Source of the DNA: Candidatus Hecatella orcuttiae
Lineage (GTDB): Archaea > Thermoproteota > Bathyarchaeia > Hecatellales > Hecatellaceae
Assembly (NCBI GenBank): GCA_002011035.2
Contig: MTLY02000001.1
Location: 448,001-512,000 of the forward strand
Direction of reading: 5' to 3'
Length of the DNA stretch: 64,000 nt
Below are positions 1 through 64,000 of this stretch, one piece after another. The notes beneath the pieces were generated by a model. It had not been told where the DNA came from. It did not search any database and saw only the letters and a program-made list of their open reading frames with translations. A program made the position numbers and the translations under genes. Numbering within the stretch: the stretch's first letter is position 1; the number at the start of each line of letters is the position of its first letter.

Positions 1-449
1 TCCGCGTTCGCAGCTATGTAGGTGTCCCCTGCATAAACCAGGAAGGGCTCGTCTCCGATGAAGTAGCGGGCCCTGTAGACGGCGTCGCCGAAGCCTCGGG
101 GGCTAGGCTGGTTCACCCAAACGATGTTGGAGCGGTCGACCATCCTGTAAAACCTCCTGACCTCTGAGACGGTGAGCTTGTTGCTGGGTTTCTTGACCTT
201 CAACGCCTTCTCGTCGTGGGCGAAATGGTCTTCGATAGCCCGCTTACCCCGGCCTACGATGAAACAGAAGTTTCTTATTCCGAAATCGAATATCTGCTCG
301 AAGACAGATTGGAGAAGGGGCTTAACGTAGACCCCGCCATTTCTGCCCTTGCAGAAAATGGGCAGCATTTCTTTGGGCTGTTCTATGGTGGCGGGATAAA
401 GCCGGGTGCCAAGCCCCGCGGCGGGGATGACAACCTTCCGCACCTGCAT
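1..449 (-). CDS. galU: UTP-glucose-1-phosphate uridylyltransferase / sugar nucleotidyltransferase (runs off window start)
   Basis: Manual translation from ATG at 449: MQVRKVVIPAAGLGTRLYPATIEQPKEMLP...GRGKRAIEDHF...QPSPRGFGDAV...AGD; not in ORF track; follows ugd on same strand. Confidence 0.85.
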   Translation of the reverse strand, partial: MQVRKVVIPAAGLGTRLYPATIEQPKEMLPIFCKGRNGGVYVKPLLQSVFEQIFDFGIRNFCFIVGRGKRAIEDHFAHDEKALKVKKPSNKLTVSEVRRFYRMVDRSNIVWVNQPSPRGFGDAVYRARYFIGDEPFLVYAGDTYIAANA

Positions 450-506
450 TTTTTCACGCACCGAGTCCGCCAAATATCCCCCTCACGAGAATGCATATAA
501 GAGTTA

Positions 507-1850
507 TTACGAAGGTTGATGGCCCCAACCAACAGCGGCAAACCTCAACTTTTTGGAGAAAACATTGGGGTTGAAAACCTTCCTGCCGTCGACCACGGCG
601 GGGTTGCGCATGACCTTTGTGAAGTCTCCGGGTTTAAGTTTCTTGAACTCACTCCACTCTGTGACCAGTATGCAGCAGTCAGCCTTTTTGAGGCAGTCCC
701 GCGGGGAACCAGCATACATGATTTTTTTCCCGTAGAGTTTTTCCACCTCAGGCATAGCCACAGGGTCGTACACAGCTACCTCAGCCCCCAAACCCAGCAG
801 CCTGTCGATGATCTTCAGCGAAGCAGCCTCCCGGATGTCGCTGGTCTCAGGCTTGAAGGCTAAACCTAAAAGGGCCACCCGTTTCCCCTTCAAGCTTCCC
901 ACCAGCTGCTCAGCAAGCTCCACCCCATGAAACGCCTGCCGCTCATTTACATCCAAAATGCTCCGGAGGAGGAGGGGAGGGTATCTCTTCCGCTGGGCAT
1001 AGGCTATCAGGGCCCTAACGTCTTTTGGGAAACATGAGCCGCCGAAGCCCAGCCCAGCCTCAAGAAACAGGTGGCCGATGCGCTTGTCGTAGCCCATACC
1101 CTTCGCCACCTCAGCCACATCCACGCCGGCCGTGGCTTCGCAGATACGGGCTATTTCGTTTATGAAAGAGATTTTAGCAGCGAGGAAAGCGTTGCTGGCG
1201 TACTTCACCATCTCAGCTGAAGCCAAACTCATCCGGAGAATGGGAGGGGTCTTCTTTCCGTAAAACCTGCGGTAAAACTTGTGCAGAATGTCCCCCGACT
1301 TTCGGTCGTACTCACCTATCACAACGCGGTCTGTGTGAAACGTATCGTAGACAGCCTTGCCCTCGCGCAGAAACTCGGGGCTCATGCAGAGGCCGAAACC
1401 GTCTCCCGCCTTCTTCCCCGAGTGTTTCTCAACGGAATCCTTAACCAGCCCGCCGGTGGTTCCCGGTACAACCGTACTCTTAACCACAACAAGATGATAC
1501 CCCCTTTTCTCAGCGATGGCCTCCCCGATTTCTTCACTGGACCGCTTGATGATGGACAGGTCGATGTCTCCGTCCGGCCGGCTGGGGGTTCCCACAGCGA
1601 TAAACGTGATCTCAGAATTTGAAGCCGCCTCCTTGAGATCCGTGGTGCATCGGAAAAGCTTACTCTTCAACGAGCTTCTGAGGAGACGCTTCAGTTTAGG
1701 CTCGTAGAAGGGGGGCTCCCCTTGGTTAATAGTCTTCGCCTTGTCTTCGTCGTGGGTTACAGCGTAGGCCTTGAAGCCTCTCTCGGCAAAGCAGACTGCG
1801 GAAACTAAACCTACAAACCCAGTGCCGGTGACTGATACGCCTTTAATCAA
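507..1850 (-). CDS. ugd: UDP-glucose/GDP-mannose 6-dehydrogenase
   Basis: GTGFVG Rossmann motif, IAVGTP, KSTVVPGT, PEFLREG, KYASNAFLA, GFGGSCFPKD catalytic Cys. Confidence 0.93.
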   Translation of the reverse strand: MIKGVSVTGTGFVGLVSAVCFAERGFKAYAVTHDEDKAKTINQGEPPFYEPKLKRLLRSSLKSKLFRCTTDLKEAASNSEITFIAVGTPSRPDGDIDLSIIKRSSEEIGEAIAEKRGYHLVVVKSTVVPGTTGGLVKDSVEKHSGKKAGDGFGLCMSPEFLREGKAVYDTFHTDRVVIGEYDRKSGDILHKFYRRFYGKKTPPILRMSLASAEMVKYASNAFLAAKISFINEIARICEATAGVDVAEVAKGMGYDKRIGHLFLEAGLGFGGSCFPKDVRALIAYAQRKRYPPLLLRSILDVNERQAFHGVELAEQLVGSLKGKRVALLGLAFKPETSDIREAASLKIIDRLLGLGAEVAVYDPVAMPEVEKLYGKKIMYAGSPRDCLKKADCCILVTEWSEFKKLKPGDFTKVMRNPAVVDGRKVFNPNVFSKKLRFAAVGWGHQPS

Positions 1851-2134
1851 CGGTTATTCCACCTGAAAAATGCAGCTTAACTTCAATGAGCCCTCAACCT
1901 GCTACAAAAGATAACGTATAACGCACTTCACATACACTCTTTAGGAATTAGTTAGGCGGCTTATATTTAAAATAATTTACGTTTTCCGAACGATGAACAA
2001 ACATCGAAAGCCACTGAATCGAGAATCCCTTGTTCTTGCTCATCAGGGGAAAGACTGGCCGCCTAAGATATGAATGTTTTTAAATATTTAGAGGAGGCTA
2101 AGTTTGTTCCGTCAATCAGGGGCGGGGGTCTCTC

Positions 2135-3514
2135 CTGTCGAGAAAAGTTTTGGTCGTAGGCTTGGACGCTGCTCCTCCTGAGCTGGTCTTCCACAAGTTC
2201 AGAGACATCCTCCCCAACCTAGGGGAAATGCTGGACAGAGGCGCCTACGGGGAACTGGAAAGCTGCCATCCGCCCATAACCATCCCCGCTTGGGCTGTTT
2301 TGGCCACAGGCAAGAACCCGGGGAAACTGGGGCTTTACGGTTTCAGGTATAGGAGGAACTTTTCCTACACTGAGCAGGGCATCGCCACCTCCCTTTCGGT
2401 TAGGGAGCCGGCTCTCTGGGAGGTTTTCTCAGACCAAGGGCATTCCTCCTGCCTGGTGGGAGTTCCTCCCAGCTACCCCCCACGGCCCCTGAACGGTAAC
2501 ATGATCTCCTGCTTCATAACCCCCAGTGCGGAGAAGGCTTACACCTACCCCCTGGGGCTGAAGAGGGAAGTGGAGAGGCTGGTGGGGAGGTACCTCTTCG
2601 ACGTGGAGTTCAGAGTTGAAGACAGAGAAAGACTTCTCCGGAGGCTTTACGAGATGACGGAGAAGAGGTTTAGAGTCCTAAACTACCTGATGGAACACAA
2701 GAAATGGGATTTTTTCATGTTCGTCGAAATCGGCTTGGACAGGCTTCACCACGCCTTCTGGAAGTTCTTCGACCCCCAGCACCCCAAATACGAGGCCGGC
2801 AACAGCTTCGAAGGGGTGATCGAAGACTACTACAAATACCTCGACTTGAAGGTGGGGGAAATGCTGAAGACCGCGGGAAAGGACACGCTGACCTTCGCCG
2901 TCTCCGACCACGGGGTCAAAGGGATGAAAGGCGCCTTCTGCATCAACCAATGGCTGGCTGAGGAAGGATACCTCACCTTCACCCACCCGCCGGGCGGAGT
3001 CGTAGACTTGGAAGAAGCTCCCGTCGACTGGGAGAAAACCCTAGCCTGGGGGTGGGGCGGCTACTATGCGAGGATTTTCCTCAACGTCAAAGGCCGGGAG
3101 CCCCGGGGCGTGGTAGACCCCGGGGACTATGAATCCCTCAGGGATGAGCTGGCTGGGAAGCTGTCGGAGCTCAGAGACCCTGAGGGAAGAAGAATGCGGA
3201 ACAGAGTGTTTAAACCCCAACAGCTCTACCCGGAGCTCCACGGCGAGCCTCCAGACCTGCTGGTGTACTTGGACGACCTTTACTGGAGGTCCGCTGGAAC
3301 GGTAGGGCATGGAAGCCTTTACCTCTCTGAGAACGACAAAGGCCCCGACGACGCGGTGCACTCCATGCACGGCATCTACATCGCCTACGATCCCCAAGAA
3401 ACCCTGAAGAAGGGAAGAGTGGAGAAAGCCCGCCTCCTAGATGTGGCGCCTACCATCCTCCACCTAGCCGGCCTCCCGGTACCAGAGGACATGGAGGGTA
3501 GAGTCCTAGAATAG
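2135..3514 (+). CDS. Alkaline phosphatase superfamily / type I phosphodiesterase-like protein (COG3379-like)
   Basis: VVGLDAA, SCHPPITIPAW..TGKNPG (Thr nucleophile), DRLHH, VSDHG, DVAPTIL; start moved to in-frame CTG 2135 (SRKVLVVGLD) behind a G-rich SD. Confidence 0.85.
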   Translation: MSRKVLVVGLDAAPPELVFHKFRDILPNLGEMLDRGAYGELESCHPPITIPAWAVLATGKNPGKLGLYGFRYRRNFSYTEQGIATSLSVREPALWEVFSDQGHSSCLVGVPPSYPPRPLNGNMISCFITPSAEKAYTYPLGLKREVERLVGRYLFDVEFRVEDRERLLRRLYEMTEKRFRVLNYLMEHKKWDFFMFVEIGLDRLHHAFWKFFDPQHPKYEAGNSFEGVIEDYYKYLDLKVGEMLKTAGKDTLTFAVSDHGVKGMKGAFCINQWLAEEGYLTFTHPPGGVVDLEEAPVDWEKTLAWGWGGYYARIFLNVKGREPRGVVDPGDYESLRDELAGKLSELRDPEGRRMRNRVFKPQQLYPELHGEPPDLLVYLDDLYWRSAGTVGHGSLYLSENDKGPDDAVHSMHGIYIAYDPQETLKKGRVEKARLLDVAPTILHLAGLPVPEDMEGRVLE

Positions 3515-3520
3515 AGGAGC

Positions 3521-4054
3521 GTGCTCAGGGTGGGTAAAGGCTTCACAGTCTGGTTAACCGGCCTTCCCGGAGCCGGGAAGACCACCACAGCCCGAGGCTT
3601 GGAGCATGCCCTGAAGACCAAGGGCCTGCGGGTTGAAGTCTTGGACGGGGATGAAATCCGAAAGGCGCTGAGCCCTGAGGCTGGGTTCAGCCGAGAGGAC
3701 CGGGAGAGGCACATCCGACGGGTTGCCCACGTGAGCAAGCTGCTGGCCCGGAATGGGGTGGCTGTCATCGTCTCCTTGGTTTCCCCCTACCGCTCCGTCA
3801 GGGAGCACGCTCGGAGGGAGATTCGGAACTTCGTGGAGGTTTGGGTGAAATGCCCCTTGGAAACCTGCATTCAACGGGACCCTAAGGGCCTCTACAAGAA
3901 GGCTTTGGCCGGGGAGCTGGAGAATATGACGGGGATTCAAGACCCCTACGAGGAGCCGCTGAACCCTGAGGTCGTCGTGGACACGGAAGCGGAGCCGCCT
4001 GAGGCCTGCGTGGAAAAAATCCTGAACAAGCTGAGAGAGCTGGATTACTGTTAA
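3521..4054 (+). CDS. cysC: Adenylyl-sulfate (APS) kinase
   Basis: WLTGLPGAGKTT, LDGDEIR, GFSREDR, RDPKGLY, TGIQDPYEEP. Confidence 0.95.
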   Translation: MLRVGKGFTVWLTGLPGAGKTTTARGLEHALKTKGLRVEVLDGDEIRKALSPEAGFSREDRERHIRRVAHVSKLLARNGVAVIVSLVSPYRSVREHARREIRNFVEVWVKCPLETCIQRDPKGLYKKALAGELENMTGIQDPYEEPLNPEVVVDTEAEPPEACVEKILNKLRELDYC

Positions 4055-4155
4055 ATTCGAAAAAGGCTTAATTTTTTAACCCAATACACCTATCACGTGG
4101 GCGGAGCGTAGCCCTACGCTAGGGCTGTTCCACAGCAAGTTGAAGGTTTCAAAAA

Positions 4156-4725
4156 TTGAGTGAGAAAATCCGCTCCTTCATATCCGTCGACGTGGAAGAC
4201 AGGCAGCTGGTGGAGAGGCTGGTGGAGCTTCAGCAAACCCTCCGGCAGACGGGAGCCGACCTCAAACTGGTGGAGCCTGAAAACCTGCACTTCACCCTCC
4301 GCTTCCTCGGGGAGCTTTCACCGTCAACCCTCAAGGCGGTGGTTGAAGAGCTGGGGAAGCTGCGTTTTCAACCCTTCCCTGTCCGCCTTCAAGGCCTAGG
4401 CGCCTTCCCCAGCGTGAGGAGGATCAACGTCGTCTGGGTGGGGATGTCGGAGGGGGCTGAAAAGCTGGGGGAAATCGCCAAAAACCTAGAAGCCGGCTTG
4501 CGGAGGATAGGCATCCCCCCTGATCCCAAAGGCTTCAGCCCCCACCTAACCCTAGCCCGGGTGAAAACAGGGAAGAACCGGGAAGAACTGTCCCGCCTCC
4601 TGGCTCAGCATTCCCAAACTCCAGTGGGCAGGATGGAGGTGAAGGCAGTTCGGCTGAAGAGAAGCATCCTCACCCCAAAAGGGCCTAGGTACTCTACCGT
4701 CCACGAGGTTTCAGGCTTTGGCTAG
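4156..4725 (+). CDS. thpR: RNA 2',3'-cyclic phosphodiesterase (2H family)
   Basis: Two HxT motifs (LHFTLRFLG, PHLTLARV), KRSILTPKGPRY; overlaps cca. Confidence 0.93.
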   Translation: MSEKIRSFISVDVEDRQLVERLVELQQTLRQTGADLKLVEPENLHFTLRFLGELSPSTLKAVVEELGKLRFQPFPVRLQGLGAFPSVRRINVVWVGMSEGAEKLGEIAKNLEAGLRRIGIPPDPKGFSPHLTLARVKTGKNREELSRLLAQHSQTPVGRMEVKAVRLKRSILTPKGPRYSTVHEVSGFG

Positions 4726-6145
4726 AAGAAAAGAAATCTACACCATCCTAGCTGAAGTAGCCCGGAGGGTTACTCCCACCCCTGCGGAGCGGAGGCAGGT
4801 TTCCGGGATGGCGGAGGAGCTGAGGAAGAGGGTTGAAGAACTAGCTCGGGAGAGGGGTGTTCCCGCGGAGGTGAGGGTGGAAGGCTCCGTGGCCAAGGAC
4901 ACTTGGCTGAGGGGAGACGCGGACATCGACGTGTTCATGCTCATCCCCGAGCATGTGGAGAGGCGGGAGATAGCCTCCACCTACATGGAAATAGCCCGCG
5001 AAAGCCTGAGAGGCTACCCTCAAACCGAAAGGTACGCGGAGCACCCCTACGTGGAAGCCCAGCTTACCCCCACGGTCAAGGCCAACATCGTCCCCTGCTA
5101 CCGGGTTAAGCCGCCCCGATGGAAGACAGCCACCGACAGGACGCCCTACCACACGGAGTATGTCAGAAAAAAGCTGAGGTCGGAGAAGGGGAAAAAAGAG
5201 GTTCGGCTTCTCAAGAGGTTCATGAAGGGAATCAGCGTCTACGGCTCCGACATCAAGGTAGGCGGCTTCAGCGGATACCTCGCCGAGCTGCTCATCATCC
5301 ACTACGGAAGCTTCCTCAACACCTTAGAGGCTTCCTCCCAGTGGAGAAGGGGGGAGTTCCTCGACGTGGAAGACTACTTCGGCGGGAGGGGGGAGGAAGC
5401 TCGAAAGCTTTTCGACAGCCCTCCCCTCCTCGCCGTCGACCCGGTGGACAGGCATAGGAACGTGGCCTCAGCCCTCAGGGAGGAGTGCTTCCACTTCTTC
5501 CGGGAGGCTTCGAAACGCTTCCTCCACCAGCCCAGCCGGAGGTTTTTCTATCCCCCCTCCCCCAAGCCTTTGGCGGCTAGGCGGCTGCAGGAAGCCCTAG
5601 CCCGCCGTGGAGGCTACCTTCTCTTCCTCAAGCTGGGGGCGGTGAAGGCGGTTCCCGACGTCCTCTGGGGACAGCTTTACAAGACGGAGAAGGCCCTCGT
5701 GAGGCTGCTGGAGGATTTCGACTTCCAAGTCCTAAGGTCCGCTGTGTGGAGTGACGAAGCCTCCAACTCTGTCTTGGTCTTTGAACTCGAAGAAGGCTCG
5801 CAAGGGGGGACGGTGAAACACCTAGGGCCGCCTGTCTTGGCCGGGGAGGAAGAAAATTTCCTAGCCAAACATCTGGGTGGAAGAAACACCGTTTCAGGAC
5901 CCTACATCGAGGGCGGCAGGTGGGCTGTCCTGGTCAGGAGGAAGTACACCGACGCCAAAACCATGCTCAGAGATAAACTGGCCGACGGCGGCCGGAGCGT
6001 AGGCGTGGCCAGCCGCTTGGCTGAAACCATCCGGGAAGGCTTCAACCTCCTAGCCAGCGGAGAAATCTCCCGCTTCTACCAGCAGCACCGAGACTTCGCC
6101 GCCTTCCTAACGAGGTTCTTAGACGGGAAGCCTCCTTGGCTTTGA
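4718..6145 (+). CDS. cca: Archaeal class I CCA-adding enzyme
   Basis: GSVAKDTWL..DADIDVF, YAEHPY, DRTPYH, GFSGYLAELL, DPVD..RNVA. Confidence 0.95.
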   Translation: MARRKEIYTILAEVARRVTPTPAERRQVSGMAEELRKRVEELARERGVPAEVRVEGSVAKDTWLRGDADIDVFMLIPEHVERREIASTYMEIARESLRGYPQTERYAEHPYVEAQLTPTVKANIVPCYRVKPPRWKTATDRTPYHTEYVRKKLRSEKGKKEVRLLKRFMKGISVYGSDIKVGGFSGYLAELLIIHYGSFLNTLEASSQWRRGEFLDVEDYFGGRGEEARKLFDSPPLLAVDPVDRHRNVASALREECFHFFREASKRFLHQPSRRFFYPPSPKPLAARRLQEALARRGGYLLFLKLGAVKAVPDVLWGQLYKTEKALVRLLEDFDFQVLRSAVWSDEASNSVLVFELEEGSQGGTVKHLGPPVLAGEEENFLAKHLGGRNTVSGPYIEGGRWAVLVRRKYTDAKTMLRDKLADGGRSVGVASRLAETIREGFNLLASGEISRFYQQHRDFAAFLTRFLDGKPPWL

Positions 6146-6213
6146 CCCGGGTTTTTTCAGGCACCAGCCCTAAAGCTCTTTAAGCCACTTGTCCTTCACT
6201 AAAAAGTTAAACA

Positions 6214-7131
6214 GTGAATGGGGAAAAGGCTATGTGGAAGTTTGAGGCAGAGCAGAAAAAGTACAGGATAGGAAACGTGGAAGTGGGTGGTGTCCCCGGG
6301 GAAAGACCCACCGTCCTGGTAGGCTCCATTTTCCACCACAAACACAGGGTCGTCCGAGACGAACAAAAGGGGGAATTCGACCGGAAGACGGCGGAGGCCC
6401 TGATAAACCTCCAGCATGAGTTCTCCGACAAGACAGGGAACCCCTGCATGCTGGATGTGGTGGGTTCCACGCCTGAGGCCTTGGAGAAGTTCATCGACTT
6501 CGCCGCCGAAGTAAGCGACGGCCCCCTCCTGTTGGACGGGGTCTCGGAATCCGTCCGTTTACCTGTGCTGGACCACGTGAAGGCAGCGGGCCTGTCGGAG
6601 AGAATAGTCTACAACACCGTGTCCCCCCGAGCCTCAGAGGGGGAGCTGGAGAAAATAAAGGAAGCTGGAATCAAAAGCGCTGTGCTCCTCATCTGCCCCA
6701 AGGCGGGTTTCGGCTCCAAGGAAAGGGTGGCCACGGCCAAAGAGCTACTGAAAACGGTGAAGAAGGCCGGGGTGGAGAAACCTCTGATCGACACCTGCAT
6801 CCTCGACGTTCCCACCCTCGGATTCGCCTGCCGAACCATCACCCAGCTGAAAAATGAGCTGGGCGCGGTCATGGGAGGAGGAGCCCACAACGCCGTGGAC
6901 ACGTGGAGGGGCCTCCGGTCTAAGATGGGCCTGCCAGCCGTGAAGCCGGCGGAAGCTTCAGCCAACATCCTCATCGCCGCCGCGGGAGCCGACTTCATCC
7001 TCTACGGCCCTCTAGAAAACGCCGAGTACGTCTTCCCCACGGTGGCCATGGTGGACGCGGCCTTCGCCCAGCTTCGCATGGAGGAAGGCGTGAGGATAAG
7101 CCGGGAGCATCCTAAATACAGAATCGCCTAA
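6214..7131 (+). CDS. mtrH: MtrH-family (MtrH/MtgA-like) methylcorrinoid:tetrahydropterin methyltransferase
   Basis: IGNVEVGGVPGERPTVLVGSIF, GEFDRKTAEALIN, GGGAHNA, GADFILYGPLE; likely start ATG 6232. Confidence 0.88.
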   Translation: MNGEKAMWKFEAEQKKYRIGNVEVGGVPGERPTVLVGSIFHHKHRVVRDEQKGEFDRKTAEALINLQHEFSDKTGNPCMLDVVGSTPEALEKFIDFAAEVSDGPLLLDGVSESVRLPVLDHVKAAGLSERIVYNTVSPRASEGELEKIKEAGIKSAVLLICPKAGFGSKERVATAKELLKTVKKAGVEKPLIDTCILDVPTLGFACRTITQLKNELGAVMGGGAHNAVDTWRGLRSKMGLPAVKPAEASANILIAAAGADFILYGPLENAEYVFPTVAMVDAAFAQLRMEEGVRISREHPKYRIA

Positions 7132-7151
7132 CCGGATTCAGGTTCCCAAAA

Positions 7152-7931
7152 TTGGGTGAACTTCTCCCTCTGGAGGAGGTGAAGCTTGAACACCACGGAC
7201 TACTTCTCTGCTATCCAGCTCCAGAGCGGAAGGAATTCGAAAAGCGCCTCCGAGAGCTGGAAAAACTGGGCATCCGGTGCTTAGAGCTGGCGGGAAGCAA
7301 GAGGGTTCACCCCTTCTCCATCCTTGGGAAAGGCTACTCCAGCCTAGTGGTCGCGGCGGTGAGAAGGGATGGACTGCGGTGTGCGCTTAAAATTCGCAGA
7401 CTGGACTCCGGAAAGCCTGACCTCGGCCATGAAGCCACCATGCACTCCGCAGCCAACAGGGTGGGAGTCGGACCCCGCCTCTACGGTTTCACGGAAAACA
7501 TCCTCTCCATGGAGCTGGTGGAAGGCGTACACCTGCCGGAGTGGCTCACCGCTGTGGAGGAGAAGGGAAAGCGGGATGCGGTGAAAAAAGTCTTGAAAGA
7601 AACCCTCACCCAGTGCCGCAGCCTAGATAAGGCTGGGCTGGACCACGGGGAGCTGAGCCTAGCCTCCAAGCACATCCTCATCAGCCGGGAGGATAGGCCG
7701 TACCTCATCGACTTTGAGAAATCCAGCCTAAGGCGGAGGCCTGCCAACGTCACGGCTCTCTGCCACTTCCTCTTCCTCGGAGGCGCCACAGCCGAGCGGA
7801 TAGCCGCACTGATGGGGCGGATAAGCCGGGAGGCTCTCCGCGAGCTGCTGAGACGGTACAAGGCTGAGCTTGACGACGGAGCCTTTGAAAAGCTTCTCTC
7901 CGCCCTGTTTCCCAGGTCGGTTTTTTCGTAG
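7152..7931 (+). CDS. Atypical (RIO/Bud32-like) Ser/Thr protein kinase
   Basis: LGKGYSS Gly loop, ALKIRR, GLDHGELS, LIDFE. Confidence 0.8.
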   Translation: MGELLPLEEVKLEHHGLLLCYPAPERKEFEKRLRELEKLGIRCLELAGSKRVHPFSILGKGYSSLVVAAVRRDGLRCALKIRRLDSGKPDLGHEATMHSAANRVGVGPRLYGFTENILSMELVEGVHLPEWLTAVEEKGKRDAVKKVLKETLTQCRSLDKAGLDHGELSLASKHILISREDRPYLIDFEKSSLRRRPANVTALCHFLFLGGATAERIAALMGRISREALRELLRRYKAELDDGAFEKLLSALFPRSVFS

Positions 7932-7979
7932 TTCAATTTATATCCTCCCACCGCCCCGTAGTTTACGGGGGGCAGCCCT

Positions 7980-8303
7980 TTGGTTGAGGAGCTGATGTAT
8001 TTTAAGCTGAAGACCTTGGAAGACATGGTGAAGCTGGTAGCCTTCTCCCCGGCGCCCATGCTCCAGCATACGGTGGTGGAGGGTAGGCAGGTCTATTTTA
8101 TTCAAAGCTTCTCCATTGTAGGTAAGCCCTTGGTCTACTACCTGGAAAGGGATGAGAAGCTTGAGAGTAAATACGTCGTCTACAACCGGTTTAACGACAC
8201 CATATCCTTCAGCGACAAGCCCGGCTCCGACGGGCAGTCTGTCTACATACCCATCATCGAGATAGAGAAAACAAACCTGCTGGACATCATAGGCCGAAGG
8301 TGA
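7980..8303 (+). CDS. Conserved hypothetical protein
   Basis: Clean 107-aa ORF with upstream TTTATA and typical codon usage. Confidence 0.65.
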   Translation: MVEELMYFKLKTLEDMVKLVAFSPAPMLQHTVVEGRQVYFIQSFSIVGKPLVYYLERDEKLESKYVVYNRFNDTISFSDKPGSDGQSVYIPIIEIEKTNLLDIIGRR

Positions 8304-8318
8304 AGGTGAGGGAAAAGC

Positions 8319-8762
8319 CTACATTTCCTCCACCGACACAGCTGCCTTCCAGTTTTCCTCGAACTTCACCGTCACCTTGAGAACCTTGAAGCCCAGAGCC
8401 TTTTCGGAGGCATAGTTTTCCTGCCCTCCGGTTTTCTGTTGGTTCTCCCCCTCAGCAATCTTCACCGTGGCTAGGTAGAATTCTCCTTCCCGGGTGCAGA
8501 AGAAACTCCAGCTGGGACGTCGGAGGGATTGAAGGTAAGCTTTCTGGCGGTCGCTGAGCCCGTAGAAGCGGATGTCGTGGGCGGGCATGAAGTAGCCTCG
8601 CTTCATTCCGGAGGGGTCCAGAAGCTTGTCTGTGAAAGGCCTGTAACACTTCAGACCTATCTTTTTCAGGGCCCAGTAGGCTAGGACTTCTCCCACATCC
8701 CCCGTCAGCTCAGCGTCTTCCTCCACGGTTATCTTCACTTTTTCGGAAAGCGTTTCCACCAC
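8319..8762 (-). CDS. Hypothetical protein, possibly degenerate PD-(D/E)xK fold
   Basis: GDVGEVLAYWALKKIG and FFCTREGEFYLATVK resemble YraN/Hjc-type motifs without the acidic catalytic residues. Confidence 0.5.
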   Translation of the reverse strand: MVETLSEKVKITVEEDAELTGDVGEVLAYWALKKIGLKCYRPFTDKLLDPSGMKRGYFMPAHDIRFYGLSDRQKAYLQSLRRPSWSFFCTREGEFYLATVKIAEGENQQKTGGQENYASEKALGFKVLKVTVKFEENWKAAVSVEEM

Positions 8763-8870
8763 CCGGAAACAGATAAACTAATTCGCCCCTCTCCTTTAAA
8801 GGTTCATCACCCCTCTTTTTATGCCAGAGAAGCGATACTCATATTACTTCTAGGGGAGAAGCTGGAAGGG

Positions 8871-10643
8871 ATGCGCCTTAAACATTCAGGTTTGCTCCTA
8901 ACCTTAACCATCTTGCTGAGCCTGCTTTCAGCCCTCCCATCCGTTTCCGCCAATGCAAAAGGCGAAACCGTATCCCTCCAGCTGAGCGCTGCTCCTATGA
9001 TGGTCAACATCGGCGAGGGGGTTCAGGTGGAGGGTGAAACCACGCCTCCGCTAGACGGAACCCTCATCCTCATTCCCTACAAGGGCGCCTTTGCTCCCGA
9101 AATCTTGAGGGACATCCCGGTGGTGGAAGGCACTGTCTCCCTCGTATGGACTCCCAAAGAAGCCGGCCGCTACATGCTTGTAGCCATGTTCGTCCCTGAG
9201 GACTCCCGCTATCCCCCTGCCTTCGCAGCCGTCAAGAGCATCATTGTGAAAGACGTCCACATAGTCCTAACTGCGGAGAAAACCTTCTACAACACCGGGG
9301 AGACCGTGGGCCTGTCGGTCGCGGTTACGAGGAAAACCGACGGCAGACCTGTCCCTTACGCCAAGGTGCAGCTCAGCTTCGCAGACAGGACGCTGGAAGC
9401 CTCCGCCGACCGGCAGGGAAGTCTGTCCCTCAGCCTGACCTTTCCTGAGGATGCCTTCGGCGAGTACACCATCACCGCTGAACATCCGCCAGCCCAGGCT
9501 GCCGTGAAGATTCACATAGGACAGGACGTGATAGTCCAAAGGGTTGAGCTCATCCGAGGGCTTCCCTTTGACGGGGAGTTCTCGGCGAAAAGCATCAGCA
9601 GAGCCGAGTACGGGGAAACCTTCAAGAGCGCCTTGGAAGAAGTGCCACCGCAAGAATGGGAACTGGCACAGCAGGAGTATGAAGCCCTCTACATCCTCAC
9701 CGAGGAGGAAAACATCAAGGCTGTGACTGAATCCTTCTTCTCAGGGGCTGTAAGCGGATACTACGACGTGGAAGGAGACGAAATAGTGCTGGTGGGCGAG
9801 GCCATCGTCGACGAGGAAACCCTAGTCCACGAGCTTGTCCATCTTCTCCAAGACCGACACTTCCCGGAAATATTCGAATTCACCTCAAAGCTAACTGACA
9901 GCTCCTTCGCGGTAGACGCCTTGATTGAGGGAGACGCAGAGCTGGTGAGGGAGCTGTACGAAGCCCGATGGGGTTTCCCGCCTGTGGACGGGGGTGCGGC
10001 CGCGGCGGCTGACGGTGTGCCTTGGGGCTTCAGGCTGATCCAGTATTTCCCATACATTGAGGGTTTAAACTTCGTCCGGGAGCTTTGGATGCAGGGCGGC
10101 TGGGAGGCTGTTGACCAAGCCTACGCAGACCCGCCAAAAAGCACAGAGCAGATAATCCACCCGGAAAAATACGGCGTCGACACGCCTGTGAACGTCACCC
10201 TCCCTGACCTAAGCCTAGAAGAGTGGGAGGTCCTTGGAAACGACACCCTGGGGGAGTTCGCCCTGTTTATCATGTTCTGGAATCAGGGCATCGTCCCCAT
10301 CGGGGTGAAGGGCGACAGCTACACCTACTCAGCCAGCGTATCCGAGGGCTGGGACGGGGACCTGATGGTGGTGTACAAGAAAAGTGAAAGCTACGGCTAC
10401 GTGTGGAGAATCGCATGGGACAGCGAAGCCGACGCGGAGGAGTTCGTCGACGGATACGAATGGATGCTGTGGCGTATGGGCGCGGCGAAGGTGGAGGGCG
10501 TCTGGGAAATCGACTCCAACGACTACGTTCAAATCCTCCGGGAAGGCGGCACCGTCACCATCATAAATGCGCCAAGCTTGGAAGAACTAGGTGAAATTTG
10601 GGCTCTGAGCATGGAGTCGGAGAAACCGGAAACAGAAATCTGA
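8871..10643 (+). CDS. Secreted/surface protein: Ig-like domains plus putative zinc metallopeptidase domain (Hvo_1808-like)
   Basis: Signal peptide; beta-rich N-half; VHELVHLLQD (HExxH) and ALIEGDA; FPYIEG, PPKSTEQIIHPEKY, GWDGD. Confidence 0.75.
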   Translation: MRLKHSGLLLTLTILLSLLSALPSVSANAKGETVSLQLSAAPMMVNIGEGVQVEGETTPPLDGTLILIPYKGAFAPEILRDIPVVEGTVSLVWTPKEAGRYMLVAMFVPEDSRYPPAFAAVKSIIVKDVHIVLTAEKTFYNTGETVGLSVAVTRKTDGRPVPYAKVQLSFADRTLEASADRQGSLSLSLTFPEDAFGEYTITAEHPPAQAAVKIHIGQDVIVQRVELIRGLPFDGEFSAKSISRAEYGETFKSALEEVPPQEWELAQQEYEALYILTEEENIKAVTESFFSGAVSGYYDVEGDEIVLVGEAIVDEETLVHELVHLLQDRHFPEIFEFTSKLTDSSFAVDALIEGDAELVRELYEARWGFPPVDGGAAAAADGVPWGFRLIQYFPYIEGLNFVRELWMQGGWEAVDQAYADPPKSTEQIIHPEKYGVDTPVNVTLPDLSLEEWEVLGNDTLGEFALFIMFWNQGIVPIGVKGDSYTYSASVSEGWDGDLMVVYKKSESYGYVWRIAWDSEADAEEFVDGYEWMLWRMGAAKVEGVWEIDSNDYVQILREGGTVTIINAPSLEELGEIWALSMESEKPETEI

Positions 10644-10653
10644 GGTCGGAGTC

Positions 10654-11646
10654 TTGACAGCCGAGAAAACCTTGGGGGAAAGAGAAATCATCCAGCTACT
10701 CCTAGAAAAGTTTCAGCCCAGCCCTATGCCCATTCCCAGCGGGGACGACGTTTCAGCCGTGGACCTAGGAGGCGGAAGACTCGCCGTCTTAAAAGTAGAC
10801 ATGCTGGTGGGGAAAACCGACATGCCCCCAGGCATGACCGCCTATCAAGCAGCCAGGAAGGCGGTGGTCATGGCCGTCAGCGACTTCGCCGCCAAGGGCG
10901 TCCGCCCCAGAGCCGCCCTAGTGGGCTTAGGGCTGCCGAGGTATGGCAGCCGGAAGGTGAAAAGCCTAGCCGAAGGCCTCAGGGATGCAGCCCGCCAATA
11001 CGGCCTCAGCCTCATCGGAGGGGACACCAACGAGGCTGGGGACCTTGTCATCACCGTGGCCGCCCTAGGGTTCTGCGGGAAAGGCCGGCTTCTCCTCCGG
11101 GGAGGAGCCAAGCCCGGGGACCTCCTAGCGGTCACAGGCCCCTTCGGCAGGACTGCTGCGGGGTTGAAGATTCTCCTAGAAAACCTGAAGGCCCCCGGCA
11201 ACCTCAGGGAGAAGCTTCTCCGCCCCGTTTTCACTCCTGAGGCAAGGCTTCAGGTGGGGCTTAGGCTTCGGAGGCTAGGTGCCACCGCGGCCATCGACTC
11301 CAGCGACGGCTTGGCTTGGAGCCTCCGAGAACTGGCCGTGGCAAGCGGTGTGGGCTTCAGCGTCCACCGGCTTCCCTTGGCTCCGGAGGCCAAGGCCTTC
11401 GCCGACCTCCACCGGCTGGACCCTTTTGACTTGACGTTCTACGGGGGAGAGGAGTACGAGCTGGTGGTGACGTTGGACCCTCGGAGATTTCGGAGAGGCT
11501 GGGAAAAACGCTGGGGGTTGCAAGTCATAGGGCGGGCGGTGGAACAGGGCGGACTGGTCTTCGAGGAGAAAGATGTTAGGAGGACCATTCAGCCTCGAGG
11601 CTGGGAGCATTTTAAAGCTAGAAGACGGGGAAGGAAGCTAGCATGA
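10654..11646 (+). CDS. thiL: Thiamine-monophosphate kinase
   Basis: LGEREII, GDDVS, VSDFAAKG, GGDTN, IDSSDGL, GGEEYELV. Confidence 0.92.
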   Translation: MTAEKTLGEREIIQLLLEKFQPSPMPIPSGDDVSAVDLGGGRLAVLKVDMLVGKTDMPPGMTAYQAARKAVVMAVSDFAAKGVRPRAALVGLGLPRYGSRKVKSLAEGLRDAARQYGLSLIGGDTNEAGDLVITVAALGFCGKGRLLLRGGAKPGDLLAVTGPFGRTAAGLKILLENLKAPGNLREKLLRPVFTPEARLQVGLRLRRLGATAAIDSSDGLAWSLRELAVASGVGFSVHRLPLAPEAKAFADLHRLDPFDLTFYGGEEYELVVTLDPRRFRRGWEKRWGLQVIGRAVEQGGLVFEEKDVRRTIQPRGWEHFKARRRGRKLA

Positions 11647-12380
11647 GCCGCCTGTTGGAGGAGATGAACTGGAAGGAGCTAGAAAAGGCCCTCAGAGAAA
11701 CCAAGACGGTCATTGTTCCTTGCGGCTCCACCGAGGAGCACGGCTACCATCTCCCTCTCTCCACCGACACACTGATAGCCTGCGAGATAGCCCGCCGGAC
11801 GGCAGAACGGGTCAACGTCCTCGTAGCTCCGCCCATAAACTACGGAGTATGCCGGAGCACGGGGTCGTTCCCCGGCACCCTGACCATCAGCCTAGACGCC
11901 TTGAGGGCGCTGGTGGAGGAAATCTGCGAAAGCCTCCACGCCCACGGCTTCCGCAACATCATCCTCCTCCCCGGCCACCTGGGCGCCGCCCAGATGGTGG
12001 GGCTGGAGCTGGCAGCCCAGAAGCTCGTAGAGAAGCATCAGGACCTCTCCATGGCTGTTGTGAGGTGGGAGGAGGCGATCAAAAAACTGACTGGAACAGT
12101 CCTAAAGGACCCACGGGACGGCCACGCGGGGGAGGCTGAGACATCCCTCATGCTGGCCCTCAAACCTGAACTCGTCAGGATGGAGAAGACAGTCGACGAG
12201 CATCCCCGTTTCCCAGAACATTTGGTGGTCGCGAAGCCTGGAGACTATCTCAAGTCCGGGGTGATGGGCTCCCCCACCAAGGCCTCGAGAGAGAAGGGTG
12301 AAAAAATCTTGGAAGCCCTCGTCCGAGAGGTGGAGGAGCTGGTGAAAAGGATGGAGAAGAGAAGACAGCATCGAAAATAA
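11643..12380 (+). CDS. Creatininase-family amidohydrolase
   Basis: GSTEEHGYHLPLSTD, FPGTLTI, GHAGEAETS, GVMGSP. Confidence 0.9.
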   Translation: MSRLLEEMNWKELEKALRETKTVIVPCGSTEEHGYHLPLSTDTLIACEIARRTAERVNVLVAPPINYGVCRSTGSFPGTLTISLDALRALVEEICESLHAHGFRNIILLPGHLGAAQMVGLELAAQKLVEKHQDLSMAVVRWEEAIKKLTGTVLKDPRDGHAGEAETSLMLALKPELVRMEKTVDEHPRFPEHLVVAKPGDYLKSGVMGSPTKASREKGEKILEALVREVEELVKRMEKRRQHRK

Positions 12381-12477
12381 GCAACTTGCTCTCATGCATG
12401 GGGGACCGGGGATCCCCTAAGGCTTATCTCACCATGGGGTATTTCCGCACACTATATTTTCTACCTGTCTGAAAAAC

Positions 12478-13068
12478 TCATTTTCCAAGTTCATTTTCAA
12501 GTTTTTCGACAAGCCGCAGATAGCGCTGGTGCAGGTTCACTCCGATTTTTTTCTCCGCTTCCTCAAATCTTCTCCGCAGCTGCTTTTTCTCAGCGTCGGG
12601 GATGAGGCGGTCGGCGACGGGGAAGATGAAGCTGTCTTCCTTGAAAATATGCTCGGTGAGAAGCCTGATGTAGCTTTGAAGGCTTTTCGCCAAGGCTTTC
12701 CTGGCAGGTGCGTCTCCTCCCTCATATTTTTGGAGACTTTTAGCCGCAGCCCGGATAAGCCGGCGTCCTTCTTCATGCTCTGAAAGCATAACTCCGATCT
12801 CCGCGGAGGGCATGACACCTATGTGCCCCACCGCCTCCACGGCGGAAAACCCGTGCTCCTGGAGGGCTGAGAACAGTACGTCCTCCTCCTTACCATGATG
12901 GCAGCGGTCGGCGAAAGTTCTGAGAAAGTCTAACGCATCCTTTAAAAGGGACGGCTGAACAGGCTCTCCCTCACTCAGCCTAGCAGCGGCTTTCTTCAAC
13001 ACCTCCAGCATCCTCTCTATGACCCGGTGCTCCTCCTCCAGAACCTCAACCAAAGATGAACCCGCCAA
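12478..13068 (-). CDS. Hemerythrin (HHE) domain protein
   Basis: EEHRVI, FADRCHHGKEEDVLF, EHEEGR, EHIFKED. Confidence 0.9.
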   Translation of the reverse strand: MAGSSLVEVLEEEHRVIERMLEVLKKAAARLSEGEPVQPSLLKDALDFLRTFADRCHHGKEEDVLFSALQEHGFSAVEAVGHIGVMPSAEIGVMLSEHEEGRRLIRAAAKSLQKYEGGDAPARKALAKSLQSYIRLLTEHIFKEDSFIFPVADRLIPDAEKKQLRRRFEEAEKKIGVNLHQRYLRLVEKLENELGK

Positions 13069-13177
13069 GTTTCGTCCCCTATTCCTCTATTCTCATAAAG
13101 CCTTTTAACCGAACACCGCTACAGAACTGGGCTGAAGCATCGGATCACACCCGAGAGGATTCGCCTCGGTTAAGCCG

Positions 13178-13861
13178 CTATGTCCCCTTATCCAATAAAA
13201 CCAGTTGACTGCAGAGATCGTCTCCTCTCACGATGCATTTTTCCAGTTTTATTCTATCAGTGTTCAAGATTCTAGCCACAGCTCCCTGATGCATCACGCA
13301 GAGTAGACCGTTTAACTCAGGGATAACGTCCCCGAAAACACAGTTCCGGTAAGTGATGATATACTCCTCGCCGCGCTTCGAAAGGGATGTGAAAAAACCG
13401 AACTCATCGAAAAGCTTCACCATCTTCTTCAGCCGACGGCTGCCGTCTTTGGGCAGGTGAGGCAGGAAGTAGCCGGCAAGGTCTTCGGAGAGCCCCTCCA
13501 TCAGCACCCTGAGAGCCTGCTTGCCGTATATTCTAGTGATTCTCCGGGTTAGCAAAGCGACGAGCACGTCGCTTTTTTTCGGAAGAATCCTCCTGCCCAG
13601 CTGGGTTAGGCGGTATTTCTTCTTCGGCCGCCCGACGGAAGACCTGTCGAAGTATGGGGAAACGAGGCCCTCCCGCTCCAAGATGGATAGATGACGCCTG
13701 ACTGCGCTTTCGTTGATACCCAGTTTCTTCTCGAGTTCAATGGCGTTGAGATCTCCTTGGAGAAGATAGGTGAAGATCAGCTCTCGAGTCCCCTTTATTT
13801 CCACCCCTAATCTTCGGCCGTGCTCAGCAGGCTGATTTATTTGTTCAATTTTCGCTGCCAT
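13178..13861 (-). CDS. wHTH transcriptional regulator with Cys-containing sensor domain (SufR-like)
   Basis: LGINESAVRRHLSILEREGLV...VGRPKKKYRLT; C-terminal NCVF..LLC..C..GDDLC. Confidence 0.8.
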   Translation of the reverse strand: MAAKIEQINQPAEHGRRLGVEIKGTRELIFTYLLQGDLNAIELEKKLGINESAVRRHLSILEREGLVSPYFDRSSVGRPKKKYRLTQLGRRILPKKSDVLVALLTRRITRIYGKQALRVLMEGLSEDLAGYFLPHLPKDGSRRLKKMVKLFDEFGFFTSLSKRGEEYIITYRNCVFGDVIPELNGLLCVMHQGAVARILNTDRIKLEKCIVRGDDLCSQLVLLDKGT

Positions 13862-13925
13862 GATGTTCCCTCAGGATGCTAGAGGCTGACTGTATTGTTT
13901 AACGGAGGTAAATATTTATATAGTT

Positions 13926-13945
13926 TACTCACAAAATAGTGAGTA
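13926..13945. promoter_or_regulatory. Palindromic operator TACTCAC-N6-GTGAGTA
   Basis: Perfect 7-bp inverted repeat just downstream of ATATTTATATA, between the divergent regulator and hemerythrin genes. Confidence 0.6.
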
Positions 13946-13981
13946 TATCTTTCACCCTCATCGTCGAAACGGGTCCCCACC

Positions 13982-14761
13982 ATGGACGAATATCTGAACA
14001 TGGAGGTCAAGGAGGTTATCTCAAAATTTCCCGAGGCAGCGCGAGTGCTGGACGAATACAACATCGGATGCACCGTCTGCAACGCAGGGTCTTGCCTCCT
14101 AAAGGACATCGTGGAAATACACAGTCTATCTTCGGATGAAGAGCAAGAGCTGATGGCCAAACTTGCCAGAGTGGTCTATCCAGGCCGGGATGTGAAGGTG
14201 CTTGAGGTTGGAAGAAAACCTAAAGCTAAACCTGAGAGGGTGAAGTATTCCCCGCCCTTGAAAAAACTGGTGGACGAGCATTTGCTGATAAAAAGGTGGA
14301 TAGCGCTGATACCCAAGCTGGCTGAAAGCTTGGACGTTAACACAGAAGAGGGGAGACAATTGGTCCTTCAAGGAGTTGATTTTATCCGCACCTATGCAGA
14401 CCGGTATCACCACGCCAAGGAGGAGGAAGTTCTCTTCAAGTACTTTGACGAAAACCTAGAAATCCTCAAGACCATGCACGCCGACCATGAAAAGGCGAGA
14501 AGCCATGTGAGGAGCATCCTTCAAGCTGTGGAGGAAAAAAATGGAGAAGCCGTCAAGGAGCATCTAAACGCCTACAGGGAGTTGCTGACAGAGCACATCA
14601 AAAAAGAAGATGAGATCCTCTACCCTTGGATGGACAGGGGACTCTCCCTAACTCAAGTGGGAGAGCTGTTTTCAAGATTCAACGAGTTGGAGGAGCAGTT
14701 TCAAACTGTCCCTGAAAAATATGAAGAGTTCATCCGAAAACTGGAAGAAAAATTCAGGTAA
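13982..14761 (+). CDS. Hemerythrin domain protein with N-terminal CxxC (DUF1858/ScdA-like) domain
   Basis: NIGCTVC; DEHLLI, YADRYHHAKEEEVLF, DHEKAR, EHIKKEDEILYP. Confidence 0.85.
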   Translation: MDEYLNMEVKEVISKFPEAARVLDEYNIGCTVCNAGSCLLKDIVEIHSLSSDEEQELMAKLARVVYPGRDVKVLEVGRKPKAKPERVKYSPPLKKLVDEHLLIKRWIALIPKLAESLDVNTEEGRQLVLQGVDFIRTYADRYHHAKEEEVLFKYFDENLEILKTMHADHEKARSHVRSILQAVEEKNGEAVKEHLNAYRELLTEHIKKEDEILYPWMDRGLSLTQVGELFSRFNELEEQFQTVPEKYEEFIRKLEEKFR

Positions 14762-14784
14762 CAATAAGACAAGGAGGTGAAAAG

Positions 14785-15252
14785 ATGGTGTTTGAAGGCT
14801 GTCCGGGTTCGCATACATTGGATTTGAGGGAAAAAGAAACCCGAGAAACAACCCCCACAGAAAAAGTTAGGTCTCAGCTTAGACAGTGGCCGATTCAGCT
14901 ACACCTGATCTCGCCCACCGCGCCCTACTATCAGGGGGCGGATGTGCTTCTGACGGCTGACTGCGTGGCTTACGCGTTGGGTAACTTCCACACCGACTAC
15001 TTGAAGGGCAAGTCCATTGCCATCGCCTGCCCTAAGCTGGACGAAGGCCAAGATGTCTACGTGGAGAAGATTAAGTCTTGGCTGGAAGATGCTAAGATAA
15101 ACACTCTCTCGGTGTTGATCATGCAGGTTCCCTGCTGCATGGGATTGGTGAACCTAGCTCAGCAGGCTGCTGAACGTTCGAAGAGAAAAGTCCCCATCAA
15201 ATCCATCATCGTCGGCATACAGGGCGACATCCTCTCAGAGGAGTGGGTGTGA
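14785..15252 (+). CDS. Fe-S cluster-binding protein, stand-alone C-terminal domain
   Basis: SQLRQWPIQLHL, ADC, IACPKLD, MQVPCCMGL; strong SD GGAGGTGA. Confidence 0.8.
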   Translation: MVFEGCPGSHTLDLREKETRETTPTEKVRSQLRQWPIQLHLISPTAPYYQGADVLLTADCVAYALGNFHTDYLKGKSIAIACPKLDEGQDVYVEKIKSWLEDAKINTLSVLIMQVPCCMGLVNLAQQAAERSKRKVPIKSIIVGIQGDILSEEWV

Positions 15253-15404
15253 AAGAAATTAAGAACCTGACAATCCTGGGTGAAAGCATTGTTTCAAAGC
15301 GGAGCGGAGAACGCGCCTAAAGATTTAAGTTCTTCTTAGACGCATCCAGCAGTAAAATTTCAACCCTCTTTTCCAGCTTCCTCCACGACTCCGGGGAGTA
15401 TCCC

Positions 15405-16961
15405 TTGGTCAACCTTAGAAAAAGCCTTTGGGGCAAAGGCTACCAGCCCAAGCTGGTTCAAGTTCCCCAAACCGACTACAAAGAACTGGTGAGGGTGGGG
15501 CTGGACAGGTTCACCGAGAGCGCCGCCGGATTCGCGAAGCCGGTATACTTCATCGTAGCCTCAGTGGAGCTGGGGAACACCACCACCAAGTGCATCCTGA
15601 CGGCCACCAACCTTCGGGAACAGAAGATCTACCTCCTGAACAAAACCGTCCGGTTGACCAAGGAGATGAGAAGCCCCCTACCTGGGGAGGAGGTCTTTGG
15701 GGAGACCGTCTGGAAAAAAGAGCTCACCGTCAACGCGGTGAAGGAGTTCATCCGCGACACTCTCCTCCAGTGTTTGGAGGAGGCAAAAATAGACAAGGAC
15801 AGAGACCTCCACTTCGTGGTAAGGTCCACCGGTGTGACCGCCGGTTTCGCCACGCCGGAGGAAGTGGGCGCCATGATCCACGCCTTGGCCCAAGGCTGTC
15901 TAGCTGCCGGCATCAGCTCCTCCAAGATGGTGGCCCCCCTGACCAAGGAGCATGTCCCCAAGGAGCTCAGAGAATACTCGCTGCTGGACAAGGTGCCCTT
16001 CGACGGCTCTGTAGCCGGAAGCTTGCCGCCTCGAACCCCCGGCCAAGTTATCGCCAACGAAATGGAAGCCGAGCTGTCCACTGCTGGGTTGAAGATGGGA
16101 GCCCGCTGGATAGGCTTCGACTTCCGAAACCCGGTGGTGGCAATGGACTTCGGCACAACCCTGAAGGGTAGGATAACCGACAAGTCGTCTCCCTACGCTC
16201 AAACCGTGGGAAGCATAGCCGGCTTGGGCGGAGCTATACCCGACGCCCTCGTCCAAGGCGCCGGCCTCGTGGACGCTGAAAACGGCTCTGTCCTAGAAGC
16301 TCGGGCTGAGGAAGCCGGCGGGAGGAGGGTCTCAGGAGGCTGGGAAGACTGGGTGGAGGACGCCTTGAAACATCTGCGGATAATGGCGATTCCCCCTGAC
16401 AGTTCAAGGTTTGGAACGGTTCCAGTGAACCCTAAGGCTGCTAGGGAGGCAGCCGTGTTCCTGATAGGCTGCGACATCGGAGTGAACGGGAGCAACATCC
16501 CCAAGCTCCGCAGGCTGGGGGAGAAAATCCGCCGAGAGCAAGGGCTCCCAGCCCTGTTTAGGGTGATAGACGCTCTCATGGCCCGGGTGGCCTCCCGCAT
16601 CGTGGAGCTGGCCATGGAAGCGGGGCTGATAGGCGCTGATGTCTCCATAGGCCTCACCGGTCGGGCGGGCATAACAGGCGAGAAACCTCAGGCCTTCCTG
16701 AAGCTCGTTGACGATTTGGGGCTGTATCCTCGTGGAGCCGTAAGCGACCGGGTGGTGTTCGTGGAGGACGCCTTGGCCCTCGGAGCCGGAGTGATGAGCA
16801 GGTGCATGTTCAGCTTGGGCACGCCTAAGAAGCCTTTGGGGGGAAGACGGGGGGAACCCTGCATCCTAGCCAAGCGGATGAAATATTTGGAGAAGACAGC
16901 CGCCTGGACTCCCCAGCACCTCAAGGAACTGAAGACATCTCCAGCAGCCCGAGAAGAGTAG
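15405..16961 (+). CDS. Methanogenesis marker protein 14 (DUF2114), ASKHA-like
   Basis: IVASVELGNTTTKCILTATNL, DLHFVVRSTGVTAGF, ANEMEAEL, DFRNP..MDFGTTL.GRI, GLTGRAGITG, RCM.SLGTPKKPLGG.RG..CIL. Confidence 0.85.
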   Translation: MVNLRKSLWGKGYQPKLVQVPQTDYKELVRVGLDRFTESAAGFAKPVYFIVASVELGNTTTKCILTATNLREQKIYLLNKTVRLTKEMRSPLPGEEVFGETVWKKELTVNAVKEFIRDTLLQCLEEAKIDKDRDLHFVVRSTGVTAGFATPEEVGAMIHALAQGCLAAGISSSKMVAPLTKEHVPKELREYSLLDKVPFDGSVAGSLPPRTPGQVIANEMEAELSTAGLKMGARWIGFDFRNPVVAMDFGTTLKGRITDKSSPYAQTVGSIAGLGGAIPDALVQGAGLVDAENGSVLEARAEEAGGRRVSGGWEDWVEDALKHLRIMAIPPDSSRFGTVPVNPKAAREAAVFLIGCDIGVNGSNIPKLRRLGEKIRREQGLPALFRVIDALMARVASRIVELAMEAGLIGADVSIGLTGRAGITGEKPQAFLKLVDDLGLYPRGAVSDRVVFVEDALALGAGVMSRCMFSLGTPKKPLGGRRGEPCILAKRMKYLEKTAAWTPQHLKELKTSPAAREE

Positions 16962-17077
16962 GCCGGGACTTCAGCCTGCCCGGGGAACATTCCGCAACGT
17001 CCTCACGCCGGCTGGGAGTCAGGGAGACTAAACCTTAAAAATTCTCAAGCACCTAGAGAGTCTAGCTTCCCTAGGCG

Positions 17078-19015
17078 GTGGAGATGACTTCATCCAACGT
17101 GGAAAATACTCGCCCCCCAAACAAGCATCTGGTTGTCTTCCAGCCCAGTGGGCGAAGAGAATATTTCAGTAGCTCGCAGACGCTGCTGGACGCTGCCAAA
17201 GAGCTGGGAGTGCCCATCGAAAGCGTGTGCGGCGGGGAGCGGTGGTGCGCCAAGTGCAAGGTCATCATCGAGAGAGGCATGGAAAACCTCTCCCCTCTCA
17301 CTTTGGAGGAAAAGCAGCTTCTGAGGGATGAAGAGCTTAACTCCAACTACAGGCTGGCTTGTTGCAGCGAGATAAGGGGGGATGTCGTTGCCCTCGTGCC
17401 CGAGGTCAGCAAGGCGGCGGTTCAGGTTGTCCGAAAGCCTGTTCGGGAGATCCCTGTAAAACTGGACCCCGCGGTGAAGAAATACTACGTGGAACTGAAG
17501 CCTCCAAGCCTTCAAGACCCCCTAGGCGACTTGGACAGGCTGCTAGAAGCTTTAAGGGACAGCTACGGCCTAGACGGCTTAAACATCGATTACTCCGTCC
17601 TCCGGGAGCTTCCCTCCACCTTGAGGGAGGGAAACTGGAAGGTCACGGTCACTGTTTGGGATTCCAGGGAAATCATCCGGGTGGAGCCCGGCTTGGTTAA
17701 GGAGGCCTACGGCTTAGCTGTGGACATAGGAACCACCACGGTGGTCGGCTATCTGCTGGAGCTCTCCACCGGAAAGCTGGTTTCGGTTTACTCCATGATG
17801 AACCCCCAAGTGCCGTTCGGGGAGGATGTCATGTCCCGGATCAGCTACACCATCGCCAACCCCGACGGCTTAGAGAAGCTTCACTCGAAGATTCTCACGG
17901 GCATAAACCTCATCCTCCTCAACACGGCGAGGGATGCGGGGATCACCTACGACGACATCTACGAAATTGTCCTCGTGGGAAACACCTGCATGCACCATCT
18001 CTTCCTAAAATTGGACCCCCAGTTTTTAGGCCGGTCTCCTTTCCCTCCCACAGTTCACAGGGCCGTTAACCTGAAACCCCGGGAGCTGGGCTTGAACATG
18101 TGGAAGGCGGGGAACGTTCACTTTCTCCCCGTGGAAGCCGGGTTCGTGGGGGCTGACAACGTGGGCGTGCTCATCACAGTGGAGCCTTGGAAAAAATCTG
18201 AGGTTCAACTCATCATCGACATCGGAACCAACGGGGAGCTGGTCTTGGGAAACAACACCCGGCTTCTCTCCGCCTCCTGCGCCACAGGGCCTGCCTTCGA
18301 GGGAGCCCACATGAAATATGGGATGAGGGCGGCTCCAGGGGCCATTGAGAGAGTCAAGATAGACCCAGACAGCATGGAGGTTGAATACGAAACCATCGAG
18401 GGCGAAAAGGCCCGGGGCATATGCGGCTCAGGCATCATCGAAGCCATGGCTGAAATGTTCAAGGCGGGAGTCATTCTGAAAAACGGAAACATCAACAAAG
18501 ACCTCCGCAGCCCACGCCTGAGGCAGGGGGAAGACGGCTACGAGTTCATTCTCGTCCCCAAGGAGGAAACGGCCATCGGAGCCGACATCGTCGTAACCCA
18601 GAAAGACGTGAGAGCCATCCAGCTGGCTAAGGGAGCCATGTACACAGGGGCTAAAATCTTGATGAAGCACTTCGGCGTCCGGGAGCTGGATGAGGTTGTC
18701 TTGGCAGGGGCTTTCGGAAGCTACATCGACAGGGAAGCCTCCATGGCCATAGGCTTGTTCCCCGACTGCGACCTAGCCAAGGTGAAGGCGGTGGGGAACG
18801 CGGCGGGCGACGGGGCGAGGTTAGCTCTTCTCAGCAGGGAGAAAAGGGAAGAAGCCTATGAAGTTGCGAAGAAGGTGAAATATGTGGAATTGACCGTGGA
18901 CCCTTCCTTCCAATCGGAGTTCATGAAGTCCATGTTTTTCCCCCACAAGGAGGACCCTTTCCCCCACCTCAACCACCTCTGGGATAACATGCCCAAACAG
19001 CAGGGAAAAGTTTAA
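17078..19015 (+). CDS. RACo/RamA-type reductive activator of corrinoid proteins (2Fe-2S + ASKHA, DUF4445)
   Basis: CGGERWCAKC...RLAC; AVDIGTTTV, NPQVPFGEDVMSRI, IDIGTNGE, SCATGPAFEG, GICGSG, LAGAFG, VGNAAG. Confidence 0.92.
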   Translation: MEMTSSNVENTRPPNKHLVVFQPSGRREYFSSSQTLLDAAKELGVPIESVCGGERWCAKCKVIIERGMENLSPLTLEEKQLLRDEELNSNYRLACCSEIRGDVVALVPEVSKAAVQVVRKPVREIPVKLDPAVKKYYVELKPPSLQDPLGDLDRLLEALRDSYGLDGLNIDYSVLRELPSTLREGNWKVTVTVWDSREIIRVEPGLVKEAYGLAVDIGTTTVVGYLLELSTGKLVSVYSMMNPQVPFGEDVMSRISYTIANPDGLEKLHSKILTGINLILLNTARDAGITYDDIYEIVLVGNTCMHHLFLKLDPQFLGRSPFPPTVHRAVNLKPRELGLNMWKAGNVHFLPVEAGFVGADNVGVLITVEPWKKSEVQLIIDIGTNGELVLGNNTRLLSASCATGPAFEGAHMKYGMRAAPGAIERVKIDPDSMEVEYETIEGEKARGICGSGIIEAMAEMFKAGVILKNGNINKDLRSPRLRQGEDGYEFILVPKEETAIGADIVVTQKDVRAIQLAKGAMYTGAKILMKHFGVRELDEVVLAGAFGSYIDREASMAIGLFPDCDLAKVKAVGNAAGDGARLALLSREKREEAYEVAKKVKYVELTVDPSFQSEFMKSMFFPHKEDPFPHLNHLWDNMPKQQGKV

Positions 19016-19052
19016 ACAAAATTCGCGGAAAAGACATACCTGAGGCTTTCAG

Positions 19053-20120
19053 ATGAAACCCTACGACAGGGTTATGGCTGTCCTCCAAGGAAGAAGCGGG
19101 GAAGCAGATAGAATTCCCTGCGTAAACTTCACCTCCACAGCCACCCTCCAGTTCATGGAAGCCACAGGCGCATGGTGGCCTGAAGCCCACCGGGAGCCTG
19201 AAAAAATGGCTAAGCTGGGCTCCGCAGCCCACCGCCTCTGCGGCTTAGACAACGTCACCGTCCCCTTCGACATGGTTGTGGAAGCCGAACTGCTGGGTGC
19301 TCCTCCAGAGTTTTTCGAAGCTGAGAAGGCGGAAGGCGAAGTGAGGCAGCCCAGTGTCAAAGCTTTCGTGGTTAAGGAGCCTTCAGACCTGAAGATTCCC
19401 AGCGACGTCGCTTCGGCTGGGAGGCTGCCCGTGGTAGTTAAGGCTGTGAAAATTTTGAAGGAGGAGTTTGGAGGGAAAACCCCCGTCAACGTCTTCATGG
19501 TTCCCCCCTTCACATGCCTCTGCAACTACTTGGTGGACACTCTCACCTTTCTCAAAACCATGGTTAAGGAGCCTGAGAAGATCCGTAGCTTCCTAGACGC
19601 CAGCCTAGACCTTTTCATCCAGGAAGCCCGCGTCTACGAGGAGGCCGGCGCGGATGTCATCACCCTCCACGAGATGGGCGCCTGCTGCGGGGTCATAGCG
19701 CCCAGCCACTTCAAGGACTTTGTCGCCCCCTACCTGAAAAAACTGGTCAAAAGCGTGAAATGCCCCACTGTGCTCAACATCTGCGGCCCCACGGAGAAGA
19801 TTCTCCCCATGATGGTGGAATGCGGAGCCAACGCTGTGGCCATCGATGAAACAACCCCCATCAAGGAGGCGAGGAGAATCGTCGACGCAGCGAAACCCGG
19901 CTATCCCATCGCCGGCAACATCTCCCCAAAAAAAATCCTGAGGGACGGAACCCCGGAAGTCATCGCTGGGGCGGTGAAGACGGTTATTGAGGAGGGAGTC
20001 AGCATCGTTTCCCCAGGCTGCGATTTCTTCTTGGACACGCCCATCGGAAACATCAAAACCTTCGTGGAGACTGTGGTGAAATTCGGCTCAGGAGGCGGAG
20101 GTCTCACCATAAATCCCTGA
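19053..20120 (+). CDS. MtaA/CmuA-family (URO-D-like) corrinoid methyltransferase
   Basis: WPEAH.EPEKMAKL, VPFDMVVEAELLG, GRLPVV, LNICG, IAGNI, SPGC. Confidence 0.85.
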   Translation: MKPYDRVMAVLQGRSGEADRIPCVNFTSTATLQFMEATGAWWPEAHREPEKMAKLGSAAHRLCGLDNVTVPFDMVVEAELLGAPPEFFEAEKAEGEVRQPSVKAFVVKEPSDLKIPSDVASAGRLPVVVKAVKILKEEFGGKTPVNVFMVPPFTCLCNYLVDTLTFLKTMVKEPEKIRSFLDASLDLFIQEARVYEEAGADVITLHEMGACCGVIAPSHFKDFVAPYLKKLVKSVKCPTVLNICGPTEKILPMMVECGANAVAIDETTPIKEARRIVDAAKPGYPIAGNISPKKILRDGTPEVIAGAVKTVIEEGVSIVSPGCDFFLDTPIGNIKTFVETVVKFGSGGGGLTINP

Positions 20121-20180
20121 AAGCCCCTTTTAGGGTATGTTTTTTAAACGTCGGAGACCTACTAATGGTGGGTCGCTGTC

Positions 20181-20384
20181 ATGTATGAGAAGCACCGCCA
20201 CTGTGTTGTTTGCGACATATCCATAAGCCCTGAGAAGAATCCGCCTGTCTGCAGCAAGAAATGTCTTCTTGAATACAATAAAAGAATGAAGAAGCAGCAG
20301 TGGGTTCGACTGCTCATGTTCATCCCCCTCATAGCCATCATGGCCATGCTTCTCCTAGGCCAACTGTTAGGCGGCTCTCCCTAG
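20181..20384 (+). CDS. DUF2116-family Zn-ribbon membrane protein
   Basis: HRHCVVC...VCSKKC followed by a C-terminal hydrophobic helix. Confidence 0.8.
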   Translation: MYEKHRHCVVCDISISPEKNPPVCSKKCLLEYNKRMKKQQWVRLLMFIPLIAIMAMLLLGQLLGGSP

Positions 20385-20433
20385 AAGCTCTAAACCAAAG
20401 CCTCTGCAGCCGTTTCCTAAGAGCCGGAAGAGG

Positions 20434-20844
20434 CTAAGCTTCAAGCTGTTGTTTCACGTATTCAGCGTAGTCCTCCGCTTTCATGAGACTTTCCAGCTCT
20501 TTCAAGTCCTTAGGCTTCAGCCGGGCAATCCAGCCCTTGCCGTAGGGGTCTCGGTTGATGAGCTCCGGAGAGTCCTTCAAGGCTTCGTTGACTTCCACAA
20601 CCCGGCCTGAGAGGGGACTGTAGACCTCCGCCACCGCCTTCACCGACTCTAGGCTGCCCAGGGAATCCTTCTGCTTGACCTCCGCATCCTTCTCCGGCAG
20701 CTGGACGAAGACAACTTCGTGGAGCATTCTCTGAGCGTAGTCAGCAACGCCCACCCTTACCAAGCCGTCTTCCTCCAGCGAAGCCCACCCATGCTCCGCG
20801 GTGTAGTAGAGGTTTTCCCGCACTTCCACACTGTCAACCTTCAC
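20434..20844 (-). CDS. gcvH: Glycine cleavage H / lipoyl carrier protein
   Basis: YYTAEHGW, VGVADYAQ, ESVKAVAEVYSPLSG (lipoyl Lys), INRDPYGKGW; GTG 20844 behind GGAGGGG preferred over track start 20892. Confidence 0.93.
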   Translation of the reverse strand: MKVDSVEVRENLYYTAEHGWASLEEDGLVRVGVADYAQRMLHEVVFVQLPEKDAEVKQKDSLGSLESVKAVAEVYSPLSGRVVEVNEALKDSPELINRDPYGKGWIARLKPKDLKELESLMKAEDYAEYVKQQLEA

Positions 20845-20964
20845 AGCTTTCCCCTCCCATACCCAAGGAGCTGCCGAGAGGATAAGAAACACTTTAGGGG
20901 AGGTCCTTTATAAATTCCCTTTCCAAAGCTAATTCATAAACCCCCAGCCAAGGCGGAGCGGAAG

Positions 20965-21984
20965 ATGGAGGGCGCCCCCGGGTTTATCAGGGTTTCCCGA
21001 GGCTCCGAGTTTACCCTAGGCCTGAAAAGGGGCTTCGCAAGCGTGAAGCCCACCGTGGCTTATCTTCTAACCCACCATCCCCAAGGATGCTTCGCCAACT
21101 GTGCCTTCTGCACCCAAGCGAGGAGCAGCGTCTCCCACGCTGACATGCTTTCCCGGGTAATCTGGCCTCTCCACCCCCTTCAAGCAGTGGTCCGAGGTCT
21201 GAGGCGGGCTGAGGCTGAAGGGGCTGTTAAGAGAATCTGCATTCAAACCTTGAACTATCCCGGCATGTTCGCCGATGTCCTAAGCCTCCTGAGTGTTTTC
21301 AGAAAAGCCGTGGAGATGCCTGTTTCCCTCTCCTGCCAACCCTTGGAAGAGGAAGAAATTAGGCTTCTGAAGGAAGCCGGCTTAGACAGGCTTGTCTTCC
21401 CCTTGGACGCTGCCACCGAAGAGGTCTTCGAGAGGGTGAAGGGCAAGGGGGTGGGAAACCCCTTCACCCGAAGCGGGTGTCTCACCGCGTTGGAGAAGGC
21501 TGTGGAAATCTTCGGGCGAGGCAAGGTTGGAAGTTACTTGATGGTGGGGTTGGGGGAAACGGAGCGGGAGGCTGTGGCCGCTGTTCAGGAGCTGAAAGAC
21601 CTAGAAGTCTTCACCAGCCTCTTCGCCTTCACACCCATCCCCGGAACGGGGCTGGAGAACCAGCCTAAACCGTCTTTGGTAAGCTACAGGAAGATTCAGC
21701 TGGCCCACTTCCTCATCGAACGAGAACTGGCTAGGTTCGAAGACATGACCTTCACGGAAAAAAACAACCTAGCCGGCTTCGGCCTAAGCTACGACACGCT
21801 GAAGGACATCGTAGCCTCTGGGTTGCCCTTCCAAACTCGAGGCTGCGCAGGGTGCAACCGGCCCTACTACAACGAGGACCCTAAAGGGCCCTTCTACAAT
21901 TATCCCCGCTCCTTAACGGCGGCGGAAGTTTCCGAAATTGCAGCGGCTTTGAAGCCCTACCTGAATGGGGAACTTAGAGGGTGA
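20965..21984 (+). CDS. lipS2: Radical SAM lipoyl synthase subunit LipS2
   Basis: CFANCAFC; C-terminal TRGCAGCNRP matches the LipS2 TxGCxxC(N/D)RP motif; next to lplA and gcvH. Confidence 0.8.
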   Translation: MEGAPGFIRVSRGSEFTLGLKRGFASVKPTVAYLLTHHPQGCFANCAFCTQARSSVSHADMLSRVIWPLHPLQAVVRGLRRAEAEGAVKRICIQTLNYPGMFADVLSLLSVFRKAVEMPVSLSCQPLEEEEIRLLKEAGLDRLVFPLDAATEEVFERVKGKGVGNPFTRSGCLTALEKAVEIFGRGKVGSYLMVGLGETEREAVAAVQELKDLEVFTSLFAFTPIPGTGLENQPKPSLVSYRKIQLAHFLIERELARFEDMTFTEKNNLAGFGLSYDTLKDIVASGLPFQTRGCAGCNRPYYNEDPKGPFYNYPRSLTAAEVSEIAAALKPYLNGELRG

Positions 21985-22044
21985 AAAACTATTTATCTCC
22001 GTTTTTTCCTCTTTGAGGGGAGCATTTTCCCAGAGCTGTAAAGG

Positions 22045-22824
22045 GTGTTCGACATGGGAGTTGAGGAATGGCGGTACCTAGACCATGGGGCCTCCGACGC
22101 CTGCACCAACATGGCTGTGGATGAGGCTGTTTTGCAGGGAAGCATCCGAGGGGTTTCCCCGCCTACCCTCCGCCTCTACACATGGAAGCCTTCCGCTGTC
22201 TCCATAGGTTTCTTCCAGAGCGTGGAGCAGGAAGTAGACTTGGAGGCATGCCGGGAGCTGGGCGTCGACGTCATCAGGCGGATAACAGGAGGCGGGGCGG
22301 TTTACCATGATAGGCAAGGGGAGCTAACCTACAGCATCGTGGTGCCTGAATCTTGGGGGAAAACTCCGAAGGACTTTCTCGAGTCCTACCGGTTTCTTTG
22401 CAGGGGACTGGTCTTAGGATTGAGGCAGATGGGTGTAGAGGCGGAGTTCACCCCCATCAACGACATCACCGTCCGGGGGAGGAAGATTTCAGGGAACGCC
22501 CAGACGAGGAGAAGCGGCTCCATCCTCCAGCATGGAACTCTCCTGCTCCAGACGGACATCCCCACCATCTTCCGGGTGTTGAAGGTGTCCAAAGAAAAGC
22601 TCAGCGACAAAGCCGTCCGAGCCTTCGAGGGAAGAGTGACCACTCTCCTCAAGGAAACGGGGAGAAAGCCTGAGCTGGAGAGGGTGAAGGAAACCTTGAA
22701 AAAAGGCTTCGAGGAAGCCTTGGAGGTGAGGCTTACCCCCGGCCGGCTCACTGAAGGGGAAAGAGCGGAGGCGGAGAAGCTGAAGCGAAAATACTCCTCC
22801 AGAGAGTGGACCTTCAGGAGGTGA
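22045..22824 (+). CDS. lplA: Lipoate-protein ligase catalytic subunit
   Basis: NMAVDEA, RRITGGGAVYHD, NDI..RGRKISGNAQ, LQHGTLL. Confidence 0.93.
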   Translation: MFDMGVEEWRYLDHGASDACTNMAVDEAVLQGSIRGVSPPTLRLYTWKPSAVSIGFFQSVEQEVDLEACRELGVDVIRRITGGGAVYHDRQGELTYSIVVPESWGKTPKDFLESYRFLCRGLVLGLRQMGVEAEFTPINDITVRGRKISGNAQTRRSGSILQHGTLLLQTDIPTIFRVLKVSKEKLSDKAVRAFEGRVTTLLKETGRKPELERVKETLKKGFEEALEVRLTPGRLTEGERAEAEKLKRKYSSREWTFRR

Positions 22825-22830
22825 AGCCTC

Positions 22831-23124
22831 ATGTCTGTCTGCGAAGCGGAATACAAGGTGGCGGGAGGGAAGATGATCCGCATCCGCCTGAACGTGAAAG
22901 AAGGAGCTCTTTCCTCCATCCGGATTACCGGGGACTTTTTCATGCACCCGGAGGAAGCCTTGGAAAAGCTGGAATCCTCCCTCCGAGGCGTCAAGGTGGA
23001 AGAGGCCGAGGGGCTGGAGAGGCATATCGACGCCTTCCTCAGCGAAAACCATGTTACTGTCCTCGGAGCCGCCTCCAGAGACTTCGCCGCCGCCATCCTG
23101 AAAGCCTTAAGGACGCCGGCTTAG
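22831..23124 (+). CDS. lplB: Lipoate-protein ligase accessory subunit
   Basis: YKVAGGKMIR...ITGDFFMHPEE; directly after lplA. Confidence 0.85.
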   Translation: MSVCEAEYKVAGGKMIRIRLNVKEGALSSIRITGDFFMHPEEALEKLESSLRGVKVEEAEGLERHIDAFLSENHVTVLGAASRDFAAAILKALRTPA

Positions 23125-23153
23125 CAGGAAACGGTAACCCAGCTGGCTTAGGA

Positions 23154-24194
23154 TTAATGCTGAATTTGCTGACGGATCGGAGTCTGGCTCAAGTCGCTGA
23201 AAACCTGAGAGCAGCAAAAGGGCGAAAAGCTCACGTCTAAGCCCATCTTTTCCGCCAGGCGAACTGCCTCCTCCGAGGGGAAGGCGATGGCATTCACACC
23301 AGCCTCTACGGCCAGCCTGTCGGTTTCCGCCCTATGCCTCCTCAGAGGCCTTACGCACCCCAAGACCAAGGGGGTTGCCGGCATCAGTTTTCTTGCATGG
23401 ATAATTACCTGAACTACTTCCCGTGGGCTGGGCGGGGTCACCGACTCCATGACTGTTCCTTTCAAAGGGTTCAGGACGATGATTATGAGGGCTTGGGGGT
23501 TGTAGCGGGAGATAAGCTTCAAAGCCTTGAACTCCCCCCTTAGTCTTCCGTGGTGAAGACCCACGAGGACGTGAGGCACTAGGGGAACCTGCGCCTCATG
23601 AAGCAGTTGAAGGGTCCTCCGGTAGTCTTCTACCCCCAGCTCAGCATGGTAAACCTGTTTCACCGTCTCCTCACAGCCGATAACATCTACGAGGACAGCG
23701 TCCACCTCGGCCTCCTTCAGCCCCCAAGCCAGTTCTTCGTCCTTGACCACGCCTGTGTGAACCGCCACGTGGAAGCCCAGCTCCCTCTTCACCCACCTGA
23801 TGGCTGGGAGGAACCGGCGGAGGGGAACTTCCCCCGTAGGCTGGCAGCCGCCGCTGATGAGGCATCCCACAGCGCCTTTCTCTTTCAGGCTTCTGCAGAG
23901 TTCGGCCAGCTTTTGAGGGGAAGTGGCGGAAAGCATGTTCTCCAGCACTTTTCCGCCGCAGTGGTCGCATCGGAGAGAGCAGAAGCTTCCTGTGATGGAG
24001 ATGGAAGGGTAACTCCCCCGGAGAGCGGAGGCCAGCCGGCTTCGGTGAGGGGAGAAGGAGGGAACATAGAAATGTATCTGCTTCCCGAAGCTTCTCCAGC
24101 TGACTTCTCTCGCCCATCTTAGATCTTTTCTCAGAGACCCTTCCTTCAGGAGTGGGGGAGCGAGTCCTCCTTCTCCTCTGTCGCTTTGTTTCAC
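23154..24194 (-). CDS. lipS1: Radical SAM lipoyl synthase subunit LipS1
   Basis: SITGSFCSLRCDHC, GCLISGG, LGCVRP and terminal CC motif. Confidence 0.8.
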   Translation of the reverse strand: MKQSDRGEGGLAPPLLKEGSLRKDLRWAREVSWRSFGKQIHFYVPSFSPHRSRLASALRGSYPSISITGSFCSLRCDHCGGKVLENMLSATSPQKLAELCRSLKEKGAVGCLISGGCQPTGEVPLRRFLPAIRWVKRELGFHVAVHTGVVKDEELAWGLKEAEVDAVLVDVIGCEETVKQVYHAELGVEDYRRTLQLLHEAQVPLVPHVLVGLHHGRLRGEFKALKLISRYNPQALIIIVLNPLKGTVMESVTPPSPREVVQVIIHARKLMPATPLVLGCVRPLRRHRAETDRLAVEAGVNAIAFPSEEAVRLAEKMGLDVSFSPFCCSQVFSDLSQTPIRQQIQH

Positions 24195-25285
24195 GGCGGA
24201 TCCCTTTGTGGGTAGAGGCGTTGTTCCACGTCCTTCTTCAATGCGGTGATGGACTCCACGGGAGTGGGGTCCACCTGGTTTAGGACGGCGAGGTAGAGGC
24301 TGAGATAGTCGCCTAGGTAGATGAGGGACAGCATCTTCGCCATCCTCGAAGAGCCCTCTCCGTAGAGCTCATGGACGCGGGGAATCTTGCGGGTAAAAAG
24401 GCTTTTGGCCGCTTCGATTCTAGCCCTCATGTCCGGCGGCTCCTCCCTGTCCCGGAGGAGAAGGACGGAAAGCATCGAAGCCAGCTGAGGGCTAAGCCTC
24501 TCCCAGCCTTGAACCTCGTTGTGGTTGGCCTCCGGGAAAAGCTCGAACCTGCTGAGCATCTTGCTGTTCTCGTTGAGCTGAGTTTTCACCCGGTAGGCGA
24601 CGCTGGCGTATTCCCTGAAACCGTAGACCGTGGGCAAAGTGCCCTTAAGCTCAACAGCCAAGGCTTTGGCGGGATTCTTCTCCGTGGGCGTGGAAACCTT
24701 CAAGCTGCCGGCCATGGCCTCCATCACCTTCACAGCCTCCGCCACTTCAGCCTTCACGCCATCCAACAGCCGCAGCCGCTCCAAGACCACGGCTGGCGGA
24801 ACCATCAGGTAGGGTAAAGCCTGCCGGGGCTGAAGGCCCTTGGGAACCTTCACATGAGGCAGCCCTGACTCCCGGCACTGCTCGCGGAGGAAGCCTCCGG
24901 AGCTGAGGGCGAGGGTGGGGCAGCCTCTCTTCACCGCCTCCGAGAAGGAAGTTAAGGTTTCCAAGGTGTTGCCTGAGTAGCTGATGGCAACTATCAGAGT
25001 CTTCTCATCCGCGTACCGGGGTAGGGTGGAGTCCCTCCAAACCTCCACCGGCACAGGCAGCCTGTCGTAAGCCCAGTCTTTGATGAGGCTGCCTCCGATG
25101 GAGGAGCCGCCCATGCCTAGGAAGAGGATCTTTTCAAAGCCGTCGGCCTTCTCCAGACTTCCCAGTTCCGCCTGTTCCCCGATTTCCAAGGCCTGCTTGT
25201 AGTGGGCGGGGTTCTCCTCCAGAAACCTGGACATGCCCCCTCTGTCCACGGAGGCCACGGCTTCAGGGTCGTCTAGCTCTTCCAA
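24191..25285 (-). CDS. Bifunctional phosphoglucose/phosphomannose isomerase
   Basis: GMGGSSIGG, SYSGNTLET, QPRQAL, QLNENSK, PEANHNE, VDPTPV. Confidence 0.93.
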   Translation of the reverse strand: MEELDDPEAVASVDRGGMSRFLEENPAHYKQALEIGEQAELGSLEKADGFEKILFLGMGGSSIGGSLIKDWAYDRLPVPVEVWRDSTLPRYADEKTLIVAISYSGNTLETLTSFSEAVKRGCPTLALSSGGFLREQCRESGLPHVKVPKGLQPRQALPYLMVPPAVVLERLRLLDGVKAEVAEAVKVMEAMAGSLKVSTPTEKNPAKALAVELKGTLPTVYGFREYASVAYRVKTQLNENSKMLSRFELFPEANHNEVQGWERLSPQLASMLSVLLLRDREEPPDMRARIEAAKSLFTRKIPRVHELYGEGSSRMAKMLSLIYLGDYLSLYLAVLNQVDPTPVESITALKKDVEQRLYPQRDPP

Positions 25286-25337
25286 AAATTTTCACCCGAC
25301 ACTTAAACCAAGAGGGCGTAAGGAGAAATAAAGGTTA

Positions 25338-26246
25338 ATGTTGAGCGGCTGGGAGATTTTTTCGGAGTCAAGGTCCATGGAGTCGAGTGCACCGAGGCGT
25401 AAGCCGCCTTTAACAGTGGCCATTCCCGCCTCCGTTGTGGCTGACACACCGCATCTGAGGGAGAAAACCTCCAAACTAGGCCTCATCGGCAGAGCCCTCG
25501 CCATCTTCCGAGTGGACTACGTGGTCATATACCAAGATGAGGGGGGAAGGCGAGAAGGCGAGCTGAGGTTCGTCGAAAGAGTCTTAGCCTACATGGCTAC
25601 ACCCCAGTATCTCCGACGGGCGCTTTTCCAGTTGAGCCCTGAACTTCGCTACGCGGGAATCCTACCTCCCCTCCGAACGCCTCACCACCCCGTCAAAAAA
25701 TCGGTGCGGGATCTGAGGGTGGGAGAAGTCAGGCAGGGCTTGGTGGTGAAGAGGGGGAAAACTCTGCCCCAGGTGGACATAGGCGTGGAGAAACCTGCGC
25801 TGTTGGAGGGTGTCCTCCCCTCCGAGAGGCTTCTCAACGTTCAGGTTACCCGTTTGGAAGGGGGCGATGTCTACGTTAAGCCTGTGGCTTTGGAGGAGAT
25901 TCCCTCCTACTGGGGTTTCCAGGTGGAGTGCGTCAACCGCCCCTTAGACGAGGTGGTGAAGCGGGGAAACTACGGCTTAACCGTGGCTACCTCCAAGTTC
26001 GGAACTCCCTTGGAAAGGGTGGCGGAAAGCCTAGTGGAGGAGTGGCGGAGGGCTGGAAAGGTCTTGGTGGCCTTCGGCTCCCCTACGGAGGGTTTGAGGG
26101 AAATCTTAGCTCGGAGGAGGCTTAGGGTGGAAGACCTGTTCGACTACACCGTGAATACTGTGGGTAAGCAGGGTACAGAAACCGTGAGGGTGGAGGAAGC
26201 CCTCACCGCCAGCTTGGCTGTCTTCAATTTTTTGTTGGAGAGGTAG
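25338..26246 (+). CDS. SPOUT-family RNA methyltransferase (DUF171)
   Basis: GRALAIFRVD, TPQYLR, GILPPLRTPHH, FGSPTEGL, QGTETVRVEEA; start may be 25377. Confidence 0.88.
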   Translation: MLSGWEIFSESRSMESSAPRRKPPLTVAIPASVVADTPHLREKTSKLGLIGRALAIFRVDYVVIYQDEGGRREGELRFVERVLAYMATPQYLRRALFQLSPELRYAGILPPLRTPHHPVKKSVRDLRVGEVRQGLVVKRGKTLPQVDIGVEKPALLEGVLPSERLLNVQVTRLEGGDVYVKPVALEEIPSYWGFQVECVNRPLDEVVKRGNYGLTVATSKFGTPLERVAESLVEEWRRAGKVLVAFGSPTEGLREILARRRLRVEDLFDYTVNTVGKQGTETVRVEEALTASLAVFNFLLER

Positions 26247-26347
26247 AAGGCGGGTTCAAATATTATTATTTTAATTTTTATATCGGAAATGTATAAAGGT
26301 ATAAATCACTCTCCGTATATCTCCAATAATTTTCTGGAGGGCGCTTA

Positions 26348-27199
26348 TTGTCTGAAAGGTTTCCGCTTCTCAAGAAAGTCAGTGAAGTTATGACCAAAAA
26401 TGTCCTAACCGTCAAACCAGCTCAGAATCTGGGTGAAGCGGCTAAGGTCATGGAAGAAAAAAATGTCGGTAGCTTAGTCGTTATGGATAGGAAAAGAATA
26501 GTCGGCATCATCACTGAAAGGGATCTTCTCAAGTTTATGGCCAAGCAGTACGACCCGCGTGCTGTTGTAAAACTGAGGAAGCCTTGGTCTTCCATAACCG
26601 TAAAAGAGGCAATGAGTAAACCGGTGGTCATGTGTACTCCGGACACAACGGTTGAGGCTGCGTTGAGGCTCATGAACGAAAGGCAAATCCGCCACCTCCC
26701 CGTGGTCAAGGACGGATCACTGCTGGGGATCATTAGCTGCCGCGGCTTGGATTGGATTAGTGTCGCCGAAATAACCTCCCTCTTCCATCGGCTTTTCGTC
26801 AGCTACTGCAAGACCTTAGGCCAAATACTGAAATCTGGAGCCGCTTCCTTTACACCCAACTTTATCGAGGAACTGGTAGAACTTTTTGGGCGGAAGGGTT
26901 TCAAGCCTGTAGAAGAAGGGTTGACTGGGGCTCTTGTGGTGGCAGAGGATACTTTGAAAAGTTCGCAACTGGTCAAAGAAGTCCGTTTCCATGAGGTGAA
27001 GGCGGAGAAATACAGGCTTGAGATCCGAAACTGTATGTTCGCAGCCGAAACTCATCCTTCGCCCCAAGAGGCTGAATTCACATGCCCCCTCGCAATAGTT
27101 GCAACAGCTATCCTACGCAGAGTCACCGGTCGTGATGTGACGGTAAGCTTCTCCATCCTCAGCGAAACTGGATCCGCTACTTATCTGACCGTGAAATAA
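26348..27199 (+). CDS. Tandem CBS domain protein with C-terminal V4R-like Cys domain
   Basis: VGIITERDL, IRHLPVV..GSLLGIIS; C-terminal RNCMFA...TCPLA. Confidence 0.8.
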   Translation: MSERFPLLKKVSEVMTKNVLTVKPAQNLGEAAKVMEEKNVGSLVVMDRKRIVGIITERDLLKFMAKQYDPRAVVKLRKPWSSITVKEAMSKPVVMCTPDTTVEAALRLMNERQIRHLPVVKDGSLLGIISCRGLDWISVAEITSLFHRLFVSYCKTLGQILKSGAASFTPNFIEELVELFGRKGFKPVEEGLTGALVVAEDTLKSSQLVKEVRFHEVKAEKYRLEIRNCMFAAETHPSPQEAEFTCPLAIVATAILRRVTGRDVTVSFSILSETGSATYLTVK

Positions 27200-27341
27200 A
27201 GTGCTGGACGCCTGATAAGCTTGCGGTGAACAGTAAGGGTTAAAAAAAGCTTTCCGCAGATTCTGGGTTTTTAGGAAAATCTTAAATAATCTTCGCTCTT
27301 TTGTGATGTGGTTTCCCCTTTTTAGGGTGAAGGGGTAAAGG

Positions 27342-28325
27342 ATGGGTCGGAGAAAGAAACACGCTCCCAGAAGAGGCTCCCTAGCTTTCAGGCCTAGGGC
27401 TAGAGCTGAAACTCTGGTTCCTAGAATCCGCTATTGGCCGGAGGTTCCGGAGACCAAACTCTTAGGCTTCGCAGGCTACAAAGCGGGAATGACCTACGGC
27501 TTTGTAATAGAAAACGAGCCCGGTTCAAGGGACTACGGAAAAGAAGTCTTCTGCCCCCTAACCGTCGTGGAGACGCCTCCCCTCCGGATCTGTGCCCTCA
27601 GGACCTACGAAGCCACCGTAGACGACCTGAGGACGCTGGGAGAGGTTTGGGCTGAAAAGCTTCCCAAAGAACTTGGGAGGCTGGTGAAGCCGCCTAACAA
27701 GCCGTCCCCCAAGGAGAAGTTGGCGGACTTGGAGAAAAACCTTCACAGAGCCTGCGACGTCAGAGTTTTAGCCTGCACCAACCCCCGGGAGGCTGGGATC
27801 GGTAAGAAAAAGCCTGAGCTCATGGAAATCGCCCTAGGGGGAAAGTCTGTGGAGGAAAAGTTTCAGTTTGCCAAAAATCTTCTGGGAAAAACCGTCCCCG
27901 TCACCGAAGTCTTCCAGGAAGGCCAGCTGGTGGACGCGGTAGCCGTGACCAAGGGTAAAGGCTTCGCCGGGCCTGTGAAACGTTTCGGAATACGAATCCT
28001 CCAAAAGAAATCCAGGAAGACAGTGAGAGGGGTGGGCACCATCGGCCCGTGGCACCCAGCTCTAGTCATGTCCTCCGTCCCCAGAGCCGGCCAGCTAGGT
28101 TTCGCGCGGAGAACAGAGCTGAACAAGAAAATCGTGAAGATAGGGGTGAACGGCTCTGAAATCACCCCCAAAGGCGGCTTTCTCAGGTATGGAAGGGTGA
28201 AAGGCCCCTACATTCTTTTGAAGGGAAGCATCCCCGGACCTCCCAAGCGCCTCATCAGGCTTAGGCACGCGGTAAGGGCTCCTGAGAAAATTTTGAAGCC
28301 TGAAATCACCTACCTGCATGTCTAA
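27342..28325 (+). CDS. rpl3: 50S ribosomal protein uL3
   Basis: PRRGSLAFRPRARA, FAGYKAGMT, VTKGKGFAGPVKRFG, GTIGPWHP. Confidence 0.97.
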   Translation: MGRRKKHAPRRGSLAFRPRARAETLVPRIRYWPEVPETKLLGFAGYKAGMTYGFVIENEPGSRDYGKEVFCPLTVVETPPLRICALRTYEATVDDLRTLGEVWAEKLPKELGRLVKPPNKPSPKEKLADLEKNLHRACDVRVLACTNPREAGIGKKKPELMEIALGGKSVEEKFQFAKNLLGKTVPVTEVFQEGQLVDAVAVTKGKGFAGPVKRFGIRILQKKSRKTVRGVGTIGPWHPALVMSSVPRAGQLGFARRTELNKKIVKIGVNGSEITPKGGFLRYGRVKGPYILLKGSIPGPPKRLIRLRHAVRAPEKILKPEITYLHV

Positions 28326-28342
28326 AGAGGCGAGGCTGGCTT

Positions 28343-29200
28343 ATGCCAAAAATAGAGTTGGAAGAAGAAGCCGAGGAAGAAGAGGAGGCTGCCGAGGTTG
28401 AGGAGGTCTCTGTGAAGCCGGGGAACCTCCCCATATACGACTTGAGGGGGAGAGTGAGAGGCGAGGTTTCACCGCCCAAAGTGCTGGCAACCCCCATCAG
28501 GCCGGATGTGATCAAAAGAGCTGTGGTGGCCCTGCAGAGTCGGAGACATCAACCCCAAGGCCGGGACCCCATGGCTGGAAAGAGAACCACCGCCCAGTCC
28601 TTGGGTGTAGGGTTGGGAATAGCTAGGATCCCCCGGGTCAAAGGCCGCGGTACCCCCAGAGCCGGCCAAGGGGCCTTTGCCCCTGGAACAGTCGGGGGGA
28701 GACTGGCTCATCCGCCTGTGGCTTGGAAGAATATTCTGAAACACATCAACGAGAAGGAGAGAAAACTGGCGTTGAAGTCAGCCATCGCCGCCTCCGCTCA
28801 GAGGGAACTGGTGGAGGCCCGAGGGCATAGGATAGACGCTGTTAAAAGTCTGCCCCTAGTGGTTCAGGACGAATTGGAGGGAATCAAGCGTACGGGAACC
28901 CTGCGAATGGTTCTGAGGGTCTTGGGGTTGCAGGCGGAGTTGGAGCGGGTGGAGGAAAGCCGTAAGGTTCGAAGCGGCAAAGGTAAACTCAGAGGCAGAA
29001 AACTAAAGCAGAAGAAGGGCCCCCTCATCGTAGTTCAGGGAGACGGAACTCTCAGAAGAGCAGCCTCCAACATCCCCGGAGTCGACGTGGCGAAGGTGGA
29101 AAGCCTCAACGCGGAGCTTCTCGCCCCCGGAGCCCATCCCGGACGGCTTACGATTTGGAGCGAGTCAGCCTTTAAGAGGCTGGGAGAGCTTTTCTCTTGA
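28343..29200 (+). CDS. rpl4: 50S ribosomal protein uL4
   Basis: [49 protein letters not shown]; acidic N-extension or alternative GTG 28412. Confidence 0.97.
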
Positions 29201-29216
29201 AGGAGGTGCCTGGGTT

Positions 29217-29483
29217 TTGAAGCTCAGCCCCCATAAGGTCATCCTTCATCCGGTGATAACCGAGGATGCTGTGGCCCTCATCGAAACCGAAAACAAGCTG
29301 GTCTTCGTCGTCGACAGGAGGGCGGGTAAGGAGCAGATAAAGAGGACGGTGGAAACCCTCTACAAGGTAGGCGTGGAGAAGGTGAACACTGTCATAACCC
29401 CCAGAGGGCAGAAGAAAGCCTTCATCAAGCTTAAACCCGAATTTAAGGCTTCAGAAATAGCCATAAAGCTGGGCATCCTCTAA
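29217..29483 (+). CDS. rpl23: 50S ribosomal protein uL23
   Basis: [28 protein letters not shown]. Confidence 0.96.
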
Positions 29484-29501
29484 AGGACCAACCGCTAACC
29501 C

Positions 29502-29534
29502 ATGGGCAAATGAATTAAAGCGATTCGTTGAAGG
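29502..29534 (+). pseudogene. Possible decayed 5' end of rpl2
   Basis: ATG GGC AAA TGA ATT AAA GCG ATT CGT TGA AGG = MGK*IKAIR*R vs MGKRLRVQRRG at 42298; 18 nt after rpl23 stop. Confidence 0.5.
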
Positions 29535-29537
29535 GCA

Positions 29538-29940
29538 TCAATCGCTTTTGCTAACCATACTGTCCCGAAGAAGATAGAGGGAATACAAGTCCTGAGCAGA
29601 TTGGAACTCATATAAATTGTGGAAGAAAGTTTGCGTTTTCAACGGCATACGGCTATATTTTTTATGGCATTCGGAATTCTCGCTGGGAAGATGTTTAGCC
29701 GTCCCTTCCTTGCCTCGCATCTTAGATATAACGGGCTTCATGATGTCGGCATCTAGAATGCCTATTAGGTTTGGTCGACCCTTCCATGCTAGGGCAGTTG
29801 CCAAGTTTCCTGTTACCGTGCTTTTCCCAACGCCACCTTTACCGCTTAGAATGACCAGTTTATGTTTGACCCTTGCCATTGAGGTTTTGATGCAGTGTTC
29901 TTGTTCTTCAATTTCTTTTCTTCGGTCTTTCGTGGGCAGC
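29538..29940 (-). pseudogene. Truncated Mrp/NBP35 (ApbC) Fe-S carrier ATPase
   Basis: VKHKLVILSGKGGVGKSTVTGNLATALA...GILDADI, then similarity is lost. Confidence 0.75.
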
Positions 29941-29950
29941 CCACCTGAAT

Positions 29951-30535
29951 TTACCCTTTCTCAAGTTCTTCCATTCTTTTCTTAACCTGTTCCAGCTGCT
30001 GCTGTAGGTTTTTTATATGGTTTTCAAGCATCTGCATTTCTTGCTCCTTTGACGCAGAGCGATCTGCCACGGAAGAGATACCGGTTGGTGGTTGAGTGGG
30101 ATAAGGCGGGGTAATCTGTCCTCTTCCCCGGCCCATACCTCGGCCCACGCCTCTTCCGCGGCCCATACCTGAGCCCATTCCAAAACCCATGGGAGCGGTA
30201 GGGCCGCCGGTAGCGGTTAGTTGACCTTTCTTGAATCTCTCAACAGCCTCCCTGACCGTGCCTGATGCACCCGTTATGAGTTCGATTCCTGCTGATGAGA
30301 GGACCTGGTAGGCGTTGGGGCCGACGTTTCCTGTTATGACTACTTTTACTCCTTTGTTTGCAACTGTTTGTGCTGCTTGGATTCCGGCGCCGCCCATAGC
30401 ACCTGCGCTGATGTTGGGTATGGCCTCAAACTCCATGGTTTCGCTGTTAACTATTACAAAACACTGGCATCTTCCGAATCGCGGGTCAATTTGAGCGTCT
30501 AAATCGCCGGAAACAGCGCTTACACAAATCTTCAT
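29951..30535 (-). CDS. NifB/NifX-family protein fused to Gly/Arg-rich linker and coiled coil
   Basis: DPRFGRCQCF, GAGIQAAQ, TGNVGPNA; GMGRGRGVGRGMGRGRG; SKEQEMQMLE...VKKRMEEL. Confidence 0.88.
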   Translation of the reverse strand: MKICVSAVSGDLDAQIDPRFGRCQCFVIVNSETMEFEAIPNISAGAMGGAGIQAAQTVANKGVKVVITGNVGPNAYQVLSSAGIELITGASGTVREAVERFKKGQLTATGGPTAPMGFGMGSGMGRGRGVGRGMGRGRGQITPPYPTQPPTGISSVADRSASKEQEMQMLENHIKNLQQQLEQVKKRMEELEKG

Positions 30536-30559
30536 CCATCATGCCTCCTTTTAAGAATA

Positions 30560-30619
30560 TGTGCATTACCACAAAATATAAATATTGCTATTGCACAAAA
30601 TGTTATGTGCAAAAACACA
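30560..30619. promoter_or_regulatory. Three tandem TGTGCA-N2-TGCACA-like sites in a divergent promoter
   Basis: TGTGCATTACCACA (30560), ATTGCTATTGCACA (30584), TGTGCAAAAACACA (30606); related sites at 33652 and ~42187. Confidence 0.55.
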
Positions 30620-30644
30620 TAATTGAGAGGAGAGCTAAATATAA

Positions 30645-30956
30645 ATGGCTTGGGGTTGGTTCGGTCGAGGTCGTGGCGGATGGGCTGGTCCATGGCCAGG
30701 AAGAGGCCCGTTCAGCTACCTGCCTCCTTGGCAGAGACCGGGGTGGTGGTTCGGCAGAGGAGCATATTGGTGGCTCCTCGCACCCTATATCTGGAGCCAA
30801 TACGGGTATCCCAGCTACTATGGATATCCACCTTTCAGATATCAAGCCTACGGTCCATACTCACCACCGCTCGGCTATCCGGCTTACGCGCCTTGGCCGT
30901 ACTTAGGTTATCTAGCCACCGCTCAACAGTATAGATTCCCTCCCCTCTGGTGGTGA
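30645..30956 (+). CDS. Small Gly/Trp/Tyr/Pro-rich low-complexity protein
   Basis: GRGRGGWAGPWPGRGPFSYLPPWQRPGW; SD GAGAGGAG; paralogous remnant at ~42.1 kb. Confidence 0.7.
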   Translation: MAWGWFGRGRGGWAGPWPGRGPFSYLPPWQRPGWWFGRGAYWWLLAPYIWSQYGYPSYYGYPPFRYQAYGPYSPPLGYPAYAPWPYLGYLATAQQYRFPPLWW

Positions 30957-31318
30957 AAGACATGGGTTATAGATGGAGAAGAATGTATTACGCCACAGGT
31001 CTGCCCGGATGGATGAGGTTCGGTTATTCTCCCGGATGGGTGGGCAGATCCCCGACAGGGCTGCCTCCAACTGCTGAATGGTTGATGGTAAGCGGATTAG
31101 TGCCGCAGTACCGTGAATACCTCAGAACACAAGCACTTACTTCTCCGACTGCTGTTCCGTCGACAGCACCGACGCCATCGCTAGGCATCCCGGTAACAAA
31201 GGAACAGGAAAGACAGATGCTCGAGCATCAAGTGAAGGCCATCGAATCCCAACTGGATGCCACGAAAAGGAAACTGGAAAAATTACGCGAGAGCACCTCA
31301 ACCCGGCAACAGCAGTAA
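30950..31318 (+). CDS. DUF5320-like protein (aromatic N-terminus plus coiled coil)
   Basis: GYRWRRMYYATGLPGWMRFGY; TKEQERQMLEHQVKAIESQL; frame continues past the TAA. Confidence 0.75.
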   Translation: MVKDMGYRWRRMYYATGLPGWMRFGYSPGWVGRSPTGLPPTAEWLMVSGLVPQYREYLRTQALTSPTAVPSTAPTPSLGIPVTKEQERQMLEHQVKAIESQLDATKRKLEKLRESTSTRQQQ

Positions 31319-31504
31319 ATTCCATCATACTATCCAGTTGCACCCTACGGTTACCCGCCGATACCCTACGGTACTCCGTCACCTGAAGAAGAACTAACTT
31401 CACTCGAAGACTACAGGAAAAACCTAGGCGATGAAGTCAAAGGCGTAGAGGCTAGAATCGAAGAGTTGAAGAAACTCGTAGAGCAAAAAAAGACCTCCAC
31501 ATAA
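31319..31504 (+). pseudogene. In-frame C-terminal module cut off by a premature TAA
   Basis: IPSYYPVAPYGYPPIPYGTPSPEEELTSLEDYRKNLGDEVKGVEARIEELKKLVEQKKTST*; no obvious own start. Confidence 0.65.
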
Positions 31505-31541
31505 ACGGCTGATAGACCTCATAACGCCTTCCGGTAAGTAG

Positions 31542-31770
31542 ATGGACAAAGAAAGAGCTCGAATAACCGTAGCCAGCTAAAGGAGACTTAGATTATTGTA
31601 TCAAACGTATTCGGTAAGACTGTTACATTCACCCTCACGGATATCGTAAAGGACAACTAAAAATGTGGAAGTACCTAATTCAGCTACATCCTATGAACAT
31701 GTAACCAAACCTATCGTTGTAAAGACTGTTGCAGATTCTGGAGTAAACGTGATAATACAAGTGAGACAGG
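31542..31770 (+). pseudogene. Frameshifted NifB/NifX-family remnant
   Basis: Pieces RITVAS / VSNVFGKTVTFTLTDI / NVEVPNSATSYEH..PIVVKTVADSGVNVII align with the 41606-41875 NifX. Confidence 0.55.
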
Positions 31771-31786
31771 TTTTGGCGAATCAGCG

Positions 31787-32269
31787 TTGCCAAACAACAT
31801 AAACATGTCTCATGAAGTTAAGATATCAAAGATAACCAAAGCAAAGAGGTCTAAGAGTGTTGAAGATTACTTAGAAGCAATATACAATTCGACAAAAAAG
31901 GGCTACGCCAGAAACCTCGAGATCTCCTTCGCCTTAAAAGTCCGACCGCCCAGCGTCACTGAAATGCTACAGAAACTACATCGGAACAAGTTAGTTGTCT
32001 ACGAAAAACGTAAAGGAGTAAAGCTTACACCGAAAGGCGAAAAGCTGGCGAGGACTATAAAACAAAACCACACAATTCTAAAAGAATTTTTTATCGCTCT
32101 AGGTTTAAGCGAGGAAATAGCTGAAGAGAATGCATGCTTAGTTGAGCATTGTATTAATCCTTCAACGGTAAAACGGTTAAGGAAATTTATGCGATACATC
32201 TACAAAATAAATGCAAGAGAGTCAAATGATAGAATGATGCAACTGCCCAAACTTAAAGAGCATCTTTAG
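31787..32269 (+). CDS. DtxR/MntR-family metal-dependent regulator
   Basis: SVEDYLEAIY, VRPPSVTEMLQKL, LTPKGE, NACLVEHCI. Confidence 0.9.
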   Translation: MPNNINMSHEVKISKITKAKRSKSVEDYLEAIYNSTKKGYARNLEISFALKVRPPSVTEMLQKLHRNKLVVYEKRKGVKLTPKGEKLARTIKQNHTILKEFFIALGLSEEIAEENACLVEHCINPSTVKRLRKFMRYIYKINARESNDRMMQLPKLKEHL

Positions 32270-32327
32270 GATTGCTGTTAAAAGAATATAGGGAAACCTT
32301 CGTATTAATAACCAATAAGTAAAGGCG

Positions 32328-32660
32328 GTGCTTATGGCTGGATATCAATGGCGTTGGAGAGGGGGACGAGGACCCGGACGCCCCATGAAGCCGAGAACTA
32401 TAGGAAAGCAGCCGATCATAACACGGTTTGTTCCCGTAATTCCGCCGGAAAAAGTTGATTCACACGGAAAAGAACCTATCGTTATGTCTCAAGATGAATT
32501 TGAAGCTCTTAGGCTTATTGACTATTTAGGCTTATTACAAGAGGAGGCGTCTAAACAGATGGGAATATCTAGGGGTACGGTATGGCGTTGCTTGGACAGT
32601 GCTAGAAGAAAGGTTGCGGCAATGCTTGCTGAGGGACGCGAACTCACTATTGCCACTTGA
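32328..32660 (+). CDS. DUF134 HTH protein
   Basis: GRPMKPR, DEFEALRLIDYLGLLQEEASKQMGISRGT..LDSARRKVA. Confidence 0.9.
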   Translation: MLMAGYQWRWRGGRGPGRPMKPRTIGKQPIITRFVPVIPPEKVDSHGKEPIVMSQDEFEALRLIDYLGLLQEEASKQMGISRGTVWRCLDSARRKVAAMLAEGRELTIAT

Positions 32661-32858
32661 GCATTAATACGAATCGATAAAATCCCCTTAGTATGAAAAA
32701 AGCACGTCAATAATAAAGCAGGCTGTTACCTTAAAAAATGCTCTTGAGTTCCAGAGCAACGTTGCACCTGCAGAGGACAAGAACCTAGAGGGCCACGAAG
32801 TCATGCCTGAACCATAAATTGGATAAACTTTATTTTTTATAGGATAAACTGGGAAAGG

Positions 32859-33512
32859 TTGATGATAAGACATATCCTGCTCGAGTTAAAATATCATTCA
32901 CCTTTTACCTTTATAGGAACTGTTATCGGTATCTCAACTGCCATGGTTTTCTCATTCCTTTTACCAACATCTTTAAGCTTATCGGAGGCTATTTTTCACG
33001 TTTTTCATCCACTTCATATATTATTGAGTGCAACCGCAACTGCGTCTGTTTTTTGGAGGCATAAAAAACAAGTTTCTGAGGCGTTTTTAATTGGTATGTT
33101 TGGGTCTCTAGGCATTTGCAGTATTTCTGACATAATTTTTCCGTATTTGGGTTTATTATCTATTGAAGAAGTGGAATTTCATGTCTGTATTTTAACTCAT
33201 CCGCAAATAGTTTTTCCAGCAGCTTTTATTGGAGTTGTTTTTGGGATCTTATTCACCGAACTCACAAGAAAATCGAGCTTATTCTCACATAGCTCCCATG
33301 TTCTTGTTTCGGCTTTAGCATCAACATTTTACATGGTCGGTTATGGAGAATTACCTTTAATTCAAATACTGCCAATAGGTTTTGCAATAATATTTGTTTC
33401 AGTTTTAATTCCATGCTGTACCTCAGACATAGCTTTTCCGATGTTATTCATAGGCAGAACTACTGATGAAGTTAAATGTATAGGTAAGATAAAACATCAC
33501 CAAGAAAAATAG
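32859..33512 (+). CDS. His/Cys-rich integral membrane protein, putative metal transporter
   Basis: About six hydrophobic segments; HSPFT, FHVFHPLH, CSISD, SHSSH, PCCTSD. Confidence 0.7.
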   Translation: MMIRHILLELKYHSPFTFIGTVIGISTAMVFSFLLPTSLSLSEAIFHVFHPLHILLSATATASVFWRHKKQVSEAFLIGMFGSLGICSISDIIFPYLGLLSIEEVEFHVCILTHPQIVFPAAFIGVVFGILFTELTRKSSLFSHSSHVLVSALASTFYMVGYGELPLIQILPIGFAIIFVSVLIPCCTSDIAFPMLFIGRTTDEVKCIGKIKHHQEK

Positions 33513-33652
33513 TAGTTTTAATTAATTCACAACAGCTTTTATACCCATTAAGGTGCCTATGAAGTTAAAAATCCATGTTAGAGCTTTACCTGTTCATTGT
33601 AGCAGGTTGTCGTCATAACTTAAGCTTTTAATGAGAGTAAGATTTATATTTT

Positions 33653-33967
33653 GTGCATTTGCAATTTTTTAATGTCCGAAAACCTCTTGAGGGGGTGGTT
33701 GTCTTGCCTTACGGTATGGGTCTATGGGGTTGGTTTATAATGCCGTACCCTTACTGGGGTTGGAGTAGGTGTAGGTGGTTCCCTTGGCTTCCCCGATGGT
33801 GGTGGACAGGAATCTATGGGTCCATAACTCCCTTTACAGCTTGGTATGGGCAACCATGGCTTTCAAGGGAAGAGGAAGTGAGATTTCTGGAAGAACAGAA
33901 GAAGCTCTTGGAAGAGCAGCTAAACTGGTTAAGAAAAAGAGTGGAAGAACTAAAAACACAGAAATAG
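33653..33967 (+). CDS. DUF5320-like small protein (Trp/Tyr-rich plus coiled coil)
   Basis: RCRWFPWLPRWWWTG; SREEEVRFLEEQKKLLEEQLNWLRKRVEEL; real start probably ~33705. Confidence 0.7.
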   Translation: MHLQFFNVRKPLEGVVVLPYGMGLWGWFIMPYPYWGWSRCRWFPWLPRWWWTGIYGSITPFTAWYGQPWLSREEEVRFLEEQKKLLEEQLNWLRKRVEELKTQK

Positions 33968-33991
33968 GCACATGTATAGAGGAGGAAAAAA

Positions 33992-34357
33992 ATGAAAGTA
34001 GCCATCCCAACAAAGGGAAATAGAGGTATGGATGAATATGTAAGTGAACACTTTGGAAGGGCACCAACCTTCACCATCGTGGACTTGACTGCAAATGAAG
34101 TAAAAATAATTCCAAACACAAGTGAACATATGGGTGGTTCTGGCTATCCACCTGAAATAATGGCAAGTGAAGGTGTAGATGCAATGCTTTGCTCTAGTCT
34201 AGGGCCGAGAGCCATACAAATGTTTGAGCAATATGGTATTGAGGTTTATGTTGGTGCATACGGAACAGTGCGAAACGCCATTCAAGCATGGCAAGCTGGA
34301 AAGCTTCAAGTAGCTACTGATGAAAATGCATGTAGAATGCATCGACACCATGAATGA
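33992..34357 (+). CDS. NifB/NifX-family protein
   Basis: MKVAIPT, VSEHFGRAPTFTIVD, LGPRA, terminal ACRMHRHHE. Confidence 0.9.
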   Translation: MKVAIPTKGNRGMDEYVSEHFGRAPTFTIVDLTANEVKIIPNTSEHMGGSGYPPEIMASEGVDAMLCSSLGPRAIQMFEQYGIEVYVGAYGTVRNAIQAWQAGKLQVATDENACRMHRHHE

Positions 34358-34363
34358 TCTATC

Positions 34364-35203
34364 ATGAATATAGCGGTGGCAAGTGGTAAAGGAGGAACAG
34401 GAAAAACCACTGTAGCCGTAAACCTAGCACTTTCACTTGAAAATGTTCAGCTTTTAGATTGCGACGTAGAGGAGCCTAACGTTCACATTTTCTTAAACCC
34501 GCAAGTTAACGGCGTCAGAAATGTTTACATACCAGTGCCTAAAGTTGACGAGAAGCTTTGTGATTATTGTGGAAAATGTTCTGAATTTTGCGAATTCCAC
34601 GCAATTGCCGTGATTGCAAAGAAGATACTGGTTTTCCCGAAATTATGTCATGGCTGCGGTGGATGCTTTCTTGTCTGCCCTAAGGGTACTATAAGTGAGA
34701 AGAAGAGAAAGATAGGCGTAGTTAAGAAAGGAACTGCTGCCAAAAACATAGAGATAGTATATGGAGAGTTGAATGTAGGAGAACCGATGTCCAAGCCGGT
34801 GATAAGAGAAGTTAGGAGAGAAAAAGATCCCGGCAAGATAACGATAATTGATGCCCCACCCGGAACCGCTTGCCCTGTGATAGCTTCGGTGTATGGCAGT
34901 GACTACTGTATTCTTGTCACAGACCCTACACCCTTCGGTTTACATGACTTAAAATTGATGGTTGATGTTTTAAGGAAAATTTCCATTCCTTTAGGGATTG
35001 TTGTAAACCGCTCTGGGATCGGCGATGAAAAACTTTACGAATACTGTGAAAAGGAAAAGATTCCGATCCTACTGGAAATACCGTTCAAAAGAAGAATAGC
35101 GGAACTATACTCCCGTGGTATACCCTTCATAACAGAAATGCCTGAGTGGAAAAGTAGATTTCTAGCACTCTTCGAAAATATTAGGATGTATGAAGGCAGA
35201 TGA
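34364..35203 (+). CDS. MinD-superfamily P-loop ATPase with ferredoxin insert (COG1149)
   Basis: SGKGGTGKTT, DCDVEEPN, CDYCGKC..C, CHGCGGC..CP, DAPPGTACP, TPFGLHDL. Confidence 0.92.
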   Translation: MNIAVASGKGGTGKTTVAVNLALSLENVQLLDCDVEEPNVHIFLNPQVNGVRNVYIPVPKVDEKLCDYCGKCSEFCEFHAIAVIAKKILVFPKLCHGCGGCFLVCPKGTISEKKRKIGVVKKGTAAKNIEIVYGELNVGEPMSKPVIREVRREKDPGKITIIDAPPGTACPVIASVYGSDYCILVTDPTPFGLHDLKLMVDVLRKISIPLGIVVNRSGIGDEKLYEYCEKEKIPILLEIPFKRRIAELYSRGIPFITEMPEWKSRFLALFENIRMYEGR

Positions 35204-36069
35204 AGCAGATAGCCATAATCAGCGGGAAGGGAGGAACAGGAAAAACAACACTTACCGCTTCCTTTGCGGCTCTGGCAAAAAACGTTGTAGTGGCCGACTG
35301 CGATGTAGACGCAGCTGACCTTCATCTACTTCTAGAACCGAGGGCGGTGGCTAAGCATGAATTCAGGGGATCTAGGATTCCTATAATCGACGAGTTGGCA
35401 TGTACGAAATGCGGAAAATGCGAAGAAGCTTGCAGATTTAACGCAATAAAAGAGTTTACAGTCAACCTTAACCTTTGTGAAGGATGCGGTGTCTGTGCCT
35501 ATATTTGTCCAACAAGCGCGATAAGTCTTAAGGAGAAAGTATCTGGGCAAGCGTTTATTTCCAAAACTAGATTTGGCCCTATGGCTCATGCAAGGTTAGG
35601 TATTGCGGAAGAAAACTCAGGTAAACTGGTCACACATGTAAGAAATAATGCCAAACAAATAGCTGAAAATGAGAGTAGAAGCTTAATACTGATAGACGGC
35701 CCCCCTGGTATCGGGTGCCCAGTAATAGCATCGCTTACTGGGGTTAACTTGGTTGTGGTGGTTACCGAGCCTACTGTGTCTGGGCTGCATGACCTAGAGA
35801 GAATCTTAGGCGTAGCTGAGCATTTTAGGGTGTTTTCTCTTGTTTGCATAAACATGTACAACATCAATAAAGAAAATACAGAGAAAATAATTGAAATGTG
35901 TAAGCGAAAAGGAATAGATGTTGTGGGAAAGATACCTTTCGACCCTATGGTAACAGAAGCAATGGTTGCAGGAAAAACTGTGATCGAATATTCCCCAAAC
36001 AGCGAAATCTCAAAAAAAATAGAGGAAATATGGAACAAGGTTCTAGATACTCTGAACCAATCAGCCTAA
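35200..36069 (+). CDS. MinD-superfamily P-loop ATPase with ferredoxin insert (COG1149), second paralog
   Basis: SGKGGTGKTT, DCDVDAADL, CTKCGKC, CEGCGVC, EENSGKLV, DGPPGIGCP; ATGA overlap. Confidence 0.92.
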   Translation: MKQIAIISGKGGTGKTTLTASFAALAKNVVVADCDVDAADLHLLLEPRAVAKHEFRGSRIPIIDELACTKCGKCEEACRFNAIKEFTVNLNLCEGCGVCAYICPTSAISLKEKVSGQAFISKTRFGPMAHARLGIAEENSGKLVTHVRNNAKQIAENESRSLILIDGPPGIGCPVIASLTGVNLVVVVTEPTVSGLHDLERILGVAEHFRVFSLVCINMYNINKENTEKIIEMCKRKGIDVVGKIPFDPMVTEAMVAGKTVIEYSPNSEISKKIEEIWNKVLDTLNQSA

Positions 36070-36086
36070 AGGAAGCTGAAAAGTAA

Positions 36087-37076
36087 ATGCCATCTCCTTC
36101 AACGGTATACGGTCCTGTTCCTTCATGGCGTTTGGGACTATCGCTAGGAATAGACCCGTTAATGCCGCCGAAAACCTGCACCTTTGACTGTATCTACTGT
36201 CAGTTGGGTAGAACCGCAAAAAAAGTTTCAAAACCTGAAGAGTTAAAGACAACCGTCACAGTGGAAAAGATTATGGAAGATTTGGAGAAGACTTTAGAAA
36301 GTACCCCTCTAGAGAGCATCGACCATGTGACCTTCTCTGGATCTGGTGAGCCTACGTTAAACTTACAGCTTGGTGAAATGATTGATCATGTTAAAAATAT
36401 CGTAGGCTCCAGTAAACCTGTAGTTGTTTTAACCAACGCTTCCCTAGTCTGCCGTAAAGATGTGAGAGCAAATTTAGCTGAGGCAGACCTGGTTATAGCA
36501 AAGTTGGATGCGCCCACTCAACACTTATTCGAATCTATCAACCGCCCAGCCGAGAATTTGAAGTTGACATCCGTCGTTAAGGGGTTAAGGGCGTTAAGGC
36601 GGGAAACCTTTGGAAGACTGGCATTGCAAATGATGTTCCTGAAATCAGCCACAGACAAGAATACCAACCATCAATATGCCACGGTTAAACGCCTAGCAGA
36701 AATCGCCAGCAGCATAGACCCGGATGAAGTTCAAATAAATACACCGACAAGACCGCCGTCTCGAGAGGATGTAACACCCCTTCATTTATCAGAGATTAAA
36801 GAAATATCAAGGATTATGACGGAAGTATTACCGAGGGTTAGGATACTCGCCAAAGGCAACCATGGCCAAATGAAGGAAAGGAAAAAGAAGGATTCAGTTT
36901 TAGAAACGGAGATATTAGGTCTTTTAAAACGGAGGCCCTGCCGGCTAGTCGACCTAGCAGAAGCGTTCGGTGTAAATGAAGGAAACGTGAAGTTTTACAT
37001 AAATAAACTAGTGGCTTCGGGAGGAGTTACCTCGGTAAGGCTTCATGGGGAAATCTATTATGAAACAGTAAGGTGA
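36087..37076 (+). CDS. Radical SAM protein (COG0731-like) with C-terminal wHTH
   Basis: YGPVPSWRLGLSLGID, CTFDCIYC, SGSGEPTL, INTPTRPP, LLKRRPC. Confidence 0.88.
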   Translation: MPSPSTVYGPVPSWRLGLSLGIDPLMPPKTCTFDCIYCQLGRTAKKVSKPEELKTTVTVEKIMEDLEKTLESTPLESIDHVTFSGSGEPTLNLQLGEMIDHVKNIVGSSKPVVVLTNASLVCRKDVRANLAEADLVIAKLDAPTQHLFESINRPAENLKLTSVVKGLRALRRETFGRLALQMMFLKSATDKNTNHQYATVKRLAEIASSIDPDEVQINTPTRPPSREDVTPLHLSEIKEISRIMTEVLPRVRILAKGNHGQMKERKKKDSVLETEILGLLKRRPCRLVDLAEAFGVNEGNVKFYINKLVASGGVTSVRLHGEIYYETVR

Positions 37077-37082
37077 GAGCAG

Positions 37083-37943
37083 ACGGTTAAAGAGTTACGT
37101 TTAACGGTAGTGGTAGAAGATTCAACTAGCTTAGAAAACCCGCAACTTTTAGCTAAGCATGGACTATGCATCTTTGTGGAAGTAAAAATAGATGAGTTGC
37201 AGGAAGTTGCGATAATGATGGATACTGGTCCTTCCCCGGAGGTTATATCCCATAATATCAACATACTAAATCTTGACGTAAATAAAATAGATGCCATAGT
37301 CCTCAGCCACGGGCATTACGATCATGTCGGCGGCCTCCAAGAGCTCTTAAAGCGAATAAGCAAGCAAATTCCGGTGGTAGCGCACCCAAAAATCTTCAAT
37401 CCAAAATTCTCTTACAAACCTTCTCTGCGGTATATTGGAGCATCGTTTAAGCAATCCAACGTTGAAACAGCCGCAGCGTTACTTTTCGCCTCCAACCCTG
37501 TTACCATCGCCAAGGGAGTTATGACGACGGGGGAGATAGAACGTAAAGTAAAATTTGAAAAGGTTGATGAGTTTCTGACGGTGGAGGAGGGAATGTTCAA
37601 GCAGGACATCTTTCAAGACGACCAAGCACTTGTCGTCAGTTTAGACGGTAAGGGTCTTGTAGTCATTTCAGGTTGTGCTCACTCAGGTTTAATCAATACT
37701 ATTAAACATGCACAAAAGATAACAGGTGTAAGCAATGTCTACGCTGTGCTCGGCGGCTTCCACTTGCTTAAAGCTAATGAGGATAGAATCGAAGCAACGA
37801 TAGATGAACTGCTTAAATTAAACTTGAAAATGGTGAGGCCTTGCCATTGCACTGGTCATAGAGCGGTTAACCGCTTGACTGGTGCCTTCGGGGAACGTTG
37901 TGTTCCCATAAAAACCGGAGATGTTGTAAAAATACAAAGTTGA
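37083..37943 (+). CDS. Metallo-beta-lactamase-fold hydrolase (COG1237)
   Basis: HGL, DTG, LSHGHYDHVGG, DDQAL, GCAHSG, GGFHL, PCHCTG; conserved first strand begins at ACG 37083 (track start 37110). Confidence 0.88.
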   Translation, partial: TVKELRLTVVVEDSTSLENPQLLAKHGLCIFVEVKIDELQEVAIMMDTGPSPEVISHNINILNLDVNKIDAIVLSHGHYDHVGGLQELLKRISKQIPVVAHPKIFNPKFSYKPSLRYIGASFKQSNVETAAALLFASNPVTIAKGVMTTGEIERKVKFEKVDEFLTVEEGMFKQDIFQDDQALVVSLDGKGLVVISGCAHSGLINTIKHAQKITGVSNVYAVLGGFHLLKANEDRIEATIDELLKLNLKMVRPCHCTGHRAVNRLTGAFGERCVPIKTGDVVKIQS

Positions 37944-37956
37944 AGAGGGATATAAA

Positions 37957-38742
37957 ATGTCAAGGAGAATCGTAAGCGAAGTCCTAGATATTTTAGAGAG
38001 GGAGATATCTCGTATAGGAGAGGTTAAGGTTGAGAAAGTCTGCCTAGGGCTGGGTTATACGGGGGTCAAGTTGACCACAGGCCACGCCGGTGTCTGCCAT
38101 AGTCTTCAAGCTGAAATGGCGATTCAATGCTGCCAAGTGGTGAGGCGGGCGGGAAGCTTAGCCGGTAGCCCTGCCCTTGACTTGGCGCATCTCAGCGAAT
38201 CATGGGATCTGGGTGAAAAAGTGGTAGGTGTGGCTGCCTTAAACGCCCTATCCCAGATAGTGTTCGAGGAAAAGCCTCAAAGGTACCGCTTTGAAGAAAG
38301 AAACCTCATAGATGAAATTGAAATAAGAGAAGGCGACACCGTCGCCATGGTGGGGAACATAAAGCCCTTCATCCCCGCCATCAAGTCTAAGACCCGCAGC
38401 CTCTACATCCTAGAAAGAAACCCCATGCGGGAGGAAAACGTCTTCCCTGACTTGGCGGGTGAGGAGATTATTCCTAAAGCCTCAGTGGTTATAATTACCG
38501 GAAGCGCTATCGCTAACGGCACCATAGACCGCCTTCTAGAACTATCCCGAAAAGCTAGGGAGATCGCCATCTCAGGGCCTTCCGCCAGCCTTATCCCCGA
38601 CCCCCTGTTCTGTCGAGGAGTTAAACTTATAGGGGGAATCCGGGTAACCGACCCGGAGAAACTGTTTCAGATAATTGCTGAAGGGGGAGGAACGCCTCAG
38701 ATAAAGCCGGCGGTCAGATTCACCATCATCAAGCCGGGGTGA
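37957..38742 (+). CDS. DUF364-family protein
   Basis: GLGYTGV, VGVAALNALSQ, VAMVG, ITGSAIANGTIDRLL, GPSAS. Confidence 0.85.
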   Translation: MSRRIVSEVLDILEREISRIGEVKVEKVCLGLGYTGVKLTTGHAGVCHSLQAEMAIQCCQVVRRAGSLAGSPALDLAHLSESWDLGEKVVGVAALNALSQIVFEEKPQRYRFEERNLIDEIEIREGDTVAMVGNIKPFIPAIKSKTRSLYILERNPMREENVFPDLAGEEIIPKASVVIITGSAIANGTIDRLLELSRKAREIAISGPSASLIPDPLFCRGVKLIGGIRVTDPEKLFQIIAEGGGTPQIKPAVRFTIIKPG

Positions 38743-38812
38743 TTCTGGGTCTATTATAAACAATTTAGTTTACTAATAGTCTTTATTAACTACTTATGTT
38801 AACCTGTTTTTT

Positions 38813-39706
38813 ATGAAAGCCGCCGCCATCCTTCTGGCAGTAATAGTCGGAGTAGCTTCAGGCTTCTCAGGATTCCTCGCCGGATGCTACACTGCTTCAG
38901 AGCCTAGGAAGGTCATAACACCCTTTTGGGGCGCAGCGACTAGGCTTCCCGGAGCCGAAATAATAACCGTGTACGAGGAAGCCACCGATGTGGAAGTGGA
39001 AGCAACTTGGGGCGGGGCAGGTCAACTGCTTTCTGCGATGGTGATAAGCAAATCCGGAGACCTTTACCTAGGCGTCGGCACACCCTACGACATGGAGATG
39101 GCGATAGAGAAGGGCGCCGTCGACCCTGCCACTGTACGGATACTTGCCTATCTGGTTCCGGTCATACTGGTCCCTGAAGGAAATCCTAAAAACATAACAT
39201 GCCTTGAAAACCTAGTTAAGCCAGATATCAAGCTCAGCCTCACAAATCCGGATTACGGTGTAGGCTTGTTTGTAAAGAAACTGCTTGAGTACAACGGCCT
39301 ATGGGAGGAAGTTGACGGCAGGTTTGTGGAAGCGGAAAGCGGGGAGAAAGCTGTATCCTACGTGATCTTAGGAAACGTGGACGCCACCGTAAGCTGGCAT
39401 GTTTTCTACTACTGGAACCCTGACAAGGTAGACATCGTATGGATCAGCCCTGAGAAAATTCCGGAGGTATCATTCATACCCGCCGCTGTGTCGGTTTACA
39501 CCGAAGACAGGAAGGCAAGCGAGGTATTCCTAGATTTTGTATCCACATCCGAAACCGCCAAAAAGATATTCGACAAATACGGATATGTAGCCACGTTGAA
39601 GCAGGCGACAAAGTATACCCCCTATTCTGAGAATACGTGGCAACGGTGGATGGAGAAGGCTGAGCGTGTTAAAGTATCACTTTTCCAGAACCTAGGCGAA
39701 CGGTAA
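38813..39706 (+). CDS. modA: Molybdate/tungstate ABC substrate-binding protein (ModA-like)
   Basis: N-terminal anchor; GGAGQLLS, GDLYL, VPEGNPKNI..LE.L, IFDKYG; no permease/ATPase adjacent. Confidence 0.72.
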   Translation: MKAAAILLAVIVGVASGFSGFLAGCYTASEPRKVITPFWGAATRLPGAEIITVYEEATDVEVEATWGGAGQLLSAMVISKSGDLYLGVGTPYDMEMAIEKGAVDPATVRILAYLVPVILVPEGNPKNITCLENLVKPDIKLSLTNPDYGVGLFVKKLLEYNGLWEEVDGRFVEAESGEKAVSYVILGNVDATVSWHVFYYWNPDKVDIVWISPEKIPEVSFIPAAVSVYTEDRKASEVFLDFVSTSETAKKIFDKYGYVATLKQATKYTPYSENTWQRWMEKAERVKVSLFQNLGER

Positions 39707-39720
39707 GTTTCTGATGAAAC

Positions 39721-40455
39721 TCAGAGTTTATTTCTGCCGAAGGGGCAGAATACTTCTAAGCCTAAAAGTTTAGCAGCGCCCTTCACCGTAACACCGTACA
39801 AGACATATCTTTTGCAGTACCTGTTGCACTGCCTGAGAATCTCAGGCAGCGTGCCGTTGACGATTGCGCTGCCGGTTATACATGTGACATCTGCTTTCTT
39901 TATGACATTCTCACTCATGGAGCTGTCGAGAATCTCAACCCCCCACTTAACCTTTCCAACGTTTTCAGGGTTAAGGTCAGTTACGTAGACGATGTCGAAG
40001 GCGTTGGAGGTAGCCTTAACGTGGCCCGGCTGGTAGCCGATGTGGGCCACCGTCTTTACCTTTCCAAAGCTTTGCCGGATCTTTTTGACTAGCAGAAGCC
40101 CGCATCGTTCCGCATCGTGACTTCTGCAGTGAACTGTGCAGTCGATTTCCCCTAAGCTGTGCATTAGGGCGTTAAGCACCGAAAAGAATATCGACCTATC
40201 CCCCGAGTCGCCTAACGCTAGATCGGCTACGTCGACGAGTTTCCCGTGGAAAGTCTTAGGCTTGTCCGTGAAGGCTTGGCCGCAGAAACCGTTGAGCTGG
40301 CAGTGGACGATAACTTCTTTTCCCTTCATAAGCGCGTATTCCTTGGATGGTAGTTTAACGAAGTCACTGCCAAGTGCAACGCACTCTACAGGTTTATCCA
40401 TCATGCCTATGGAGGCTAGAAGCTTGAGGAAATCTCTCCTGAGTTGCTCATACAT
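39721..40455 (-). CDS. DUF364-like Rossmann-domain protein
   Basis: GQAFTD, TVHC, IGYQP, TDLNPENVG, ITGSAIVNGT, YGVT. Confidence 0.75.
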   Translation of the reverse strand: MYEQLRRDFLKLLASIGMMDKPVECVALGSDFVKLPSKEYALMKGKEVIVHCQLNGFCGQAFTDKPKTFHGKLVDVADLALGDSGDRSIFFSVLNALMHSLGEIDCTVHCRSHDAERCGLLLVKKIRQSFGKVKTVAHIGYQPGHVKATSNAFDIVYVTDLNPENVGKVKWGVEILDSSMSENVIKKADVTCITGSAIVNGTLPEILRQCNRYCKRYVLYGVTVKGAAKLLGLEVFCPFGRNKL

Positions 40456-40634
40456 TGCTCTAACCCTGAAAGGGCATTCGCTACAATTTATGCCTATACG
40501 GATATCCCTTCTGAAAAATATAAATCCAAATTACCTGCGTTAAGCGGCAAACCATCCGGTACGCCTTCCTAAAATGTTCGCAACCTTCTCACCTTTGCCG
40601 TGCTTCTTGAGGATTGGAACCGAGAATCTAAAAT

Positions 40635-41129
40635 ATGGCAAAACTTCATTGTATAGGTGGAATGTCCCTGAACGATTTTCAAAAACTCCATGACAGCGTA
40701 AGGGAAGGAGACGCTGAACTCACTGAGCGGCTTGTAGGACAGATGAAAGAGAACCTGCCCACCGTAGAAATTCTGGAAAATCTGCTCATCGGAATGGACA
40801 AGGTGAGGGAGAAGTTTGAGAAGGGGGAAATCTTCCCCGTCCATGTAATACGCAGCCTCTCGGCTTTCGCCGCGGGAACAAAGACCTTGGAACTGGCACC
40901 TCCTCGACTGAAAGACCTCTCGGTGAAAGTAGGGCCTTATTCTGGAAATGTTTACGAGGTTACAAAACAGATCTTGTTCGCCGTCTGGAAGTCTTCCGGC
41001 TTTTCGGAGGAGGACCCTCTCAAAAAGGATAAGTGGAGCAGGTGGGGGACCCTTAAAGAGAATGAAGAAACATTGGAGGTCATCATCACCTACTGCCCGA
41101 CTCGACCGCTAAAAATAAGAATATGGTAA
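40635..41129 (+). CDS. Corrinoid-protein cap domain with degenerate B12-binding motif
   Basis: LENLLIGMDKVREKFEKGEIFPVHV cap; GNVYEVTKQI in place of GDxHDIGKNI; truncated Rossmann part. Confidence 0.6.
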   Translation: MAKLHCIGGMSLNDFQKLHDSVREGDAELTERLVGQMKENLPTVEILENLLIGMDKVREKFEKGEIFPVHVIRSLSAFAAGTKTLELAPPRLKDLSVKVGPYSGNVYEVTKQILFAVWKSSGFSEEDPLKKDKWSRWGTLKENEETLEVIITYCPTRPLKIRIW

Positions 41130-41161
41130 AAGTGCCGGCACCGCTGGTTTCGGAAACGATT

Positions 41162-41488
41162 CTAACTGCTGATTACAAGTTCCCGCCCTTCCTCTATCAT
41201 GCTCGCCACTTTTTTCCTAACGCTATCTAGGCAACGCCATATTGTGCCTCTGGAAACTCCCATCCGGCGAGCTGCCTCCTCCTGCATCAAACCCATGTAA
41301 TCAACCAGCCGGAGGTATTCAAACTCATCATAGGTCATCGTCACAGGTTCTTTTACGTAGTTTTCCGCTTTTTCCTTCGGAATGAAGGGGACAAAACGGG
41401 TTATTTCAGGCTCTTTCTCTAAGGTTCTTGGCTTTATGGGGCGCCCCGGCTCAAATCGACGGCGCCAACGCCAGCGATAACCAGCCAT
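41162..41488 (-). CDS. DUF134 HTH protein (paralog of 32328)
   Basis: MAGYRWRW...DEFEYLRLVDYMGLMQEEAARRMGVSRGTIWRCLDS; ATG 41488 matches the paralog start. Confidence 0.88.
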   Translation of the reverse strand: MAGYRWRWRRRFEPGRPIKPRTLEKEPEITRFVPFIPKEKAENYVKEPVTMTYDEFEYLRLVDYMGLMQEEAARRMGVSRGTIWRCLDSVRKKVASMIEEGRELVISS

Positions 41489-41605
41489 AAGGCACCGCTC
41501 TCTACCTCTCTGCCAATGTCTAAAAGGGTTCTGGAAGGGATTTAGTATAGTGCACTTTTTTGATGGCTTCAGCAACTTTGGTTCCGGGCTTAGCTATGAT
41601 TTTGT

Positions 41606-41875
41606 TTATCTTATGTTGAGCAAGATGCTGGGATGCCCCCGGGCCGGTTTCCTCGCGATCACCAAGCTTACGCCTACGTCAACCAGCAACATCACAACCA
41701 TCCGCCCAGTACCATGACGGTGAGGTGCTGAAGGGTTTGGAAGAGCCTTTACGATTTTGGCAACGTCGTCTTCAAAGTCTATTATGGTGAAAGTGCTGGC
41801 TCTGCCGAAGAAGCGGGATACGGTATCTTCCAAGCCTCGGTTTCCGTCGATTGCAACGGCTATTCTGCAGAGCAT
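41606..41875 (-). pseudogene. Truncated NifB/NifX-family protein
   Basis: RIAVAIDGNRGLEDTVSRFFGRASTFTIID...HGTG; C-terminus diverges and ends early. Confidence 0.65.
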
Positions 41876-41889
41876 TCCTTTTCATCCTC

Positions 41890-42130
41890 AGCTTCCACTT
41901 TTTCAATTCTTTGAGTCTTTTGTCGTTCCTCTTGAGTTCTTCGCGGAGGGACCCCGATCCGCGTCTCCAAAAAAGGCCTTTTGGTCTTCTAGAAGCTTAG
42001 CTTCATCTTTAGGCTGCCATGTTTCTGGGGGATAAACCCATGAACCGTATAGGCATGCCCATCTACCATAAAGCCAGCCGGGTCTCTGCCCGGGGTAGGT
42101 GGCTGAAGGGGCCTCTTCCGGGCCATGGAG
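41890..42130 (-). pseudogene. Frameshifted DUF5320-like remnant
   Basis: PWPGRGPFSHLP / QRPGWLYGR...PKDEAKLLEDQKAF / SLREELKRNDKRLKELKK across frames; matches the 30645 protein and the coiled-coil module. Confidence 0.65.
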
Positions 42131-42297
42131 TTAGCCAGCCTTCTTAAATTCTTCTAGGCTAGCACATTTTTGCTCTAGAATATTTATGCACATATAGTTT
42201 TGCTGAAACGTTTAAATTCCAGAAAAACTTATACGTTGAAGCCTGCAAAAACCGTAAAAGGCTGGAAAACATCTAAAAAAAGCTCAGTGAAAGATAA

Positions 42298-43011
42298 ATG
42301 GGTAAACGGTTGAGGGTTCAAAGAAGGGGAAGAGGCACCCCCACCTTCCGAGCTGCCACCCTAAGGAGAGTAGCGCCAGCCCGCTATCCGCCCTTCGCAG
42401 CCCTAACCCAAGAGGGCATGAGAGCGCGGGTGGAGCGAATCCTTCACGACCCTGGCAGAGGCGCTCCTTTGGCTTTAATCCGCTGCGAAGACGGCAGAAC
42501 CTTCTACAATATCGCTGGAGAAGGCCTGTATGAGGGGAAGGAAATCCGGATAGGGGGAGCAGCCTCCTTGGAGGTGGGAAACATCGTGCCCTTAGCCCAA
42601 GTCCCCGAAGGCTCCACGGTTTACAACGTGGAAAAGCAGCCCGCCGATGGGGGGAAGTTTGCTAGGTCCTCCGGCAGCCATGCCACGGTCATCGCTCACA
42701 CTCCCGCGGGAACCACCCTCAGACTGGCTTCGGGGAAGGTCATCACCGTCCACAGCAGCAGCCTAGCCACCATAGGAGTTGCGGCTGCGGGGGGGAGAAC
42801 GGAGAAGCCCTTCATGAAGGCGGGTGAAAAATACTACCTCATGAGAGCCCGGGGGCGGAAGTATCCCCTGACCAAAAGCAACAGAATGATCGCTGCTCTC
42901 CGCCGTATGCCCGGCTCCGTTCCTCGGACGGCTCCGCCGGGGCAGAAGGTGGGGCTCATCGCCCCTAGGAAGACCGGCCGGGGCAGAAAGGCTAGGGTTA
43001 AATTTGCCTGA
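42298..43011 (+). CDS. rpl2: 50S ribosomal protein uL2 (HPxGGG loop absent)
   Basis: MGKRLRVQRRGRG, HDPGRGAPLA, DGGKFARSSG, GGRTEKPFMKAG, APPGQKVGLIAPRKTG. Confidence 0.95.
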   Translation: MGKRLRVQRRGRGTPTFRAATLRRVAPARYPPFAALTQEGMRARVERILHDPGRGAPLALIRCEDGRTFYNIAGEGLYEGKEIRIGGAASLEVGNIVPLAQVPEGSTVYNVEKQPADGGKFARSSGSHATVIAHTPAGTTLRLASGKVITVHSSSLATIGVAAAGGRTEKPFMKAGEKYYLMRARGRKYPLTKSNRMIAALRRMPGSVPRTAPPGQKVGLIAPRKTGRGRKARVKFA

Positions 43012-43082
43012 GGCGCCAAGCCGGGTGGGAAAAGCTTAAAGCAGGCTGGGCAATGATGCGTATGGTGGATGGTTGACGAAGG

Positions 43083-43490
43083 ATGCCTAGGGAATTTCGT
43101 TATAGAGGCTACACATTGGAGCAGCTACAGCAGATGCCCATGGACAACTTCGTCGCTCTGCTACCTTCTAAGGCTCGGAGAAAACTGCTGAGAGGTCTTT
43201 CCCCTGAGAACAGGAAACTGCTGGAGGCCATCCGTAACCTTAAAAGGGCTGGGAAAGCCTCTGGAGGAGCGCCCCTCTTGAAGACTCACTGCCGGGACAT
43301 GGTCATCCTCCCCGAGATGGTGGGGGTAACCATAGCGGTTCACAACGGAAAAGAATTCGTCCCCGTGGAGATCAAGCCGGAGATGGTGGGACATCTTCTA
43401 GGCGAGTTCGCCGTCACCATCAAGAAGGTTGTCCACGGAAACCCCGGCATCGGAGCCAGCCGGAGTTCCATGTATGTGCCTTTAAAGTAA
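43083..43490 (+). CDS. rps19: 30S ribosomal protein uS19
   Basis: [51 protein letters not shown]. Confidence 0.97.
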
Positions 43491-44861
43491 GGCCGATGAG
43501 ACCCCTCGGCTTTCCCTCTCAGACCTTGTTTTTTCGACGGCGAGCTCCACCTGCTCCACCGCCGTCCCTAGGTAGGCGTTGGGGTCTAGGGCTCTGTTTA
43601 TCTCCTCCTCGCTGAGGCGGCTTCTCACCTGCTCGTCGGCTAGGACGATTTCCTTTAAGGGTTTTTTCTCCGCCCAGCTCTTCATAACCAAACCTCGGAG
43701 GACACGGTGGGCTTCCTGTCTTCCCAGCCCCTTTTTGGTTAAGGCCAGCATGAGGGACTCAGACATGATCCTTCCCTGGGTGAGGTTCAGGTTTTCCAAC
43801 ATTCTCTCTTCATTCACCTTCAAGCCTTTCAAGACTTGGCAGATGAGGCTGAGCATGTAGTCGAGGGTGATGAAGGCGGTGGGCAGCAGAAACCTCTCCG
43901 CCGAGGAGTTGGTCAAGTCCCGCTCCTGCCAGCTGGGTATGTTCTCCAACGCCGGCACCACTAAGCCCCTCATCAGCTTGGCCAAGCCGCAGACTCTCTC
44001 CGAATGAATGGGGTTAACCTTGTGGGGCATCGTCGAACTTCCCACCTGTCTTCCCACGTCGAAGGGCTCCTGCAGCTCCCCTATCTCCGTCCTCTGCAGC
44101 TCCCGGATTTCAGCGGCGAACTTGTCGAGGCTGGAGGCAACCAAGGCTAGGAGGCAGATGAGCTCAGCGTACCGGTCCCTTTGAACTATTTGGGTGGAGG
44201 CCTCCACGGGGTGAAGCCCCAAGCGTTCCATGGTCAGCTTCTGAACGGTTAAACCTTCAGGGCCGAAGCCTGCCTGGGTTCCCACCGCCCCGGTGAGCTT
44301 CCCCACCAAGAACCTTTTCCGCCCTTCCCTCAGCCTTTGGATGTGGCGGGATACCTCCCTCAACCAGACGGCGAACTTCAACCCCAAGGTCATGGGGAGT
44401 GCGTGCTGTCCATGGGTTCTGCCCACCATCAAGGTTTTCCTATGCTTCCAGCTGAGCTCCAACAGAACTCCTTCCAACATGTTGAGCTTCGATTCCAAGA
44501 CAACCAAGGCTTCTTTAAACTGGAGACCTGTGGCGGTGTCGAGGATGTCGCTGCTGGTGGCTCCGTAGTGGACGTAGCCTCCGTCTTCCCCGCAGACTTC
44601 AGCTAAAGCCTCCACCACGGCCATGATGTCATGCTTGATGGTTTTCTCGATTTCCTTCACCCTCTCCAGCTTCACATAGCGGGTGGAGGCTTTTTCCCCG
44701 ATTTTCTCAGCTGCCTTTTTGGGGATGACGCCTACCTCGGTGAGGGCCCAGGCCAAGGCGGCTTCCACCTCCAGCATCTTCTGAAGCCGGGCTTCTTCTT
44801 CGAAGATCCGCCTCATCTCCGGGGTGCCATATCTCCCTGTGTCGATGGGTAGAATGGGCAA
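43482..44861 (-). CDS. purB: Adenylosuccinate lyase
   Basis: [40 protein letters not shown]. Confidence 0.96.
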
Positions 44862-45027
44862 TTTCTCTATCTCCCTCTCACACCTAAGCTAGGTGGGAGA
44901 GGAGAGAATAAAAATTTACTGTCTGAGGAACAGTGGTTCTGAGCGTAGTTAACCTCGGCTTTTCTGTTAAGAAAATTTTTTATTAACTTCATTCTCTCCG
45001 TGGTTGTAGAGGTTAGGTGGTCATGAA

Positions 45028-45534
45028 GTGGGAGTCGGAGGGAAGAAGTTCTCCAAAGTTAGGACCATTAATCAAATAATCGATCACTGGATTAGGCTTG
45101 AACACTATACGAAAGAGGAATACAGCTTCTTAGCTGAGGGGACGAAGAACCCCCATGCAAGGATTGTTTTCACCAGATTAGCTTGCGCGGGAGAGTGTCA
45201 CGCCAACATTCTTAAACATGTGAAAAACATCCTAGCCAAGGAAGGGGAAAACTTTCAGCCTGTAAAGGCTTTCCATCTCACCGACATCCCCACGCCTGGA
45301 AAGAAACAGGGGTACCCCACAGAGGTAGAGGAAACTTACCATGCCATTAAAGGCCACGTCAAACTTGAACAGGAAATGGAACGAGGATACACAAGGATAA
45401 GGCCCAAGATTCGAAGTCGGAAGGCTAAAACCCTCTTCCAAGTGCTGGCCGAAGAAGAAAAACAACACCACCAACAACTTCTCGCCTTGATCCAAGTATT
45501 CGAAAAGATATACAAGAGTCTTCTAAAAAAGTAG
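45028..45534 (+). CDS. Ferritin-like (rubrerythrin-type) protein
   Basis: IRLE...GECH and KLE...EEKQH di-iron-like patterns. Confidence 0.65.
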   Translation: MGVGGKKFSKVRTINQIIDHWIRLEHYTKEEYSFLAEGTKNPHARIVFTRLACAGECHANILKHVKNILAKEGENFQPVKAFHLTDIPTPGKKQGYPTEVEETYHAIKGHVKLEQEMERGYTRIRPKIRSRKAKTLFQVLAEEEKQHHQQLLALIQVFEKIYKSLLKK

Positions 45535-45560
45535 ATGTAACGCCAAAAACCCCTCCCTAC

Positions 45561-46652
45561 CTAAGAGGCTAGGTTAGTGAAGCCCAGCTTTCGCGCGTAA
45601 TCTACCACAGAGCGGAATTCTTGCCCTCTAAGCCTGCGCCGGAGCTCCGGGACTTCGTCGGCTCTCCACTCGGGGCGGTACTGGTCCATGATGTTCACTC
45701 TGATCCATGTCCCCAAATTCTCCGCCATCCACTCGAGGATGGGTTTGGCGCAGCATTCTCCATGCTCTGGGAGGATGAGCATCCGCACTATCAGCTCCCC
45801 ATTTTTCAGGGCGCTGAGATGGTTCTGTGTAGCCGCTTCCCAGTAGCCTTGACAGCCGGAGATTCTCTCCGCGCAAGCGTCGTTGCCGTATTTGAAGTCG
45901 AGGAGGTAGACGTCGGCGAAGCCCGCGAGCAGCAGGGCTGTGGCTTGGCTGTAGTAGGAGTTGCTGTTCCAGACCACGGGAACATTGACCTGAACTTTCC
46001 TGAAGGCTTCCAGCCACTGCGCCAGCCAGGGGGTAGGCTCCCCGCCTACTAGGTTGGCGTTTCTACACCCCCCACGCCTCAGCCACTCCACCACGTCGGC
46101 GAGCATAGCTGGTGTGTAGGTTTCCCCCTTTTCCACCCACTGGGATATGGTCCAGTTCTGGCAGTGGAGACACTGGAGAGTGCAGCCGAGGGTGAAGATG
46201 GTGCCGGAGGGGATGAGTTCAGGCTCCTCTCCCATGTGGGCGAAGTAGGAGGAAACCGCAGGCTGGGTTCCGCAGAGGCATGTTCCCCGTTTCCCCTGAA
46301 GCCGGTTGACCCCGCAGTTCCTCCTACAAAAATGGCAGTGTTGAAGAATCCGCTTGGCTATCTCCACTTTTAAATCCATGTAGGAAAGAGACGGCTGGGG
46401 AAGCTCCTCCAACCTCACCTTTCCAGCATCCAACCGCCCCTCCAACCGACGGTACTCCTCCGTCAGTTTTTCATGAAGCCGCCAAAGGTTTTCCAGCGAG
46501 TCTTGGGGGGCGAAGGAAGCCTCCAACCGCTTGGCTATCTGGAACTTGGCATGCTTCAGGTTGTCGGAGACATCGAAGTACCTAGCCAAACTAGCCCGGC
46601 ATTTCTCATCCTGCAACACGGCCACGGCGTCAGGCCTCATCAGACGCCACAT
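45561..46652 (-). CDS. Radical SAM protein, PflX-like
   Basis: CHFCRRNCGVNR, HMGEEP, CTLQCLHCQN, GGEPTP, DFKYGN, MDQYRP. Confidence 0.88.
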   Translation of the reverse strand: MWRLMRPDAVAVLQDEKCRASLARYFDVSDNLKHAKFQIAKRLEASFAPQDSLENLWRLHEKLTEEYRRLEGRLDAGKVRLEELPQPSLSYMDLKVEIAKRILQHCHFCRRNCGVNRLQGKRGTCLCGTQPAVSSYFAHMGEEPELIPSGTIFTLGCTLQCLHCQNWTISQWVEKGETYTPAMLADVVEWLRRGGCRNANLVGGEPTPWLAQWLEAFRKVQVNVPVVWNSNSYYSQATALLLAGFADVYLLDFKYGNDACAERISGCQGYWEAATQNHLSALKNGELIVRMLILPEHGECCAKPILEWMAENLGTWIRVNIMDQYRPEWRADEVPELRRRLRGQEFRSVVDYARKLGFTNLAS

Positions 46653-46814
46653 TTCTAACTCTTTCCACCTTCATGGTAAAAGAAAGAGGGAGAAACTCAT
46701 AAATGTAACACCTTGCGGTTTGTCCCCACCTGTCACTCTCCCCTCCCAGCTTGGGAAATCAAACTGAAGCAAAAAACTTAAGCTCGAAGGGAACCTATCC
46801 GAAGTGAAAAGAAA

Positions 46815-48893
46815 ATGGGAAAGGTATTAAAAGCTGGATTAGGCCTCCTCGTCGCCTTGATGATTTTCGGAGCCATAGGGGTCTTCCTCACACCTGAACC
46901 CACTCCGACCCCCATGCCCACCCCAGCTCCTGCGTTCACCCCTACACCAACCCCTACACCCCTACCAGAGGCGGCTGCCACGCCCACCCCGACGCCTACA
47001 CCTACGCCTTCACCTTCTCCACCTGAGGAGGCCTTCAGCTACGCCGTCTATTTCACACCCGACAGCCAAGTTGACGATTACCTTGTGTCGTTGATCGAGG
47101 GAGCTCAAAGCTCAGTTTACGCAGCCTTCTACGACCTCGACCTAGTCAACGTGGGGGAGGCGCTTCTGGAGGCTGAAAAGAGGGGGGTCGACGTTAAGGT
47201 TGTAACCGACACCGACAACATGGCTAACCCTGAAATCGCTGAACTGGTTACTTCAGGCTTAGTGCGAGGAGACGACGACCCTGACTTCATGCACAACAAA
47301 TTCATGGTAGTTGACGGAAGGCTTGTGTGGACGGGTTCGATGAACCCCACGTTCAACGGCGTCCACAAAAACAACAACAACGTGGTGGTCATCTCAGGCC
47401 TGCCTCAGCTTGCCGAAAACTACGTGGACGAATTCACCGAGTTATGGAGCGGAGTCTTTGGAGGAGGTTCACCGGTTTTATACCCGGAGATAACTGTCTC
47501 AGACGAATTCATCATCGAAGTCTACTTTGCACCTGAAGACGATGTGGAAAATCAGATCATCGAAGAGCTGCAGAAGGCCGAGGAAAGCATCTATTTTGCA
47601 GTCTTCACCTTCACCAGCAAACCCATAGGAAACGTCCTTCTAGAGAAACATAAGGAAGGCGTAACCGTCCAAGGCATATACGAAAGTTTTCAAGCTGGAC
47701 AATACAGCACCTACTCGATGCTCAGGGAAGCAGGAGTGCCGGTGGTCAAGGACCGGAACCCTGCGGTGATGCACCACAAATTTTTTGTAATCGACAACCG
47801 AACCGTCATCACCGGGTCCTTCAACCCCACCAAACATGCTAACCGAGACAACGACGAGAACATTCTGATCCTGCACAACTCGGCTGTGGCCAGCCTTTTC
47901 GCCTTGGAATTTAAGCAGATGTGGACTGAATGGTACACTCCACCAAGCCCAGAGCTAGAGCCCAGTCCCAGCCGGGAACTTGTCGAATACGTCCTTACTC
48001 TCATCAACCGAGATAGAAGCGACCACGGGCTTCCCCCCGTGAAGCTGGGAACCAACCTCGCTGCCCAAGCACATGCCGAGGACATGCTGGAAAACCTGTA
48101 CTTCTCCCACTGGGATATGAACGGAACCAAACCCTATGTGAGGTACACGCAACACGGCGGGTTGGGGTTTGTTTCCCAGAACATAGCCTTCTCGGGTTTC
48201 CTCTACGAGGAGCCCTTAGCCGCGCCCTTGGATGTCAGGGAAACCTTGGAGGAGCTGGAATACGGCATGATGTACGAGGATGCGGAATGGAACTGGGGAC
48301 ACAGGGACAACATACTGGGCCGGTGGCATACCCACGTAAACATCGGAATAGCCTACGACAGAACCCATGTGTTTCTGGTTCAAGACTTCGAAGACAACCA
48401 CATCGTATGGACTCAGCCTCCCAGCTACGACGACGGAATCCTTTCGCTTGAAGGCACAACCCTGCTGGGGGAAGTGTACGTAATAGCCCTTTACTACGAC
48501 CCTCCCCCGAGGCCTTTAACCCGGGAGCAACTGGCGGAGCCGCCGTACAGTGGAGGATACGGGCTGGGCGAGGAGGTTGGCTACATCCTTGAAAGCTCCT
48601 ACTCCGTGGAGGGCTCAGCCTACGTTCACGCCTCCCAATGGGTGGTGGAAGACGGCTTCTTCGACATCGTCGCAGACATTAAACCGCTGATGACTCGGGG
48701 AGAAGGCTTCTACACTGTTGTAGTTTGGGCTGAAGTGGAAGATGAGTACATCCCTTTAACCTGCTATTCGATACTCGTCGAATCCGCCGACACAGCCTCC
48801 ACCCCGGCATCCAATATCAGCTTAACGATGAGGATGAAGCTAAACCTAGCCGAGATCAGCTTGACAGAGGATGGACTATCAACCGCATCTTAG
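46815..48893 (+). CDS. Membrane-anchored phospholipase D-family protein fused to a CAP domain
   Basis: N-terminal TM, PT linker; HNKFMVVD..TGSMN and HHKFFVID..TGSFN; LINRDR..AQAHAEDM..FSHW..GHRDNIL. Confidence 0.82.
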   Translation: MGKVLKAGLGLLVALMIFGAIGVFLTPEPTPTPMPTPAPAFTPTPTPTPLPEAAATPTPTPTPTPSPSPPEEAFSYAVYFTPDSQVDDYLVSLIEGAQSSVYAAFYDLDLVNVGEALLEAEKRGVDVKVVTDTDNMANPEIAELVTSGLVRGDDDPDFMHNKFMVVDGRLVWTGSMNPTFNGVHKNNNNVVVISGLPQLAENYVDEFTELWSGVFGGGSPVLYPEITVSDEFIIEVYFAPEDDVENQIIEELQKAEESIYFAVFTFTSKPIGNVLLEKHKEGVTVQGIYESFQAGQYSTYSMLREAGVPVVKDRNPAVMHHKFFVIDNRTVITGSFNPTKHANRDNDENILILHNSAVASLFALEFKQMWTEWYTPPSPELEPSPSRELVEYVLTLINRDRSDHGLPPVKLGTNLAAQAHAEDMLENLYFSHWDMNGTKPYVRYTQHGGLGFVSQNIAFSGFLYEEPLAAPLDVRETLEELEYGMMYEDAEWNWGHRDNILGRWHTHVNIGIAYDRTHVFLVQDFEDNHIVWTQPPSYDDGILSLEGTTLLGEVYVIALYYDPPPRPLTREQLAEPPYSGGYGLGEEVGYILESSYSVEGSAYVHASQWVVEDGFFDIVADIKPLMTRGEGFYTVVVWAEVEDEYIPLTCYSILVESADTASTPASNISLTMRMKLNLAEISLTEDGLSTAS
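46890..47023 (+). repeat. Pro-Thr-rich linker coding repeat
   Basis: [26 protein letters not shown]...[15 protein letters not shown]. Confidence 0.8.
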
Positions 48894-48934
48894 GCGTGCA
48901 GTCGCCCTTAGAGATGGTTTAGCGGCTTAATTTT

Positions 48935-49135
48935 TTATTCGGCATTCGTTTTTCTTCTCGAGATAACCAACCCGATAACCACTATCACCATGAACGTCAA
49001 GCCGATGGCCATTAAGATGATCTGCTGCGTAATTATTCCGGCGATCAATGCTCCGCCGCTCAAGACACTCAGTGACACCAGTATGCAACAGGCTGCTAAG
49101 ACCAAGGCGGTGAGAAAAGGGGCTTTTCTGCCCAT
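48935..49135 (-). CDS. Small two-helix membrane protein
   Basis: Hydrophobic 66 aa with AACC vicinal Cys; 5 nt downstream of the MerT-HMA gene. Confidence 0.55.
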   Translation of the reverse strand: MGRKAPFLTALVLAACCILVSLSVLSGGALIAGIITQQIILMAIGLTFMVIVVIGLVISRRKTNAE

Positions 49136-49140
49136 TCATT

Positions 49141-49833
49141 TTAGTCTTCTATCGGTTTATCGGCTAGGATTTTAGCATTGTAACCCAAGGATTCGATTAC
49201 ATGGACTATTTCTTCTCCAGATATTTCTGCGGGATCATAGATTACAGTGCCCTCCTCTTTCGATAAGCTGATTTTCACTTCTATAACACCGTCTTTTTGG
49301 TTTAGAGTATACCAAATGACGTAGCCGCAGCTCGGACAATACATTCCGCCTATTTTCAAAGAGAGCTGGTGGAGGCCCCTCGGATTCACTTCCCCTGAAG
49401 TAGAGGTGGGAGAAGCCGCCGGGGAGAACATGCCGTAGACGATGGGTGCAAAGGTAGGAGTGATGACGTAGACAGATAGCCCGTAGACTGTTAGCATCAC
49501 GATTATAGCGGTGGCGATGAAATATTTTTCCCTCCGAAGTCCCTCCTTAGTAAAGAGGTTAATTTTACAGGCTTTGCTCTTCCTTTTCAGATGTATCAGG
49601 ATGGCTGAAACCATGAAAGCCGCACTTAACCCCAAAAAGAAAGGACTGTATTGGGATAAACTCAGCGCAAAGGGGAGCGAGGCAAACCCCATCAAGACTA
49701 TGAAGAGAGGGCCGATGCAGCACAGGGAAGCTATCAAACCAGAGGCGATGCCCAAGCCTATGGGCTTCTTTCTCCCAGTTGACGGGGGATCTGGCAAGTT
49801 TAGGGTGCGTTTTGTTTGAGAATTTTCTCTCAT
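49141..49833 (-). CDS. MerT/MerF-like membrane domain fused to heavy-metal-associated domain
   Basis: ASLCCIGPL, three TM segments, GMYCPSC HMA motif. Confidence 0.8.
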   Translation of the reverse strand: MRENSQTKRTLNLPDPPSTGRKKPIGLGIASGLIASLCCIGPLFIVLMGFASLPFALSLSQYSPFFLGLSAAFMVSAILIHLKRKSKACKINLFTKEGLRREKYFIATAIIVMLTVYGLSVYVITPTFAPIVYGMFSPAASPTSTSGEVNPRGLHQLSLKIGGMYCPSCGYVIWYTLNQKDGVIEVKISLSKEEGTVIYDPAEISGEEIVHVIESLGYNAKILADKPIED

Positions 49834-50141
49834 TCCTTCAACACCTTACACTTCACCAAATGCTCGTAGTATTTTTCGATGTGTTTATCGATAATTTCCA
49901 TGAGGGGCAAGATTGTGTTTCTGTTTAAAGAATAAACCCTCTTTCTGCCATTCCGACCTGCTTCCACAAAGCCGCAGTTTAACAGGCATTTTAAATTATG
50001 GGACACCCTGCTCTGCTCTAAGTTCAATTCCTCGCATATCTCAGAAACGCATCTTGGTTTGGCTCTGAGGAGGTGAACAATCTCCAGCCGGGTGTCATTG
50101 GATAAGGCTTTTACAAAATATTTGTATGATAATTTTGACAT
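49830..50141 (-). CDS. ArsR/SmtB-family repressor
   Basis: KALSNDTRLEI, CVSEICEEL.LEQSRVSHNLKCL..CGFV, GRKRVYSL. Confidence 0.92.
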   Translation of the reverse strand: MSKLSYKYFVKALSNDTRLEIVHLLRAKPRCVSEICEELNLEQSRVSHNLKCLLNCGFVEAGRNGRKRVYSLNRNTILPLMEIIDKHIEKYYEHLVKCKVLKE

Positions 50142-50158
50142 ATGATAAAATTATCATA
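50141..50158. promoter_or_regulatory. Putative ArsR operator TATGATAA-AA-TTATCATA
   Basis: Perfect 8-bp inverted repeat abutting the ArsR start; weaker copy at 50125-50142; TTTAATAA ~25 nt upstream. Confidence 0.7.
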
Positions 50159-50318
50159 CATCATTATTAAACCTTGCCGCCAAAACCTTACTTAACTACC
50201 TTCAAAACAGAGCGAGACTTTCAACTCCCCTCTTCAAGCTCAGCCTGGAGTTTCTTGCCTTCAAAGGTAGCGGAAGACTAATTTAAGGGGGAGAATAGCA
50301 ATTTTGAACATGTAGGAG

Positions 50319-51215
50319 TTGGAGAGGATGCTCATCGTTTCAGGGCCTTCTTCTCGGAGTCTGGGAGAAAGGATTGCCCAGCTACTGGGAGTAAGAAATG
50401 TGGAGGTGGAGTCTAAGGTCTTTCCTGACGGTGAAAGCTACGTGGGGCTGAGGAATGATGTGAAAGGAGAGAAAGTCGCCGTCATCCAGTCTACCTATCC
50501 CCCTCAAGACACCCATCTGATGCAGCTGTATTTCCTACTCCAAGCCGTGGGAAGACTGGGGGCGGAGGAGGTCACGGCTGTAACCCCCTACCTAGCATAC
50601 GCTCGACAGGATAAGGCCTTCAAACCCTACGAAGCCGTAAGCATAAAGGCGGTTATCCGTTGCTTAGAAGCCCTAGGCATTCGCCGTCTCATCACAGTGG
50701 ACGTTCACGAGCCTAGCATCTTCGAGGACGCTGCCTTCGCTTTCCAAAACCTCTCTGCCGCCAAAGCCTTGGCAGAGTATTTCCTCAAGTTAAACCTAGG
50801 GGAGCTGTGGGCCTTCGCCCCGGACGTGAAAGCCACTAAGATGGCGGGAGAAGCAGGGGTCATCTTCAGGACACCCCACGGTTGGTTTCGGAAGGAGAGA
50901 GACAGAGATACAGGGGAAATCGCCCTAAAAAGTATCGGAGGCATCGAGGTGAAGGGGAAAACCCTCATCCTCTTCGACGATATCATCAGCAGCGGAGGCA
51001 CCACGGCGGCGGCAGCGAAAAGGCTGAAGGCCTTGGGGGCTGAAAAAGTCTACGCCGCCTGCACTCACCCCCTTCTCATGGGAGAAGCCTTAAGGAAAGT
51101 CCTCCAAAGCGGAATTGAAGAGCTGGTAGGCACGGACACCGTTCCCAGCCCTGTGAGCAAGGTTTCCGTAGCGCCTCTCATCGCCCAAGCCTTGAAGAGT
51201 GAACCTGAAACCTAA
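50319..51215 (+). CDS. prs: Ribose-phosphate pyrophosphokinase
   Basis: FPDGESYV, PYLAYARQD, TVDVH, DDIISSGGT, GTDT. Confidence 0.95.
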   Translation: MERMLIVSGPSSRSLGERIAQLLGVRNVEVESKVFPDGESYVGLRNDVKGEKVAVIQSTYPPQDTHLMQLYFLLQAVGRLGAEEVTAVTPYLAYARQDKAFKPYEAVSIKAVIRCLEALGIRRLITVDVHEPSIFEDAAFAFQNLSAAKALAEYFLKLNLGELWAFAPDVKATKMAGEAGVIFRTPHGWFRKERDRDTGEIALKSIGGIEVKGKTLILFDDIISSGGTTAAAAKRLKALGAEKVYAACTHPLLMGEALRKVLQSGIEELVGTDTVPSPVSKVSVAPLIAQALKSEPET

Positions 51216-51475
51216 ATGAAAAAGGCTGGCAGGTCCTGAGCGTCGTCGATGAGGTAGACTAGGCCTGCTGTAAAGAAAAATTGGCCGTAGTTTTTCTCCA
51301 GCCGGATGAAGCCGACGAAAACCAGAAACAGGCCGTACATCCAATGGTGAAGAGGGCGGTAAAACTCCGGGGGGATAAGGGGGGAAAGCTGGAAATACCA
51401 GAAAGCTAAACTGATGACAGCGAAAGAAAAACCTAGCAGAATCGACAACAACGCCTTAGTCTTCACCTTATCCAA
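51212..51475 (-). CDS. Small membrane protein
   Basis: Three hydrophobic segments, LHHWMYG and LIDD. Confidence 0.6.
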   Translation of the reverse strand: MDKVKTKALLSILLGFSFAVISLAFWYFQLSPLIPPEFYRPLHHWMYGLFLVFVGFIRLEKNYGQFFFTAGLVYLIDDAQDLPAFFI

Positions 51476-51558
51476 GGCCTCTACCAGCCCAAGTGCAAGT
51501 TAATTTTTAAAGCTTCCAATAGTATATTTTCCTTCCATAAAAGGATACTCGTGAGCCT

Positions 51559-52596
51559 TTGACCGTCTTTTTCATGCTTGTCTCGGGGGAACACCGTCAC
51601 CTACCCAAAGCTGAAGTAGGAGCCATTCTCGAAGCTGAAGGGCTTCCCTTCCGGATGCTGGAGGATTCCAACCGCCTCCTGAGGCTGGAGGCACCTCCGC
51701 CCGCCGGCTTGGCGGTGTCCAAAAGATCTGCCTTCTGCCGCCTCTGCGGGGTTGAGCTTCTCCACTGCAAAGCCTCCTTGGGGGATATACTTTCCTCCCT
51801 CCAAGCTTTAGGGTCGGAAATAGGCCTTAACTCCGGGGAGAGCTTCGCTGTGCGGGTGTGGAGAACAGGGGACAGTCAAAGCCCTCTTACTGGGTTTGAA
51901 GTGGAAAAAGCTGTAGGCCGGGTTCTCCTAACCATGGAAAGAGACTTGCGGGTAGATTTAAGGAGGCCTAGGAAGCTTTTTGTGGGAATTCTCTCAGGCA
52001 GAAGTTTCACCTTCGGGCTGAGTGTGGACGGAGAGGGGAGAAAATATTTCTCAAGTCGGACCCCCAGAAGGAAGCCTTTTTTCCACCCTTCTTCCCTTCA
52101 ACCTAAAATAGCCCGATGTATGGTTAACCTTTCTAGGGCTGCGGGAGGGAAGATCCTCTACGATCCCTTCTGCGGAACAGGCTCCATCCTCATCGAGGCG
52201 GGTTTGATGGGTTTGGAAGCCTTAGGAGGGGACTTGCGGAAAAAAATGGTGAAGGGAACCAAAGTAAACCTGCAACACTACGGAGTGGAAAACGTCCATC
52301 TAACTCTAGCTAACGCCTTAGCCCCGCCCATACGCCAAGTGGACGCTGTCTCCACCGACCCACCCTACGGCCGAGCAGCCACCACAGCCGGGGTTCCCAT
52401 TCCTGTTCTCTACCGAAAGTTTCTGGAGGAAATAGGCCTGATTTTGAAGCCGCAGGGCTACATGTGCATCGCCGCCCCCAGCACCCTCCCCTTGGAAGAG
52501 ACGGCGGAAGAATACGGCTTCAAAACTGTGGGGAGATATTCCATCTATGTTCACAGAAGCTTAACCAGAGAGATATACGTCTTAAGGAGGATGTAA
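51559..52596 (+). CDS. trm11: tRNA (guanine10-N2)-methyltransferase (THUMP + MTase)
   Basis: SGEH..LPKAE, PFFHPSSL.PKIARCMVNL, DPFCGTGS, TDPPYG, VHRSLTR. Confidence 0.88.
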   Translation: MTVFFMLVSGEHRHLPKAEVGAILEAEGLPFRMLEDSNRLLRLEAPPPAGLAVSKRSAFCRLCGVELLHCKASLGDILSSLQALGSEIGLNSGESFAVRVWRTGDSQSPLTGFEVEKAVGRVLLTMERDLRVDLRRPRKLFVGILSGRSFTFGLSVDGEGRKYFSSRTPRRKPFFHPSSLQPKIARCMVNLSRAAGGKILYDPFCGTGSILIEAGLMGLEALGGDLRKKMVKGTKVNLQHYGVENVHLTLANALAPPIRQVDAVSTDPPYGRAATTAGVPIPVLYRKFLEEIGLILKPQGYMCIAAPSTLPLEETAEEYGFKTVGRYSIYVHRSLTREIYVLRRM

Positions 52597-52602
52597 ACAG
52601 CT

Positions 52603-53502
52603 TTGCTGCTGACATTTCTGGGCACCAGCGCCGGGCTTCCCTCCTTGGACAGAGGCCTGCCCAGCTTGGTTTTAAAATACGGACGGGAAATCCTGATGTT
52701 TGACTGCGGAGAGGGAACCCAACGCCAGATGATGCGGGCTAGGATAGGCTTCTCCCGGCCTATGAAAATCTTTGTAACCCACCTCCACGGCGACCACATG
52801 CTGGGGATCCCGGGTCTCCTCCAAACCATGTCCCTTCTAGGGAGGACTGAAAAAATTCAAGTCTACGGCCCTAAGGGTTTAGCCGATTTTCTGGAAGCCG
52901 CCCGAACTCATGTGAAATTTCTGCTCAGGTTTCCTTTGGAAGTCTTCGAAGTGGAGGAAGGCCTCATCTGCAGGGAAAAAGCCTACAAGGTAACAGCTCG
53001 GTGGACTGAACATCAGATCCCCACTCTAGCCTACGCTTTCGAAGAAAAAGAGAAACCCGGTAAATTCCACCCGGAAAAAGCTCTCAGCCTCGGAGTGCCC
53101 AAAGGCCCCCTCTGGCATCGGCTCCAACACGGCAGAAGGGTTCGGCTGAAGGACGGTCGAACGGTGGAGCCCAGCCAAGTTGTCGGACCTCCTAGAAGAG
53201 GGGTGAAAATCGTTTACTCAGGAGACGGTAAGCCTTGCCCCAACGTCCTGAAGCTGGCTAGGAACGCAGACCTCCTAGTCCACGAATGCACCTTCGACGA
53301 CAGCCTCAAAGATAAGGCTGAAGCAGAATGGCACAGCACGGCAGGCCAGGCGGCAGTGCTGGCTTCGAAGGCTAGGGCTAAAAGGCTGATTCTAACCCAC
53401 ATCAGCACCAGATACAGGGATTCCAAGTTGCTCCTAGAACAGGCCCGAAAAGAATTCTCCCACGTGAAGGTTGCTGAAGATTTCATGCAAATCGAGCTTT
53501 AA
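52603..53502 (+). CDS. rnz: Ribonuclease Z
   Basis: FLGTSAGLP, FDCGEGTQ, THLHGDH, exosite GVPKGP, HECTF, HST, LTHIS.RY. Confidence 0.96.
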   Translation: MLLTFLGTSAGLPSLDRGLPSLVLKYGREILMFDCGEGTQRQMMRARIGFSRPMKIFVTHLHGDHMLGIPGLLQTMSLLGRTEKIQVYGPKGLADFLEAARTHVKFLLRFPLEVFEVEEGLICREKAYKVTARWTEHQIPTLAYAFEEKEKPGKFHPEKALSLGVPKGPLWHRLQHGRRVRLKDGRTVEPSQVVGPPRRGVKIVYSGDGKPCPNVLKLARNADLLVHECTFDDSLKDKAEAEWHSTAGQAAVLASKARAKRLILTHISTRYRDSKLLLEQARKEFSHVKVAEDFMQIEL

Positions 53503-53541
53503 CTTATTGGGGCTTTCTAGCTGCAGGTGGCTGTTAAACGC

Positions 53542-54054
53542 TCACTCCACGAAGTGGGTGGGTACGTTCTTCATTATTTGGAGGAGGACGTTAACGGTGG
53601 TCAGCGACTTGGCTGTGAACGCAGGATTCTTATACATCTGCATGAGAGGTCTAACCTTAACTTGACGTCGGACAAAGGCGGAGGCAGGGGTCATCTCCCC
53701 CAAGAAGATCTTTTTGGTCGTTGCATAACTGCTGATGACGGTGAAGTTAGGCTTCCTCCCTTCCGGCAGTCCTGTTCCCACCGAGAAATGTGTTACCGTT
53801 CCACCGTTAAGCTCAATATAAATGAAAACTCTACCACTCCTGTATTGCTCCCTTAAAGCCGCCGGAAGATCCTCGATCACGTAGGCTACCGCGAGGCTGA
53901 ACTCCGCTGCCAACGACCTAACACTTTCATCGGTGGACTTGGCATGCTCGATGGCAGCCACCACCTTTCGTATCCACTCTTCGGAAAGAAAGGTGTATTC
54001 AACTTGGTTTAGAACCGTTCCTTTCTGCTGTGGTGACAGGATGGGTTTGTTCAG
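53542..54054 (-). CDS. SCP2 lipid-binding domain protein
   Basis: YTFLSEEWI upstream of track start 53964; FLGEMTPASAFVRRQVKV; in-frame CTG 54054 behind GGGGG. Confidence 0.65.
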   Translation of the reverse strand: MNKPILSPQQKGTVLNQVEYTFLSEEWIRKVVAAIEHAKSTDESVRSLAAEFSLAVAYVIEDLPAALREQYRSGRVFIYIELNGGTVTHFSVGTGLPEGRKPNFTVISSYATTKKIFLGEMTPASAFVRRQVKVRPLMQMYKNPAFTAKSLTTVNVLLQIMKNVPTHFVE

Positions 54055-54072
54055 AGAGATCCCCCGGAAATA

Positions 54073-54087
54073 TATAACAGTGTTATA
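54073..54087. promoter_or_regulatory. Palindrome TATAACA-G-TGTTATA in divergent promoter
   Basis: Perfect 7-bp inverted repeat between SCP2 and hemerythrin genes, beside TTTATATA. Confidence 0.45.
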
Positions 54088-54139
54088 AGTTTATATATTA
54101 CTTTTTTATAAAGTTTATGGAAACAGGGGAAAATGGAAA

Positions 54140-54634
54140 ATGCCCAGAATAGACCCTATAGCGGAGGTTAAGGAAGACCACGGTAAGGTCCGGGACCTTT
54201 TACTGGACATCATGAGCGCCATCAAGCGACGGGATGTGACAAAGGCTTTCGAGCTTCTGCTCATCTTGGATAAGCTGGGAGGGCCTCACTTCCGTTTTGA
54301 GGAAGAAGTCATGTATCCTGCCATGAAAAGGTTCTACGGCGAAGACTACTACCTCCGGCTACTGGAGGAACATGACCGGGTGATAAGGGCTGCTAAGCAG
54401 TTGGCCGAAACCTTGGGGAAAGGCTCCATAACCGAAGAAGAGTCGGAGAGGCTCATAAAACTGATCCAAAATGAGATACTGCCTCATCCCATCACGTGCA
54501 GCGGACTGGAAATCCTGATGGAAAAACTCAGCCCCGAAGAGCTGGAAAAGATAGCGGAAAGCATCGAAGCTGGCAGGGAAGCTGAAGTCCCCCTCCTAGA
54601 GTGGGCAGACACCATCAGGGCTAGGAAGGCCTAG
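54140..54634 (+). CDS. Hemerythrin-like domain protein
   Basis: EDHGKV, HFRFEEEVMYP, EEHDRV. Confidence 0.75.
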   Translation: MPRIDPIAEVKEDHGKVRDLLLDIMSAIKRRDVTKAFELLLILDKLGGPHFRFEEEVMYPAMKRFYGEDYYLRLLEEHDRVIRAAKQLAETLGKGSITEEESERLIKLIQNEILPHPITCSGLEILMEKLSPEELEKIAESIEAGREAEVPLLEWADTIRARKA

Positions 54635-54639
54635 ACACG

Positions 54640-55056
54640 GTGAGCAGCGGTAGGGAAAAAGTCGCCCTCATCGTAAACAGCGCCTCCTACGACAGGGTCA
54701 GCTACGCTCTGACGATAGCGGTAATGTCGGCGGCTCTCGGCCGGGAAGTGCTGGTGCTCTTCACCTACGGGGCGCTTAGAAGGTTGAAGAAGGGAAGCAC
54801 CGATGAAGTTGGGGGGGAAACCGAAGTAACTGTCCGTGAAACCGTCAAGCAAGGGTTGCAGAAAGGTAGCTTGCAAAAGATCTCCGCTCTGCTGAAAGAT
54901 TTGAAGCGTTTTGGGGGAAAAGTCTACGCTTGCGTCTCAGCCATGGCTTTCCACAACCTTACCCGAGAAGAGTTGATCGAAGAAGTCGACCAAGTGTCGG
55001 GGATAGCAGCTTTTCTAGAAGCGGCGAAAGACGCTTCCATAATGCTCTACGTATAA
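54640..55056 (+). CDS. DsrE/DsrF-like sulfur-relay protein
   Basis: LFTYGAL, KVYACVSAM, VSGIAAFLE. Confidence 0.8.
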   Translation: MSSGREKVALIVNSASYDRVSYALTIAVMSAALGREVLVLFTYGALRRLKKGSTDEVGGETEVTVRETVKQGLQKGSLQKISALLKDLKRFGGKVYACVSAMAFHNLTREELIEEVDQVSGIAAFLEAAKDASIMLYV

Positions 55057-55152
55057 CCTTGAACCCCAGCCTTCTTTTTCTCTTCTGGTTTAAATCTCGA
55101 ATGGCCCTCCGTTGAGCCAGCTGACCGTTACCGGTGGATGAGATAGAAAAGA

Positions 55153-55938
55153 TTAGGGTTTGGATGCTTCCTTTAACTTTAGGAAGCTTCCGTAAGGGTT
55201 AAAGATGGACTCAACCATGAAGTAACCGTTGAAACCGAAGGCTTGAAACTTTTTAACCGTCGGAAGCCAGGAAGTCGTCCCAGCTCCCAGCTCTAGGTGA
55301 GCATCTCGGTCACCTCGGTTGTCGTGGAGGTGGACATGGGATATTCGCTTCTGAAACCTTCGGATGAAAAGCTCCGTTTGGCCTACAATGTTGGAGTGGC
55401 CTATGTCTAAGGCAAATCCTAGGCTGGAGCTTTCCATGCTAGAGAAAAACTCCTGAAAATCCTCCACCCTTGCCAAGACCGCCGGAATGTTCTGAGGCAT
55501 ATTCTCTATGGCATGAGGGAGGCTGAGACTTTCAGCCAGCTTGGAGATTCGTTCCACGGATTTCAAGTTAACTTCCCAAGCTAGGTTTGGGTAGAAGGAG
55601 TCCAAGGCTCCGCGGAAGCCCGGATGGAATATAAACATCTTAGCCTCCAAGAGTGCAGCTTTAGCAGCGGACTTTTCCACCGCTTTTAAAGAAATATCCA
55701 AAAGAGCCGGATTCAGGGATGCGATGTTCAGGTCGCAGAAGGGAGCGTGCACACAGTATTCGAATCCGTAGGATGCCGCCAGCTCTTTAAGTCTTCTAAC
55801 AATTTTTTCATCCAACTTCATCTTGTCTTCGTCGACTATTTCCCAGCCTTTGCAGACTTGGCCGTATTTCTCCATGACGGAAAAACATTTTTCATAGGGT
55901 TTTCCCGAAAGAAACAGAGTGGAGAGGCCTATCTTCAA
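55153..55938 (-). CDS. Sugar phosphate isomerase/epimerase (AP endonuclease 2 TIM barrel)
   Basis: VHAPFCDLNIAS, FHPG, IENMP, LDIGH, HVHLHDN.G.RDAHL. Confidence 0.85.
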   Translation of the reverse strand: MKIGLSTLFLSGKPYEKCFSVMEKYGQVCKGWEIVDEDKMKLDEKIVRRLKELAASYGFEYCVHAPFCDLNIASLNPALLDISLKAVEKSAAKAALLEAKMFIFHPGFRGALDSFYPNLAWEVNLKSVERISKLAESLSLPHAIENMPQNIPAVLARVEDFQEFFSSMESSSLGFALDIGHSNIVGQTELFIRRFQKRISHVHLHDNRGDRDAHLELGAGTTSWLPTVKKFQAFGFNGYFMVESIFNPYGSFLKLKEASKP

Positions 55939-55961
55939 TTCATCACCCCTCGGCGCTCATC

Positions 55962-56372
55962 CTAACTTGTCTCTTCAGACGCTCCCCCCGTCAGCCACCG
56001 GATGACCTCTTCAGGCTCCCCGCATTCTATCTCCACTTCTATAGGGCCTAGGGGAGATTCACCCAACGGCTCGCAGAAGGACAAACGTCCTGCGTAAGCC
56101 GCCTGCTTGTTCAAGTAAAAAACGACCCTGCCGTTCAGCTTTCCCTCTCTCATGATCCTCCTCGCAGCGTCTCTGATTCTCTCCTGTTTGAGAATGTTCC
56201 GAAATTTGAGAAGAGCTTCTGCCTCACGTGATTCGAAAACTAGGGTCTCCCCGTCCTTTTCTTGGGGCACCCTCAAGCTTAGGTGGGTGAAGATGTTCTC
56301 CACAGCCCTTTTCACTTTGCTTAAATCTTCCGTAGGATGAACTCTAACCCGGCCTTTAAGGAGAATTTCCAG
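55962..56372 (-). CDS. UPF0201 predicted RNA-binding protein
   Basis: VHPTEDLSKVKRAVENIF, RIRDAAR, LNKQAAYAG, SPLGPI; HPTED lies upstream of track start, requiring CTG 56372. Confidence 0.8.
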   Translation of the reverse strand: MEILLKGRVRVHPTEDLSKVKRAVENIFTHLSLRVPQEKDGETLVFESREAEALLKFRNILKQERIRDAARRIMREGKLNGRVVFYLNKQAAYAGRLSFCEPLGESPLGPIEVEIECGEPEEVIRWLTGGASEETS

Positions 56373-56943
56373 TTTTCATCCGCTCCAAGACTTTCCTCAC
56401 TTCCGCCTCAAACGCTTCTAGGCTACCCTTGTTCTCTATGGTTATGTCCGATAAATTAACCGCCGCTTCTACCCCCACCTGAAGCTCTCTTTCATCCCTC
56501 TTTCTCAACGTCTCCCAAGAGAGAGCATTGTCGCTTCTAAGCCTTTGGGAAAGCCTTTGAAACCTAGCTTGAGAGGGAGCCACTGTGGCTATGAGCTTAA
56601 ACCCTGGGTAACGCCTCCTGAACTCCTCAACCTCAGCCGGACTTCTGACTCCGTCGACAAAGACAAAAGGGCTGCCCGCCTTTTCCACAGCTTCCACCGT
56701 CAGCTCAGCCAAGATCGCTTCACCTCGCTCTTTTCTCATCTCCAACATGAGCCTCCCTAGGTTTTCCGCGGAGGGTTCAAGGCCCCTAGACTGGGCTTCA
56801 GCCCTGACAAAATCACCCATGACGATAACGGTATAGCCCAGCTTTCGAGCCACCTCAGCGGCGGAGGTTTTCCCAGACCCCGGTAAGCCTGTTACCCCCA
56901 CGACCGTCCTCCGGCTTGTCCCGGAAGATGAAGCCTGTTTCAA
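56356..56943 (-). CDS. UPF0200 P-loop kinase (dephospho-CoA kinase-like)
   Basis: VTGLPGSGKT, MGDFVR, DGVRSPAEV, RDERELQVG; TTG 56943 preferred. Confidence 0.85.
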   Translation of the reverse strand: MKQASSSGTSRRTVVGVTGLPGSGKTSAAEVARKLGYTVIVMGDFVRAEAQSRGLEPSAENLGRLMLEMRKERGEAILAELTVEAVEKAGSPFVFVDGVRSPAEVEEFRRRYPGFKLIATVAPSQARFQRLSQRLRSDNALSWETLRKRDERELQVGVEAAVNLSDITIENKGSLEAFEAEVRKVLERMKTGNSP

Positions 56944-57104
56944 TTGTCTTCCCTCGGGCCGAGCCCCCTCAGAACATGATTGCCCGCGATAGTATTTCAA
57001 TCCCACCGGTATATCAAACGTTCTCTATCCGAATTTTCAGCAAAAACTTTTTTGCAGGGAACTATAACTGTTCTTAACGCCCGCTTTCATCTATGGAAGG
57101 CTGG

Positions 57105-57233
57105 GGGGCAGTCGTCTAGCTTGGTCTAGGATGAGAAACTCCGCCAACAAGATCCCAGGGCTGAGGGAGCTAGACCCCGGCGGGGAACCTGGGGCGCTGG
57201 AGAGCCGGGGTTCAAATCCCCGCTGCCCCACCA
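57105..57233 (+). tRNA. tRNA-Pro(GGG) with two non-canonical introns (57128-57148 and 57159-57187), encoded CCA
   Basis: Acceptor GGGGCAG/CTGCCCC, D-stem GTCT/AGAT, anticodon stem CCAGC/GCTGG with CT-GGG-GC loop, T-arm CGGGG-TTCAAAT-CCCCG; BHB-like motifs at both introns. Confidence 0.9.
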
Positions 57234-57318
57234 AATTTTGTTGATTTATTTAGACTACGCTTACTGATAAGTGAGGGATCACTCAAGGCAATAACTTTAA
57301 ATCACAATATTTTTCATA

Positions 57319-57975
57319 GTGTCTTCAGGTGAAAAAAATATGGAAAAGATGCCTTTAGTAGTGTCAGCAACATTTTTACTATTGCTGTTGATGGCGCCAA
57401 TGGCGCAAGCTTCCTCCGGCACAATTGAATTGATAGGGAAGGAATGGGATCACGATCCTTTGAAGGTTTACGTTCATGCAGCGCCTAAGTTTGCCGACTA
57501 TGTTCCTCATGCTATAACAGCGCTGAACGATTGGTCTGAGGGCTTACAGGCAGCCAGTGGTAATTATGACGCCTTTAAATTTGAGGTCATCGATTCTCGG
57601 AGGGATGCAGATATAATCCTCTCCATACGAGGTGGAGCGTTTGCCGGTGTTTTGGGGATGACCATTTGGCGGGATGTGGACGGGGACGGCACCTTTGACA
57701 AGGTCATGATAACAGTGAAGGTAGGGGCTGGCGATGTTGGATTGGAGGATTTCAGAAACGTGGTTCGCCATGAAGTGGGTCATGCATTGGGGCTTGGTCA
57801 TGAAATCACAGACGAACCGGACTTAATGGATCCGACCTACGATGCTTCAGACGTTGGCAGCGATGTTCTTCCCTCAGCCTTAGACATAGAGGCTCTGTTA
57901 TACATATATTATGACGATGGCTTCGGTCTACCAAATCTGCCTCCCGATGAAATACCGTCAAGCTTTTCGCTATAA
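57319..57975 (+). CDS. Secreted matrixin-family zinc metalloprotease
   Basis: Signal peptide, HEVGHALGLGH, Met-turn LMDP. Confidence 0.88.
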   Translation: MSSGEKNMEKMPLVVSATFLLLLLMAPMAQASSGTIELIGKEWDHDPLKVYVHAAPKFADYVPHAITALNDWSEGLQAASGNYDAFKFEVIDSRRDADIILSIRGGAFAGVLGMTIWRDVDGDGTFDKVMITVKVGAGDVGLEDFRNVVRHEVGHALGLGHEITDEPDLMDPTYDASDVGSDVLPSALDIEALLYIYYDDGFGLPNLPPDEIPSSFSL

Positions 57976-58139
57976 ACTAGCTGGCATCAGCTTCCTTTTT
58001 ATTTTCGAGTTTCCCATGGAATCGCTGAGAAATTCTCGCGTGTAACTTACCTTTTTCGCCTTAACTCGTAATGGCCCGGGATAGTTATCGCTTTAATCAA
58101 GCTGATTAAATATTAAATAGTAAAAAGTTATATAGCGAC

Positions 58140-59756
58140 TTGAATCATGATTTTTGGGCTGTGGAAAAATTGACTCTGACTTCCCAGACGCCGGAAGGTG
58201 GATTCTATGCAGGTAGAGCGAAACCGGGAGAAACCGTCATCGAGATGAGAGGGATTACCAAGCGTTTTCCCGGCGTAGTCGCCAACGACGACATCGACTT
58301 CGACGTCAAGGCTGGCGAGATCCACGCTCTTCTGGGTGAAAACGGAGCTGGGAAGACAACTCTCATGAACATCATGTACGGTCTTCTCCAGCCTGATGAA
58401 GGTGAGATCTACGTTCGCGGCCGGAAGGTGGTTATGCGGTCTCCCAAAGACGCCATCGCCTTAGGCATAGGGATGGTTCACCAGCACTTCATGCTCGTGG
58501 AGCCTCATACCGTAACCGAGAATGTCATCCTAGGCCTCAAATCCCCCAAAGGCATACTGTTAGACTTGGAAGGAGCTAAGAGGCGGATAGAGGAGCTTTC
58601 CAAAAAATACGGCCTCAAGGTTGATCCAGACGCTAAGATCTGGCAGCTCTCGGTGGGGGAAAGGCAGCGTGTGGAAATAATCAAAGCCCTCTACCGGGGA
58701 GCGCAAATCCTCATCCTCGACGAACCCACCGCTGTGCTAACGCCGCCCGAGGTGAAAGAGCTCATGGCCATCATTCGAAGGATGGCGGAGCAGGGGCACG
58801 CTGTGGTTCCGTTCATCACCCACAAGCTGCCGGAGGTAATGGCCATAAGCGACCGCGTAACCATTCTCCGCCGCGGAAAAGTTGTAGCGAGAATCCGCAC
58901 CAAGGACGCGCGAGAAAGCGAACTGGCTAGGCACATGGTGGGAAGGGAAGTCCTCTTCACCATCGAGAAAAACCCCGCTAAGCCCGGTCGAGTCGTCCTA
59001 GAAGTCAGAAACCTGAAAGCCTTGAGCGACAGAGGCCTGCCTGCCTTGAAGAATGTTTCCTTCTCCATCAGGGAGGGAGAGATCCTCGGCGTGGCTGGGG
59101 TGGCTGGGAATGGGCAGCGGGAGCTGGCGGAGGTCATCGCGGGTCTGCGCCGGGCTGTGGCGGGGAGGGTGCTCATCGACGGAAGGGACGTCACCAACCT
59201 CCCCCCAAGGGAGATAATCAAGCAGGGCCTAGGCCACATCCCCGAAGACAGAATGGGAATGGGCCTCATCCTAGACTTCTCCATAGCCGAGAACGCTATC
59301 TTAGAAACCCACAGCAGCCCGCCTTTCGCCCGCGGATGGTTTATCGACCCCCAAGAGGTCGGTAAACATGCGGAGAGGCTGATCAAGGAGTTCAACATCA
59401 TGGCCCCGAGCAAAGATACGCTGGCAAACCACCTCTCCGGTGGGAACTTGCAGAGGCTTATTTTGGCTCGGGAGCTTTCCAGGGAGCCCAAGGTTTTGGT
59501 GGCCAACCAGCCGACTCGGGGGTTGGACGTGGGGGCCACCGAGTTCATCCGTAGGAAGCTTTTGGAGCAGCGGGACAGGGGCGTGGCCATCCTCCTCATC
59601 TCCGAGGACCTGGACGAGGTCATGTCCATGAGCGACCGCATCGCCGTCCTCTACGAGGGCGAAATCATGGGAATCCTCCCCGCGGAGAAAGCCAAAGTGG
59701 AGGAGGTAGGGATGATGATGGCTGGCGCTAGAAGGCAGACTGAGTTTGAAGCTTGA
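58140..59756 (+). CDS. ABC transporter ATP-binding protein (tandem ATPase, nucleoside/sugar type)
   Basis: GENGAGKT, LSVGERQRVEI, LDEPT, LSGGNLQR, QPTRGLD; start probably ~58170. Confidence 0.93.
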   Translation: MNHDFWAVEKLTLTSQTPEGGFYAGRAKPGETVIEMRGITKRFPGVVANDDIDFDVKAGEIHALLGENGAGKTTLMNIMYGLLQPDEGEIYVRGRKVVMRSPKDAIALGIGMVHQHFMLVEPHTVTENVILGLKSPKGILLDLEGAKRRIEELSKKYGLKVDPDAKIWQLSVGERQRVEIIKALYRGAQILILDEPTAVLTPPEVKELMAIIRRMAEQGHAVVPFITHKLPEVMAISDRVTILRRGKVVARIRTKDARESELARHMVGREVLFTIEKNPAKPGRVVLEVRNLKALSDRGLPALKNVSFSIREGEILGVAGVAGNGQRELAEVIAGLRRAVAGRVLIDGRDVTNLPPREIIKQGLGHIPEDRMGMGLILDFSIAENAILETHSSPPFARGWFIDPQEVGKHAERLIKEFNIMAPSKDTLANHLSGGNLQRLILARELSREPKVLVANQPTRGLDVGATEFIRRKLLEQRDRGVAILLISEDLDEVMSMSDRIAVLYEGEIMGILPAEKAKVEEVGMMMAGARRQTEFEA

Positions 59757-60850
59757 GAAACCTACGCTGGGCGGTTGAGGAAATGGCGCCTTTAAAATTG
59801 AAGATGAGAGAGAAGCCTCCTGCCCCCGCAACCAAGGTTCTGTACTTGGTTGCAACGTTGACACCGATGTTTCTGATAGTGGCTGTTATAATTTCTATGG
59901 TGGGAGCCAACCCTCTGGTTGCCTACCGGGAGCTTTTCACAGCTCCTTTCAGAAACATCCACAATGTGACCGAGATTCTTGTGACAACCACCCCTCTGCT
60001 GCTCATAGCCCTAGGTTTGAGTGTAAGTTTTAGATGTAAGTTCTGGAACATCGGCGCGGAGGGGCAGCTGTATGCCGGTGCGCTGGCCTCCACAGCCACG
60101 GTGCTTCTTCTGAAAGACAGTGCCACACCTTCAGCGGTTTTCATCCCTCTGCTCTTAGTGGTTGGTTTTTTAGGCGGAGCCGCTTGGGCGACTATTTCTG
60201 CGGTGTTGAAGATTAAATTTCAGATCAACGAGATAATCACAACGCTTTTGTTGAATTTTATCATGTTTTATTTCCTAAGCTTCCTCCTTTACGGGCCTTG
60301 GATGGACCCCATCAGCGTCATGCCCCAATCTGAGCTTTTCCCCCCAGCGGCGAGACTTCCGAAGTTGATTCCGGAAACGAGGCTGCACACAGGCCTCTTC
60401 CTCGCCGTTCTGAGCATCCCTCTGGTTTATCTGATTTTGAACAAGACTGTCTTAGGCTATCAGATTAGAACCACAGGCAGCAGTCTGAGCGCAGCCCGTT
60501 TCGGAGGGATAAACGTGGGCAAGGTCTTTCTGCTGGTTGTAATAATAAGCGGAGGCCTCGCCGGCCTCGCTGGGATGGGTGAAGTTTCAGGCATCTACTA
60601 CCGTCTGAGGGGGGATATCTCCCCCGGATACGGCTACACAGCCATTCTGGTGGCTTTGCTTGGGAAAAACCACCCGGGATGGGTGACCTTGGTGGCGTTT
60701 CTTTTCGGCGCCCTCTTGGTGGGAGGATACGAGATGCAGGTTGCCACAGGGATACCCACGGCTCTGGCGCTGGTCACTCAGCCTTTAATCTTCTTCGGTG
60801 TACTCTGCGCTGAGGCTCTCAGCCGTTATGAAGTCAGTTGGAGAAAGTGA
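59753..60850 (+). CDS. ABC transporter permease
   Basis: WNIGAEGQL, NEIITTLLLN, GYGYTAILVALLG; start probably 59783. Confidence 0.9.
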   Translation: MRNLRWAVEEMAPLKLKMREKPPAPATKVLYLVATLTPMFLIVAVIISMVGANPLVAYRELFTAPFRNIHNVTEILVTTTPLLLIALGLSVSFRCKFWNIGAEGQLYAGALASTATVLLLKDSATPSAVFIPLLLVVGFLGGAAWATISAVLKIKFQINEIITTLLLNFIMFYFLSFLLYGPWMDPISVMPQSELFPPAARLPKLIPETRLHTGLFLAVLSIPLVYLILNKTVLGYQIRTTGSSLSAARFGGINVGKVFLLVVIISGGLAGLAGMGEVSGIYYRLRGDISPGYGYTAILVALLGKNHPGWVTLVAFLFGALLVGGYEMQVATGIPTALALVTQPLIFFGVLCAEALSRYEVSWRK

Positions 60851-61779
60851 AAATGTCTCTGGAAGTCTTCCTCACAGGCCTCATAGCCGCTGGCTTCCGC
60901 ATTGCCACACCCATCTTGTTGGCAGCGCTGGGGGAAACCTTCGCTGAGCGAAGCGGCATCCTCAACCTTGGAATCGAGGGGATGATGATCATGAGCGCCT
61001 TCACTTCCTTCTCCGTCACCTACGATACTGGAAACCCTACGCTGGGATTGTTGGCGGGCTTAATCACCGGGGGAGTGATGGCTTTCATCCACGCTTTCAT
61101 GTCCATCACCATCAAAGTCGACCAGATTGTCAGCGGGCTTGCGCTCACCATTCTCGGGCTGGCTCTCTCCACTTTCCTGTTCATAAGCTACTTCAAACGC
61201 ACCCAGCCGGCTGTGGAAATCTGGGAACCCACCGCCATCCCTGTTTTAAGCCAGATCCCCATCATCGGGCCGGCCTTGTTTCAGCAGCACGTAATCACCT
61301 ACTTCGCCATCATCCTATTCATTGTTTCCACATGGTTCCTCTTCGGTACTACTTGGGGTTTAACCATCAGAACAGTGGGGGAGAACCCGGCTGCCGCGGA
61401 CACCGTAGGCATAAGGGTGGAGCGCGTGCGCTATCTATGCACCATCTTCGGGGGGCTGATGGCCGGCATAGCCGGGGCCTACCTGACGTTGGTGGTCTTC
61501 AACTCCTTCTTCGGCGGAATGACTGCTGGGCGTGGATGGATAGCCATAGCCGTGGTGATCTTCGGTCGCTGGACTCCTTCTTGGGTTTTCGGAGGGGCCC
61601 TCTTCTTCGGCCTTGTGGATTCCTTTCAGCTGAGACTTCAAGCTTCAGGGATCCCTATCTCCCCACAATTTTCTCTCATGATCCCTTACCTCTTCACTCT
61701 CATAGCCCTCATAATAGTGGGTAGAAAACGTTACGCACCGGCAGCCTTATGTATTCCCTACAGAAGAGGGGAACGATAA
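60838..61779 (+). CDS. ABC transporter permease
   Basis: ERSGILNLGIEG, GENPAAA, AGRGWIAIAVVIFG. Confidence 0.9.
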   Translation: MEKVKMSLEVFLTGLIAAGFRIATPILLAALGETFAERSGILNLGIEGMMIMSAFTSFSVTYDTGNPTLGLLAGLITGGVMAFIHAFMSITIKVDQIVSGLALTILGLALSTFLFISYFKRTQPAVEIWEPTAIPVLSQIPIIGPALFQQHVITYFAIILFIVSTWFLFGTTWGLTIRTVGENPAAADTVGIRVERVRYLCTIFGGLMAGIAGAYLTLVVFNSFFGGMTAGRGWIAIAVVIFGRWTPSWVFGGALFFGLVDSFQLRLQASGIPISPQFSLMIPYLFTLIALIIVGRKRYAPAALCIPYRRGER

Positions 61780-61936
61780 ACCCGGCGGCTTGGCATCGCC
61801 TAAGCTGCATTCAGCGGGCATGAAAATATTCAGGTATGCCGTTACCCCAGTTAAAAGCTTCCACACGTGTGGAGGCTAGCTTAGCATCTAAGGAAAGGTC
61901 CATAAAAAAGGGTGGATAGACGGGTTGTGCCTATTT

Positions 61937-63154
61937 TTATAGGCCCCAGTGGTCTTCCGGCTGTGTGACGATGGGCTGAATTACCAGTTCCCCGGCGAGG
62001 ATCCGTTCTTCAAGTACTCTGAGCTCGTCTTTGACTTCCGATGGTACGACTTCAGGGAGGTTTATCTTGAACTTCGCTCCCCCTTCAGCCATGCCGGCGT
62101 AGTATTCTTTAGCCTCGAATCTGTCCTCCATGACGCTGAGGATTATTTCTTCGAAGATCCCGTCGAGGACCCAGTTGGAGCTGGCCAACACCACCTCGGG
62201 AGCCCAGTCTATGTCCGGCCTCTCAAACTGCGCTGCGATGAAGTGTACTCCTTTCTCCGCAGCTCCTGTGGAGGCTCCGGCTGCGTCGGAGAAAATGATG
62301 TCGGCTCCTGCTTCGATGAGGGATATGGCAGCCTCCCTTCCCTTGGGTGGGTCGTACCACGTGAAGATCCATGTTATCTTCACGTCGACGTTGGGGTTGC
62401 GCTTTTCACCCCAAGGTATCCCTCCAAAGGCGTCGTAGACTCCTTGGATGAATCCGTTGAAGTACCTGTTGGCGTTCAGCACAGGATACTGGCCCACGAC
62501 CCCGATGATGTTGGTCTTAGTCATCTTCCCTGCAAGGTAGCCGCACAGGTAGGCGGACTCATGCAGGTAGCTGTCGTAGTGCCCCACATTGGGCGGGATT
62601 TTCTCCGGAGGCGGGTAGAGGACATGGAGCTCCGTTCCTCCACCTGCACCCAACACGACGATGTGGGGATAGTCTCTGGCAATCGCCTTGATGGCGTCAG
62701 GATACCAGCTTGTGAACATGATGATGTCGAAGTCTCTCTCCGCGTAGGACCGCCCCACACGCTCACCTTCCGGAACAGTGACACCTTCTGTAAATTCATA
62801 GACGAGACCGTACTTCTCCTTCAGCCTCACCATGGGCTCGTATTGGGCTAAGTCCCAAGAGTGGGATGTAACCGTCGGCTCAATGTGTATAGCCGCCACC
62901 TTCAGCGGCGGTTTCGGCGTCGGAGTCGGTGTAGGCGTAGGAGTCGGCGTTGGAGTAGGCGTCGGTGTTGGAGTGGGCGTAGGAGTGGGTGTTGGAGTTG
63001 GAGTAGGCGTAGGGGTCGGCGTTGGAGTAGGCGTAGGAGCCGGAGGTCTTGTAGCCTGCCAAGCAGCGTAGCCGCCTACGCCAGCTACCACTGCTGCGAC
63101 AACCGCGGCGACACCGTATTTGAGGGCGCTTCTCCTAGAAGTCTGACCGGCCAA
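61937..63154 (-). CDS. BMP-family ABC substrate-binding protein with Tat-like signal and PT linker
   Basis: SRRSALKYG twin-Arg, TM, (PT)20, [26 protein letters not shown]. Confidence 0.88.
62915..63037 (-). repeat. (Pro-Thr)20 coding tandem repeat
   Basis: Twenty 6-nt units with variable third codon positions. Confidence 0.9.
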
Positions 63155-63342
63155 TTTGACAGAAAACCTCCTTCAAGTAAGGAGGAAGGTTCTCTTCTGC
63201 TATTTATCATTTTTGGAGGCCTGAATTTGCTCATCTGCCAGTTTTCTATAACTGATATCCAAAAAAAAATGGATTGGAAGGTTTCTGAATACCAAAAGAT
63301 AGATAAAGTCAAGATGAGAAAACTCCGAAGCGGTGAAAAGGA

Positions 63343-64000
63343 ATGACTCTGCTCATAGAAGGCGGAATGGTGATCACCAACAACCCAGCCCAGCCTCTTT
63401 TGGTAGAAGGCGCTGTGGCGGTGGAGGGAGATAAAATTGTGGCAGTAGGTAGGGCGGAGGAGGTGAAACGAAATTACACGGCGGAGGAAATTGTAGACGC
63501 CCGTGGGAAGCTGGTGATTCCGGGAATGGTGAACGCCCACACTCACCTATTTCAGGTGCTCGCCCGCGGACGGTTCGCAGAGGCTACCGCGGCTGTGGCA
63601 AGCGCCCCCACCGCGGACAAGGACATGTGGCTGTGGAACATACTGAAAAAATCCATGTTCCCTACCTCAGCAGTTTTAACGGTGAAAGACTTGGTCGCTG
63701 GAACGCATCTCGCCTGCGTTGAAATGGTGAGAAGCGGCATCACCTGCGTGGTGGACAACCACTACGGGCCCACGGATAAGGCCACAGTGGTGAAGCTGGC
63801 CGAGGCCCTGGAGAAATTCGGAATGAGAAGCGTGATCGCCAGAGGAATAGCCCCCAAGGAAAAACCTCCGCTGGCTGACAAGGTGAGGATTCCCGGGCAT
63901 GTTTTCAAGTACTCCTCCGAGGAGGAGCTGAGGATTACGGAGGAATGCATCTTGGAGGTGAACCGCCAAAGCAGCCTCATCCAAGTCTGGCCGGCGCCCC
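63343..64000 (+). CDS. Amidohydrolase-family deaminase (MTA/SAH/guanine deaminase-like), runs off window end
   Basis: Manual translation MTLLIEGGMVIT...GDKIVAVG...DARGKLVIPGMVNAHTHL...EMVRSGIT; not in ORF track. Confidence 0.88.
   Translation, partial: MTLLIEGGMVITNNPAQPLLVEGAVAVEGDKIVAVGRAEEVKRNYTAEEIVDARGKLVIPGMVNAHTHLFQVLARGRFAEATAAVASAPTADKDMWLWNILKKSMFPTSAVLTVKDLVAGTHLACVEMVRSGITCVVDNHYGPTDKATVVKLAEALEKFGMRSVIARGIAPKEKPPLADKVRIPGHVFKYSSEEELRITEECILEVNRQSSLIQVWPAP

Follow-up and report, generated by a model that had tools for sequence, protein, structure and literature searches.

A DUF5320-rich gene island in "Candidatus Hecatella orcuttiae," a candidate archaeal counterpart of IssA/ORP-type metal-sulfide-handling systems

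A 64,000-nucleotide stretch of the "Candidatus Hecatella orcuttiae" genome (the window; coordinates count from its first letter and refer to the plus strand unless the minus strand is indicated) carries an island of small coiled-coil proteins encoded among NifX-type carriers, ferredoxin-bearing ATPases, and a radical SAM protein. The repeated module of this island is not a new element but the Pfam family DUF5320 (PF17253). The linkage of DUF5320 genes to NifX-type and COG1149 genes is strong, the gene set is conserved in many anaerobes, and part of it is decaying in this genome: Mrp is truncated, a DUF5320 gene (type A, see below) contains a premature stop, and one DUF5320-NifX pair is broken. 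With several members damaged, the copy here may retain only part of its function. Our preferred reading, held tentatively and drawn from sequence and from analogy with published systems, is that the island might be an archaeal version of the IssA/ORP-type metal-sulfide-handling systems.

DUF5320 is a family of unknown function whose gathering cut-off (27 bits) is passed by two island copies, those at 29951 (47.0 bits) and 33653 (28.3 bits), whereas the remaining copies match the C-terminal coiled-coil positions 62 to 99 below the cut-off (14.6 bits at 30950 and 16.3 bits at 31319). A custom HMM made from the C-terminal 48 residues of 158 homologues, with the window's own protein excluded, was run against the whole genome in six frames (50,466 ORFs) and gave four significant matches, every one inside the island (E = 5.8e-21, 9.1e-20, 6.1e-13, and 1.5e-6 for the copies at 29951, 33653, 30950, and 31319, respectively); nothing significant was found among these ORFs beyond the island, the next best having E = 0.085. 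The first-pass annotation had described five occurrences of one coiled-coil pattern. The copies do align as one family, but the fifth, at 41.9 kb, is a decayed gene whose coiled-coil part alone is not significant with this HMM (8.8 bits, E = 3; 6.8 bits when read through). The consensus of 95 distinct cores, KEQEIxMLExQAKxLEQQLExIRKRLEEL, has hydrophobic columns in a 4-3-4-3 spacing, and the 32-residue cores are 46 to 53% identical across types, across loci, and between archaea and bacteria.

The DUF5320 proteins belong to a few conserved types, referred to here as F (the NifX fusion), N, A, and B. Types F, A, and B share one heptad coiled coil at their C-terminal end, and type N adjoins a gene having it. 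One conserved coiled coil is common to the NifX fusion and several paralogues per cluster. The archaeal forms thereby separate the N-terminal half of the family (type N) from the coiled coil, and their A and B head types are poorly represented in the Pfam model. Of 177 distinct coiled-coil ORFs collected from 100 loci, 44 have NifX fused and the remainder carry only aromatic/Arg heads; NifX is the sole globular domain to which the module was found joined, and no other Pfam domain was seen in the longer DUF5320 proteins. Given the shared conserved coiled coil and the single kind of fused domain, coiled-coil-mediated assembly around NifX carriers would be a reasonable model.

The type F gene (29951..30535, minus strand) encodes a NifX-type domain (PF02579, 89.5 bits), a (G/M/R)-rich linker, a Pro-rich stretch, and the DUF5320 coiled coil, an IssA-like architecture; NifX and DUF5320 are both present in all 120 of the best homologues listed. 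Its fusion tail has a pI of 9.98 and contains 16 Gly in 86 residues. Two other NifX-type genes are present: one for a single-domain protein (33992..34357; PF02579, 86.1 bits), in whose family H20, H46, and C114 are invariant (23 sequences) and whose orthologues immediately follow type B genes, and a truncated gene (41606..41875, minus strand; PF02579, 38.3 bits, profile positions 2 to 61 of 94), which has a long branch and is closest to the short NifX type found after type A or F genes in relatives.

Type N (30645..30956), which lacks the coiled coil, is a stand-alone N-terminal half of DUF5320. The 13 sequences of its family share 22 invariant columns, at odds with the earlier description of 30645 as almost wholly low-complexity, and none of the 13 has a Pfam match. 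A search of 1.84 billion sequences gave 80 representative homologues at E ≤ 1e-3; DUF5320 was found in 19 of the 39 that were scanned, with two spanning profile positions 10 to 99, and a split form is seen in locus L034. The single Cys kept in most type N sequences is a Tyr in the window's 30645. A decayed gene combining type N with a coiled-coil DUF5320 (41880..42143, minus strand) contains three frameshifts. When the frame is carried across them, with X standing for each break, the type N HMM gives the product 44.2 bits, and an alignment of 98 columns with an intact 110-aa protein from locus L089 shows 42% identity (E = 3e-21); 13 of 16 residues are the same as residues 12 to 27 of 30645, and the DNA forms a 36-nt inverted repeat with positions 30689 to 30724 (89% complementary).

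The ORF at 30950 and the segment 31319 to 31504, taken in the first-pass annotation for separate modules, are instead two coiled coils of one type A gene, split by an in-frame TAA. The first part (30962..31318; custom HMM, 49.6 bits), with a probable start at ATG 30962 judged from alignment to orthologues, encodes a GYRWRRMYYxTGLPGW head and coiled coil 1 up to the premature TAA. The cut-off C-terminal part (31319..31504; 29.0 bits) comprises a Tyr/Pro linker and coiled coil 2, follows the TAA directly in frame, and has no start codon. Type A orthologues are uninterrupted in four relatives (158 to 176 aa), and the TAA (31316 to 31318) is internal to contigs of two further runs, with 0 differences. 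A second coiled coil is found in 7 of 56 type A proteins. Type B (33704..33967; custom HMM, 75.3 bits), an ORF listed from 33653 with a likely start at TTG 33704, consists of an invariant CRWFPWLPRWWWTG core and the coiled coil. The pattern C-R-x-x-P-W-L-P-R-x-x-W-x-G, including the single invariant Cys, is unchanged in 32 sequences, and type B homologues are 73 to 105 aa long, with the N-terminus MP(Y/F)G(M/L)GPWGW.

The heads of the small DUF5320 proteins have the aromatic/Gly/Pro/Arg-rich composition that had been noted initially; they are cationic, rich in Trp, Tyr, Arg, and Gly, and devoid of acidic residues (pI 9.6 to 10.3). However, the heads are conserved, position-specific motifs, such as the type B core, and not unconstrained low-complexity or generic disordered tracts. 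AlphaFold2 confidence is high only for the C-terminal helix and low for the heads, as would be expected of induced-fit or disordered tails. Modest net charges (+3 to +7) and approximately neutral coiled coils are a point against an IssA-type reading.

In a sample of 80 related loci from archaea and bacteria, NifX-like genes are present in 65, COG1149 ATPases in 52, DUF134 in 39, Mrp in 25, MBL-fold and radical SAM genes in 23 each, a DtxR-type repressor in 11, and DUF364-type genes in 10. The clustering with NifX and COG1149 genes that had been noted for the island extends to related loci. At least two coiled-coil ORFs occur in 50 of the 80 loci, and types A, B, and F co-occur in 29. Loci of relatives contain NifX in 18 of 20 cases and COG1149 in 15 of 20, and in a phylum sample PF02579 is found in 45 of 48 DUF5320-positive genomes versus 59 of 153 DUF5320-negative ones. 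In the organism's own genome, phmmer searches did not find the island gene types beyond the island.

All of the other gene families reported earlier in the island were recovered with Pfam and NCBIfam as stated. The Mrp/NBP35-type Fe-S carrier ATPase (29538..29927, minus strand; ParA/NUBPL, 61.6 bits, residues 3 to 65 only) is an N-terminal remnant of ~80 of ~280 residues. Its best NCBIfam model is MrpORP (57.7 bits; cut-off, 450), and in tblastn three orthologues of 276 to 280 aa are covered only at residues 3 to 82 (positions 29927 to 29700, 62 to 70% identity). Two paralogous MinD-like P-loop ATPases of the COG1149 type, similar to Orp3/Orp4 (34364..36069, starting at 34364 and 35200), both have CbiA/ParA and Fer4 matches, a 2x[4Fe-4S] ferredoxin domain inserted in each, and the deviant Walker A motif KGGTGKT, as in MinD/ParA-type dimers; their relatives in the PDB are MinD plus ferredoxin domains. 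They are followed by a radical SAM protein whose C-terminal end is wHTH-like (36087..37076; PF04055, 36.5 bits), for which no PDB relative was found by sequence, and an MBL-fold protein of the COG1237 type (37110..37943; PF00753) that matches PDB entries 2p4z, 3h3e, and 7dck (E = 1e-26 to 1e-30). The candidate regulators are a DtxR/MntR-family metal-dependent repressor (31787..32269; PF01325 and PF02742), which scores 108 bits against NCBIfam MntR, under the cut-off of 138, and two DUF134 (UPF0251) proteins. The first of these, an HTH protein with a Trp/Arg-rich N-terminus, is at 32328..32660 (PF02001, 80.8 bits); the second (41162..41575, minus strand; 77.2 bits, residues 43 to 135) probably starts at MAGYRWRW, about position 41488. 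Both N-termini read ..AGY(Q/R)WRWR, confirming the GY-x-WRWR start noted earlier. A 20-nt motif in the divergent promoter region (30570..30589) has a second copy at 33636 to 33655, two matches in the 64-kb window versus 0.00 expected, and its 9-mer core adjoins the first cluster gene in the loci of four relatives.

The first-pass annotation knew of no defined pathway for these families, but two published systems, IssA (PMC5524996) and the ORP complex (PMC6345978), are relatives. IssA (PF2025) of Pyrococcus furiosus is an iron-sulfur storage protein that holds thioferrate in 20- to 300-nm particles and combines a NifX-type domain with an aromatic, Gly-rich, cationic Gly/Trp/Arg tail (14 aromatic residues in 70), the proposed thioferrate wrapper; an uncharacterized clade, "IssX," stands alongside it (Vaccaro et al. 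2017, PMC5524996). Compared by published description, IssA and the 29951 protein share an N-terminal NifX-type (IPR003731) domain, a Pro-rich stretch, a cationic Gly-rich tail, and a high pI (9.1 for the whole 29951 protein); the Trp/Gly/Arg-rich character is found in the small proteins neighbouring 29951, and the only cysteine of IssA lies in its tail, types B and N likewise having a single conserved Cys. Unlike IssA as described, the 29951 tail ends in a conserved coiled coil, and the aromatic part resides on separate small proteins (N, A, and B) and not on the NifX protein. In FeS2-grown Methanococcus voltae, two IssA homologues and DtxR are up-expressed and a thioferrate-like EPR signal is seen (PMC8516115). 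Similar non-covalent carriage of anionic metal-sulfur clusters is the property of NifX, NafY, and the NifB C-terminal domain (PMC5524996), carriers of FeMo-co and NifB-co from the same fold family (PF02579) as the island NifX genes; the island has no nitrogenase genes, and the genome encodes a separate NifB-like ORF outside the island.

The ORP (orange protein) complex of Desulfovibrio contains two ferredoxin-bearing ATPases, a NifX-like protein, and Mrp; Orp3, Orp4, and Orp8 co-purify and receive Fe-S from MrpORP (PMC6345978). Its likeness to the island, judged from D. vulgaris and D. alaskensis (PMC6345978, PMC8359166), covers the two paralogous ATPases with two [4Fe-4S] ferredoxin motifs each, single-domain NifX-like proteins, an Mrp/NBP35 gene, and restriction to anaerobes. 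The island differs in that its Mrp is merely an 80-residue remnant without the NifX domain, that DUF134 and DtxR-type regulators stand in place of sigma-54/OrpR, and that DUF5320 paralogues, prominent here, are not among the ORP subunits named in these accounts.

Under the IssA/ORP-type reading, the coiled coils would tie the small DUF5320 proteins together and attach them to the NifX fusion, and the cationic Trp/Tyr/Arg/Gly heads would act like the IssA tail, partly as separate polypeptides, wrapping and stabilizing anionic metal-sulfide species that the NifX domains hold. The species held would probably be Fe-S (thioferrate-like or cluster precursors) and possibly Mo/W-S; the ATPases and Mrp could load or withdraw clusters, while DUF134 and DtxR might set expression by metal status. 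Against such a reading, the 29951 tail has only 2 aromatic residues in 86, as opposed to 14 in the IssA tail. IssA-clade homologues were scored in 0 of 3 Bathyarchaeota genomes by the criteria of Johnson et al. (PMC8351635, Table 5), another observation that goes against it.

With ATPases, a radical SAM protein, and an MBL-fold protein in the operon, an assembly/maturation pathway fits at least as well as passive storage. Under a possible though rather less likely explanation, the DUF5320 proteins would not form a store but would serve an ORP-type complex for assembly or transfer as accessory subunits, escorting or gating clusters that pass among Mrp, the NifX carriers, and the COG1149 ATPases toward client enzymes or that are built there with radical SAM help. 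By domain content the island gene set matches the ORP complex (PMC6345978), the frequencies of ATPases, radical SAM, and MBL genes in the related loci agree with this, and the invariant His and Cys positions of the 33992 NifX family are of a kind typical of cluster ligands. However, the published description names Orp3, 4, 5, 8, and 9 without mention of a DUF5320-like subunit, and no client enzyme is linked to the loci.

McdB-type partners of ParA/MinD-like ATPases are small proteins with a disordered basic region and a coiled coil, encoded beside the ATPase, and function as cargo adaptors. In layout, the island's head-plus-coiled-coil proteins beside MinD-like ATPases resemble them, although the island ATPases carry ferredoxin inserts. 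DUF5320 proteins could link cargo, for example an Fe-S particle or the NifX complex, to a COG1149 or Mrp ATPase responsible for its positioning or partitioning, the disordered basic head and coiled coil forming the link. The deviant Walker A motif and the MinD structural matches favour this, as do three Hadarchaeota-labelled loci (L122, L123, and L132) in which DUF5320 adjoins Mrp and neither NifX nor COG1149 was detected in the fetched stretch; in addition, 78% of cells have MrpORP at a single pole, and defects in cell shape are linked to orp genes (PMC6345978, PMC8359166). Nevertheless, NifX linkage exceeds ATPase linkage (65 versus 52 of 80 loci), NifX is the only fusion partner found, and no ATPase-stimulating peptide was identified, which makes such adaptors an unlikely explanation. 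Two other proposals are highly improbable. The strict model of the first-pass annotation, in which aromatic/RG-rich disordered proteins phase-separate and concentrate Mo/W-pterin or metallocofactor assembly enzymes, agrees with the head composition, the low AlphaFold2 confidence, and the ModA-like and radical SAM genes in the operon. The "sticker" tracts described for condensate-forming proteins, however, are driven by composition, and the strongly conserved, position-specific head motifs are unlike these, which disfavours the model. The link to Mo/W-pterin is weak, since ModA-like genes occur in just 2 of the 80 loci and, in NCBIfam searches, the radical SAM protein has weak matches, falls far under the MoaA and W-maturase cut-offs, and is not accompanied by pterin genes. 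Equally doubtful is a role of DUF5320 proteins as regulatory partners that bind or sequester DUF134 according to Fe-S status: many DUF134 proteins in the related loci begin with (W/Y)RWR-type Arg/Trp runs resembling the type A head, and the 20-nt motif is shared by two island promoter regions, but DUF134 is missing from half of the loci (present in 39 of 80), a regulator partner would not need as many as three or four structural paralogues and a NifX fusion besides, and the N-terminal similarity is short, with plain Arg runs in many DUF134 proteins.

The distal part of the island encodes a DUF4213 + DUF364 protein (37957..38742; PF13938 and PF04016), the ModA-like periplasmic binding protein (38813..39706; PF13531, 127.7 bits; TIGR01256 modA, 55.6 bits versus a cut-off of 62.5), and a DUF364-like protein with a partial match (39721..40455, minus strand; PF04016, 51.8 bits, profile positions 9 to 102 of 147). 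A corrinoid-protein fragment with only the B12-binding cap domain (40635..41129; PF02607, 40.5 bits; NCBIfam MtbC positions 16 to 115 of 203, far under the cut-off) is probably outside the system. Between the first DUF134 gene and type B lies a membrane protein of an unnamed family (32859..33512), with no Pfam or NCBIfam match and unnamed structure-atlas neighbours; its homologues are found beside DtxR in 5 of the 80 loci, and a weak TRIC/Gly_transporter-like fold (TM 0.56) provides a lead only.

The module that recurs in the island is the Pfam domain DUF5320 (PF17253), and it reaches the gathering cut-off of 27 bits in the NifX fusion protein 29951 (47.0 bits in the Pfam search and 48.5 bits in the genome scan) and in the small protein 33653 (28.3 and 27.2 bits, respectively). 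Four types of DUF5320 proteins are distinguished here: the NifX-DUF5320 fusion (type F, 29951) and the small proteins encoded by 30645 (type N), 30962 (type A), and 33653/33704 (type B). ORF calls, Pfam, and NCBIfam place about 20 genes at 29.5-42.2 kb and agree with the gene list of the first-pass annotation. The left end carries an Mrp/NBP35 remnant (29538-29927, minus strand) and the type F gene (29951-30535, minus strand), which encodes a NifX-type protein whose C-terminus consists of a Gly/Met/Arg linker, a Pro-rich stretch, and the coiled coil. Divergent from it, the plus strand carries the type N gene (30645-30956), the type A gene (30962-31318) with its cut-off continuation (31319-31504), the genes for a DtxR/MntR-type repressor (31787-32269), a DUF134 protein (32328-32660), and a 217-aa membrane protein of no named family (32859-33512), the type B gene (33653/33704-33967), a single-domain NifX-like gene (33992), and the genes for two MinD-like ATPases with ferredoxin inserts of the COG1149 type (34364 and 35200). 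These are followed on the plus strand, in this order, by genes for a radical SAM protein, a COG1237-type MBL protein, a DUF4213+DUF364 protein, and a ModA-like binding protein. At the right end, where most genes lie on the minus strand, are a DUF364-like gene, the fragment of a corrinoid-protein gene, another DUF134 gene (41162-41575), a NifX gene that is truncated, and a small gene with frameshifts.

The coiled coils of the type A gene (30950 in the first-pass annotation) and of the 31319-31504 continuation score 14.6 and 16.3 bits against PF17253 singly, each covering the last 33-37 profile positions alone, and 33.7 bits when summed in frame. A custom coiled-coil HMM, built from the C-terminal 48 residues of 158 homologs with the window's own protein left out, assigns them 49.6 and 29.0 bits. 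Run against the whole 1.75-Mb genome, taken as 50,466 stop-to-stop ORFs of 20 aa or more, this HMM gives four outstanding matches, all within the island (E = 5.8e-21, 9.1e-20, 6.1e-13, and 1.5e-6), with the fifth-ranked match genome-wide at E = 0.085. The consensus of 95 distinct cores from 100 loci, KEQEIxMLExQAKxLEQQLExIRKRLEEL, has hydrophobic columns in the 4-3-4-3 spacing of a heptad coiled coil, the final two of them being set by the alignment anchor chosen. Identity of the cores is 0.53 within the same type across loci, 0.50 across types within a locus, and 0.46 across both; together with the genome-wide HMM matches, these values indicate that the coiled coils align as one family, as had been proposed. 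The original count of five copies resolves into four significant coiled coils, which reside in three genes, and one decayed gene whose coil is not significant alone.

The type N protein 30645 has no Pfam match at E≤10, and neither do any of the 13 members of its family match Pfam. When 1.84 billion representatives were searched with a profile, 80 relatives of type N emerged at E≤1e-3, and DUF5320 was recognized in 19 of the 39 that were scanned, two of which matched over profile positions 10-99. A genome of the same class encodes an ORF that covers only positions 1-63 of PF17253 at 67.6 bits and lacks the coiled coil; the next ORF has a coiled coil, and NifX comes after it. On these comparisons, 30645 is a stand-alone N-terminal half of DUF5320 and is filed as a split half and not as a Pfam DUF5320 member.

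The reading of 30950 and 31319-31504 as two separate copies holds for the coiled coils, of which there are indeed two, but not for the genes: the second module lies in frame directly past the TAA codon at 31316-31318 and lacks a start codon, and in four same-family relatives the type A ortholog runs on uninterrupted, giving proteins of 158-176 aa that include both coiled coils. The stop is real in the population, since contigs of two further runs (X6, 30926-31357; X7, 30998-31340) cover it without differences. Only 7 of the 56 distinct type A proteins from 100 loci have the second coil (the remainder have a median length of 117 aa), so that the truncated product looks like the commonest form of type A and may still work.

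What was counted as the fifth copy is a decayed gene of the type N plus coiled-coil architecture at approximately 41.9-42.14 kb on the minus strand. Its start (42140-42093) matches residues 12-27 of 30645 at 13 of 16 positions, and the underlying DNA forms a 36-nt inverted repeat with 89% complementarity. Read through three frameshifts, with X at the breaks, the remnant scores 44.2 bits (E = 5.9e-11) against the HMM of the 30645 family and, across 98 aligned columns, is 42% identical (E = 3e-21) to a protein of 110 aa, encoded by an intact gene in a Methanocellales-labeled MAG (locus L089), that has the same head type and a coiled coil. The identification rests on this HMM and this alignment and not on PF17253, which did not match the remnant in any of the three single frames; the coiled coil by itself scores 8.8 and 6.8 bits with the coiled-coil HMM, below significance. 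Directly downstream lies the truncated NifX gene, which covers PF02579 profile positions 2-61 of 94.

The segments that precede the coiled coils were initially described as low complexity. Their composition is as first seen, but these heads carry conserved motifs and are not free low-complexity sequence. In type B, columns C20, R21, P24-R28, W31, and G33 are invariant among 32 homologs, and the core RCRWFPWLPRWWWTGIYGP combines them with the columns kept in at least 90% of these. In type N, 22 columns are invariant among 13 sequences (GPWPGRGPxSxLPPWxRPGWxFGRG..WW), and the type A head GYRWRRMYYxTGLPGWxRFGYSPGW is found across archaea and bacteria. The family is modular, with distinct head types attached to a common coiled coil. 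The heads contain no acidic residues (two in type A), have pI values of 9.6-10.3, and consist of up to 33% aromatic residues, the whole-protein counts being 34 of 103 in 30645, 20 of 83 in the type B protein read from 33716, and 11 of 118 in 30962; the coiled coils are near neutral in charge. With family alignments, AlphaFold2 models type B confidently for the C-terminal helix alone (pLDDT 85-95), and the heads at pLDDT 44-67, with a mean of 54 for type N. A Foldseek search of the type B model, which is of low confidence outside the helix, returned no PDB match at E≤10. Some DUF5320 coiled-coil proteins of other genomes have a three-cysteine stretch, C-x6-C-x14-C (...CxNFRDGxC...CPxFTPK), which is unnamed in Pfam and is a possible metal site; it is inserted between head and coiled coil in L123:7590-8114 and L128:7422-7934 and is N-terminal in L037:4001-4462 and L038:8807-9157.

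The neighborhood of these genes is conserved. NifX and DUF5320 are combined in all 120 of the best homologs listed for the 29951 fusion, out of 7,545 matches. DUF5320 was found in 19 of 31 relatives (own genome included), often in 2-5 copies, and 20 relatives' loci contain the NifX domain in 18 cases, COG1149 in 15, and type N in 13, with the recurrent order F > N > A > NifX < rSAM > B > NifX > COG1149a > COG1149b > DUF134. A scan for the WLPRWWW core in one genome per species yielded at least 599 stretches, of which 104 were confirmed and the best 80 of these kept. Homologs of NifX are encoded at 65 of these best 80 of 104 loci (many of them on short contigs, and none from Thermococcales), COG1149 at 52, DUF134 at 39, Mrp at 25, MBL and radical SAM at 23 each, DtxR at 11, DUF364 at 10, the membrane protein at 5, and ModA at 2. 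The predicted linkage to NifX and COG1149 genes is therefore borne out. Among the same best 80, 50 loci have at least two coiled-coil ORFs, 25 have at least three, and 29 have types A, B, and F together. The archaeal MAGs among them are labeled Bathyarchaeia, Hecatellales, Brockarchaeota, Hadarchaeota, Methanocellales, Thermoplasmata, Woesearchaeota, and Aenigmatarchaeota; those from bacteria carry, among others, the labels WOR-3, Stahlbacteria, Omnitrophica, Planctomycetia, Thermodesulfobacteriota, Acetothermia, and Aminicenantes. A phylum sample of 201 genomes contained 48 with DUF5320 and 104 with PF02579, the latter in 45 of the 48 DUF5320-positive versus 59 of the 153 DUF5320-negative genomes; in the three DUF5320-positive genomes that lack PF02579, the DUF5320 matches are under the cut-off. 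The 177 distinct coiled-coil ORFs comprise 44 NifX fusions, and all others have aromatic/Arg heads; in the longer proteins, NifX is the sole extra Pfam domain seen (evidence rated weak).

The assertion that no defined system was known for these families was mistaken: two, IssA and the ORP complex, have been described (PMC5524996, PMC6345978). IssA of Pyrococcus furiosus (PF2025; UniProt Q8TZG9 according to PMC8351635) consists, according to PMC5524996, of an IPR003731 domain and a 70-residue tail, Pro-rich and then cationic, aromatic, and Gly-containing, which harbors the sole cysteine of the protein and is proposed to wrap anionic thioferrate; it forms structures of 20-300 nm, Trp/Gly/Arg patterns are kept in many members of its clade, and a mesophilic clade with Gly-rich tails, "IssX," is listed there as uncharacterized (PMC5524996). 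In Methanococcus voltae grown on pyrite, two IssA homologs and DtxR are up-expressed and a thioferrate-like EPR signal appears (PMC8516115). The 29951 protein shares with IssA the N-terminal IPR003731/NifX-type domain (PF02579, 89.5 bits, residues 13-103) and the two traits by which PMC5524996 delimits the clade, the Gly-rich C-terminal region (16 Gly in an 86-residue tail) and the high predicted pI (9.98 for the tail and 9.10 for the whole protein). In contrast to IssA, whose tail is rich in aromatics and above all in Trp, its tail has only 2 aromatic residues, the aromatics being found in the separate proteins 30645, 33716, and 30962. The Desulfovibrio ORP complex consists of Orp3 and Orp4 with two ferredoxin motifs each, Orp5, the NifX-like Orp8 with a non-covalent Mo-Cu-S cluster, and MrpORP, which passes Fe-S to Orp3-4-8 and localizes to a single cell pole; no role is assigned to the complex as a whole (PMC6345978, PMC8359166). 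In domain content, the island shares with it the paralogous ATPases with two [4Fe-4S] ferredoxin motifs each (34364 and 35200; CbiA/ParA plus two Fer4 stretches each, their Cys motifs being visible in the sequences) and a single-domain NifX-like protein of the Orp8 type (33992; PF02579, 86.1 bits). Unlike the ORP cluster, it has no two-domain MrpORP, only the Mrp N-terminal remnant (NF041136, 57.7 bits versus a cut-off of 450), and its 20 ORFs show no Pfam domain of the sigma-54 activator (OrpR), the regulators being two DUF134 proteins and one of the DtxR/MntR type.

By analogy with IssA, we tentatively favor, with somewhat less than even confidence, a system in which DUF5320 proteins joined by their coiled coils hold metal sulfide around NifX carriers. 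The coiled coils would join types F, A, and B, with N brought in via a partner, into hetero-oligomers around these carriers; the cationic aromatic heads would hold anionic metal-sulfide species, in the manner that has been suggested for the tail of IssA; the COG1149 and Mrp ATPases would load or unload these species; and DUF134 and DtxR-type regulators would govern the operons. Against this stand the scarcity of aromatics in the 29951 tail, the operon enzymes, which hint at biosynthesis, and the count of IssA-clade genes in Bathyarchaeota, 0 of 3 genomes by the criteria of PMC8351635. The main rival, that DUF5320 proteins are accessory to ORP-type cluster assembly or transfer and not to storage, is rather doubtful.

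A bolder, "split IssA" version of the metal-sulfide reading, in which types F, N, A, and B form one coiled-coil-bundled hetero-oligomeric matrix that templates and coats an inorganic metal-sulfide polymer or granule, seems unlikely; here the coiled coil would gather the one Cys that is conserved in each of the B and N heads to nucleate or cap the mineral, and charging, discharging, or positioning of the granule would fall to the MinD-like ATPases with their ferredoxin domains. Less likely still is that DUF5320 proteins are adaptors for MinD/ParA-like ATPases: the COG1149 genes recur beside them, but the sole globular fusion partner found is NifX. A partnership with DUF134, whose genes accompany 39 of the best 80 loci, has very little probability, and just as improbable is a strict condensate for Mo/W-pterin assembly, with motif-bearing heads and ModA at 2 of the best 80 loci. 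Of the initial interpretation, the coiled-coil assembly around NifX carriers finds partial support, but the novel orphan pathway and the Mo/W-pterin condensate do not.

Fe and S storage and trafficking in strict anaerobes are poorly understood, and to our knowledge IssA is the sole characterized Fe-S store. No functional study of DUF5320 or PF17253 was found in the full-text literature searched, where the former name turns up in just 2 papers, both on unrelated matters, and the latter in none; the island belongs to a known, uncharacterized kind of system, and the window's own copy taken alone is an ordinary result. What matters is that DUF5320 is conserved from Bathyarchaeia to several bacterial phyla, almost always beside NifX-type carriers, and that its modular build of four head types and one coiled coil, the single globular fusion partner, and the tractable carriers Methanosarcina acetivorans and Thermotoga maritima, both of which match in a control search, make the family testable. 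Were the split-IssA version true, anaerobic archaea and bacteria would possess a widespread, so far undescribed organelle-like store of Fe-S (or Mo/W-S).

The whole 12.7-kb island is located inside the ribosomal protein row L3-L4-L23 | L2-S19, between L23 (29217-29483) and L2 (42298-43011). The L23-L2 gap is 11-107 bp in 23 of 29 relatives' loci, holds a 1.24-kb gene in 2, and in the other 4 different genes precede L2 and L23 is absent within 1.5 kb; this variation suggests that the junction tolerates insertions in the lineage. The G+C content of the island is 0.454 versus 0.518 for the genome. Recent horizontal transfer was set aside as the main account of the island, as gene order is the same in same-family relatives. 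Both edges are broken genes, Mrp on the left (residues 3-82 of the approximately 280-residue orthologs) and the decayed DUF5320-NifX pair on the right, and at the sequence level the copy in the window is partly decayed. Searches of the flanks revealed no tRNA and no direct repeats that would mark an insertion, and the sole long repeat between the island ends is the coding motif common to 30645 and the remnant. Of a corrinoid protein, the 40635-41129 ORF contains only the cap domain that binds B12 (MtbC model positions 16-115 of 203); it is probably a fragment of a gene, left in the right end as this decays.

By phmmer, the island gene types are confined to the island within their own genome. 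The Pfam model detects one further NifX domain, outside the window, in a NifB-like ORF of 419 aa (G000:C1:363243-364499, minus strand), which combines the CxxxCxxC motif of radical SAM proteins with this NifX domain at its C-terminus (PF02579, 67.8 bits). A NifB-like role for the island radical SAM protein was considered and rejected, as it is not among the NifB-type matches and the genome has this separate NifB-like ORF. Orthologs of NifX 33992 of 148-156 aa (L096:8265-8720, L081:8311-8772, L083:2002-2469, and L086:8343-8810) have an extra N-terminal helix-like stretch, EELEKIKRKKLLEL, absent from the window's 121-aa protein.

The 20-nt motif CACAAAATATAAATMTTRCT occurs at 30570-30589 (plus strand), upstream of the divergent F and N genes, and at 33636-33655 (minus strand), upstream of type B (2 matches in the window versus 0.00 expected); in the loci of 4 relatives its 9-mer core is found beside the gene that opens the cluster, and the motif is a candidate operator or promoter element. 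Among the cluster-linked DUF134 proteins compared (the window's two and those of L075-L154), many begin with Trp/Arg runs, such as MPRWRW, GYRWRWRRR, and MWTWRRRW, before a conserved RPxKPR, and others have plain arginine runs; the likeness to the type A head is short. Homologs of the membrane protein are encoded beside a DtxR-type repressor in Hadarchaeota-labeled loci (5 of the best 80); its Atlas neighbors are unnamed bacterial families, and its predicted fold is weakly TRIC/Gly_transporter-like. A role as a channel or transporter for metal is possible.

Follow-up and report, generated by a model that had tools for sequence, protein, structure and literature searches.

Ribosomal protein uL2 carries, in the loop around the residue equivalent to E. 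coli His229, one of the most conserved protein elements beside the peptidyl-transferase centre, and the uL2 gene of Candidatus Hecatella orcuttiae encodes a protein from which this loop is missing. The locus raises the question of whether the loop has truly been lost from a working ribosomal protein, whether the gene is a decaying copy, or whether the gap arose during assembly. The gene lies in the 64,000-nucleotide stretch of DNA analysed here (the window; window coordinate = C1 coordinate - 448000, where C1 is the contig), which belongs to a genome (G000) of 1,747,726 bases in 3 contigs, with 97.12% completeness and 4.25% contamination, such that ~3% of the genome may be unassembled.

Translation of positions 42298-43008 (+) gives a uL2 of 237 aa in a frame that is open throughout and that reads ...KYPLTKSNRMIAALRRMPGSVPRTAPPG... 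across the loop site; retranslation of residues 188-219 (nt 42859-42954), KYPLTKSNRMIAALRRMPGSVPRTAPPGQKVG, bears out the letters given for the C-terminal region in the initial annotation of this DNA. Both uL2 domains were recognised, the N-terminal RNA-binding domain Ribosomal_L2_N (PF00181) at residues 29-83 (29.1 bits, cut-off 23) and the C-terminal domain Ribosomal_L2_C (PF03947; 99.2 bits, cut-off 33.7), with the latter match ending at about profile position 101-102 of 126, immediately before the His-Pro-x-Gly-Gly-Gly positions. The best match among solved structures is the uL2 chain 9e6q_AA (E 2.4e-60), and matches to the uL2 chains of archaeal and eukaryotic ribosomes (E 2.4e-60 to 2.5e-49) span residues 1-230, the HMMER alignment to the solved chains placing a gap in the query precisely between ...MIAAL and ...VPRTAPPG. 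The C-terminal motif APPG.KVG...R.TGR is retained as TAPPGQKVGLIAPRKTGRGRK. The loop ..RG.AM....HP.GGG.. (loop-L2/D2, with the E. coli His229 equivalent) was not found, the protein reading KSNRMIAALRRMPGS in its place; HP.GGG is a hallmark motif, and its absence does not decide uL2 homology. The features of the locus are listed in Table 1.

Table 1. Features at and around the uL2 gene, in window coordinates.
Feature	Position	Strand	Basis
uL2 (rpl2) coding sequence, 237 aa plus stop	42298..43011	+	Open reading frame, Pfam L2_N and L2_C, structure match, single locus
Remodelled C-terminal loop, residues 190-211, PLTKSNRMIAALRRMPGSVPRT	42865..42930	+	Alignments with 29 relatives
Approximate junction of the 30-nt (10-codon) deletion, R203/M204 by L-INS-i	42904..42909	+	DNA (8 relatives) and protein (29 relatives) alignments
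uS19, 71 nt downstream of uL2	43083..43490	+	Pfam Ribosomal_S19, 102.3 bits; same order in relatives
Adenylosuccinate lyase (purB), convergent with uS19	43482..44861	-	Pfam Lyase_1 and ADSL_C
AT-rich intergenic stretch of ~260 nt upstream of uL2	42036..42297	+	Sequence and list of open reading frames
uL3-uL4-uL23, ~13 kb upstream of uL2	27342..29480	+	PF00297 and tblastn

A six-frame search located uL2 in all 40 of the related genomes searched, and proteins were extracted from 29 loci of 29 other genomes, 12 from the same family and 17 from the same class. All 29 carry H-P-[F/H/Y]-G-[G/S]-[G/S] at the loop site, within the pattern [KR]G.AM....HP[FHY]G[GS][GS], and in every one of them the interval from MIAA to APPG is 10 residues longer than in the window uL2, whose residues 190-211 replace a stretch of ~32 residues, P.[TV][KR]G.AM....HP.GGG.H.H.GKP..V.... 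MAFFT L-INS-i set RR of the window uL2 against HP of the relatives, followed by a 10-residue gap whose counterpart in the nearest relatives is FGGGRHKHPG and, beyond it, by MPGS against the relatives' KPTT, the exact placement of the gap at R203/M204 being ambiguous. The DNA alignment with 8 relatives gave a clean 30-nt gap with substitutions on both flanks, and translation of all frames across the site uncovered no hidden HP.GGG. About ten residues including the His had been described as missing in the initial annotation, as the 10-residue gap and H202R confirm; its further remark that RG is replaced by KS is right for the change of G to S, a departure from 97% G in the relatives, and not for the K, which is common there (TKG, TRG).

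Of the 81 columns with conservation of 90% or more among the 29 relatives, 72 keep the consensus (alike in the window uL2 and in the sister sequence P0001, below), in agreement with the earlier impression that the rest of the protein is conserved. Six of the nine departures fall within residues 194-207. Those specific to the clade of these two sequences include G194S, A196R, H202R, P203R and T207S, and Y128H is a further one of the nine; the new arginines R196, R202 and R203 stand within eight residues. P190, M197 and the APPG.KVG anchor are preserved in the remodelled protein.

The sole close match in a search of 5.8 billion protein clusters was P0001 (Logan; 237 aa, 91% identical), which reads ...KYPLTKSNRMIAAVRRMPGSIARTAPPG..., with the same gap and three conservative changes inside the loop stretch; its 90% cluster has four further members, all of them the window protein with different start calls. 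The two proteins share start and stop and differ at 22 of 237 residues, 3 of them among the 81 conserved columns versus 19 among the 156 variable ones (odds ratio 0.28, Fisher p = 0.035), a weak test of the avoidance of conserved columns that is made at the protein level only. In a tree inferred with the loop columns removed (a quick IQ-TREE run under LG+G4, with SH-aLRT values only), the two group together with 100% support inside the family clade (97%), on a stem of 0.44 changes per site with tips of 0.05 and 0.08. Identity to three related genera is 63-66% for uL2, versus 76-82% among those genera, and 74-78% for uS19, versus 84-87% among them; the ratio of divergences is ~1.6 for both proteins, so the length of the stem does not set uL2 apart. 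A scan of metagenome contigs for the DNA of P0001 did not find it, returning 16 loci that were all at most 49% identical, and the nearest named genome records are MAGs labelled 'Candidatus Hecatellales' and 'Candidatus Bathyarchaeia' (57-65% identity), with no relative closer than 65% in the genome contig scan. Judged from these sequences, the deletion is old and maintained.

We consider, on the basis of metagenomic sequence, that the window uL2 is probably a real, functional, genus-level lineage-specific variant of an uncultured Bathyarchaeia genus, in the family to which records titled 'Candidatus Hecatellales' belong. A lineage-specific variant was one of three options in the initial annotation, beside a second paralog and an assembly error, and it is the one favoured by a deletion common to two sequences with 22 differences in 237 positions, by their fully supported clade and by the lack of any other case in the surveys below; the earlier interpretation as a whole is partly supported.

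The rarity of the variant was assessed at three scales. With residues 176-230 as the query of a targeted search of the 5.8 billion protein clusters, P0001 scored 98 bits and all other hits at most 49 bits (136 hits), and no further loop-less uL2 was found; to be seen by this search a protein must have 5-residue words in common with the variant, so independent losses would escape it. In the class, PF03947 matched in 377 of 401 Bathyarchaeia genomes, G000 included, which is among the weakest (E 1e-28, profile 2-102). Inspection covered all 8 others with E > 1e-32 and three at ~1e-33, the other 365 being assessed by profile match only. The uL2 of G013, G054, G112 and G338 is cut at contig ends, although over 157-233 the G013 piece exceeds the query by 10 residues and hence has the loop; that of G260, G277, G341 and G369 is frameshifted or N-masked, with HPHGGG, HPYGSS or ..GGRHRH encoded in another frame; and the three at ~1e-33 are full-length proteins of 247 aa. 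The 150 class-screen matches listed all reach at least profile position 113, the remainder having E values of 1e-33 or better.

For the phylum, PF03947 matched in 396 of 401 Thermoproteota genomes of at least 80% completeness, 64 Bathyarchaeia genomes being common to the class and phylum samples. The five weakest others keep the His and a full-length loop (HKFGGG twice, HVHGGG, HPHGGG and HPFGGG, the last in an N-masked and frameshifted gene); six slightly stronger scorers from the genus of the HKFGGG pair fell outside this inspection of residues. No other case was thus seen among the 376 Bathyarchaeia and 395 Thermoproteota genomes with a match, of which the weakest scorers were inspected, and the His and the loop length are constant in the phylum where examined, while the Pro and the glycines vary slightly.

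HP.GGG itself is not strictly invariant in the Thermoproteota: glycines are replaced by Ser in some Bathyarchaeia families (HPYGSS at L019, L021 and L030; HPFGSG at L014 and L028) and two other Thermoproteota families have Lys or Val in place of the Pro (HKFGGG at L103 and L104; HVHGGG at L105), the His being retained in all inspected. Frameshifts or N-masking of uL2 at or near the HP.GGG codons occur in five reference genomes (L092 in G369, L093 in G341, L094 in G260, L100/L102 in G277 and L107/L108 in G706) and are probably assembly errors in G-rich runs, the canonical motif being readable in another frame. The open-access papers and bioRxiv preprints searched yielded no report of a cytoplasmic uL2 without the loop; a paper on the Giardia ribosome (PMC10123126) was set aside as a candidate for loss of the uL2 His, its 'conserved histidine' being that of EF-G.

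What the loss could mean for the ribosome depends on the role of the loop. PMC2691814 describes loop-L2/D2 as a stretch of 18 residues (H. marismortui L2 187-204, PNVRGVAMNAVDHPFGGG), ten of them universal in all cytoplasmic ribosomes, that creates the pocket in which Mg2+ microcluster D2 is bound. The microcluster engages the phosphates of A876, G877 and G2623 (numbered as in H. marismortui) and contributes to the framework of the peptidyl-transferase centre. In human uL2, His216, which lies a few residues past HP.GGG, nestles in the H93 loop and is concluded in PMC11724314 to stabilise H93 and thereby the peptidyl-transferase centre, and the uL2 His is described as critical for peptidyl transferase activity in PMC3529544.

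We propose that 10 codons were lost in the ancestor of the genus and that the residues on either side were substituted, whereby the loop P.VRG.AM....HP.GGG (18 residues, packing on Mg2+ microcluster D2 beside the peptidyl-transferase centre) and the His-rich hairpin after it, which nestles in H93, would have given way to a shorter, Arg-rich turn (..KSNRMIAALRRMPGS..). Such a loss would do away with the close-packed His/Gly core and leave H93 without its protein plug, and the shortened protein would assemble into active ribosomes. On the most economical view, the guanidinium groups of R196, R202 and R203 might then bind the unstacked phosphates directly, taking the place of the backbone carbonyls and water that surround Mg2+ in the usual pocket, a suggestion drawn from the sequence that we advance only tentatively.

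Both 23S copies of the genome were aligned with the 23S of ten relatives and with E. coli rrlH for numbering. H93 (E. coli 2588-2606) reads GACCGTCGTGAGACAGGTC in both copies, identical to that of five relatives (G039, G025, G002, G001 and G040), and neither copy has private changes at E. coli 780-786 and 1780-1784, which we take to be the nucleotides of microclusters D2 and D4, the positions being converted arithmetically from H. marismortui numbers. The compensating 23S changes envisaged in the initial annotation were accordingly lacking at the known contact sites (H93, 780-786 and 1780-1784). The Pfam match lengths of eL43, uL3 and uL16 are the same as in 14-20 relatives, and eL43, which is known from the yeast assembly literature to adjoin uL2, showed no internal indel and a slightly longer C-terminal tail when aligned directly with its counterparts in 12 relatives; no compensating insertions specific to G000 were found in the three proteins. 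These contact sites and proteins set the limits of the search for compensation, which is a partial survey of the ribosome.

That rRNA partners and neighbouring proteins are unchanged would be expected if the variant were real and the loop simply dispensable in this lineage, with no special role for the arginines. Such dispensability fits the variability of the motif in the phylum (HPYGSS in Bathyarchaeia; HKFGGG and HVHGGG in other Thermoproteota) and the non-fungal mitoribosomes, which have no loop-L2/D2 according to PMC2691814. On the other hand, the concentration of six of the nine departures in residues 194-207, with three arginines in eight residues, looks like remodelling rather than simple loss, and no other genome inspected has lost the His. 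We regard plain dispensability as possible, if somewhat unlikely.

The genome carries two divergent rRNA operons, which may be related to the uL2 variant or independent of it. Operon 1 (C2:464353-470232; L067, L089) has a 16S ~690 nt longer than the model and a 23S of 3190 nt with a GC content of 0.636, and operon 2 (C3:4-4683; L068, L090), at the very start of C3, has a 16S lacking everything before model position 829, together with a 3857-nt 23S that carries a ~780-nt insert and has a GC content of 0.59. The two 23S genes are 76-82% identical and the shared part of the 16S 86-91%. The C3 23S groups with the same-family genomes G001 and G002 (100/100), and the C2 23S is unplaced, with a long branch (0.24 versus a median of 0.096) and an odd base composition. 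At columns invariant in ten relatives, the C2 23S differs at 91 and the C3 23S at 30, with 7-71 in the controls. These differences of the C2 copy include a compensatory pair in H71 (U1946C with A1960G) and G1950A, U1956A and C2551U at sites where the ten relatives, E. coli and the C3 copy agree; A2448G, present in this copy as well, falls at a position that is variable among the relatives.

All three contigs seem to come from one organism, as only C2 carries IleRS, ArgRS, the PolD large subunit, aCPSF1 and SMC, and tetranucleotide distances between contigs equal those within contigs; aragorn with introns allowed proved too noisy to separate one organism from two, and essential genes and tetranucleotides were used instead. 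It is possible that the C3 operon is mis-joined, because it lies at a contig end. C1:1-1344 and C2:1-1350 each open inside a gene, and the two genes are paralogs (78% nucleotide identity, first 18 residues identical), which indicates repeat-induced assembly breaks. The last 10 kb of C2, past the rRNA operon (C2:471000-481129), have a GC content of 0.33-0.43, against 0.52 for the genome, and could represent foreign or mobile DNA, or else a mis-join. No tRNA was found within the 64-kb window; elsewhere on C1, aragorn in strict mode reported a tRNA with a CTA anticodon (labelled Pyl).

Two further observations concern other 23S genes of the class. Four Bathyarchaeia genomes from three families (G022, L069; G015, L077; G027, L075; G037, L078) share substitutions in the peptidyl-transferase core (E. 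coli 2447-2453 and 2499-2509), namely G2447A, A2448G, C2452U, A2453U, C2499U, U2500C, A2503C, U2504C and G2509U in one MAFFT alignment. These look coordinated, with 2452/2504 swapping letters and 2447/2500 passing from G.U to A.C, if these are, as we assume, pairing positions of the 23S core. The same-family MAG G003 (280 contigs, 88% complete) contains AT-rich 23S-like genes (C140:5522-9382 and C259:2129-5357; L079, L081) that blastn, at E 1e-20, could not match to any of the other 12 Bathyarchaeia 23S genes; these AT-rich genes are likely bin contamination.

A more far-reaching, and rather improbable, version of the remodelling hypothesis would have the cytoplasmic ribosomes of the genus rebuilt in the second shell around the catalytic centre, with the His/Gly loop and the H93 hairpin gone and the arginines taking over the D2 phosphate contacts, perhaps in connection with the two divergent rRNA operons, such that two kinds of ribosome would form around one uL2.

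The genome holds one match to PF03947, and tblastn with the full-length proteins of 7 relatives and with their C-terminal 80 residues detected no second uL2, everything else having E > 0.1; a six-frame scan of the genome for HP.G[GSA][GSA] produced many chance matches, none of them uL2-like by tblastn. The search for another rpl2 suggested in the initial annotation thus came back empty for the 1.75-Mb genome, and its option of a second paralog is not supported: Pfam and tblastn locate a single locus, with the orthologous neighbours uS19 and convergent purB. As in the S10-type cluster, the single-copy uL2 adjoins uS19, and the order uL2-uS19-purB is common to the window and to locus L004 of a relative (G006). 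From the single locus and the uS19/purB synteny, the window uL2 is therefore an ortholog of the relatives' uL2.

Upstream, uL23 and uL4 occupy the position before uL2 in several relatives. In the present genome, uL3 was identified by its PF00297 match at C1:475342-476289 and uL4 and uL23 by tblastn with the relatives' proteins (C1:476427-477480), and the uL3-uL4-uL23-uL2-uS19 cluster is broken in the family, with 13 kb between uL23 and uL2 here. The genes that precede uL2 in relatives (L003-L010, L017, L025) include Lon, topoisomerase and uL4 with or without uL23, among others; those after uS19 include purB, YbjQ and transglutaminase, and at L006 a DUF4013 gene directly follows uL2.

Since it is the only uL2 gene, the variant must presumably work in ribosomes. 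The converse, that it is a decaying or non-functional copy and that a working uL2 is supplied by the missing ~3% of the genome, by a minority of the population or by a partner organism, would accord with the inactivation of the E. coli 50S in vitro by mutation of the His (Cooperman 1995, as cited in PMC3529544 and PMC2691814) and with the lack of compensation at the sites examined. It is hard to reconcile with an intact 237-aa frame with the same ends in both diverged copies, the retention of 72 of 81 conserved columns, substitutions that avoid conserved columns, the conserved synteny with uS19 and the lack of a second locus or fragment in 1.75 Mb, and we consider it very unlikely.

Public runs of several studies carry window positions 42000-43500, none of the listed runs being RNA, and Logan contigs from four runs of four studies were compared with the genome. 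Over the whole of 42000-43500, the contigs of run X1 (27476 nt, depth 299) and run X3 (8158 nt, depth 13) have 0 differences; that of run X5 (4395 nt, depth 64) covers 42000-43480 with 0 other letters and a lone gap at 43322 within uS19, and that of run X6 (1071 nt, depth 23) covers 42610-43500 with 0 differences. X1 and X3 are possibly source samples, and X5 and X6 are not flagged as such. Over 42860-42960, all four independently assembled runs have 0 other letters and 0 gaps, in a comparison made on contigs, which drop rare variants, such that the population could contain a minor canonical allele. The identical protein is present in JGI/IMG, Logan, MetaClust and NCBI records, one of them on a 1.27-Mb contig, and the deletion is fixed in every assembly examined. 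The assembly error raised in the initial annotation, and in particular a collapsed in-frame deletion, therefore left no sign at 42860-42960 when checked on contigs instead of reads. An assembly or consensus artefact, absent from the cells, is highly improbable and largely refuted: the genome is metagenome-derived, its contigs break at repeats and four other Bathyarchaeia genomes have a frameshifted or N-masked uL2 at the same place, but four separate assemblies from four studies give identical, gap-free DNA over 42860-42960, the several substitutions flanking the gap are not expected from assembly collapse, the 91%-identical P0001 has the same gap and the reading frame stays open.

The variant suggests that a supposedly essential loop can be lost in nature. 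The sole uL2 of a free-living archaeon without the loop would be a natural counter-example to its universality and, if the reading as a real and functional variant is true, the job of the loop, holding Mg2+ microcluster D2 and H93, would be doable otherwise or unneeded under some conditions. The variant also provides a natural sequence for loop-swap work and a target for cryo-EM.

Compared with the canonical archaeal uL2 of solved ribosomes (9e6q_AA, 6skf_BC, 1s72_A and 1jj2, the last being Haloarcula marismortui according to PMC2691814), the window uL2 is alike over residues 1-230 and shares both Pfam domains, the APPG.KVG motif and the adjacent uS19 gene; it differs by a net loss of 10 residues, which takes away the HP.GGG portion of loop-L2/D2 and the hairpin after it, and by G194S, A196R, H202R and P203R. 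The eukaryotic uL2 (RPL8) has, as described in PMC11724314, a beta-hydroxylation site at His216 in the hairpin just after HP.GGG, the part that is deleted here, and the window uL2 has no equivalent residue, H93 itself being unchanged. The non-fungal uL2m, e.g. that of human, is like the window uL2 a natural uL2 without the loop that binds the Mg2+ microcluster, as far as PMC2691814 describes it; the likeness is by description, and uL2m belongs to heavily remodelled, organellar ribosomes, whereas the present case concerns the cytoplasmic ribosome of a free-living archaeon with canonical 23S contact sites. An experimental parallel in position is E. coli L2, in which the same residue is altered (His to Arg here) and whose His229 (H230) laboratory mutants reportedly have no peptidyl-transfer activity (Cooperman 1995 and Diedrich 2000, as cited in PMC3529544 and PMC2691814). 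Unlike those mutants, the window uL2 presumably works, because it is the organism's only copy.
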